A stretch of 63,998 nucleotides of DNA, filler included, from Jimgerdemannia flammicorona (Eukaryota): NCBI GenBank assembly GCA_003990765.1. It is 3 parts of 3 records of this genome, joined end to end, with 100 filler letters (N's around TTAATTAATTAA, not from the genome) between each part and the next. Parts side by side here need not be neighbours in the genome. Positions count along the whole stretch, not along the records: positions 43,133 to 63,998 come from RBNJ01001577.1; 2 more parts are not named here. The stretch is one strand, 5' to 3'. The position numbers and the translations under genes are program-made. The notes below the pieces were generated by a model, which did no database searches, was not told where the DNA came from, and saw nothing but the letters and a program-made list of their open reading frames with translations. Of the stretch, positions 1 through 63,998 are shown piece after piece. How positions within the stretch are numbered: position 1 is the first letter of the stretch; each line of letters starts with the position of its first letter.

Positions 1-11300: not shown

Positions 11301-13057
11301 TTCGCTCCAACATCCTTTGGGTGATGATGCATACTGCCGCTCCAGTATCGACGAGAATTCTGACATTTTCACCATGCACTTTTCCATTGGCAAGTCTTGT
11401 AGATTGATGTTCATGTCGCTGGCTCTCATGGACTGTGTGGATAGTACTAGGTTCTTGAGTGTATAGTCCTTGGACTGGAAGTCTCTTGGTATCTTCCTTG
11501 GCTTCTTTCAGGAATTTTCGCCTGACCTCTGGTGCATTCTTGAGGACTTGCTCAACTGTAAGACCAGCATTCTGTAGGCGGATATGTTCCCAAAGTGAGG
11601 CTGCTGCATAGGGCTTGCTGCTTCTTCGGTGTCTTGGTCCCTTGGGGTGTAGTCTCTCATTCCTGATGGGCATTTCGTCAGCTGAAGATTCTATACTCAT
11701 ATGCTCATCTTCTTCAAGGTCTGGCAGGGTAGAGCTAGGAGTTGTCCTAGATGGTCCGGCTTCTGGTTCAGGAGTATCTCTTCTAACTTGCTTCTTCTGT
11801 TCTTGTGGAGTGTCTGAAGAAGAATGGCTATATCACAGATGCTTGCCTGTGGATATTGTTACTGGCAGTTGAGGTGGAGGGTTCCTTTGTGGTCTTCCTC
11901 ATCCTCTGGTCTCTGCTGGGGCAGCTTCCCATGTCACCTTGGATGGAAAAGCCTCGAAGTATAGATAGGTATCATCTTCTTGACCATGGAGCCAGGCTGC
12001 TTCTTCTTCCATCTCCTGAGTCTCTTCATCTACCTGAAAGAGGTTGACATTTCTGGTATTGGACTGGGTGGATTGGTTCCTTGGACAATTCCTCTGGATG
12101 TGGCCTTGATTTCCACAGTTGAAGCAGGTGGGACCATAGGAACCAGTCGCTGATGAGGCTGTAGTTGCAGCTAATAGTGCAGGGGCAGGACCTCTGTTGT
12201 CTTGTTGTCAGTAGTCTGGTCTGTTATCATGATGGTAGTCCTGTTGTCTTCTACCTTGGTTCTTCAGCTGGGCAACCGCGATGGCCAGGTCCTTCATTTG
12301 CTTGGTGAGCATTGTCATGGGGTCTTCTTGAACTCTTGATGGTAGCTGTTGCTGTGGTTGCCTGAATGGAGTCAGATTTGTGGGTGCTGGTCTGTTCTCA
12401 TAGTTGGCTATCTGGGCTCTGAGGAAGGCATTCTCTTGCTCCATGGTTGTTCCTCGGGTCCTTGGGGTTTCCACTCAGATTGGCTCAGGATAGCCTTGTA
12501 CTTATTGTACTGGTCTATAATCTGCTTCCCAACATCCTTGTGCTCCAGCAACTTGCTGTTCAATGTTTCAGTATCCCATCCTGATAACTTGCCTTTGGAG
12601 TTCTGGGTATAAGCCATTGAGGAAGGTAGTTGAGGCTAGGGCCAGTTGGACTGCTGGTTGAAGGTTCGCCTTAATCATTTGAGCTTGAATTCAATGGTAG
12701 AAACTCTTGGAAGTTTCATTGGCAGCTTGGCTCATATAGGTCAAAGTCTCCTGTGCTTCTTGTTGGCACTCGAATCCATTGAACTGGGCACGGAGCCAGG
12801 CTTTGTGAATCATGTACCTTGCTACATGGTTTCTATCAGGTTGAAGGCCATCATTCAGTTCCTCTGTATGGATTCCTCCTCTGGCTTGCTTGGCTTGATT
12901 ATACCTCTATAGGGCTGGTCCTCTCAGGAGTGACTCCACAATTCTGAGTTTTCTTGCAGCATCCCATTGTTTAGTGGCTGCTTGAACTTCAATTTCTCCA
13001 AAGAATTCCTCGATATCTTCATTGTCTGCACCATGGAACTTCTGAAGGTAGCTCATG
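8314..13057 (-). pseudogene. Family A gag-pol pseudogene (gag with CCHC knuckle, aspartic protease, RT, RNase H, integrase)
   Basis: CFNCGNQGHIQRNC near 12080-12130, ILVDTGA near 11345, LVYIDDVII near 10385, and integrase with C-terminal KLEPKWEGPY near 8450. Many stops and frameshifts; the RT N-terminus appears deleted. Confidence 0.92.
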
Positions 13058-13931
13058 TCTGGCTCGTCTTCACTATCTGAGTATTGTTCAGGGGTAGGGG
13101 ATCTGGCAGATCCTTGGGGTGATGGGAAAGGTAGTGGTGCTAGTACTTGATGAACTAGTGGTGCTGGCAAAGGGTGGTGTCTTGGTAAGGGTGAGGGTAA
13201 TCTGGCTCTTCTAATTAATGCTAGGGTTGAAGTCCTGGGTAGTGGTGGAGATCTTCTGATTGACTAGTGATAGTGGCGAGATATGAGTGACCAGGGTACT
13301 GAAGTTCGAGCAACTGATGGTGGGAGTGGACTGATATAACTGATAGTGAGTTTGTCTGCCCCTTGCTATTGTGAAGTAGTGAGGTCTTGTTCACCTTGTT
13401 GTGGGTCAGTGTCACTGTCTGGATAATAGTATAGGTTGAATTCGTCCCTTTGATGGTCTGATCCCCAATCGTTGTCTTGCTCTGGTTGATATGGATGGTA
13501 GTCCTCTTCTCCTTCTGATGTTTCAAAGTATACCCGGTCTAGTGGAGTGACTCGAGTAACAACAGTAGTTATGTAGTCACTTCTGTCTAAGTTCTTCCTA
13601 TGGATAAGGGTCTGATACTCCTCGGGGATATCCTCTTCTTCTTCTTGGCCTAAGTCTTGGATCTGAAGGAGCGGTTCTGGTTGCCCTCTGAGTTGTCTCC
13701 TTTCTCTTGAAGTCAAACCATAATCTGGGTCACTTCTTTCTTCTGATTCGGTTTTCTGGCTACTGGTGTTGAGTAGAGTCCTGGCTACTGTTCTGACAAG
13801 GGTGTGGGCTTTCTTTTCTGCTGAGGAGGGCTGTTGCTGCCCCTGGTTTGGTTGCTGACTTGGTCCAGCTAAGTTCTCCACTGTAGATAGCTGGGTTCTT
13901 GAGCCAAATGGTCAAGTCTTTTGAAAACTTT

Positions 13932-13947
13932 CCCAGTTGAGCCCCCA
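13932..13947 (-). promoter_or_regulatory. Primer binding site, tRNA-Pro-like
   Basis: Minus strand TGGGGGCTCAACTGGG 3 nt after the 5' LTR, compared with the canonical tRNA-Pro PBS TGGGGGCTCGTCCGGG. Confidence 0.7.
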
Positions 13948-13950
13948 AAA

Positions 13951-16295
13951 TGTGACGTTGGGTTTGTATCCTTAGTTCTCTTCAGGCATGACTCAAGGTG
14001 CCACTTGGTGAAGCGCGTGATATATAACTGAAGGCATTGGTGACATTCGCAGGTTGATAGTCATGTGATCAGGTCGTTTGATTCGTGCGGTAATTGATAA
14101 TAGCGGGACTTCAATTGTTCAATGATAGTGGCTCAATTGTTTAGTGGAAAAGGGCGTTCCTGGCGGCGAACTTGAATTTATGTGGTGACGATGGTCTTGG
14201 CTTTAAGCGGTTCGTAGCGCAGTAGGTTGGAGGTTGACGGCTCGCTCGTCTGTCTTGACTTGTTAACTTGGAAGGTTCCTGGTGGTCATTCAGGTCTTTG
14301 GCAGTGGTCTTGTATCCTTTGGCTGGGTAACTTGGGTTCCTTGGGTTTCCAGGTCTTGAATCTCGAATGGCGGTCGAATGCGCGGTCCGAATAGCGGTCT
14401 GAATGCGCGGCAGTCATAGTCTTGAATCCTTGGCTGGGTCTCGGGTCTCGAATAGCAGTCGAATGGTGGCAGTCGGGTAACGTTTTCTTTCCATGGCAAG
14501 AGAAAATTCTTTAACTCAAACTTCTGAGCGATCTGTTGCTCTAGGTTGTTATCTTGTTCTCAGAATTTATCTGGTCTCTTGGAGGCAGTGGTTTCTTTGT
14601 AATCCTTTTTACTTTTAAACACAAATTGGCTGAGGCTTTATTCACTCTAAGGATATGGGTTATTTATATAAGTTTGCTAGCTATGGGGGGGGTGCGACTA
14701 AGGCTAAGGTATATTACATTGTGGCAAACTTCACTATGCTATTGGCTTGTACGATGTGAGGTGCAGGCTATTGTTTACTACGGATTGGGTTGTAGGGGAT
14801 AGTAATACTGGATTCAGATGAGCAGACAGGAGTGCTGATTGTTGCCAGAAACGGTTGTGGAGGGTAGCAATGCTGGATTCGGATTTGCTGACAAAATGCT
14901 GAAAACGGTGGTACTGGATAGCAACGCTGGAAACGGTTGTGCTGGGTAGCAATGCTGGATTCGGACTTGCTGACAAAACGCTGAAAATGGTGGTACTGGA
15001 TAGCAATGCTGGAAATGGTTGTGCTGGGTAGCAATGCTGGATTCGGACTTGCTGACTTGCTGACATGAAGGCTGCACAATTCTCACGGCTGATGGGTGGT
15101 ACTTCTAGAGGAAATAGTACCCTTCGTCTGCAGTGGGCAAATCTTGCTGGATTAAGATTTCTTCTTCGTCATACCTTTCCTCAAAAGGGGGAAGCGCCGG
15201 CCAAGAGGTGAGGGGGTAGAAAAGTGGCCAGTCATCTTCAACAATATTCTCCAACCCTTGAACAGCTTGAATGCAGACAGAGGACTGGTAGACTCTCTGT
15301 TGCTCCTCTTCTTCTTCTGAAAACTTGTCAGTTTCAGTGTCAGAGGGGGTTTCTTCAGGGGCAGGGTCTTGGAGTTCTTGGGCTTCCTCTTCAAAGACAG
15401 GGACTTCTTGGGCTTCTTGATTTGATTCCCAAATGATGAGATGTGAATTGTGGCTGACAGGGTGGTGAGTGGTTGGGGTAGCTCCAACAGGTGCTTCTAT
15501 GGTAATGGGTGGACCTTCAAATATCTCCATAAGACTCATTAGGTGACCTTGATGGTTGTCTCGGAGTGGGGTGGTGTGGAAACCTGGCTGAGTAGGTTCG
15601 GTTTGTTGGCTTCCTATGGTGATGCGGTTGCTGCCAGTAGAGTTGGCTACTTCAGATTCTATCCAGTCAGTATCTTCAGTTGAAAGGTGGGAGAGGCTGC
15701 CAGCCGTTACTCCTTGCAAGTATGCTATGGCCCAGAGAATATGGCAGAAGGTTTTGTGGACACGGAGAGCTCTCTTGATTAGCCAGCTAGTGGTTATCAA
15801 TTCAGTAATGAGGCCTTCCCGGTCGTCTTCTTGAGTCTTATTGCAAAGGTGGTGTCTGATTTCGTAGTTATACCAGAGGGTCATTCGTTCGGTAGTGTCT
15901 TTGAGCTGCTGGATCATTATATACCAGTAGTTGATGAAGTGTCCAAGGTCCTTGGTGTAGAAGTTCAAGTGTTCAGAAGTATCTGGGCACCAGATGGCCT
16001 TCTTGATAGCTTCAAAGATCAGGGTCTTTGGGCCAGGCAAAGGGGTAGAGCGGCAGGAGGTCTGGTTAGATCAGCGAATGGGAGGCATTGTGTGGTGGGT
16101 ACTTGGTTCTTTGGTACTGATCCCTGAGGCGGAGTATGGTTCCTTAAATAATGTGGTCTTCATTTTGGCTCAGATCATCTTGTCTTCTTTTGGGATGATC
16201 ACCTAATGGGTCAGGCTGTCTATTTGATTGTCACGCCATTATGTCATATAATCTTAGCAGTCACCGGTACTCCAATGTCAATTGCTTATGTCACA
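13951..16295 (-). repeat. 5' LTR of family A (2345 bp)
   Basis: Direct repeat of 5642-7988; differences are mostly C/T and G/A transitions. Confidence 0.95.
15105..16040 (-). CDS. LTR-embedded ORF, copy in the 5' LTR of family A
   Basis: 311-aa open frame nearly identical to 6795-7895. Confidence 0.65.
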   Translation of the reverse strand: MPGPKTLIFEAIKKAIWCPDTSEHLNFYTKDLGHFINYWYIMIQQLKDTTERMTLWYNYEIRHHLCNKTQEDDREGLITELITTSWLIKRALRVHKTFCHILWAIAYLQGVTAGSLSHLSTEDTDWIESEVANSTGSNRITIGSQQTEPTQPGFHTTPLRDNHQGHLMSLMEIFEGPPITIEAPVGATPTTHHPVSHNSHLIIWESNQEAQEVPVFEEEAQELQDPAPEETPSDTETDKFSEEEEEQQRVYQSSVCIQAVQGLENIVEDDWPLFYPLTSWPALPPFEERYDEEEILIQQDLPTADEGYYFL

Positions 16296-16371
16296 ATATA
16301 TATTATCTGCTACTCTGAATAATATTAGATAAGGAAATCATCTCTGATATATATAAAAAAAAAAAAAAAAA

Positions 16372-16414
<43 letters not shown>

Positions 16415-17079
16415 ATATAAGAGAAATAAATATATTATTACGCATTTTTGAGAGTTTGAATAAATACTTTAAAGATAAAGTAATTTATTCAAGAGGAAGT
16501 TTTAATGTATTTCAAATTAAGAATAATTAAGAAAATAGATATTTGATTATAGTATCTAAATTTAATTTCCAAATTTTATATAGTATTATAGTTAGTAGTT
16601 ACTCAATTTTATAGATATAGAATTCTATAATTGTAAAAATCTTATACTTATGAGAAACTTACAATTATAAAAATCTTACAACTATAAGATAACTTATAAT
16701 AGCTATTATATAGTTAGCAAACTTATATAAATATTCTCAATATTTAGAGTGAATAAATCTTAGATTAAAATAGTTTAAAGTAAAGAACTAATAAGTTAAT
16801 AAGTAGATATACTTCAATCTCACTCTTATTAAAAACTCTGAGAAGTTAAGAAAATTAAGAGAATAAGATAAAGAAATCTATCATATTTCTCAAATTAAGT
16901 ATCTACTATATTATACTATATAGATTTCAGTTTAGTTAATAATATATCTAAGATAAATTCTTAATTTCTTTAATATAATTTAAGTTACTTGAAGATTTTC
17001 TCAATATATTATAGATATTTTTAATAGTTTTATTAAAAATGATAATATTATCTATATCTCTTAGTTTATTATAATAGTG

Positions 17080-19956
17080 ATGACATTATCACAGAAGATA
17101 GTTTTTTCTTATAAGTCACTAGATCAGAGTATAAGAAGATCATATGGCATGACTCATCCAGACTACAAGATGAGTAATGATGATCAACTATGAGTTATAA
17201 TGACCATAAGATAGACATCTTAAGAAATATAAAAGAAGAGCTAAGGAACTGCAGCAACAGCAACTCAAATAAGACTTATAAAATTCTGAAATAGTTCAAA
17301 GCACTATAAACAAAATGTCTGCTACTCACTAAACTGTAAGGTCCAGGAACCACCAAAACTTTTCAGTCCAAGAAAGGATGTTCCAAGACATCAGGAGAGT
17401 CATGAGGACCCATACTAGAAGGACTTCTAGTCTTAACCTAGGTACTGATAACTCTTATTACTTTATTCTCTACTACTGTAAAATAGAAATAAGGATTACT
17501 ACTACTACTGAATATCTCTGGATGTAGTAAGAATATAAAATAGGAAACCTCTTCTGCTGGGAATTTCTTCAGACCAGTCTCCAAGAGATATAAGATACCA
17601 CCTCTATAGATACATACAAATTGAGAGTAGCTGTAATGGTTCTAGTTTCTTTAAGAGGAAGTAGCTAAATCTGGAAGTTCTAGTTGGCCTAAAGTAACTT
17701 GAAGAGATACTTAAAGATTCAAGTATTCTCAAAGGATTTCTGAGAGAAAATATTCTGAGCTTTATTTAGGCAGAAAATAAAAATATTTATATATAATCTG
17801 AAAGAAAGATCTGGAAGGATTTTAAAAAGAAAGAGAAATGCTAAGAAATAGGTTCTCAGCAAAGATGACTAATATGGTTCTACAATGTTCCAAAAGATTC
17901 TATGACTAGCTAAGATAAGATGCTTGATACCAAGGAAAGATAAGAGTGTTTTAGTAATGTCTAGGTACTAAGAGAAGGTTTCTAAGCAAGTAGAAGGTAG
18001 TGGAATATATATAGTAGAATGTTCAAGAAATGATAAGAAAAGACTAACTAAAAGATGCAAAAATATACTAAGACTAAATATGACTGTGAAATTGTTACAT
18101 TTCTCTCTCCTTAAGAATCAATATTCTCATTGAGTTTTTAGGTAATACAAGACTAGATATACTTAACCAAAATTTCTCAAACTTATATCAATATATTGAT
18201 AAGGATTGACTATCCTCATATAAGATAGAGGGCCTATTACTAGACTAACTAACTGAGAGAGGTTCAAATCCAACTAGTAACTTTATTTCAGTGAACTTCT
18301 TGTTTATTAAATGTTCTGCTGATTCCAGGGTCTCAAAGTAAACTTTTGATGTATAAGGCACTGGTCATTACCATAGGTTGTCAACAATTCAAGGAAGTCA
18401 CTACAGAGATTGGGCAATGTGTTTTGCCTTGAAGTCTTGAACTAGATCTTGAGAGTTCTTGAGGTTGACCAGTGGTTTCCAGGTAGTATTATATTCAGAG
18501 TAGCTCATCTACTTGACTAGGTATTCAGGACAGTAGTAGCAGATTCATTTGTCAAGAATTTTCTCAGCTTCATACTCAATATGGTTTTCAATAATTACAG
18601 AGACAGATGGCTTGGGAATTTGACCAGAGTATAGTAGTGACTGGTTTCAGATCTTAAGGTGTGATATATAAAAGACTGGGTATACTCTCATGGTTTCAGG
18701 TAGCTTGAGGTGATAGGAGGATACAGAGACTTGTTCAGTAATCTTGAAAGGTCCAATATACTGGAGTTGGAACTTGTTTGATAGGTAGTTGACTTGATAT
18801 TCTTAGTAGATAATAGGACTTGATCTTCAATAAATGATATCATGATATTTCTTATCAGCATACTTGGCTTGATGTTGTTGAGCTTTCTGAAGGTTTGTAA
18901 TAGCAATCTTAAGTAGTTCATCCATTTTGTCTATAAGGCTCTTGGTGGTAGAAACTTATATCTGACTGCTTTTCTTAAAAGAGAATAGACTTGTAAGGGT
19001 CTCAGAATCTTGACTGTAGAGTAGCTGAAAAAAGAAAAGATCAGTAGATAATTGGATAGCATTATTATATATGAACTCCACATAAGTCAGGTAGTGGTCC
19101 CAATTATCTTGCTTATAGAAAATGTAGTTTCTATTCATGTACTTGGTTTGTCTATTAGTTTATAGGTAGAAGGTAGTAGATATAGCCAATTGGGTTCCCA
19201 GGGTCTTGAAGAGAGTTTGTCAGAAGTGACTAGTGAACTTGGGGTCACAATTACTGATAATCACTTATGGCAGACCATAGTAATGGAAGATAGACTTGAA
19301 GAAGATTCTTGTAATCTCAGGTATAGTAGTATTAGTAGTAGTTGGTTCAGCAATCATAGTTTTGGTCAGATGGTTAATGAATATGATAATAGTATCAGCA
19401 CCAGATTAAGTTCATAGTACATAGTTAAGTTATGAAGTCCATAGTAACTTACTTGAATTTCTTGGTAGAAATTGGTAGTAGTTATAGTAAACTGACTGAT
19501 ACTTAGTTGGTAGACTTGTTGCACTGGTATAGGTCACAGCTAGCAATATAGTTCTTGATTTCCTTGACCATGCTCAGCCAATAGTAATAGTGTTGAATGT
19601 TCTTAATAGTCTTCTTGATTCCTAGGTAATCAGTAAAAGGGGAGTCATAGTGTTCTTGTAATATCTTATAGCATAGATTCATATTTTCAGATAGATAGAC
19701 TTGGTCTTGATGATAGATCAGATTGTTCTTGACAGTATATATATCCTTAAGCTTATTCAAGAAAACTCTAGTAGTAGTTATATCTTATTTGTAAGCTTGC
19801 TTAATTTGGTCTAGAAATTCTGATGCCAAGATAACTTGCATGATTGTGGTAAGATCAGGGCATCTTGATAAGATATCTAATACTACAAGTATCTTGCTAG
19901 GCTTATAGATAATTGTTGGGTTAAAGGTTTGAAGCTTAAGGCTCTACTTAGCTTGT
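17080..19956 (-). mobile_element. Old decayed chromodomain-bearing Gypsy remnant (LTR-like ~17080-18099, integrase/chromodomain)
   Basis: Chromodomain-like EYEAEKILDK...EYLVK...TWKPLVNL near 18460-18580. Integrase His-His region ILQEHYDSPF..LGIKKT..YYW at 19503-19760. PPT-like tract next to TGTTACA at 18099. Confidence 0.75.
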
Positions 19957-21420
19957 TGTAAGAGGGTTACTTGTAAGAATAACTATTATATAGTTCTGAA
20001 AGGGTTTTCTGGAAGTTCTGGATATTCTGAAAGATCATTTTCTTAAGGTCAAGATCAATTTCATATGGAGTATGTCATCTATACTTATTGATTTTAAGAT
20101 TGGGTTAATGTCTCAATCAAAGTCCTTTTTTGGACTAGTTCTGGATGTTTAGGATTTTCTGTATTTCAGGAAATTTAAGAAACTAAGACCAGCTTAGCTG
20201 AATCAGTATATCACTGCAGACAATACCTAATTAGGAAATTTTATGACAGAGTTAGGAGTGGGACCTAATGGGAAGTAGATTTACTTAAGAGTGGTTTGTG
20301 GATTATTAAATAGATTTATTTGCTATTCATGATATTGCTATACTAGAAGTAGTTGTGTGAAGAGATATTGTGGAGAAGTGCTCAGGAGTTGTGTTCAGAT
20401 TGTTCAAGTCTGTTCAAGTCTGAGATTCTGAGGTCTAGGAGAGAGGGTATTTATACTAATAAGGAGCTATCTGGACTATACTGAATATGGATGTAGTACT
20501 TAGTGCTTTGCTGAGTCAGAATATAGTTATATCACATGAGGCTAATCTAACTATACTAATGACTGCTAAGCTATCTATAAATTTAGATACTGTCTGGATA
20601 GTCTTTGATGATATCACTATCAATGATATTATCTTTGATAAAGTAGTCATCTAGGAAGAGTGGTTCACAGATTATCTCTTCCTGTTTACTAAGATAATAA
20701 TACATATATTGGGACTTTATTACTGTCTCATAGGATAGCATCATCTGTCTCATATGCTAGATATGAAGTTGGTAGGTGAAGGAGGAGTATATCATCTTTC
20801 CTTTCATTGGATTTGCTGTCTGTATACCTTCTATAAGTTATGGTACTATGAGTTGCAGAGTTGTAGTATGCTGATGGTTATGCTTCATATTATTTATACT
20901 TAGGTAGTGGGGTTGTTGGTTTGATCTCAAAGGTTGTCTGGAGATACAGATTATTTCTCCAGTCTCTTCATTATAGTTAAAGTAATTGGAGGTAAATGTG
21001 GACTAGTATTCATACCAGTAGTCATTATCTCAATAGGTCTCATAAGTGGTTATGAACTGTTGTAAGTTCATCAGTAAGGCTAACAGAGTGATCAGGGTTG
21101 GCAGAGATCCTTGGCTTGAGGTCATATTTGTGTCAGAGGGATCATTATCTTCTGCTTCATCATTGTCAAACCAGATTATATCATAGATATCCTTCATGGC
21201 ATATCCAATTTAGGGTATTTACAGAATGTGATCATTAGGGTACAGGAAGGTTCTATCTGTGGTTTGAATATACTTGATATACTTATGGTTGAGTTCTTAT
21301 ATTATATCATCAATTTGGTTATAGAATAGAGTTGCAACTATTTTGGCAATAGTAACTCAGAGGTGGAGAATAAAGGAGCTATACTTGTAGAAGAGTTCTT
21401 GGTATTTGTGGGCAATGAGT
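19957..21420 (-). repeat. LTR of Gypsy family B inserted into the older element, truncated by the gap
   Basis: Starts TGTAAGAGGGTTAC and is colinear with 37105-39176. Confidence 0.9.
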
Positions 21421-21421
21421 T

Positions 21422-21466
<45 letters not shown>

Positions 21467-21566
21467 NNNNNNNNNNNNNNNNNNNNNNNNNNNNNNNNNN
21501 NNNNNNNNNNTTAATTAATTAANNNNNNNNNNNNNNNNNNNNNNNNNNNNNNNNNNNNNNNNNNNN
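21467..21566. other. Scaffold gap with TTAATTAATTAA linker
   Basis: N run containing a six-frame-stop linker; the same structure occurs at 43033-43132. Confidence 0.95.
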
Positions 21567-21570
21567 TTTT

Positions 21571-23731
21571 TTTGCGCAAAACGACCCAGAATTGGACGCG
21601 CCAATCGTATGGATGTAAGGTCTCATACCTTCACTCAATTGTCTTGTGTTTGCATACTATCTAGTTTTGCCTTTGAAACCCAAGAGCGACGAAGTGCCAG
21701 CAGAGGAACCCGCCCAGAGAGATGAAGCTGTCGCGTTGGTCGCCGTCCGGTGCATGTGCGACCTGTTAACGAGCGTGACGCACTTCAACTTTCGCACCAA
21801 CTTGATGACCGCTATCGTGTCACGGATGAGCACAGTGAAGTGGACTGAGGTAACTACATCTCTTGTCGCACGTAATATAAATCGTAATCTCCTCGCCCGA
21901 TGAACAACATAACTATGCTTCAACCTCCACCCCAGATGTTACCCCTCTGCTGCGACGCGATCATCGACGTCTTTCAGAACGATGAGTCTGGTGAGGCTTC
22001 GCTAGATGCGGTGAAGGTGTTGACACGAATGGTCAAGTCCAAAGGGTACATCGTGAACGAGGCCGCTCTGAACACGCTACTGCACCTTCGGTTAAGGGAG
22101 GAATTGGTGCCACGGTCAAAGGCGGAAGCGGAGGCCAAGCAAGCCAGGAACCTGAAGCGGAAGAGGCAGGAGCAACATAGGTCGCGGAAGCAGCGAAAGA
22201 TAGATAGTGAGAGGAAGGAGGTTGAGAAGGAGCTAAAGGAGGCGGAGGCTATGGTGAATAAGGAGGAAAAGGAGAAAATGGTGGGTTCTTTCTCTTTTTT
22301 TGGGGGACGGGGGAAGGAACGGAAAGCGAGTGTACGGTGTCTGGACACATGGCTTCAGCCAGTTCAATCCGTTATTTGGCCGCCTAACAATGCGTCAATT
22401 CATTAATATATTGTCACAGCAAACAGAAACCTTGAAACTCGTATTTGCGACGTACTTCCGAATCCTAAAACATCAGAAAACTTCTCCTCTACTTCCCGCC
22501 GTGTTGGAAGGCCTAGCCAAGTACGCCATTCAGACTTGTCGGAATGACATATATCATTAATCTTATAATGAGCGATAATCTCACAAGGCTCTTGTTCCAT
22601 TTGTAGGTTCACGCATCTGATCAACGTGGATTTCTTTGAAGACCTGTTGGAGGTTCTAAAAAAAATAATGATGTCACATGCCAACGATTCGTTAGAGCAA
22701 GACGACGTCTCGCTATTCAAGTTCGATACCCGTCGGAGTCTTTTGTGCATCATCACCGCGTTCAAATTGCTCTCTGGACAAGGTAAACATCTCCCCTTTA
22801 AAGATTGGTAATTCTCAGATACTTCACTAAAAAAAAATCACGTACTCCATGCCACGAACCACAGGCGAGGCATTCAACATTGATCTTAAAGATTTTTATA
22901 CGGAGATGTACTCCATCCTACTCCCGCTCTCGTACAACACCCGGCTCGAGGACATGTCACAGCGGAGTCTGCATGACGAAGCGCTGCCAGCGAAGGTCGA
23001 ATCAAAACACAAACAGGCACACACTGCAACCGAGGAGGAGTTGATGTTGATGGGATTGGAACTGCTGTTTTTCAACCGGCGGCAGGTACGTCTGGTTGTC
23101 AGTTGCGAGAAGGATTGGAATCATTGTAGGTCGCTAATACCCTTTTTTTTGGAACAGAATCAGATCCCCAAGGATCGGGCGGCGGCATTTGTCAAACGTC
23201 TTGCGTTGACATCACTGAATATGCCCAGCAAGACCGTCGTTGCATTGCTAAACTATATCAGAAAGCTGCTAATGGTATGGATATGTGTCTTAGAATTGCG
23301 TTTGTGTTCTTGTTTGTATTTTATGCTGTTTTTTCTTGCGGGCATAACACGCCATTGTACTGGGCGTGAGTTAAATGCAGATTAAGCATCGATTATGACG
23401 TTCGGACATCCATCTAATTATATGCTCCCTGTTTGGATCTCAGAGACAACCCCTTCTTGACGCTCTCCTGTCATCGGAAGACAAAGCGGGCAATGGGGTG
23501 TACCTGTCGGTTTTGGATGACCCTGAACTCTGCAATCCTTTCGCAACAAGCTTGTGGGAGCTGCAATTATTACAGGTACGACGAAACTGCGATTACACGT
23601 TATTTTCTGGCAGCAGATTGCCTCTCATCGAATCACTTCCATTCCTACAGATTCACTATGATCCCAAGGTACGCGGGCTGGCGAAAAGCCTTTCCAAGTT
23701 TGAGCCAGTGGGGAAGGTAGTTGGGGCATAG
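21571..23731 (+). CDS. NOC3: Nucleolar complex-associated protein 3 (CBF/Mak21 domain), 5' part lost in the gap
   Basis: Motifs [92 protein letters not shown] and HYDPKVR. Approximate exons 21665-21849, 21935-22280, 22420-22520, 22607-22782, 22865-23085, 23164-23273, 23443-23575 and 23651-23731. Confidence 0.93.
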
Positions 23732-24628
23732 GAGAATCCATCATAGGTTATTTGTAGTATGGTTATTTGGTATAATCAGAATATGTCATCTTGATTATTT
23801 TCTTCTCTGAACAATAATCTATAGCTATACTACTTTTTAAATATAATATCTTATCATATTAATAATTTAAAATATTGATAATTTGTCTCATAATTATTAA
23901 TAATAAATATTTTAATAATATATATTAGTGATTATAGTAAGTAATAATAAATAATTACTAATTAATATATAGTACTTTCAAATAAATTAAATTAATTCAA
24001 ATTAAATTGAATTAAGATTAAGATTAATTCAAATTAAATTTGAATCAAATTGGGATTTAATTTAATTTAAAATTAAGAGTTAAATTTTCAACTTAATAAA
24101 AATATCCAAATATAATAATTTTTATTATATTAGATTTATTTAGATAAAATAAATATAATAATTTAAAATTTATCAAATTTGAATATATTTTTATTAAGTT
24201 AGTAAACTTTAAAAATTTAAAACTCTAATTAAATTAATTTTCAATATAATAAAATTATACTTCAATATCATAAAAGATAATGTTATTAAGCTGATATCAT
24301 CAGATTTATGTCACCAGCAAGGTTATATACTGAAAAACTCAAGAATATTAGTGAAATTATAATGATTCTACACTAACCTCAGCTCTCTTTAGCTAATGAC
24401 ATCATAGTAGTCATACTAGTCTCTATACTAATTTATATTGACTTTACTGATATTACTATAGATGTCTCAAAAATAGACCAAGGATACTAAAAATAGAATA
24501 TGATTAAATTAATCTATAATTCTATTAATATTAAATACTAAAATAGTCAATAATATTACATATCTAAAACTATAAGATCAGAACTAAACTCTAAAGAATT
24601 TAGTATTATATCATCTCTTTGAGAGAGA

Positions 24629-24986
24629 TAGCACTCCTAATAAATCAAATCAAAGGTCCAATTTGATTCAATTCAAATTAAATTGAAGGCTAATTTGATT
24701 TGAGATCCAATTTGAATTCTATTTTTTGAAATATAATAACTCAACAAATATATATCCAAATTCAATGATCTTTAGCTTATTAGATTTCTCTTATAGAACA
24801 ATCTAATATGCTAAAGATCATTGAATTTAGATATATATTTGTTAAGTTATTATATTTTGAAAAATAGTATTCAAATTAGACCCTCAATTTGATTTGATTC
24901 AAATTGAAAAATCTCCAATTTAATTTGATTTGAATAACCTTCAATTTAATTTAATTCAAATTGATTTAATTTATTTAAGAGTATCA
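24629..24986. mobile_element. Decayed hAT-type MITE, same family as 48333-48715
   Basis: Decayed TIR TAGCACTCCTAA, 8-bp TSD GAGAGAGA/GAGAGAGG and the same internal palindrome with CpG lost. A more decayed relative lies at ~23975-24250. Confidence 0.75.
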
Positions 24987-25354
24987 GAGAGAGGTCTTAC
25001 TTAATACTCTGAATAAGCTGATTCAGATCAGATAGAATTTGAATCTCATCTGGATTAATTTGAATCAACTATTGTTTTGATTTCTAAATTAGACAATTAA
25101 ATGTTTACATCAATAATTTAATGAAAAATCATCCAATTTGACAATCTTGATGTTATTTGAAAGTCCTTAATAAGACCTATCTAATGATATCAAGAATATT
25201 GAAATTAGATCATATATTACTGAGTTGTTAAGAAAAACATCTGACTTGCCAATTTTGGAAATTATTCAACTTGCTGATTTTGGAAATTTCTTCAAAAGAA
25301 TATTTTCTTTAATAGCTTAGTAATGTATAATCTGATTTTAATATTCTTGATATC

Positions 25355-27660
25355 TGTAAGAGGATTACTTATTAGGATAACTGTTATATAGTTCTGGAAG
25401 GGTTTTCTGGAAGTTCTGGATATTCTAAAAGACTGTTTTCTTAAGGTCAAGATCAATTTTATATAGAGTACATCCTCTATACTTATTGATTTCAAGATCA
25501 GGTTAATATCTCAATTAAAGTCCTTTTTGGACTAGTTCTGGATATTCAGGATTTTCCTTGTTTCAGGAAGTTTAAGAAACTAAGACCAGCTTAGTTGAAT
25601 CAGCATATTGCTGTAGACAATACCCAATTAGGAAATTTTGTAATAGGGTTAGGAGTGGGATCTAAGGGAGAGCAAATTTACTTAAGAGTAGTTGTAGATT
25701 ATTAAATAGATTTATTCACTATTTATGATATTGCTATACTAGAAGTAGTTGTATGAAGAGATATTATAGAGAAGTATTCAGGAATGTTCTTGTGTATTCA
25801 AGTCTGTTCAAGTCTGAGATTCTGAGATCTGGGAGAGGGGGTATTTATACTAGTGAGGGGCTATCTGGATTATGCTGAATATGGGTGTAGCACTTAGTGT
25901 CTTACTGAGTCAGAATGCAGTCACATAGTACAAGTGTGATCTAATATATCAAGAGATTGTCTGACTGCTGAGTTAGTTTATAGTTATATTATACAAGGCT
26001 AATCTAACTATACTATAACTGCTAAGCTATTTATAGATTTAGATACTGTCTGGTTAGTCTTTGATAATATTACTATTGATAACATTATCTCTGGCAAAGT
26101 CTGAGCAGTTTTCTGACTTCTGATATCATTAGTTTCAAAGATATCATCACTCCTATCTCTTGTAAGATTAAGGCTGTTCTTGGTGGTGGTTGTTGTATAA
26201 GGATAACAGGTCTTGGTTTTCTTTTTTTTTTAGACTACTGGCACATTTGTAAGGACTGGTCATTCTTGTCTAGGATAAGAGCTCCCAATGTCATGGCTGG
26301 GAGTTCAAACCTCTCAGAAATGATATTTTCTATAATCCAAGGCAATTTCTAGTAGTAATATCTGTCATATAGATAGGCTTGAGATTGGTTTTGACAATGT
26401 CAGCTTTCTTGAGTTCAGATGAAGCATCCATCATTCTCTAATAGAGGTGATACAGATAGAGCAAATGAGGTTATTTAAATACATTTTACTTCTGCTAAGT
26501 AATAAGATCTTTGTATAGTTGCAGTATATCTTAGTCTTGAGTTGATAAGTACAGTTCATAAACCTTTAGTAGATAAGAGAGGTTTTTCTTATCTCAGTTT
26601 GAGTTTGGTACTTTTGGTTTCCTTTTATAATAGTACAATATACCAAACTAGTTATAGAGATTTAGAATCAGTCTTAGGGTTATAGTACTTCTTCTGGTAT
26701 TCTTATATCTTGGTAGTAGGTTCTTATACTTACTGGTATATTTTATATAACCAGGTGATTTCTTCAGTAACTTGTTTTGTAGTCTCACATGTGATTTCCA
26801 AATTGGTTCTGAGAATGACATGTGATTTTGGTGGCTTAGAGATTATGCACTTACAACTCTCTCCTTCTTAGCTTTCAATGTCCTCATTGAGACCTTCTAA
26901 TTTAATCTAGTATAGTTGTACCATTTGGATAGTTCTTGTGGTTGTATTTGTTAAGAATTTGTTCAACTTTATATTCTTCTTAGTCATTAATAATGACAGG
27001 TATAGGTGGTTTTGTAGTTCAGTTCAGAAATATATCTCAGACTTTCTGGAGTAGTGGTCTAACATGGCTGTCAACTTTGAAAAAGTCTTCTTCAGAGTTC
27101 TCAGGTTCTTCTTTAGATGGGCAGATGGAGATGGCAAAGAGAGGACATTTCTTGGCCAATTTCTTGAGCTGTAGCTTGTTGATATGGGTGATCTTTAGTC
27201 TAGAATTACTAGAGCTGAGTGAGTCCTTTTTACCTTGCAGTTTGAAGTTGTAACATTCTTTCTTGATGGTTTATCCAATCAATCATGGAGTTCTCTTATT
27301 TCAACCATAGGGTTCCAAGGATGATTTCATTGTCAAGAAGTGGTATAATTTAAAGGGTAACATATACTCAGTAGTTACCAATTCAGAAGGGCAGATTGCA
27401 GACTTTCTTGCTAATGATATGAGAGGTTCTATCAGCTGTAGCAACTGCTTGAGTTTGTTGTATCAGAGATGTTAGGACCTTGAGTCTGTTGGCTGTTTCT
27501 TCATTGATGAAGTTGTCTGAGGCACTACTGTCTATCATAATCTTGACAGGTGCTCAGTTGACAAAGGCTTGAAGTGTAAGCAGTTTGTCTGATCTAATGG
27601 TAGTAATTTCGGTTGTAGGAGCTTTCCTTCTATTAGTCCTTCTTTGAGCCAGTTCATTGA
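25355..27660 (-). mobile_element. Mosaic of LTR-element fragments: partial LTR B (25355-26100), family A-like integrase end (~26260-26770), LTR B start/PPT (~26780-26900), family B chromodomain/protease fragments (~26900-27620)
   Basis: Colinear matches to 37105-39200, 8110-8650 and 42490-43030. Confidence 0.8.
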
Positions 27661-27996
27661 TATAAGAGAAGCAGTCATTAATTATTCAGAAAGAGTACAT
27701 TTTAATACCATCCACTGGGTATATATCTATCTTTAATTTTCTTATAGAATTATTCTTCTTTACTCATAGTAGATTGGGCTGAGGCCTTATTTGATAAGCC
27801 AAATCCTTTGTATCCTTGGATGGTGGGTTGTAAGTGCACAACCTCCAAGCCACTGAAATCACATGTCACCCTCTGAACAAGCCACTGAAATCACATACAA
27901 TCTCAGAACAAATCTGGAAATCATCTGCCTGATCATGAAGCTGAGTCAAACCAAAGTTATAGTACACAAAGCTGAGTCAACATGAAGTCACAGAAC

Positions 27997-29175
27997 CGCT
28001 CCTTTCTCCGCTACCTTACCAATCACAAGGTTTGGTAGGCGACCTTCCGAGTCCCCTTTCCCCTAATATTACCCCCTCTATCTTGGGTTGGTTTGCTGTG
28101 CCTGTAGGGGCATGGTGGGAGGAGGGCAATGGTGATGAGTTGCCCCTTTATCGGTGTCGGATCGGTGCTTCCTCCACTTTTTCGCGGATTCTGGTGCCTT
28201 CAGCTGCGTCTGGGGTGTACCCGTTTTGGTGCGGCGCCTTCTTCCTTTTGCCGTCGCCAACAAGGAGTTGTCTCGGTGTGTCTCGGGCTACGTAGGGAGT
28301 CGGCCGACCTTGGGCATCAAGTGCTCAGTGTAGGTTACCTGCAGGTCCTCGGTGCCTGTGGTGGGGCCCTCTGGCTTTGGCGAGCTTCCTGGCGAGCGCG
28401 GTTCTGGCATAGGTGACTGCTTTTCGGGTGTTGTCGGGATGGGAGGGGAGATGGCCGTCACAGATAGGCGGAAGGGCAATTACGGTGAACCAGTAGGGTG
28501 CCAGGCTGGGGACAGTCATCGGGGCTGGGGCAGGTGCTGCTTCGGTGGGGCCTTTTGATTGGTGTGGCACGGTTAGGTGGTAGGTGTCACTCTCAGCTTC
28601 TTTTGGCGGGTAGCGGGGTGAGGCCCCAGTCATCAGGGGGGGTCGGGGGGCCCGAGGCTACCCATTTCAGGCGTCTTGGCTGCACTCAACTGGAACCGGG
28701 AGCTGACACGGCAATGTGATCAAGGCCCGCAGGCTTGAGTAGTGGGGTATTGGGGGTTTCCTCCCGCCTCACGTGTAAGTCCTTTACTCACCTCGACTGG
28801 GAGAACCAGGCCCTACCCACCGTGTTATACTTTGATGAGGGTTTTTTCTTTGCCTGTCATTCTCTTTGGGGTGGCAGGGGCTATTCTATTCGGCTTGGGC
28901 ATGGCCTTGTACATACATTGGGTTCTCAGGCGTGCGCTTTCGGTCGTTGGCATATAGTTGGGTTTCCCCTGGTGGTAGGGAGAGCATGGTGCACAGAATG
29001 AGGTGCAGGCTTATCAGCCCTGCTGCGCCTGGCATGGTCAAGCTGCTGGACAATAGCTAGCCTAGGTTAATGGGGGGGCAGTGCTTGGTGGGTGGTGGGG
29101 GAGGGTTTTGGCCTATATAGTCTAGGTTCCCTTCCAATAAAATTCCGCGGGACATGAGTCCGTAAAACAAAAAAA
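27997..29175 (+). mobile_element. 1.18-kb non-autonomous poly(A) retroposon (SINE-like), least decayed copy
   Basis: 15-bp TSD ATGAAGTCACAGAAC (27982-27996 and 29176-29190). AATAAA near 29135, then a short A tail. Absent from other LTR B copies. Confidence 0.9.
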
Positions 29176-32100
29176 ATGAAGTCACAGAACACAAGATTCA
29201 CACAAACGAAATCTTATCAATCAGGACCAAATGCATATATACTGAGCACTGAGATGTATCAAAACAGAGAACCAAAACAAATAACAACCACAACTTCCAA
29301 TTATACAAATATGATCACTGAGATCTACAACCACATCCATGCTAACATTTGGAATGCTATTGTCAACTGAGCTACACCCCCTCTGCCCCTCATGAATATC
29401 TATAGCCTAGCACCCCTCTATTTCGTGGAAGCCCGATGGAATGCCCTAAACATGCTTAATGAAGCCCACTGGATCAGACAAATCTCAAGCTACTATCAGA
29501 TCAGCCGCCTCTTGGAAATATGGTCAAACACTACCATGATACAGATATTATTCAGATGTCTCAACACTAGAAGCTCATTACCCGTAAATATCGAGAACTC
29601 TTCTACAAGTACAGCACCTTTATTCACCACCTCCGAGTTATTACCAGCAAAATGGTTGCTACTCTGTCCTATGGACAAATTGATGACATGATACAAGAAC
29701 TCAACCACAAGTATCTCAAGTATATCGGACCACAGACAGAACCTTCCCGCACCCCGATGACCATATCCTACAAATGTCTCAAGTTGGTTATGCTATGAAG
29801 GATATCTATGATATAATCCATTTTGACAAAGATGAAGCAGAAGACAATGATCCCTCTGACACTGACATAACCTCCAGCTAAGGATCCCTGCCAACCCTGA
29901 TCACACTGCCAACCTTGCCAATGAACTTACAACAGTTCATAACCACATACAAGACTTATTGGGATAATGACCACTGGTATGAATACCAATCTACATTCAC
30001 TCCCAATTACTTCAACTACAATGAAGAGACCAGAGAACACAATCTGTACCTTCAGACAACCCTCGAAATCGAACCAACAACTCTACCACCTGGGTACAAG
30101 TGATATGAACCACAACCACCAGCTTACTATAACTCTACAACTCATAGTGCCATAACCTATAGAAGGTATGCAGACAGCAAATCCAATGAAAGCAAAGACA
30201 ATATACCCCTCCTTTGCCCACCAACATCTTATCCAGCATATGAGACAGATGATGCTATCCTGTGGGATAGAGACGAAGTCCCAATGTATTACTACCTCAG
30301 CAAATAAGGAGAAGTAATCCACGAACCACTCTTCCTAGATAACTATTTCATCAGAGATGATGTCATTAATGGTGATATTATCGAAGACTATCCAAATAGT
30401 ACCTAAACCTATAAATAGCTTAGCAGTCATAGTATAGTTAGATTAGCCTTATATGATGTGACTGTGAACTGACTCAGCAGTCAGACAATCTTTTGATATA
30501 TCAGATCATACTTATACTATATGACTGCATTCCGACTCAGCAAGGCACTTAGTACTACATCTATATTCAGCATAGTCCAGATAGCCCCTCACTAGTATAA
30601 ATACCCCCTCCCCCAGACCTCAGAATTTCAGACTTGAATAATCTGAACACAACTCCTGAGCACTTTCTCACAATATTCCTTCACACAACTATTCCTAGTA
30701 TAGTAATATCATGAATAACAAATAAATCTATTTAATAACCTATAAACCACTCTTAAGTAAATCCACTCCCTATTAGGTCCCACTCCTAACCCCATCACAA
30801 AATTTCCTAATTGGGTATTGTCTGCAGCAATACGCCAATTCAACTAAGCTGGTCTTAGTTTCTCGAACTTTCTGAAATATGGAAAATCCTGAACATCCAG
30901 AACTAGTCCAAAAAAGGACTTTGGTTGAGATGTCAACTCGATCTTGAAATCAATAAGTGTAGAGGACATACTCCATATGAAATTGATCTTAACCATAAGA
31001 AAATGGTCTTCTAGAATATCCAGAACTTCTAGAAAACCCTTCCAGAACTATGTAATGGTTACCCTAAAAAAGCAACCCTCTTACAACTTGGTAGCAGCAG
31101 TTTACAATCCAATTCCACTTTAAGACACTTCCTCACTCAGCTATAAAACCCCTCTGCAAATTCCTATAAGTTGGTATAAAGCCCAACCTCTAAACTGAAA
31201 TTTATCCTGAACCATCTGACAATCTAAAGAGAATTGAACCTGATGTACAAGGACAATTTGACCTCCATACCTGCAACAAGTGGGACAAACTTCACTCAAA
31301 GAAAGAAGTACTCTGATTAAACCAGCATATAGGTGAAACCCTATTCACTGAACTCCTTGCACTACACCCAGTAAGTCAGGATGAAGAAGGTCTTATAGAA
31401 GCCTTCTTTACTCTCCTCAACAAGAGTTTTGTCAGCTCTACAAATCTGAGTGACCTAGGACAACTAGCAGCAGTCTTTCTAGCCATAGTTCCTCATGAAG
31501 CCCAAGCCTCTGTAGCCAAGTGACTCAACTCTACTGACTTTCACCATACCAGGACCAAGACTGCATTATACTACTGATTTCAGAATAGTAAGGCCCACCA
31601 TATTCTTAAAGAAGAAGCAAGAGAAACCCTTCATCAACTACCTGACCCCGAACCTGAAGCAGGCCCTGCTATAGCCCTACCTGAATCTGAAACCAATACT
31701 GAACCTAAACTTGACTTTGAATTAAGTCCATCTGAAATCAGATATATAACTGATTCTGTCTACTTTGATGCCAAGCAAACCCAACTATATGGGGACCAAA
31801 CCAAAGAGGAGGATGAGTATCTCAGTGAATTCGATCCTAGATATACCACTGAAGGAGAAGTACCTCCATCAGAACAGAATATATCTACACAGCAACAAAC
31901 AGTTATCTATCAAACCCTCACTCCAGACCCATAACTACTACTCCAGCAAGTTACATAGACCCAAAGAACACCCTCACACTCTGCACCAGTACCTCAAGTA
32001 GAACCAGTAACACCACTATCAGTAGTCCAACTGCCTCCAGTAAACAATATGGCAAATCAACAGATTCTAGACCTCACAGCCCAGGTAGCCATAATGGCAA

Positions 32101-33113
32101 CAACTATTATTGTCTTAGCTGAACAGACTCGACCTACAAAAAATCTAAGCCTACCTACCTTCAATGGTACTGCACAAGAAGTCCAAAGCTTCATTAGTGT
32201 AGTTGACACCAACTTCGAAGCCAATCAATGGACTAATGAGTAAGTTGCTGACTGCATTCTGACAAACAATCAAGGCCACACTCTGGAATAACTCTTTACT
32301 ATCACTATAGCCTATGTCCACCAAGTTGTTACATTCTTCTGAGTACCCGCCAAGGAATAGTGGCGAACCCTTTCTGAAAAACCCCTCACATGGGACACCC
32401 GACCTACAGTAGTTACTCAGAATACAGCAAACAATATCTCAGGATATAGAGCCCACCCTGCAGCCTCTGGACTCAAACAACTCATGATTGCTCAATATTG
32501 CAGCAAAACCATGATTGCCGAATCTTGAGTAAAACTCCACAACCTCAAATTTGATATATATGGCAAAGAAGAATTTGAAACCTTCTATACAAAACTTGAG
32601 TCACTCCTGAACACTATTGGTCTAAGATATATTGCCAATGATGAAGTACAAAATAGTACAAAAGCAGACCATTTATTCAATGTACTGTCTGAATAGCTTA
32701 CTAGAAAAATCTGAGAACAAGGCTGCCCAGTTGGTTACAATCACCAATAATGGTGCCTGGCAAGAATCAAGACTATGGTCAAGCAAATCCTAACAGCTGG
32801 ACCAATGCTGCCCCAAAGACAATTTAACAATAAGGAAAAGACTTGAACCAAGAAAGAAGAACCCAAGCATAAAGTATCCCAAGCTCCCTCCACATCCACC
32901 TCTTGGACACTCAGAAATCACGAACCCACCCAGCTGAGTACCTTGAAGAAACTGACTGAAGGAGAAAGGAATGAACTTTGAATAAGCAGAGTATGCTTCT
33001 ATTGCTGAAAGACAGGACACATGGCCAGTACCTGTCCTAACTGAAAACCCCGAACAGTAATATGAGCAACAGTTACCACTCTGCACCACCTAAACAACCT
33101 GACTACCAGAATA

Positions 33114-33530
33114 CTAGACTTTGTCAAGTTAAGACAAACTGCCAAGGCCCCAATCAAAGGAAGTCAAAAAGCAGCCAGATATGACCTGTATGTAGCCGAA
33201 GAAGCTACAGTTTCCAACCAAGAAGTCAAGCAAGTCTACACAGGAATCAGTATCCAAATTCCTGAAGGACATGTCAGAAGAATATGCTGTCACAGCAGCC
33301 TAGCACTGAAAGAACTCTCAGTAGAAGGAGGAGTTATTGATAAAGATTACACAGGCAAAATCATTGTTCTGATCCAAAACCATAGTTGGACACCCTTCAA
33401 GATTCCCATTGGTTTCTGCATTGCCCAGATTCTATTCGAAAAAATCGAGTCAACTCTGACAGTCAAGGAAGTCCCTGAACTACTGCCCACTATCTGAGGA
33501 TCCAAAGGATTTAGCTCATCAAACAAGGCC
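33114..33530 (+). pseudogene. dUTPase domain of the LTR retrotransposon
   Basis: AARYDL (motif 1), HSSLA (motif 2), EGGVIDKDYTGKI (motif 3), IAQILF (motif 4) and *GSKGFSSS (motif 5; CGA changed to TGA). Confidence 0.9.
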
Positions 33531-33532
33531 CC

Positions 33533-36500
33533 TGTAAGAGGGTTGCTTTTTAGGGTAACTGTTACGTAGTTCTGGAAGGGTTTTCTGGAAGTTCTGGATA
33601 TTCTGGAAGACTGTTTTCTTATGGTCAAGATCAATTTCATATGGAGTATGTCCTCTACGCTTATTGATTTCTAGATCAGGTTGATGTCTCAACCTAAGTC
33701 CTTTTTTGGACTAGTTCTGGATTTTCCGTATTTCAGGAAGTTCGAGAAACTAAGACCAGCTTAGTTGAATTAGCATATTGCTGCAGACAGTACCCAATTA
33801 GGAAAATTCATGATGGGGTTAGGAGTGGGACCTAACGGGGAGCAGATTTACTTAAGGGTGGTTTGTGGGTTATTTGAATAGATTTATTCACTATTCATGA
33901 TATTACTATACTAGGAGTAGTTGTATAAAGAGATATTGTGGGGAAGTATTTAGGAATGTTCTTGTGTATTCAAGTCTGAGATTCTGAGGTCTGGGGGAGG
34001 GGGTATTTATACTAGTAAGGGGCTATTTAGACTATGCTGAATATGGATATAGCACTAAGTACTTTGCTGAGTCGGAATGTAGTCACGTAGTATAAGTGTG
34101 ATCTGATATGTCAAGAGATCGTCTGACTGCTGAGTCAGTTCACAGTCATGTCATACAAGGCTAATCTAACTATACTATAACTGCTAGGCTATTTATGGTT
34201 TAGGCACTATCTAGGTAGTCCTCGATGACATCACCATCAATTGCATCATCTCTGATGAAGTAGTCATCTAGGAAGAGTGGTTCATGGATTACTTCTCTTT
34301 GTTTGCTAAGATAATAATACATTGGAACTTCATCTCTATCCCACAAGATAGTATCATTGGTATCATATGCTGGATAAGGTTTTGGTGGGCGAAGGAGGAG
34401 TGCATCATTTTTACTTTCATCAGATTCACTATCTGCATACCTTCTGTAGGTTACAGCACTATGAGTCGTAGGGCTGTAGTAAGCTGGTGGCTGTGGTTCA
34501 TGTCGCTTATACTCAGGTGGTGGAGTGGTTGGTTCAATCTCAAGGGTTGTCTGGAGGTACAGGTTGTGTTCTCTGGTCTCTTCATTATAGTTGAAGTAAT
34601 CAGGAGTGAATGCGGGTTGATATTCGTACCAGTGGTCATTGTCCCAATAAGTCTCGTATGCTGTTATGAATTGTTGTAAGTTTATCAGCAAGGTTGGCAG
34701 TGTGATCAGAGTTGGCAGAGATCCTTGGCTAGAGGTCATGTCGGTGTCAGAGGAATCATTGTCTTCTGCTTCACCTTCATCAAAGTGGATTATATCATAG
34801 ATATCCTTCATGGCATATCCAACTTGGAACATTTGCAGGATATAATCATTGGGGTGTGGAAAGGTTCTGTCTGTGGTTTCGACATACTTGAGGTACTTGT
34901 GGTTGAGTTCTTGTATTATATCATCAATTTGACCATAGGACAGGGTAGCAATCATTTTGCTGATGGTAACTTGAAGGCGGAGAATAATGGTACTGTACTC
35001 GTAGAAGAGTTCTCGATGTTTGCGGGCAATGAGCTTCTGGTGTTGAGACATCTGGGTAATGTCTGTATTGTGGTGGTGTTCAACCATATCTTCCAGGAGG
35101 CGGCCGATCTGGTAGTAGCTTGAGATTTGTCTGATTCGGTGGGCCTCACTAAGTATGTTCAGAGCATTCTATTAGGCTTCCATGAAGTAGAGGGGTGCTA
35201 AGCTATGGATATTCATAAGGGGTAGGGGGGGTGTGGCTCAGTTGACAATGGCATTCCAAATGTCAGTGTGGATACAAGTATAGATCTCAGTGGTCATGTT
35301 TGTGTGTTTGGAAGTTATAGTTATTGTTTGTTTTGGTTCTCTGATTTGATGCATTTTGGTACTCAGTATATATACATTTGATCCTGATTGGTAAGATTTC
35401 ATTTGTGTAAATCTTGTGATCTGTGACTTCATATTGACTCAGCTTTGTGATCGAGCAGGTGATTTTCAGATTTGTTCAGAGGTCACATGTGATTTCAGTG
35501 GCTTGGAGGTTGTGCACTTATAACTCTCCCCTTCTTAGCTTTCGACATCCTCATCGGGGCCTTCTAATTTTGTTCAGTGGTACAGGGAGAATAGGCTTGC
35601 TTTCAGTTGTGCCATTTTTCCAGAGGGTCAGTATCCTTGTCTTGTTTTGCTGAGTTCTTGGTTTGGTTTGCAATAATTAATATGTTTGGGAGGATAATAT
35701 ATAGTATGTATGGATAGCTGCAGAGTATTTGGTTCTAGTTGTTCAAGGAATCATATTCCTGAACTAGGTCAGTAGCATTCTGGAGATTGGTCTTGGGTTC
35801 CTAGGTTGCATCATGGATCGGGTAACCTTTCCATTTGACAAGGTACTCAGGGTGGCTCTTGTTGCTATATTTGTTGAGGATTTGTTCAACTTTGTATTCT
35901 TCTTGATTATTAATAATGACAGATGCAGGTGGTTTAATGGTCCAGTTTGGAAATAGCTTATCATCATTCTCATTGTATCACTTGAGATATTGAACATTAA
36001 AGACTGGGTGAATCTTAATGGTATCTGGTAGCGCCAATTTGTAGGAGGTTGGAGAAACTTGTATAATGACTTCAAATGGTCCAATGAACTTGCTGTTCAG
36101 CTTAGTAGATGGTCTGTGCTTGAGGTTGTCAACTCGGTATCCTCTGATGTCTAGTAGAACTTTTTCTCCAATATTAAAGGTTTCTTCTCGGCAGTGTTGG
36201 TTAACATACTGTGACTGTTGTTCTTGAGCTCGTGATAAATTCTCAATTACGATCTGGCTTAGATTGCGCATTTGGAGTAAGAATTCTTCAACAGCTTTAA
36301 CTGTGGAGGGTTCCTCAGTGGTTCGGATAAGTGTCAAAGGGGTGTTTGGGTTTTGTCCAGTGTTGGTGAAGAATGGGGTCATTCCGAGAGAGGCTTGCTT
36401 GCTATTGTTATAGGTAAACTCAACTATGGTGAGGTGTTCATGCCAGTCATCTTGTCTGTAGGAAACATAGTTTCTTAGTATTTGTTTCAGAGTTCAGTTC

Positions 36501-37000
36501 ATTCTTTCAGTTTGGCCATCAGTTTCTGGGTGAAAGGCTGTGGATAGTGCAAGTTTTGTTCCAAGGTATGTATGGAGGGCTTTCCAAAAATGGCTGGTGA
36601 ATTTCGGGTCTCGGTCACTAATGATGATCTTGGGAAGATCATGATAGTGGAAGATGTTGTCAAACAAGAGTGTGGCTATGTCTGGTGCTGTTGCAGTAGT
36701 GGTAGTAGGCACAAAGTGGGCTTGTTTGCTGAGATAGTCAACAAAGACAACAATTGCATCTTTCTCATTCTTGGTTCGGGGTAGTTGTAAAATGAAGTCC
36801 ATAGAGATTTGTTCCCAATTAGCAGATGGTACTGGGATAGGGTGAAGTAAGCCAGGTTTTGCTAGTATTGAGGACTTGTTTCATTGGCAGGCATTACAGG
36901 AAGTGATGTAGGTTTTGAACTGATCTGCCATATGGGGCCAATAGAAGTTTCAGGAGATAACTTCATAATATTTATCAAATCCTAAATGTCCAGCTGTAGA
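33533..37000 (-). mobile_element. 3' part of a family B element: integrase-chromodomain + 3' LTR (33533-35522)
   Basis: MDFILQLPRTK, AFHPETDGQTER, KFIGPF and IHPVFNV motifs. PPT AAGAAGGGGAGAG next to the LTR. Confidence 0.92.
34200..35298 (-). CDS. ORF of unknown function inside LTR B (U3); disrupted copies at ~29310-30405, ~37791-38888 and ~20590-21420
   Basis: 295-aa open stretch 34200-35087. The upstream in-frame part (MTTEIY...IWNAIV) is interrupted by C-to-T stops. Confidence 0.65.
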
Positions 37001-37104
37001 AGAGAGACCTGGCTGATGGTGTGATAGAGCTGACAGTGATACATACCATTGCTTAAGAAGTTGATCTTGAAGTTTACTATAATCTTGTACTTCTAGGGCT
37101 TAGT

Positions 37105-40100
37105 TGTAAGAGGGTTACTTTTTAGGGTAACCATTACGTAGTTCTGGAAAGGTTTTCTGGATATTCTGAATGTTCTGGAAGACCGTTTTCTTATGGTCAA
37201 GATCAATTTTGTATAGAGTACGTCCTCTACGCTTATTGATTTCAAAATTGGGTTGACGTCTCAACCAAAGTCCTTTTTCGGACTAGTTCTGGATATTCAG
37301 GATTTTCCGTATTTCAGGAAGTTCAAGAAACTAAGACCAGCTTAGTTGAATTGGCATATTGCTGCAGACAATACCCAATTAGGAAATTTCGTGACGGGGT
37401 TAGGAGTAGGACCTAACAGAGAGTGGATTTACTTAAGAGTGGTTTGTGGGTTATGGAATAGATTTATTTGCTATTCATGATATTGCTATACTAGGAGTAT
37501 TTGTGTGAAGGGGTATTATGGGGAAGTATTCAAGAGTTGTGTTCGGATTGTTCAAGTCTGTCCAGTCTGAGATTCTGAGGTCTGGGGGAGGGGGTATTTA
37601 TACTAGTGAGGGGCTATCTGGACTATGCTGAATGTGGATGTGGCACTAAGTGCCTTGCTGAGTCGGAATGCAGTCACGTAGTACAAGTGTGATCTGACAT
37701 GTCAAGAGATCATCTGTCTGCTGAGTCAGTTTACAGTCACGTCGTACAAGGCTAATCTAACTATATTATAACTGCTAGACTATTTATAGGTTTAGGCACT
37801 ATCTGGGTAGTCCTCAATGACATCACCATCGATTGCATCATCTCTGATGAAGTAGTCATCTAGGAATAATGGTTCGCGGATTACTTCTCCTTGTTGGCTG
37901 AGGTAGTAATACATTGGGACTTCATCTCCATCCCACAGGATAGCATCATCTGTTTCGTATGCTGGATAAGGTGTTGGTGGGCGAAGGATGGGTGTACTGT
38001 CTTCGCTTTCATCAGATTCACTGTCTGCATACCTTCTATAGGTTACAGCACTATGAGTTGCAGGATTGTAGTAAGCTGGTGGCTGTGGTTCATGTTGCTT
38101 GTACTCAGGTGGTGGAGTGGTTGATTCAATCTCGAGGGTTGTCTGGAGGTACAGGTTGTGTTCTCCGGTCTCTTCATTGTAGTTGAGTAGTCGGGAATGA
38201 ATGCGGGTTGGTATTCGTACCAGTGGTCATTGTCCCAATAAGTCTCGTATGTGGTTATGAACTGTTGCAAGTTCATCGGCAAGTTTGGCGGAGTGATCAG
38301 GGTTGGCAGAGATCCTTGGCTAGAGGTCATGTCGGCATCAGAGGGGTCATTGTCTTCTGCTTCATCTTCGTCGAAGTGGATTATATCATAGACATCCTTT
38401 ATGGCGTATCCGACTTGAGGCATTTGCAGGATGTGGTCATCAGGGTGTGGGAAGGTTCTGTCTGTGGTCTGGACATATTCGAGGTACTTGTGGTTGATTT
38501 CTTGTATCATGTCATCGATTTGGCCATAGGACAGGGTAGCAACCATTTCGCTGGTAGTAACTTGGAGGCGGGAAATAAAGGTGTTGTACTCATAGAAAAG
38601 TTCTCGATGTTTGCGGGCGATGAGCTTCTGGTGTTAAGACATCTGGGTAATATCTGTATCATGGTGGTGTTCGACCATGTCTTCTAGGAGGCGGCCGATC
38701 TGGTAGTAGCTTGAGATTTGTCCGATTCGGTGGGCCTCGCTAAGCATGTTCAGGGCGTTCCATCAGGCTTCCATGAAGTAGAGGGGTGCCAGGCTATGGA
38801 TATTCATGAGGGGCAGAGGGGGTGTGGCTCGGTTGACAATGGCATTCCAAATGTCGGCGCGGATGCGGTTGTAGATCTCAGTGGTCATATTTGTGTGTTT
38901 GGAAGTTGTGGTTGTTGTTTGTTTTGGTTCTCTGATTCGACACATCTTGGTGCTCAGTATATATGCATTTGGTCCTGATTGGTAAGGTTCCGTTTGTGTA
39001 GATCTTGTGTTCCATGACTTCATATTGACTTAGCTTTGTGCGCTGTGACTTCGGTTTGACTCAGCTTCGTGATCAAGCAGGTAATTTCCAGATTTGTTTG
39101 GAGGTCATGTGTGATTTCAGTGGCTTGTTCAGAGGGTGACATGTAATTTCGGTGGCTTGGAGGTTGTGCACTTACAACTCTCCCCTTCTTAGCTTTCGAC
39201 GTCCTCGTCGGGGCCTTCTAATTTTGTTCTATTATTGTTACACCATTTGGGAGGTCAAAAGTCTGGTAAGGTCTATTTTCTCAGAAAGTGGCATACTCAT
39301 AGTACAGTTGTCTAATGCATTGGATTTACATGTTAAAGGGTCATGTATTCGATGCCATGCGCCGGAAGTGATTCTAACGTCATTCACTGCTGGAGAATTT
39401 CCTCTAAGGAATCTTCTTAAATGTCTACACCTCGTTTCCCACCAGTGGTACGGGGAGAATAGGCTTGCTTTCAGTTTTGCTATTTTTCCAGAGGGTCGGT
39501 ATTCTTGTCTTATTTTGCTGAGTTCTTGGTTTGGTTCACAATAATTATAATGTTCAGGAGGATAATATATGGTATGTACAGATAGGTGCAGAGTATTTGG
39601 TTCTAGTTGTTCAAGGAATCATATTCCTGAACCAGGTCAGTAGCATTCTGAAGATTGGTCTTGGGTTCCCAGGTTGCATCATGGATCGGGTAACCTTTCC
39701 ATTTGACAAGGTACTCGGAATGGTTCTTGTTGCTACGTTGGTTGAGGATTTGTTCAACTTCATATTCTTCTTGGTCATTTATGATGACAGGTGCAGGTGG
39801 TTTGGTGGTTTGATTTGGAAATAGCTCACCGTCATTGTCATTATACCGCTTGAGACATTGAACATTAAAGACTGGGTGAATCTTAATGGTGTCTGGTAGC
39901 GCCAATTTGTAGGAGGTTGGAGAGACTTGTGCAATGACTTCAAATGGTCCAATAAACTTGCTGTTCAGCTTTGTAGATGGTCTGTGCTTGAGGTTGTCAA
40001 CTCGGTATCCTCTGATGTCTAGTAGAACTTTTTCTCCAATGTCAAAGGTTTCTTCTCGGCGGTGTTGGTTAACATACTGTAACTGTTGTTCTTGAGCTCG

Positions 40101-43032
40101 TGATAAATTCTCAATTGCGATCTGGCTTAGATTGTGCATTCGGAGTAGGAATTCTTCAATAGCTTCGACTGTGGAGGGTTCTTCGGTGGTTCGGATAAGT
40201 GTCAAAGGGGTGTTTGGGTTTTGTCCAGTGTTGGCAAAGAATGGGGTCATTCCAAGAGAGGCTTGCTTGCTGTTGTTGTAGGCAAACTTGACTGCAGTGA
40301 GATGTTCATGCCAATCATCTTGTCTGTAGGAGATATAGTTCCTTAGCATTTGTTCCAGAGTTCGGTTCATTCTTTTGGTTTGGCCATCGGTTTCGGGGTG
40401 AAAGACTGTGGATAGTGCAAGTTTCGTTCCAAGGTGTGTATGGAGGGCTTTCCAAAAGTGGCTGGTGAATTTCAGATCTCGGTCACTAACAATGATCTTA
40501 GGAAGACCATGATAGTGGAAGATATTGTCAAACAAGAGTGTGGCTATGTCTGGTGCTATTGCTGTAGTGGTAGTAGGCACAAAGTGGGCTTGTTTGCTGA
40601 GATAGTCCACAAAGACAATAATTGCATCTTTCCCATTCTTGGTTCGGGGTAGTTGTACAATGAAGTCCATAGAGATTTATTCCCAATTTGCGGATGGTAC
40701 TGGAATGGGGTGGAGTAAGCTGGGTTTTGCTAGTGTTGAGGACTTGTTTCTTTGGCAGGCATCACAGGAAGTGATGTAGGTTTTGAGCTGATCTGCCATG
40801 CGGGGCCAATAGAAGTTTCGGGAGATAACTTCGTAACATTTATCGAATTCTAAATGTCCGGCTATAGGGGCATCATGACATTCGAATAAGATAGTCCTTC
40901 GGAGATCTCGGTTGTTCGGAACATACAGTCTGTTCTTATAGTAGATAGCATTGTCCTTGAGTTGGTATTGGTTGTACCGGGTATGCTTATCAGCAGCATC
41001 ATTGTTCAGGATTTCTCAGAGTACTTGAGCTTCTTTATCATCTACACATGCTGCGATGATTTGTTCTATGATGGTGTTGGTAACCAAGGTTAGAGTTTGG
41101 ATAACCTCTTTGATTGATGGTCTGGAGATTGCATCAGCAACAATGTTTTCCTTGCCAGGGTGGTACTGGATTTCGTAGTCAAAGTTGGTGAGGACTTTCA
41201 TCCATCTAGCTTGCTTTCGAGAAAGGGTAGCCTGTGTCTTGATGTTGACTAATGACTTGTGGTCAGTCAATATAGTGAAGTGTGCTCCTTCTAGATATGG
41301 TCGCTATTTGATCAGAGTATCTATGATGGCTAGCATTTCCTTCTCATGAGTTACGTAGTTGATTTCGGCATCATTGAACTTGCGGGAGTGATAGGCCACA
41401 GGGTGTCCTTCTTGCATGAGCACTGCTCCAAGAGCTAGGTCAGAGGCATCAGTAGTGACTTCATATGGTAGGGCAGGGTTTGCTGCTTGAAGTACTGGTG
41501 TGGTTATCAGGGCATCTTTCAGCGCTTGGAAGGTGGTATCTTGTTCGGGTCCCCAATTTACAAGATTGTTGAAGTCTTTCTCTTGTTTCATGGTCCAGGG
41601 TTGTTCTTGTTTCTTGTTATGCTTGGTCATTTGGGTGAGGGCAGTAGCGATTTTAGCAAAGTTGGCAACGAATCGCCTGTAATAGTTTGCTAATCCCAGG
41701 AATGACTGGAGGTCTTTCAGCTTCTTCGGTCTGGGTCAATATTTGATTGCAGAGATTTTGCTGGGGTCTACTTTGATTCCATTTGGAGTGACAATGTGTC
41801 CAAGGAATTGAATTTCTTTCAGAAGAAATTCACACTTGCTGAGTTTTGCAAAGAGTTGGTTTTCTTGGAGTTTCAGTAGTACTAGTTCAAGGTGTTCAAG
41901 ATGTTCCTCCAGGGTTTTGCTGAAGACTAGGATGTCATCAATGTAGACAACAACGAATTTGTCCAGGTAAGGATGCAGAATGGTATTCATCAGTGTCTGG
42001 AAGGTTGCTAGAGCATTAGTTAAGCCAAAGGGCATAACCAGGAACTCAAAGTGTCCATAGTGAGTTTGGAAAGCTGTCTTGTAGATGTCTTCTTCTTTCA
42101 TGGCAATTTGCCAGTAACCATTTCACAGGTCAAAAGAGCTCATGAATTGTGGGTTGATAAGTCTATCAAATATTTCATTGATCCTCGGTAGTGGGCAACA
42201 GTTCTTGATGGTCTGTTCATTGAGATCATAGTAGTCAATACACATTCGTAGGTCTCCTCCTTTCTTGACAACGAAGAGGACTGGTGCACCATAGGGTGAT
42301 ATGCTGGGTCTGATGAATCCTTGTTCTAGGAGTTCGTTGATTTCCTTCTTGAGTGCATCAATTTCTCTCAGAGACATGTGGTAGATTGACTTGAAGGCTG
42401 GTTTGGCATCTGGGATAGTCTTGATTGCATGGTCTACTGCTCGTTTGGGAGGTAGGCCTTTCAGGAGCTTCTTTGGGAATATGTCTTGGAATTTCTGGAG
42501 TAGTGGTCTGACATGGCTGTCAACTTTGGAAAAGTCCTCTTCAGAGTTCTTGGGTTCTCCTTTGGATGGGCGGATGGAGATAGCAAAGAGAGGGCATTTC
42601 TTGGTCAATTTCTTAAGTTGTAGCTTGTTGATGTGGGTGATCTTTGGTCCAGGGTCACTAGAGCTGAGTGGGTCCTTCTTGCCTTGTAGTTTGAAGTTGT
42701 GGCATCCTTTCTTGATGGTCAGAGAATGGTTTACCCAATCGATCATGGGGTTCTCTTGTTTTAACCATGGAGTCCCAAGGATGATTTCATTGTCTGGAAG
42801 TGGTACAATTTGGAGGGTAACATGTACTCAGTAGTCACCAATTCGGAAGGGTAGATTGCGGACTTCTTTGCTAATAACATGTGAGATTCCATCTGCTGTA
42901 GCAACTGCTTGAGTTTGCTGTACTGGGGAGGTGAAGACCTTGAGTCTGTTGGCTGTCTCCTCATTGATGAAATTGCCTGAGGCACCACTGTCTATCATAA
43001 TCTTGACAGGTGCTCTATTGACAAAAGCCTTA
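37105..43032 (-). mobile_element. Family B chromovirus-type Gypsy: protease-RT-RNase H-integrase-chromodomain + 3' LTR (37105-39176)
   Basis: [53 protein letters not shown], and a 355-aa integrase ending in chromodomain EEYEVEQIL..YLVKWKGYP..ATWEP. The 5' end is lost in the gap. Confidence 0.95.
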
Positions 43033-43132
43033 NNNNNNNNNNNNNNNNNNNNNNNNNNNNNNNNNNNNNNNNNNNNTTAATTAATTAANNNNNNNNNNNN
43101 NNNNNNNNNNNNNNNNNNNNNNNNNNNNNNNN
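43033..43132. other. Scaffold gap with TTAATTAATTAA linker
   Basis: N run with linker. Confidence 0.95.
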
Positions 43133-43241
43133 TGGAGAAGAAAAAAAAAAGAGGGGTGACAAAAGGGGGATAAGTAAAGGGAGAATAACTGTTTAGATTT
43201 TAGAGGGTAGAAAGTTGTTTATAAAGGTTAGAGTACAAGAG

Positions 43242-43276
<35 letters not shown>

Positions 43277-43278
<2 letters not shown>

Positions 43279-44232
43279 ATATACTTTTAAGTATATATCT
43301 AAAATCCCAACATATATATAAGACTATATCTGAGTTAAATAGTATAGCTCCTACTGTCTTAAGAAGAGTAACAGGTAAATAAAAAACTCTTCTTAAAGTA
43401 TAGAACAGTAGATAGGACCTAGTTCTTCCTGATGAGATAAGTAGAGAACTTATATATAAGGTAAAAAGAGACTCCCAATATTCCACTACTTAAGTCTGCA
43501 GATCTTGATTATATTACTATATCAGTTTTTAGTTCCAGTTAAGTATAGCTAAGATGTCTGATCTAGGTAGCCTTAGGCCCTCTAACTACTCTTAATGACT
43601 AGGACCCAATCTCACAAATTGCTAAAAGCAGTCAAGAGTAATACCTATTATCTAATTACTCTATACCAATCAGAAGGTCCTACCAATGTAATATCTATCT
43701 CTATTCCAATAATTACCCCCAGCCTGGCACTCTACTAATCTATTATAATTGTCCTTTCTCTTATCTATAATAGCTATCTCCTCTCTTATCCCAACTCTAT
43801 CTAAAAAGCAGTCACCTATACCAGAACTATACTTGCCAGAAAGCTCACCAAAGCTCAGAGGGCTCCACCACAGATACTGAAGATCTATAGGTAATCTATA
43901 CTAATACTTGATACCCAAGATTGGCCAACACTATATGTAATTTATAATATATCAGATGATATTTTGTTAATAATAACAAAAGAAAGAAGATATTATACTA
44001 AAATAAATATACTCCAGATATAACTGAAGATATCAGAAACTGCAAAAAAGTATAGAAGATACTGATTGGATACTAATAAAGGAATAACTCATTACCATTA
44101 TCTCTCTCTCACTATGTTCTTATATATAAATATAGCAAATCAATCTAAAGTAGAAGAGGTAATAATAGAAGAAAGAAAACTTAAAAGATTGCCTACCAAA
44201 TCTTATAACCAGTAAGATAGCAGAGAAAGAAG
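43277..44232 (-). mobile_element. Heavily decayed copy of the 1.18-kb retroposon
   Basis: Colinear with 51990-52925 with many C-to-T and G-to-A changes. Confidence 0.85.
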
Positions 44233-44792
44233 TACTTAAGATAATATCTATATAAATTGTTTAATACAAATTTATAAAAAAAAATTATATTATAATAATA
44301 TTTTTATAAAAGATAAGAAATTTCTGTAAAAATTAATAGTAGTTATATAGTAATTGTATAATTCACTAATATATATATATATATAATCTAGTTATATATA
44401 TCTTTATATTGTAATATCTTTATAAGTTTATTATTGGAAAAAATCTATAGAATTTAGTAAAAATACATATAAATAATATATAACTAAAGTTTAAAAGGTT
44501 GAAATATACTGATTTCTAATTATAACTATAGGATTTTTTTTTAAGTAATAATTTATAATATAAAATAATAATTTAAAAAACTTAAGATTATTAAGTTTAA
44601 TATAACTAATTAGTAATATAATTTAAGCTTAAGAGACTTAATATATATATTATATTAAGCTTATTATTAATAATTTAAATATATACTAGCTATATATATA
44701 TTGAGTTTACTAAAGTATACTTGCTAAGCTTATTAACTTATCAATATATACTATATATACTGAGCTTACTAATATATATATATATATATTAC

Positions 44793-44825
<33 letters not shown>

Positions 44826-45689
44826 TTTAAAAAAAATAAAATAAAATTAGGTCCTAGTAGATTTTTATTAGAAGAGAATCTACACTATATAAGTCAAAAC
44901 TCTCTCACCCTCTTCTCTAAATACTACTCTCTTATTATTCTTAGACTATAATGAGAACTAGTAGTTATACTATTTTAGCTATATAAGAGTAGTATTATAT
45001 ATCTCTATCTCAACAATATATAGATCAGACTTATCTATTCATCAGGACTAAATTATCAGACCAATACTGTTGTAAATATATTGAAAATATAGAGTAAAAA
45101 GAAGAGTAGTAATATTATTTATTGATTGTTTATATTTTTATATATTGAGTAATATAACTTAAAGATAATATAGTTATATATAAGTCACATTATTGAGATA
45201 TATAATAATGAGAATTTCAATACTCTTACTCAATGAGATAATATGTAAGAATATAATATATGTAGAAATATAATATAACTAAGTAATAACTACAAAATAA
45301 CTCTAAATATACTAAAAGAATACTATCTATATATACTTAAAGTATAAGAAATTATAGTGAAAATAAAGAATATAGATAGATCTCAGTAATAGAAATCTCA
45401 AATAGAAGAAGAAGAAGAAAAAAAAAAACTGATAAATAACTATAATATAATACTTGAAGAGAGAGGAATATTGAAAGATATAATATATTATTTTTCTATT
45501 TTCTTTTTATTATAAAATATCTTATAATTATCTATTACTGATATATAGTTTTATTGCTAATATAGTTTACCATAAGACTTATTTCTTTAGTATATTACTT
45601 AAATTTAGATCCTAAAAGAGCTTTAGTAAGATAATCTGTAATTATATATTCTATAAAAATGTATAGTTTCATTTTATATATATTCTCTA

Positions 45690-47871
45690 ATATAATAGTA
45701 TTATACTTTAATATACTTTATTCTGCTATAATAAATATGATTTTTTGTCATAGTAATCATTGATAGGTTATTCTGATGAATAAGTATAGAGTGCTATTCT
45801 TAATTGAAGCCAAGTTTTTTAATAGCTAATATAGTCAACTTTCTTTATTATTATAGATAATATATAAATCTACAATAGTATAAAGTAAGTCTTATGAAGG
45901 CTTGAGCTTCTATAATAGTAGTAGGTTTTAAATATATATATATACTACTACTGCTTAAATCTTAAGAGGGTTTGTATATATTCTATCCTAATTAATAATA
46001 TAGCTAAGATAGAAAATCTCAATTTCTGTTCTTTTTAGACTTAATATACAAATCATTATTTCTCAATTTCTCTATTATCTATTAGATATACTGTAAGTAG
46101 TCCTGTACTATCTTACTGTAAATAATAATATTATTTATATAAACTATCATTCATTTTTCTATATTATAGTAGAATATTTTGTTCATCATTTGCTAAAAGC
46201 TTACTACTATATTGTACATTCTGAATAGTATTTACAAATAAATATAGATTCTATCTAGGGTGATAAAGACTGACTTTTTACTTACTGTTTCTGTGAGGCC
46301 AATTTGGTAGAATCTTGAATATAAATCCAAAGTACTGTAATACTGTACTTTATTTTTTGAAGTTATGAGAATATCATCAATAAGAGATAATAGTTTTGGT
46401 AACCAGATTGAGTTTTCTGTAATCAGTACAGAGTCTTGAAACAAATTCTTCAAGTTTGCTTTCTTTCTTTAGAGCTAGTATAACTTGCAAAGCCTAAGAA
46501 CTACTAGCTACTTTGATAATACTAGTTTCTTTTATTTACTTGATTTCTTCTCTGAGCTATTTACAGTAAGCTAGTGAGATGAGTCTTGCCTTTTAATAGA
46601 TTGGTTTAGTGTCTTCTATATCTATTACTGATAGTATAGTGTCTTTTCTTTAATATCTTTAAAATCTATAATAAGAATATTCTCAAATTTATAGAGTATC
46701 TTCTTGAGTTTCTTCTTGAGTAAGAATTTATTCTTAATAATATAGCTATACTTATTTATGGTTTCTTCTTTCTTGTCTTCTCTTCTTATAGATCTGAATT
46801 CTTTCTTTCCTCTGTTTATTTTTTTTCAACTTTTTGACTTCTATAATCTTTAACTATAGAATTAGAAAGATCAATATTTATGCCAGTTAGTTCTTTTTCT
46901 TGATTGGAAATAGAATTATAGGATTGTAGTTCCTAGGAATAAGTAGTATTTCTCTAATATAATCTGAATCAATAACTTCTTCTTCAATAGTAATCTTACT
47001 TTTAGTTAGACTGCTTCTTGTCTTGAGAATTATAATATAGTCTTTTGAAATAGTTATCTTTAGACCAGTTATGAACAGAGTAGTTGTTTGGAGTTCAAGT
47101 ATAGTTTTCTCTACTATAGTAACATCTATTCTAGCTATATTCTCTGACTTATATTCTAGTAGAATTATATTAGAATAAATCTTCCAAATCCTGATCTTGA
47201 TTTTTTTTTCATTATTACTATCTTTTAGAAGAGCTAGTAGTTTATCATTCTTCTCATCTTTTGTTTTTTCTCTTCTTTAGTAATAGATTTTCTTAACTCT
47301 GATAGTATATTGATAATAGCTATTAATATGCTCTATATAATATATCCTAATTCTATATAGGCAGATTCTTTATAGTATATATCTTTTAACAATCTTCTAT
47401 ACTAGTCTTCTTTGCTCATCTATCTAATCTTTTTTTTCTTTTTCTAAGTAGTCACTATATAGGCTTCTTCTTGCTTATTTTCTTCTTTTTCTATTTCAGA
47501 TAGAACTTCTTTATTGATATTATGTAATAGAGATTTATATTTTCTATCTATAGTAGATAATCTATATCTTCTAAGTATTTAGATCAATTATTACTCTGAC
47601 TTTATGAAGCCATCAGTTACTGATAAGAATATTATAGTTAATTGCATTAGTTATAATTATATCTACTATGATAATTACTTCTCTAAACTTGATAGAAATA
47701 TCTCAGATCTTTTTCAAGAGTGTAACTCTTATATAATCTGCTGTGATGAGCACTAACTTGGTTACTTCTTCAACCTTAGTCTACTGTCTTCTTATTGAGG
47801 AGACATCTTTTTACTCTAGTATCAATAATAGCTTCAAAGACTTTATTCTCAATCTAATAGATTGCATAGGC
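45690..47871 (-). mobile_element. Very decayed Gypsy pol remnant with dUTPase (~46790-47160) upstream of RT
   Basis: TRSSLTK..IEEEVIDSDYIREI...LA*ILI...RGKKEF (dUTPase motifs 2-5 with G-to-A changes). RT: LPKLLSLIDDIL..YYSTLDLYSRFYQIGL..SVFIT at 46232-46453. Confidence 0.75.
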
Positions 47872-48332
47872 AGAAATCTTGTAATTATCAGTACCTTTTA
47901 CCAGTAACAATCAGGTGATATAAGACTCAGGCAATATTTTCTACAACATTTTTGATGAAAGGTGACTAGCAACATAGACAGCAATATATGTTCTAGTGAG
48001 CATATTAGCCAGGGGGGCAGCAGTGCCTTTGGCTGGCAGTATGTGGGGAGGGGGGGGAGTGATGGTTTGGGAATTCTAGGGTCTTCTATAACTGGCTGCA
48101 GTACTGGTGGTAGAGGAAGAGGTGGATTGAGGCAATGAAGAGGAGAGAGGACAACCTTTGCAGACAAGGTCAAGATGGGGAGAATGGCATCTGGTCTGGA
48201 TAGCTGGCTGGGTCTGGGGAAGACATCAACAGCTACTGCTGAAGGACAGAGAGGGGCCCCCATGAGAGGGTCAGGCAGTAGGGAAGGGGGGGGAGTAAGG
48301 GTTAGAGATGTGACTGCTGATTAAGCTGTGAC

Positions 48333-48715
48333 TAGTGCTCCCAACGAATCGAATCAAGGGTCCAATTCGATTCGATTCGAATTGAATCAAAGGTCCAATT
48401 CGATTTGAAGTTCAATTCAAACCTTAATTTTCAAAATGTAATAACTCGACGAAGACTCATCCAAATTTAACGTATTTTAGCTTGTTAGATTCACCATATT
48501 AATGTGATTCTAACAAGCTAAAGTACGTTAGATTTGGATGAGATTACGCTGAGTTATTGCATTTTGAAAATTAGGGTTCGAATTAGACCCTCAATTCGAT
48601 TCAACTTTTGATTCGATTCAAATTGATTCGAATTGAAAAATCCCCAATTCGATTTGACTCATTTAACACTCAATTCGATTCGATTCGAATTGATTGGACT
48701 CATTTGGGAGCACTA
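48333..48715. mobile_element. hAT-type MITE (383 bp) inserted in the LINE
   Basis: 12-bp TIR TAGTGCTCCCAA/TTGGGAGCACTA, 8-bp TSD GCTGTGAC, subterminal AATTCGATT repeats and a long internal palindrome. Confidence 0.92.
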
Positions 48716-51700
48716 GCTGTGACTAGGGATCTGGAAAAAAATCCAAATATGATGGTAGTTAGTGGTTCAGGACAGAGGGTGGGCATGAGGCCCAGAGACC
48801 TGGCTGATAGTATGATGGGCATAGTATTGATACTATTACTCAAGAAATCAAGGTTGGAATTCACCATCACATTGTATTTCTGGGGCTTGGTAGTGACTAT
48901 GAGGATGATCTTAGGACTGGTGGTACAAGAGGTGAAGAGAGCAGCATTGGTGAAGTTCTTGAAGGAGAAAGAAGAGGTTGAGATTGGGTTTGAGGAAGAG
49001 GTATCATTGTTGGGAGCTATGGAGAAGAGGGTAATAGTGGGCAGAGTGGTGGTCTCTATGGCCAGATACATGCACTGGATCCCCCAAGTGGTGCAGTTGA
49101 TGGTATTTGATCTTCCTACAGTATTGAGGGAGAGGGCCAGGGAGTTGATTGTGAAGGCGGTCAAGGAGTATAGAAAGATTGTGGATATCAGGTTTAGAGT
49201 CTGAGAGAATACTAAGCTCTGGACTGGTGATATCAACATCCAGGTGAGGCTGGCTAGAAAGGAGAACATGGGGAAGGCAAGGGATTAGCTAGTGACTCTT
49301 AAGTAGGAACTGGTAGAGTGCAAGGTCTTGTAGATGAAGAGGATACCAGAAGAGGAGAAGGATTTGCTAGAGGCTCTTGAAGATCTGATAGAAGTAGTTG
49401 AGAGGAAGAGATTGACTTAGAAGGAGTATGAAGCCAGGATAGTGGTGGAAATGGTCAATAGAAAGAGGATCAGGATAGACTGGGTGATCTGGGAGAAGAT
49501 GCAGGGGAGGCAAATCCAGAAGGAGCTGCTGGAGAGGTTGGGAGGCAGTGGAGCAGACAGTGGTACAGGAGAAAGTGGCACAGGATTGCAAGAGAGTACC
49601 TGGGCTGGGGAGCACAGGATGGCCCAAGGTTGAGCCCAGGGTGGAATGAGTGAGGAGAGACAGAGTGATATAGAGGCAGATATAGAAATGAGTAAGGGAG
49701 TATACTCTCAGTATGATGTCCTGGGTGGAGCAGAGGGTGAGGAGGAACTACTGGATGTACCAGAGGAGAAGTGGGATGAGTCAGTGAGGAGGAGTGCTTT
49801 GGTGGACCCAGAGGTGGGGGTTGAAAGGATCACCCAAGGTGTTGCAGAGGCAGTGGACAAGGAGAAGTAGTTGTGGAAGACTCTGGAAGGGGTGGCAGTG
49901 GAGGAGCTAGGGAGAGAGAACTTCCAGATTATGAGTAATAGGCATTGGGAGGAAATTCTTCATGATGAGGAGATACTGAGAAAGGTTAGGAATGAGATTC
50001 TGATGGTACTCTTGGAATCAGTTGAATATCAAGTAGATGATCAGAGGGAGGAGGAACTTCAAGTGATTGCAAATAACTGGGCAGCATACTTGTGGTATTT
50101 GAGAAAGAGGTTGGAGAAGTGGAGAGTAGTCTGCATGGATTATTAAACAGAAATGGAAGTTGTGAATGGGGTGGAGTATCAAGAAATCTTAGAGACATTG
50201 GATGCTCAGGTAGTAGTGAAAGGTGATCTGAAAGCAGAGCAGTGCTTGAATCTGGCTGAGAATGAGATGAGCATAGAATACTAGTCTGGGCTCTCAATAT
50301 CAAACATTATTCAATATGAATAGTATAATTAGAATCTTATCTTTGAACATGAATGGGTTGTGGAGTATAGTGCAGTAAAGGTATATATTTGATTGGCTCA
50401 AAGAACTGGATGCAGATTTTTTCTTACTGTAGGATATATATTATGAGGCAGATGTGGACTTATAGGATTAGACTAGAGAATGAGGGGGGGCAGCAGTGTG
50501 GTATGAGTAGGTGGGTATTCTAATCAGAAAGGGGATGGGGGAAATTAGTGATATTGGACATTGGGGAAGTAGATTGATGTAAAGAGTGTGGAAGAGGCCT
50601 GGATGGAGCCCTCTGACTGTTGGGTCATATTATTGTCCAGCAGAGAGGGGGGAATAGATAGATTGGATCAGAAATTTGAAAGAAGCCAGTGTTATAGATA
50701 AGGCAGGGATTGACTGCCTGGGAGGTGATTTCAACATAATATAGAATAATATGATAGACTGATGAGGGGAGAGGGATGAGGGGCAGAAGTGGTGGATTGG
50801 ATGATTAGATAGAGATAGAGAGATTGAGTTCTTTGGTTGACTTGGAGAGATAGTTTTGGGAGGATCATAGAATTTATACTCACTGGGCAGTAGGGCTGGG
50901 CTCTAGGATTGACTGTATATTGATAGCAGAGTACTGGGGAGTAGATATCTGGGCCATACTGGAGGTAGTTTGGTGCCTATGGTCAGATTACCGAGGTCTG
51001 ATAGGGAGGGGGAGGCTTGGGAGAATTGGGGATGGGCCTGGACATTGGTGACTGAATTCTTCTTTGTTGGAGGATAGTTCTTTATGGATAGACTGAGAGG
51101 TAGAGGTTATTGGGAAGATTGGTAGGTAGTGGGAGGAGAGACTGATAATTGGAGATTGCTGGCAGAGGCTAAAATTGAGTTCTCAGAGGTATTGGAGAGA
51201 GGCAGGGAAAGGAAGGAGTACTCAGTGGTGGCAGAGAGTGCAATGGGCTTTGTAGTGATTAGTGATGCTCCTGGGGAGATGGGCAGGGGCACTAGTGGAT
51301 TGGGAGGCAGCTGACTAGCATATTCTGCAGATTCAAAAGGAAGTAGATGAGCTTAAGGAAGTGATATGAATGGAGAAAGGGGGTTAAGTTGAAGGGGATA
51401 GTGGTACAGCTATAGTAATAAGAGTTGGAAGAGGGAGAGAGACCCACTAGGTTTTTATTTGGTTGCTCCAAGTACAAAGAGCAAAACAGTAGTGGGATAG
51501 TATCTTGGATAAGAATGGGGAGATGGTGGTGGGGACTCCTGTAATTCTGAAATTGCTGAGAATACACTGGGGGAACTTATGGAGTGAGGAAGGAGAGAGA
51601 AGTGACTATAAAAAAAAAAAAAAAAAAAAAAAAAGAAGAAGGAAGTGAGGATGCTCTGAATATTGAACATCATTTGGAGAATTGGCATCCAGACCCTCCT

Positions 51701-51749
51701 TTGGACCTAGGGATACTGAGGGCTTTGGTGAAGGGAGAGGAAGTTTGCA

Positions 51750-52929
51750 TTTTTTGTTTAATGGACTCTATGTCCTGTGGATTTTTATTGGAAGGGAACC
51801 TAGACTATATAGGCCAAAACTCTCCCCCACCATCCATCAAGCACTACCTCCCCATTAACCTAAGCTAGCTATTGTCCAGCAGCTCAACCACGCCAGGCAC
51901 AGCAGGGCCAAGTAGCCTGCACCTCATTCTGCATACCATGCTCTCCCTACCATCAGGGGAAACCCAGCCATATGCCAATGACCGAAAGTGCACACCTGAG
52001 AACCCAATGTATGTACAAGGCCATGCCCAAGTCAAATAGAATAGTCCCTGCCACCCCAAAGAGAATGACAGGCAAAGAAAAAACCCTCATCAAAGCACAA
52101 TATGATGGGTAGGGCCTGGTTCTCCCAGTTGAGATGAGTAGAGGACTTACACATGAGGCGGGAGGAGACCTCCAATACCCCACTACTCAAGCCTGCAGGC
52201 CTCGATAATGTTGCCATATCAGCTCCCGGTTCCAGTTGAGTGCAGCCAAGATGCCTGAAATGGGTAGCCTTGGGCCCCCCGACCCCCCCTGATGACCAGG
52301 GCCCAACTCCACAAATCACCAAAAGAAGCCGAGAGTGACACCTACTACCTAACTACACTGCACCAATCAAAAGGCCCCACTGAAGCAGCACCTGCCCCAG
52401 CCCTGATGACCACCCCCAGCCTGGCACCCTACTGGTTCACTGTAATCGCCCTTCCTCTTATCTGTGATGGCCATCTCCCCTCTCATCCCAACATCACCCA
52501 AAAAACAGTCACCTATGCCAGAACCACACTCGCCAGGAAGCTCACCAAAGCCAGAGGGCCCCACCACAGGTACCAAGGACCTGCAGGTAACCTATACTGA
52601 GCACTTGATGCCCAAGGTCAGCCAACTCCCTATGTAGCCTGAGACACACTGAGACAACTCCTTGTTGGCAACAGCAAAAGAAAGAAGGCACTGTACCAAA
52701 ACGAGTATACTCCAGATGCAGCTGAAGGCACCAGAATCTGTGAAAAAGTGGAGGAAGCACCAATCTGACACCGATAAAGGGGCAACTCATCACCATTGCC
52801 CTCCTCCCACCATGCCCCTGTAGGTATAGCAAATCAACCCAAGGTAGAGGGGGTAATATTAGGGGAAAGGGGACTCGGAAGATCGCCTACCAAACCTTGT
52901 GACCAGTAAGGTAGTGGAGAAAGGAGCCT
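51750..52929 (-). mobile_element. 1.18-kb non-autonomous retroposon inserted in LINE ORF2
   Basis: 16-bp TSD GGAGAGGAAGTTTGCA (51734-51749 and 52930-52945). Same ends as the 27997-29175 copy. Confidence 0.92.
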
Positions 52930-55264
52930 GGAGAGGAAGTTTGCAAGATCTTGGCTGCAACAAGTAAGGGGACTGCTCTGTGAGAGGATGAATTGCCCTG
53001 GGATTTTTGGAAGAGGATGGCTGGAGTAGTAGTGGTTCTGGAGAAAATAGTAGTGATGAATAATGAGATACTTCAATCTGGAGCTTGGATTGGGGCCCAG
53101 TACCTATGGCTGGTCTCTTTGTTTTGTAAGGATAAGGGGAGAAGAGAAGATTGAAAGAACTAGTAATTGATCATACTTCTTGACATAGACCATAAGCTGG
53201 TGACAAAGATCTTAGTGACTAGGCTGTAGGGGATTGCTCAGCAGATACTAGGAGTGAAATAGAGAGGATTTGTTAGTGGCCAGTTGATCTGTCTGGGTCC
53301 ATGGGGTAATTGAAGGGACTAGGGCTACTGGGGTAGATAGTCAGTTAGTATTTCTAGATCAGAAGAAGGTGTATGACAGGGTGAGGAGAGTCTGACTGGA
53401 GAGAGTGTTGAAATGAGTGGGAGTTCCCTCTGAGTTCAGGAGGGTGTTAATTGGCCTATTGGAAGACAGTCAAGCAGTGCTGATGGTGAATGGGCACAGG
53501 GATGTGACTTTTTCGCTAAGATATAGGGTACCACAAGGGGATCCTTTGTCATCCATCCTTTATACCCTTTCTCTAGAGCCTCTGTTGGACAGAATCTAGT
53601 ATTGAATTGGGGGTTTGGATTTTTTGGGGATTAACTAGAAGGTGGGAGCATTCACTGATGACATAGTAGTTAGACTGGGTTTATTGGCAAATGTAGAGGA
53701 ACTGAGGAAGACAGTGGAATAGTATGAGAGAGGCTTGGGTGCTTGGCTCAATTGGCACAAGTGTGAGACTCTGGTGTTAGGCAATGGTATAATTGGTAGA
53801 GATGTGATTGGAACAGTGATTCTAGTAGGAGAACTGGTCTGATACTTGGGGATATACTTTTCAGTATATGGGTCCCTTCTATCCTATAGATAGTGGAAAG
53901 GCAGTTACTTATATGGAAGAATATTCTCCTATAGTGGGGTAGTTGGCATATATCTCTAGTAGGAAGAGTAATGGTACTAAACATATACTGGCTACCAAAG
54001 TTATGATATGTGAGGTACCATCTGGACTTTCCAGCATAGGTGGTCTGGTAACTTCTGAGGATAGCACAATCATAGATCTGGACTGAATGGCAAAGTCAGA
54101 TAGGCTGAGAGGTTCTCACTCTATCTGTGGAAAGAGGTGGACTGAGTTTGGTGGATTTTACCAAGCACCTTTGTTGCCTGTGAGTGTGGTGGTTAAAGAG
54201 AGTAAGTGAGTTGAGGGGTCTGGATTGGGTACTGCTTATACAGAGGTTGTGGAAAGTCTGGTATTTCCCTCATAGAGTATCAGGTGATCTGCTAGCAATG
54301 GTTGCCATGGATGGAAGTAGGAGGATATGTTATAAGGGCTTTTGGTGGGGAGTGGTGGATGGTATAAGAAATATAGGGCTTTGGTGGCAGAGTGAGGAGG
54401 GAGAGGAGGACTGGGGACTACAGATATGGTGATGGTACCAGCTATTGCTGGGAGGTACATTGGTGGAGAACTTTCAGCTTGATGATGGTATAGAATACCT
54501 GTGAGGGCTAGGGGGGGACTTGTAGCCTGAAGCATAGCAATAGATGGAGATTAATGAGGAGTGAGACTGGAATAGTATCTGGTCTTAGAGCAAGCAGGTG
54601 ATGAAGTGGCTTCCCCCCAAGTTCTGAGTGGTCTGGTGGAGGTTCTTAAGATAGAATGTGATACTTAACTATCAGTCAGGACACTTGGTGGCTGACAGTA
54701 TATTTGAATGTGAGGATTGTATAGATATTGATCAGGAGAAGAGTATGGTACAAATGTCTGAATATTGGCTAGGGGAGTGTAAAGTCTTGGGGGAGTTTTG
54801 GCATAGTATTGCAAGTAGGTTGGGTTGTGATCATTGATGGAGAGAGAAGGAGAGAGATGGAGGGACCTCTGACATAGGTTGTTGAGTGGGGTTGGAGATG
54901 AATAGCTAACTATGGAGTAGACTCATAGAGATGGCCAGTCATTAGCTTTATGTCTTTGAGGAGGGCCAGCAGATCAGGGTTAGGGCTAGGGTAGTACATT
55001 GGGAATGGCTATTACTTGATGTTTTGAATAGTTGGTAGTGAGGGTGTAGACTAAGTAGAGAAAGTCATTAGAAATTGGTGGATTGTATTTGTGGTAAGAG
55101 TGGAGATAAGGTCAGAGTGGTGAGTGGCTGGATTATCCTTTGGCAAGGGGAGGGGAAGAGGAGGGGTACTTATGTATTATTCAATATAGATAGAGTGGTA
55201 ATAAATAGCAGTCCAAGTAACTATAAAAAAACAAAAAAAAAAAAAAAAGAGATCTTGTAATTAT

Positions 55265-57100
55265 TTTCACTCTCTTCTCTAGGGTCTTTTTAAATATTAT
55301 TAGCCTCAGTTATATCTTTTAACTTTGATTCTTGACTATCTCAATAAGTCCAAATCTTATTTATTATCTAAATATAGAGATTTATATTAGTTAGTCAAAG
55401 GTTGTATTGACTTTTTATTAGCTGAGATCTTTGAAGATATCATATTTAGAAGTCTTGGTCTTATAAAGCTTCTTCTCCTTTTCTCTCTCACTAGCTATAG
55501 TAGTTTCTCTAATAATATCTTCAATTGCTTGCTCAAGCTCTATATCTTAGTCTATTTATTTAGTAGCAATTTTACTCTCTATAGTTGATTTAATTTCCTT
55601 TTCTATTAAATTATTCTTAGGCCTTTCCAGTAATCTCTTATAGGGCTCTTTGTGGATATCTTTCTTAGTAGTCTAAGTAGGGTAGACTTTCTATTCTTCT
55701 TCATTAGACTCTCTAATTTCTTCAAAAGTGATAATATTAGTCTGTTCTTTATTTTAAATAGTATTGCTTAACTGGATCTTATACTTAGTTTTATTTATAT
55801 ATTTATAAGAGTAGTGGTCTTTCTCTCTACAGCTATAATAGGTATCTCTCTTCTTACAACAAACTTCTGAACTGGGTGATAATCTCTCTCTCTGATTTCC
55901 TTTACTACATCTTCTAGATGAGTGATTATTTTAATAAACTTCTTGGTAAGTTCTCTATAATATCACTGTATTTCTATTATTCTGTAGTTTTTGGCTATAG
56001 TGTATTTTGATTAACTATTATAGTAAAGATTATACTAGTTATCTTAGATACTTCAATTCTAACTCTAATGACTCTTTCTATTATATAGTCTTATAGATAT
56101 ATATCTGACTATTCAGTATTGCTAAGCATAGATAATCTTCTATAATAGATCCAGAATTATTGATAATAAATAGATGATCATAACTATCTCCAGATAGATT
56201 TCTTTCATAAAGATTACTTTAGCTACTTAGTCTCAGATAGTATTAGTATAATTAGTAAGATTTATCTAATATTGGATTCTAATATAGAATATATTTAGAT
56301 CTTTACTCATTTCTTGATATATTATATTGAGCTAATTATTTAGGGCTTGCTTGATCTTATCTGTATAATATATAGTTTGGAGCCAGGTCTTTTATATTAT
56401 TAGTATACATAGTATTATTATCTGCTCTTATATAGTTTATATTTGTGAATACTGCTCTTACTGAGTCTTAGAGACTGAAGAGTATGAGAGCTACTTACTG
56501 TCTGACTATTAGGGTTCTTATGACAATATATTACTCAAAAGTATCAATAAAGATAATGATTGATTTATCTGAAGTATATCTATGAAATACTAATGGTCTT
56601 ATATCTATCTTATCTAGATGTTTTGGTTTAATTTATATAGTTCTTTAGATAGTAGTTATTCATTATTTAGCTTAAAAGTGAGAAATTCATCTTAAATCAC
56701 CAGTTAATAGATATCAAGTTGTAATATAGTGGATACTTAACCTCAGAAGTATAATGAATATCTATATCTTAAAACTTGATTTTGTTCTGACTTTTGAAGA
56801 GTTCTCAGTATATGTAGTAGTGAGAGTTTGAAGTATATATATCTGCCTACAGGCTTACTAGTTCTCTTGCTTTCTCTTTGCTTTAGAACTATTTCAAATT
56901 AAGATTCATTTACTCTAGATACTGGGATATTTATTTAAGTTTACTAGCTATATATAAAATGGCTAAGTTATGACTATATTCCTATAAGTTACTTTTTATA
57001 AGTGTCAAATCTTTTGACATCTATCAGGATTTCAGTGATTGCAAAGATTTCAACATCTGCAATTGTTAAAGTTTCTCTATTACTGAAATGACTGCTATTT
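55265..57100. mobile_element. AT-rich decayed repeat, probably the continuation of the element split by the LINE
   Basis: Lies beyond the LINE TSD, is CpG-free and TpA-rich. No confident domain call. Confidence 0.45.
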
Positions 57101-60040
57101 GTAAGGCTATACTATATTTGGGAATCAGATCCAGATACCACAATCAGATCAACCGTCACAATAACCAGATGACTTCATGGTGATGGGACGAGCAGGACAT
57201 CATTATCGGAATTGAGATCTCACCAACGAGACATCGAAGACGATTATAGAGCGACGACGATAACGATTATAGAACGATTAAGATAATGACCTAGAAGACG
57301 AAGACGCGATGACGTCACGATTTTGACTTCCCCTTGGCCTCTCAGAGCACTACGCCACTACCTCTCGACGTCACCACTATAGTAAGGATTATTTGTCTTT
57401 TGGATCCTGTCCACAACCGCCGTACCCCGTCCTCTTCATTTAACGGGTGCAATGCTCTCGTCTGCCACCCTTTGGTCGTGTTGCGTTAACCCTTCATGTC
57501 CGGTCCGCCACTGACACATGGCATCGGGATGGTTCACGTTATATTCTTTCTTCGCGTCCACCCATTCTTATCTCGCGCCTGTACGCTGCATTCAGTCATT
57601 TTGGTCAATTTACGCTGCCACGACCTCGTATGAACGGAGCCATTATTGGCGCCGCCGTTCCTGCCATCCGCGTAGCCGGTAGCAGGTCCGGCTCAGGTGA
57701 TCAATCTTGGGGAATCCGTGGACGAGGCGCGGATCCGGGGAACGAGGATGAGTGGGAAGCCCGTGGGGCTGGAACCCAAGACGTTTGTTTCATTGACAAG
57801 TGAAGAGATTGGCGGCGGTTGTTGGGTTTGGAAAATTTAATTGCTACTCATATTCCTCTTTGCAGGATTAGGGGAAAGTGAAGACGGCTTTCGCGAAGTC
57901 CTGCAGGTTCAGCAGACGGGGTGTGATAATCAATACATCAGCGTCGTCAACTCTTACGGCCGCCAAGCCGGGCCTGTTGAAACCGGTTGTCGAGATGAAA
58001 GTTATCCTACTTACTACGTAACACAGTAACTAATTTTTTTGCATTCGTGATTATGATGCTTTTGTCTATCATTTAAAACATGCGTCGTTTTCTTGGGAAT
58101 GTGGAGTACTGCATGTACAGCAACGTTGCTCTTCGTATTCTTCTATTACCTTTTCTATTTTGTATTCCGTTCGATTTGGCGGTCCTAATCTTATCTATTT
58201 ATGCGCCCAATGGGCAAAATACCTTCAGGTTTCCAACTGAAAGCTCCCAACTCCGAATCCATACGTATTTTCATCAAATTCGAGTGCTGAAACTTCCATC
58301 GACGTCATCAACGCCCGGAGCCTTTGAAAAGCGCCCTTAGCGGTCGCTTAAATAGAATTTCTTGAGGAATCCGGCGGATTCATGAGAATTGAAGGTGAGC
58401 ATCGTTGCAGATTGACTTAGTTGCGTAGGAATAGTAGTCTGAAGCGAAATGGATTAATTTTCGGCATGCACAACGGGCGGCTCGCTCTGGTTTAGATGTA
58501 AAGCATCGCAAATTTATGTGTATGTGTGTAGAGCCTGTTGCGTCATGATATCTGCACGGACGAGACGAAGGATATAATGCTTTTTCTGTGGTAGTCGTGT
58601 AAAATCTCCTCCTTTTCGTCCTTGCGGATATGCCTACGCACAATGTTTTATTTTTCCTACCCTGGGAGATTTTCAGATTTCGGTACTAATCAATATCGAA
58701 CTTTCTGATCTATTTCCAACGTTCGATTATCTGGCCAAGCATGTTATTGCATTGGAAACCTTGCGCATTTCGGGCGCCGATCACATTCGCCTGCAGGGTG
58801 GCTTAGAATGGCAAACGTTTTTCATGCATTTTTGTACACACATTGATGTAGGTAGGACCGGCTGAGTATCGAAATCGTGAGATTACATGTTCATCTCCAG
58901 GTCGAAAGAAACATTTTGATTGTTTAAAAATTTTATTTATGAATGAGGATTACTGCTAAAATTCGTAATGGACGTCGCGAGAACGGCTCGGGCGACGAGG
59001 GTGGTGGCGAAGCGCATGATCAGGATGACGTGTGAGGGTTGGTTGGGTGGCGAACTGTACTTTTTATACGCCCATGGAAACCTGTTTTACATTGTACAGG
59101 TACAGGAGTTAGAATATTTTAATCGAATCGTTTTCACAACCAGCGGTACAACCCTTCATTACAAGAAAGGTTCAAGCTTCGGAGCATCTGTAAATGAGTA
59201 GTGTAATCCGAAGTGCGAATGTCTGGTCCATCAACAAGCAGAGTTTCGATTGAGTCCGTAACAACCTTCATCCAAAGAGCGCCATTGTGCGAAACGAACT
59301 CCATGCAGGCAAATTTTAAATGGTCTCACTACCACTAACCAGTATAAAAGTCGAGGAAAATACGGCATTCCGCCTCCGCAGTGAACATCTCCGCTAAGCG
59401 GTTGTGGGCTCCACCCACGTCGGCATATTCGGTCACGGCAGAAAATCAAGCGGCGCACGGGGTTCTTATTTTCGCGCTCGCCTGAGGGAACTGGGCCCGT
59501 CAAATGCACATGTAGCCATCATCCGCACGGAATGCCTCGTGTTTCAAGAGTGCACAATGCATATATCTCTACACCTGTTGGCATTGCTTGGGCTTTAATT
59601 CTACTCAATACACACAAATTGAACTTGGAACGTCCATTTATGCGCCTATTCTTTGATTGTGGGGCTTTCGCAATCGTCTGAACCACTTCGTTCCTTCCGG
59701 AAATTTTATTTCCCGCCACAAATCCCAGTATTCTCAGAGCATGCAATATTCAATATATCTATATAAGCAGCAATCGGCGTTAATTATCTTGTGAATGTGA
59801 TCGATCCCCCTGTTTCATTTCCGTAATTTGAAATTATTATTTTTTGGCGGTATTTCTTCATGCCCCCCGATCTTGCTGCTCTATTGTACACCTGCGGTCG
59901 TTGTTTTTTATTTTTTTATTTTTTTATTTACTTTTGCCATACTGTGAAAACTTGTCACCCAGGTTTCCGTCATCTTTGGTTGGATTTTGTCTTCGGAATG
60001 TGAAAGTCAGCGGACGTCCCCAGCAATTCTGCATATATAT

Positions 60041-60091
<51 letters not shown>

Positions 60092-60420
60092 AAATGCAGC
60101 GACTTCTGAAACGCAATGACATCATGATGAGTAATTCTTTCTAGAGTCACGGGATATACCCACCGCGCTTCACGTTTTGCTTTCTATTTGTGCTTTTCGA
60201 CGTCCGTTGACAAACCACCACATTTAATCGGAGGGCAGCTCTTTTTCTATCATTTCACAGGCGTAACGGCGTAGCGGCATAGCGGCGTAGTGGTGCGTAT
60301 TACTAACTTACTAACGTTTCTTTCCTCCTTTTCTTTTTCTACAGGACTTCCCTCTTCTCAACGGGTTTAGTGTAGTGCTTCCATCTCTCGGACCGGGTCG
60401 GCGAAGAGCTCCTTGGCGTG

Positions 60421-60500
60421 CTTCTGCTTTTGCTTCTGCCTCTGCTTCTGCCTCTGCTTCTGCCTCTGCTTCTGCTTCTGTTTCTGTTTATGTTTATGTT
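60421..60500. repeat. Degenerate hexamer microsatellite (CTTCTG/CCTCTG/TTTATG)n
   Basis: Direct reading. Confidence 0.9.
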
Positions 60501-60868
60501 TTTTTTATCTTAACCAAAGGTAAAGGATGCATCTAAACTGAACCACCGAGTCAAGAAGGATGAGGCACTATTACCCTATACGGATGAGTTGCGGTGTCCC
60601 TCCAGCTCTGCTAGGTGAGTCAATGAGAGCCCTGAGCCATAAAAGAGAGCGTCACCTCCGTCCCTCACGAAGCCCTTGATCACGTACAAGGGCTGGAGGA
60701 GTCAAGAGGACGAGTGACGAAAGCTGCGGCGTACTCCCCTGGGTAAGTGGAGCCGTCCCAGTTTCCCACCTGTATTTGGTTGGCCAGGAGGAGAGGCTGC
60801 AAGACGTCGGGGCCGGCGTAGGAAGGTGATCTGGATGGGTGGTAGATTAAGGGCTCTATAAGGTACGG

Positions 60869-60927
60869 GGAAGCCGACGCAACCCCACCTCCTCGTGGTG
60901 GCTTCTGGATAACGCTAAGAGGGTCGC
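60869..60927 (+). ncRNA. HDV-like self-cleaving ribozyme (minimal or absent P4)
   Basis: P1 GGAAGCC(60869-75)/GGCUUCU(60900-06) with a G.U first pair. P3 ACC/GGU, L3 UCCUCGU, P1.1 CC/GG(60907-08), J4/2 GCUAA with candidate catalytic C60915, P2 GCAACCC/GGGUCGC. The core resembles antigenomic HDV CCACCUCCUCGCGGU...GCUAAG. Confidence 0.8.
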
Positions 60928-61738
60928 ATATAAACGTTCTCAGCTACACATAGTTGAGCAAAAAACTGCTAACGCTAAGAGGGTTGCACGTAAACGTTCT
61001 ATGTTATATATCGTTGAGTAATAGAGCATGTAAACAGACCGCATAATAAAATCGGCCGACATTATGTCGCCTTCCTGGTCCCAACTGAATAAAAAGGCTT
61101 TTAGCCTAACGCTTATCAACTCGGCGTCCTCGTTGTATGTGGTATTGAATGACTGGAGGACCATGTCCCCAGAGCAAATGAGCTCGCAGGCGACTACTGT
61201 ACCTCCTCTTCCTGCCGCCGAGAGATCACCCTTTGCTATTTACTATGTTTCGCCGTAATTTCCATCACATAATCAAAATATTCAGTCATCCTTCTCCCCA
61301 AGACCTGTGAGTTGCAATAATGCGGAATGAAGAAAATGGTTTTACTTTCAATTTTCGGTCACCGTTGAAAATTTTGCCTTCCACACACATATCGGGAATC
61401 TTCATGGATGATTCGTTGTGACGCCCAGAAAGGTTCGTTTAGAAAACTGTCGCACTGTGCTACGTGGGCTGAGAGAGTTATAGAAAATATAGAAAACGCT
61501 CTCGTGCCAACCTAAAACTTACGCCTGCACCTGCCATCTTACTCTTAATCTGTTCGTCAACGCTCTAGACAAGTGGAGACCACTTCCACAAGGTGGAATT
61601 CGCAAAATATTGCCATAGCCCGTCCATCATTTCTATAAGTAACACTTAGGAGGGCTAAATCATTAGCAAGTATGTACATTTGGCAAAATGACTGAGTGGA
61701 AATTTACATGATGCGTTGATCATTATAACACATCCATA

Positions 61739-63998: not shown

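Follow-up and report, generated by a model that had tools for sequence, protein, structure and literature searches.

A genuine minimal (P4-less) HDV-like ribozyme of 59 nt, identified by its sequence and structure and predicted to be active, is encoded in the window, by which we mean the whole 63,998-nt stretch of DNA analysed here, from Jimgerdemannia flammicorona (Endogonales, Mucoromycota). By its sequence it is a member of a known ribozyme class in a new host range. The P4-less class is described in the accessible text of PMC10879173 as nearly confined to tailed phages; the locus reported here widens that range to cellular eukaryotes, and the repeat-borne P4-less copies that we found in probably eukaryotic contigs likewise widen it. 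The Rfam HDV models miss the P4-less class because they demand P4. In the literature we found no HDV-like ribozyme in Mucoromycota and no P4-less one in fungi (the supplementary lists of PMC5640933 and PMC10879173 could hold cases).

The letters that the first-pass annotation had read for this element on the + strand agree exactly with the window sequence, and the parts of the HDV-like double pseudoknot that it had claimed (P1, P3, P1.1, J4/2 and P2) are all found, with P4 reduced to 5 nt (Table 1). It had also placed the cut between 60868 and 60869, and the same site is predicted from the fold. The A.C mismatch in P2, which leaves six out of seven pairs, is absent from that annotation. The first P1 pair, G60869.U60906, is at the predicted cut site, P3 has three out of three pairs (60887–60889 with 60897–60899), and P1.1 consists of two G-C pairs (C60891-G60908 and C60892-G60907). 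The 13-nt P3/L3 motif matches exactly the consensus derived from 64 aligned sequences of the family (see below) and the consensus lines of the Rfam drz-agam-1 and HDV models. In three Rfam HDV-family models the position of C60915 corresponds to the C of GCuAA, and the J4/2 region aligns to GCUAAGA of HDV-F-prausnitzii.

Table 1. Coordinates of the candidate ribozyme, its parts and the features around it, in window positions
Feature	Positions	Strand	Remarks
Minimal (P4-less) HDV-like ribozyme, 59 nt	60869..60927	+	R1 model positions 1-58 of 58; predicted cut 5' of G60869
P1 5' strand GGAAGCC	60869..60875	+	7/7 pairs with 60900-60906
J1/2 GAC	60876..60878	+	3 nt
P2 5' strand GCAACCC	60879..60885	+	6/7 with 60921-27; 7/7 with 60981-87
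Unpaired C between P2 and P3	60886	+	same build in L028, L030 and six metagenome types
P3 (ACC/GGT) around 7-nt L3 (TCCTCGT)	60887..60899	+	exact 13-nt motif
P1 3' strand GGCTTCT	60900..60906	+	nested MFE gives P1 and P3
P1.1 3' strand GG	60907..60908	+	read from sequence; demanded by structural descriptor
L4 ATAAC in place of P4	60909..60913	+	5 nt; family consensus RTAAY
G then J4/2 CTAAGA	60914..60920	+	putative catalytic C = C60915 (C of GCTAA, nt 47)
P2 3' strand GGGTCGC	60921..60927	+	A.C mismatch at 60881/60925
Tandem duplication, 81% identical	60910..61021 (60910-60961 + 60970-61021)	+	begins in L4
Second P2 3' strand GGGTTGC	60981..60987	+	7/7 with 60879-85, -12.1 kcal/mol; helix in centroid
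Possible 52-nt intron	60293..60344	+	GTGCGT, TACTAAC twice, pyrimidine tract, CAG; read from sequence
Single-copy, CpG-intact island	57150..61732	.	bounded by CpG-free repeats

From this fold and from the family described below, we consider it probable that 60869–60927 is a competent HDV-type ribozyme, with C60915 as the general acid and a cut 5' of G60869. The calculated energy of the P2 duplex is -7.9 kcal/mol; the P2 helices of 11 viral members have a median of -6.1, and the candidate P2 is predicted to be no less stable than theirs. The nested folding energy of the ribozyme is no better than that of shuffled sequences (z +0.87); it is unremarkable because a double pseudoknot is not scorable by nested-folding programs. 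Three points stand against activity: the mismatch in P2, the base at -1 of the predicted cut, which is G, and a predicted competition by the leader. Among the four bases, G at -1 is the one least suited to HDV ribozymes. When a 60-nt leader is added, the nested MFE structure pairs 60809–60828 with 60885–60905 (P3, L3 and the 3' strand of P1), and the stability of this leader–ribozyme pairing is no better than that of shuffles (z +1.18). The leader segment 60809–60828 is a possible attenuator-like competitor of the ribozyme core.

The 25-base core of the candidate is the core of more than 60 natural P4-less ribozymes from viral, metagenome and prokaryote contigs. These were collected with a core pattern of 32 nt (ACC, L3, GGT, 7 N, GG, 3–12 N and GCTAA), in which 25 bases are fixed and the P1 strand and L4 are free. 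The pattern occurs at 37 loci in viral contigs; 17 out of 19 distinct viral rows have a P1 of 7/7 pairs and a P2 of 5–9 bp, the exceptions being L019, which fails, and L024, which is cut off by the contig end. For the scans of prokaryote genomes and metagenome contigs L4 was fixed to RTAAY, and the pattern was found at three loci in 185,579 prokaryote species genomes and at 66 loci in metagenome contigs. Together the prokaryote and metagenome loci gave 70 matches, 49 of them distinct, and in 38 out of the 49 P1 is paired 7/7 and P2 contains no more than one mismatch. A P2-specific pattern had 0 matches in the metagenome scan.

Three details of the candidate that are not all in the search pattern, namely the ATAAC L4, the CTAAGA junction and the unpaired base before P3, nevertheless recur in nature. 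The same L4 letters are found in L006, L010, L040, L062/L065, L070, L095 and L103; CTAAGA is found at equal spacing in L028, L030, L054, L060, L061, L082, L092, L097 and L105; and one unpaired base precedes P3 also in L028, L030, L054, L060, L082, L092 and L097. In the family alignment (64 matches, 63 distinct) all seven P1 pairs vary on both sides, and 99.0% of the P1 cells are paired, as against 33–57% when the partner is slid by 1–3 columns, in an alignment that was fitted to the covariance model, which favours the structure. G.U is the first P1 pair in 43 out of the 63 distinct sequences. The ribozyme starts 0–4 nt after a tRNA in 10 out of 55 loci scanned (CUA-anticodon tRNAs are among them), and this is the setting published for theta ribozymes, as the accessible text of PMC10879173 gives it.

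Some of these loci have arrangements of their own. The three prokaryote loci (L038, L039 and L040) are in Bacillota or Mollicutes-type MAGs (Bacilli, Erysipelotrichaceae and Anaeroplasmatales), and each of their ribozyme copies is directly 3' of a tRNA. L070 is an array in which a few hundred bases hold three minimal ribozymes (42–98, 179–235 and 363–419), L057 (985–1041 and 1215–1271) and L040 (292–348 and 752–808) contain pairs, and in L070 and L040 the ribozymes alternate with tRNA genes. Two IMG/VR contigs labelled as giant-virus MAGs have two model matches each (L006 at 1–59 and 285–341; L019 at 301–332 and 568–624). L019 also holds two tRNAs, and the ribozyme of L006 is unchanged in L062 and L065. 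The ORF lists of these GVMAG-labelled loci gave no informative context. A blastn comparison of the single-copy island around the candidate (Table 1) with the 106 fetched loci found likeness inside the ribozyme alone (the best was to L100, 80% over 60 nt). No match to the 59 nt was found by blastn among 50,697 phage records at E up to 1, a null result that says little because a 59-nt query is too short.

Covariance models bear out the HDV-like assignment of the first-pass annotation: the Rfam HDV models align end to end, at sub-threshold scores, and R1, a model that we built from six viral P4-less ribozymes (seed alignment A2), matches with an E-value of 2.2e-10. At gathering thresholds Rfam has no match in the window. 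In E-value mode three models match at the ribozyme, HDV_ribozyme (RF00094) with 24.1 bits against a gathering score of 50, HDV-F-prausnitzii (RF02682) with 21.9 against 44 and drz-agam-1 (RF01787) with 21.4 against 37 (E 0.055–0.2 on 401 nt); the full model is covered and the P4 block alone is deleted. The scores stay below threshold because P4, which those models demand, is missing. Nothing beyond these three matches was found in E-value mode over 57000–61800 at E up to 5. A structural descriptor has one site in the window, the candidate; it was composed after the candidate was seen and is therefore biased. Among 181 dinucleotide shuffles, one gave a descriptor match with C at the catalytic position, and nine matches were obtained with any letter there. 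On the Rfam and descriptor tests alone, a chance match within a large scan could not be dismissed.

Under R1 the candidate scores 47.4 bits over the whole model length, and the next match in the window has an E-value of 1.1. Non-seed viral members that match the core pattern mostly score 42–53 bits (L016 scores 32.3), and family members overall 25–76 bits. The R1 E-value partly restates the identity of the core, because the seeds were fetched by the candidate's own core. Independent of the choice of seeds, the core belongs, by its sequence, to a real, covarying and partly tRNA-linked family, and the window adds P1, P2 and L4.

The candidate can be compared with four known systems. Its sequence and structure place it among the minimal HDV-like ribozymes (drz-Mtgn type; Riccitelli et al. 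2014 as cited in PMC10879173), taken here together with the theta ribozymes of gut Caudoviricetes, which sit at tRNAs (Kienbeck et al. 2024, PMC10879173). According to the accessible text of PMC10879173, Caudoviricetes account for nearly 99% of such sequences, and none of the human, mouse and protist genomes searched there has a listed theta hit. As far as that text describes them, the candidate shares with these ribozymes a nested double pseudoknot that lacks the P4 domain, the P3/L3 letters, the GG of P1.1, a 5-nt RTAAY L4, the GCTAA junction with the catalytic C, a P1 of 6–7 bp opening with G.U and a P2 of 5–9 bp. It also scores as a member under R1, with seeds chosen via its own core. Unlike theta ribozymes, it is found in fungal nuclear DNA instead of a phage, with no tRNA upstream; further differences are its GC-rich helices and its tandemly duplicated 3' half.

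The CPEB3 ribozyme, which all mammals have in common, carries a P4 and lies in a known intron within a pol II transcript. Like it, the candidate is HDV-like and is found in non-repeat DNA of its host (as a single copy within the window); unlike it, the candidate has no P4. Variant HDV ribozymes of fungi have been reported from 26 species, and their association with genes varies or is unclear (Li and Breaker 2017, PMC5640933). In the accessible text of PMC5640933 these variants have C-G as the pair next to the cut, an E-loop in place of part of P4, and an extra nucleotide between P2 and P3 that is most often C. The candidate resembles the variants described there in its fungal host and in the extra C before P3 (C60886), but differs from them in its G.U first pair and in having neither P4 nor E-loop.

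The 4.6-kb island that holds the ribozyme has been called unique and CpG-intact, and within the window it is: 57000–61732 has no other copy except for poly-T, there is one ribozyme copy in the 64 kb, and CpG o/e is 0.84–1.37 across the island as against 0.00 in the flanking repeats (55000–57150 and 61733–63998). The island contains 259 CpGs, five of them inside the ribozyme. The CpG decay reported for nearby TEs is equally evident, every recognisable repeat in the window being without most or all of its CpG. The flanking repeats have a GC content of 0.28–0.35 with no TpG/CpA excess, and the change at either edge of the island is abrupt. Elsewhere the window carries pieces of Ty3/chromovirus elements (protease, RT, RNase H, integrase and chromodomain) and a CBF/Mak21 gene at 21754–23728 (+), which is seen as six tblastn blocks with at least four introns. 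A 184-aa ORF of this gene has 100% identity with a protein of Jimgerdemannia flammicorona (74% of the ORF is covered).

No ORF of the island is above 119 aa, and a scan of 24 ORFs gave no Pfam domain at E up to 0.01. The ORFs at 61034–61255 (+) and 60943–61239 (-) have no relatives among 5.8 billion proteins, including those of its own species. Coding on the opposite strand was considered and rejected: an 87-aa ORF over the ribozyme has one match in 1.84 billion representatives, to a repeat protein from bacteria whose score adds up 10 repeats of ~22 bits each, and we judged this match to be chance. ARAGORN found 0 tRNAs in the window. The upstream segment 60740–60868 folds no better than shuffles (z +0.22), and Rfam shows no RNA family in 57000–61800 besides the three HDV matches. 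A putative intron is found 525 nt upstream of the ribozyme (Table 1), and its signals resemble those of four CBF/Mak21 introns, which are longer (about 70–170 nt). It is a hint, read from the sequence, of + strand transcription towards the ribozyme.

The unit of the tandem duplication (Table 1) comprises L4, J4/2, the 3' strand of P2 and ~34 nt beyond. The two copies have 1/18 differences in the ribozyme part and 9/34 in the next stretch, a contrast that is not significant (P roughly 0.1). The 3' strand of P2 in the second copy would pair fully with the 5' strand, so that a long form with a 65-nt insert in the place of P4 is possible, and it would cut at the same site as the short form. During transcription the short form would be completed first and the long form later. 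A true P4 in the long form was considered and rejected: the insert gives a 3-bp stem and a separate 8-bp hairpin, which do not adjoin the core.

We do not regard the candidate as heading an intact mobile element. Tentatively, and at somewhat less than an even chance, we favour an element that stands alone and processes, in cis, a + strand transcript that is non-coding or untranslated. A transcript through the locus would fold as it is made, forming P1 and P3 and then, once 60921–60927 emerges, P1.1 and P2, and its self-cleavage between 60868 and 60869 would use C60915 as the general acid and a bound Mg2+. The upstream RNA would then end in a 2',3'-cyclic phosphate, and the downstream RNA would begin at G60869 with a 5'-OH; the cut would set the 3' end of the transcript, or destabilise and terminate it. 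That the host might maintain the ribozyme to define the 3' end of an upstream RNA had been suggested in the first-pass annotation. The analysis shows the fold, the family membership by sequence and structure and the genomic setting, whereas catalysis, transcription of the locus and a use by the host are inferences. If transcribed and active, the locus would be a simple test case for the effect of a stand-alone ribozyme on a fungal pol II transcript.

A bolder version, which we regard as speculative and rather improbable, is that an early-diverging fungus has retained, in single-copy DNA, a P4-less HDV ribozyme of the phage type as an element of its own. This element would cut a non-coding + strand transcript, making a non-polyadenylated 3' end or stopping transcription, and the duplicated 3' half would provide for a fast short fold and a stable long fold (with the 7/7 P2). 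If this were true, a cellular eukaryote would for the first time be seen to use a ribozyme of the minimal class, and RNA 3' ends made by a ribozyme would extend beyond viruses and phage tRNAs.

The stand-alone reading has to be weighed against one in which the ribozyme is the 5' head of a non-LTR retroelement, present as a dead or short non-autonomous copy, which we consider unlikely but to be taken seriously. The ribozyme would once have freed the RNA of the element from upstream read-through transcripts, and the coding part would have been lost, lie beyond the repeat inserted at 61733 or never have been present. Unlike the candidate, published retroelement HDV-like ribozymes are not known to lack a P4. 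HDV-like ribozymes are found at the 5' ends of R2, RTE and L1Tc non-LTR retrotransposons, and such heads (R2 and L1Tc) are the commonest eukaryotic setting of HDV-like ribozymes, going by the accessible text of PMC3185411 and PMC3414825. With these the candidate has in common the HDV-type fold, a eukaryotic genome and a predicted cut at its own 5' edge. Tandem repeats adjoin it on the 3' side, and tandem repeats are common in retroelement 5' UTRs.

A further point in favour comes from the metagenome contigs, in which ten loci of one dispersed family start a shared repeat with the same P4-less core (L052, L059, L067, L069, L071, L078, L079, L080, L091 and L106). The core is at about 1001–1032 of each locus (153–184 in L059), and from the ribozyme onward the copies have 150–370 nt in common at 89–97% identity, with upstream flanks that differ. 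The copies start variously in P1, J1/2 or P2, with (GT)n or (CT)n runs at the junction; L067 is the sole copy with a 7/7 P1, and L069 contains a weak RVT_1 fragment (E 8.7e-4). The contigs are long and probably eukaryotic, and the repeats are likely, from their sequences, to be a retroelement family that is headed by a minimal ribozyme and has 5'-truncated copies. A P4-less ribozyme as the head of a retroelement is therefore realistic, and like retrotransposon heads the P4-less core starts a repeat family in these loci. If the candidate were such a head, the biology would be ordinary, in a smaller ribozyme format.

Around the candidate itself, however, the marks of a retroelement are missing. 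It had been claimed that no RT ORF follows, and we found none in 23 ORFs of at least 60 aa in 57841–62892, nor an EN or gag domain in the local ORFs; the view on the 3' side is short, with just 805 nt of non-repeat DNA visible before the inserted repeat, which makes up 2.27 kb of the 3.07 kb to the end of the window. The two downstream ORFs without relatives (see above), the lack of a second copy in 64 kb and the lack of a TSD or poly(A) end also speak against this origin (the search for a target-site duplication gave one 8-mer alone, with ~0.4 expected by chance). CpG is normal on both sides of the ribozyme, whereas the repeats of the window are CpG-depleted, and P1 is complete, in contrast to most truncated copies of the metagenome repeats. 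The normal CpG content and the single copy (within the window) weaken the retroelement alternative.

The ribozyme could also be a relic, ribozyme-shaped and perhaps able to cut, but untranscribed or unselected and drifting neutrally; this we think distinctly unlikely. It could stem from one acquisition from a virus, phage or endobacterium, or be the leftover of an extinct element. Consistent with this, the nearest look-alikes are viral, and the three exact cores with an RTAAY L4 among the 185,579 prokaryote species genomes are all in Bacillota or Mollicutes-type MAGs; no gene, RNA family or conserved structure is recognisable nearby, and the adjacent 60-nt duplication has diverged by 19–27%, pointing to neutral change next door. 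Against an acquired relic, there is no likeness to any fetched viral or metagenome locus beyond the 59 nt, and the island, with 119 aa as its longest ORF, does not have a phage-like coding density. All core positions and the five CpGs of the ribozyme are intact amid neighbouring substitutions, although this contrast is weak (P roughly 0.1). An origin from an ambivirus or viroid-like agent was rejected, as hammerhead and hairpin ribozymes are reported in the ambivirus paper to be the most frequent motifs, and HDV enters there by comparison only.

A chance look-alike with neither ribozyme ancestry nor activity is very improbable: every Rfam gathering score is missed, the nested folding energy is unremarkable and the loose descriptor, met by one out of 181 shuffled windows, is not rare across a scan of many windows, but the missing P4 explains the low Rfam scores, nested energy is blind to a double pseudoknot, and the candidate has the 25 core positions of a covarying natural family, the 7/7 P1, the 6/7 P2, the L4 of that family and the low E-value under R1.

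Long poly-T/poly-A tracts of 24–100 nt are found at 1651–1757, 16355–16435, 21419–21466, 43236–43283, 44772–44832, 51610–51640, 55225–55248 and 60042–60090 of the window; one of them, T49, is 780 nt upstream of the ribozyme. An ORF at 33066–33494 (+), amid the Ty3-type pieces, has a clear dUTPase domain (E 4e-26) and may be borne by an LTR element. A second J. flammicorona protein is 82% identical to the CBF/Mak21 ORF, pointing to a paralogous or duplicated region, where another copy of the ribozyme locus may lie.
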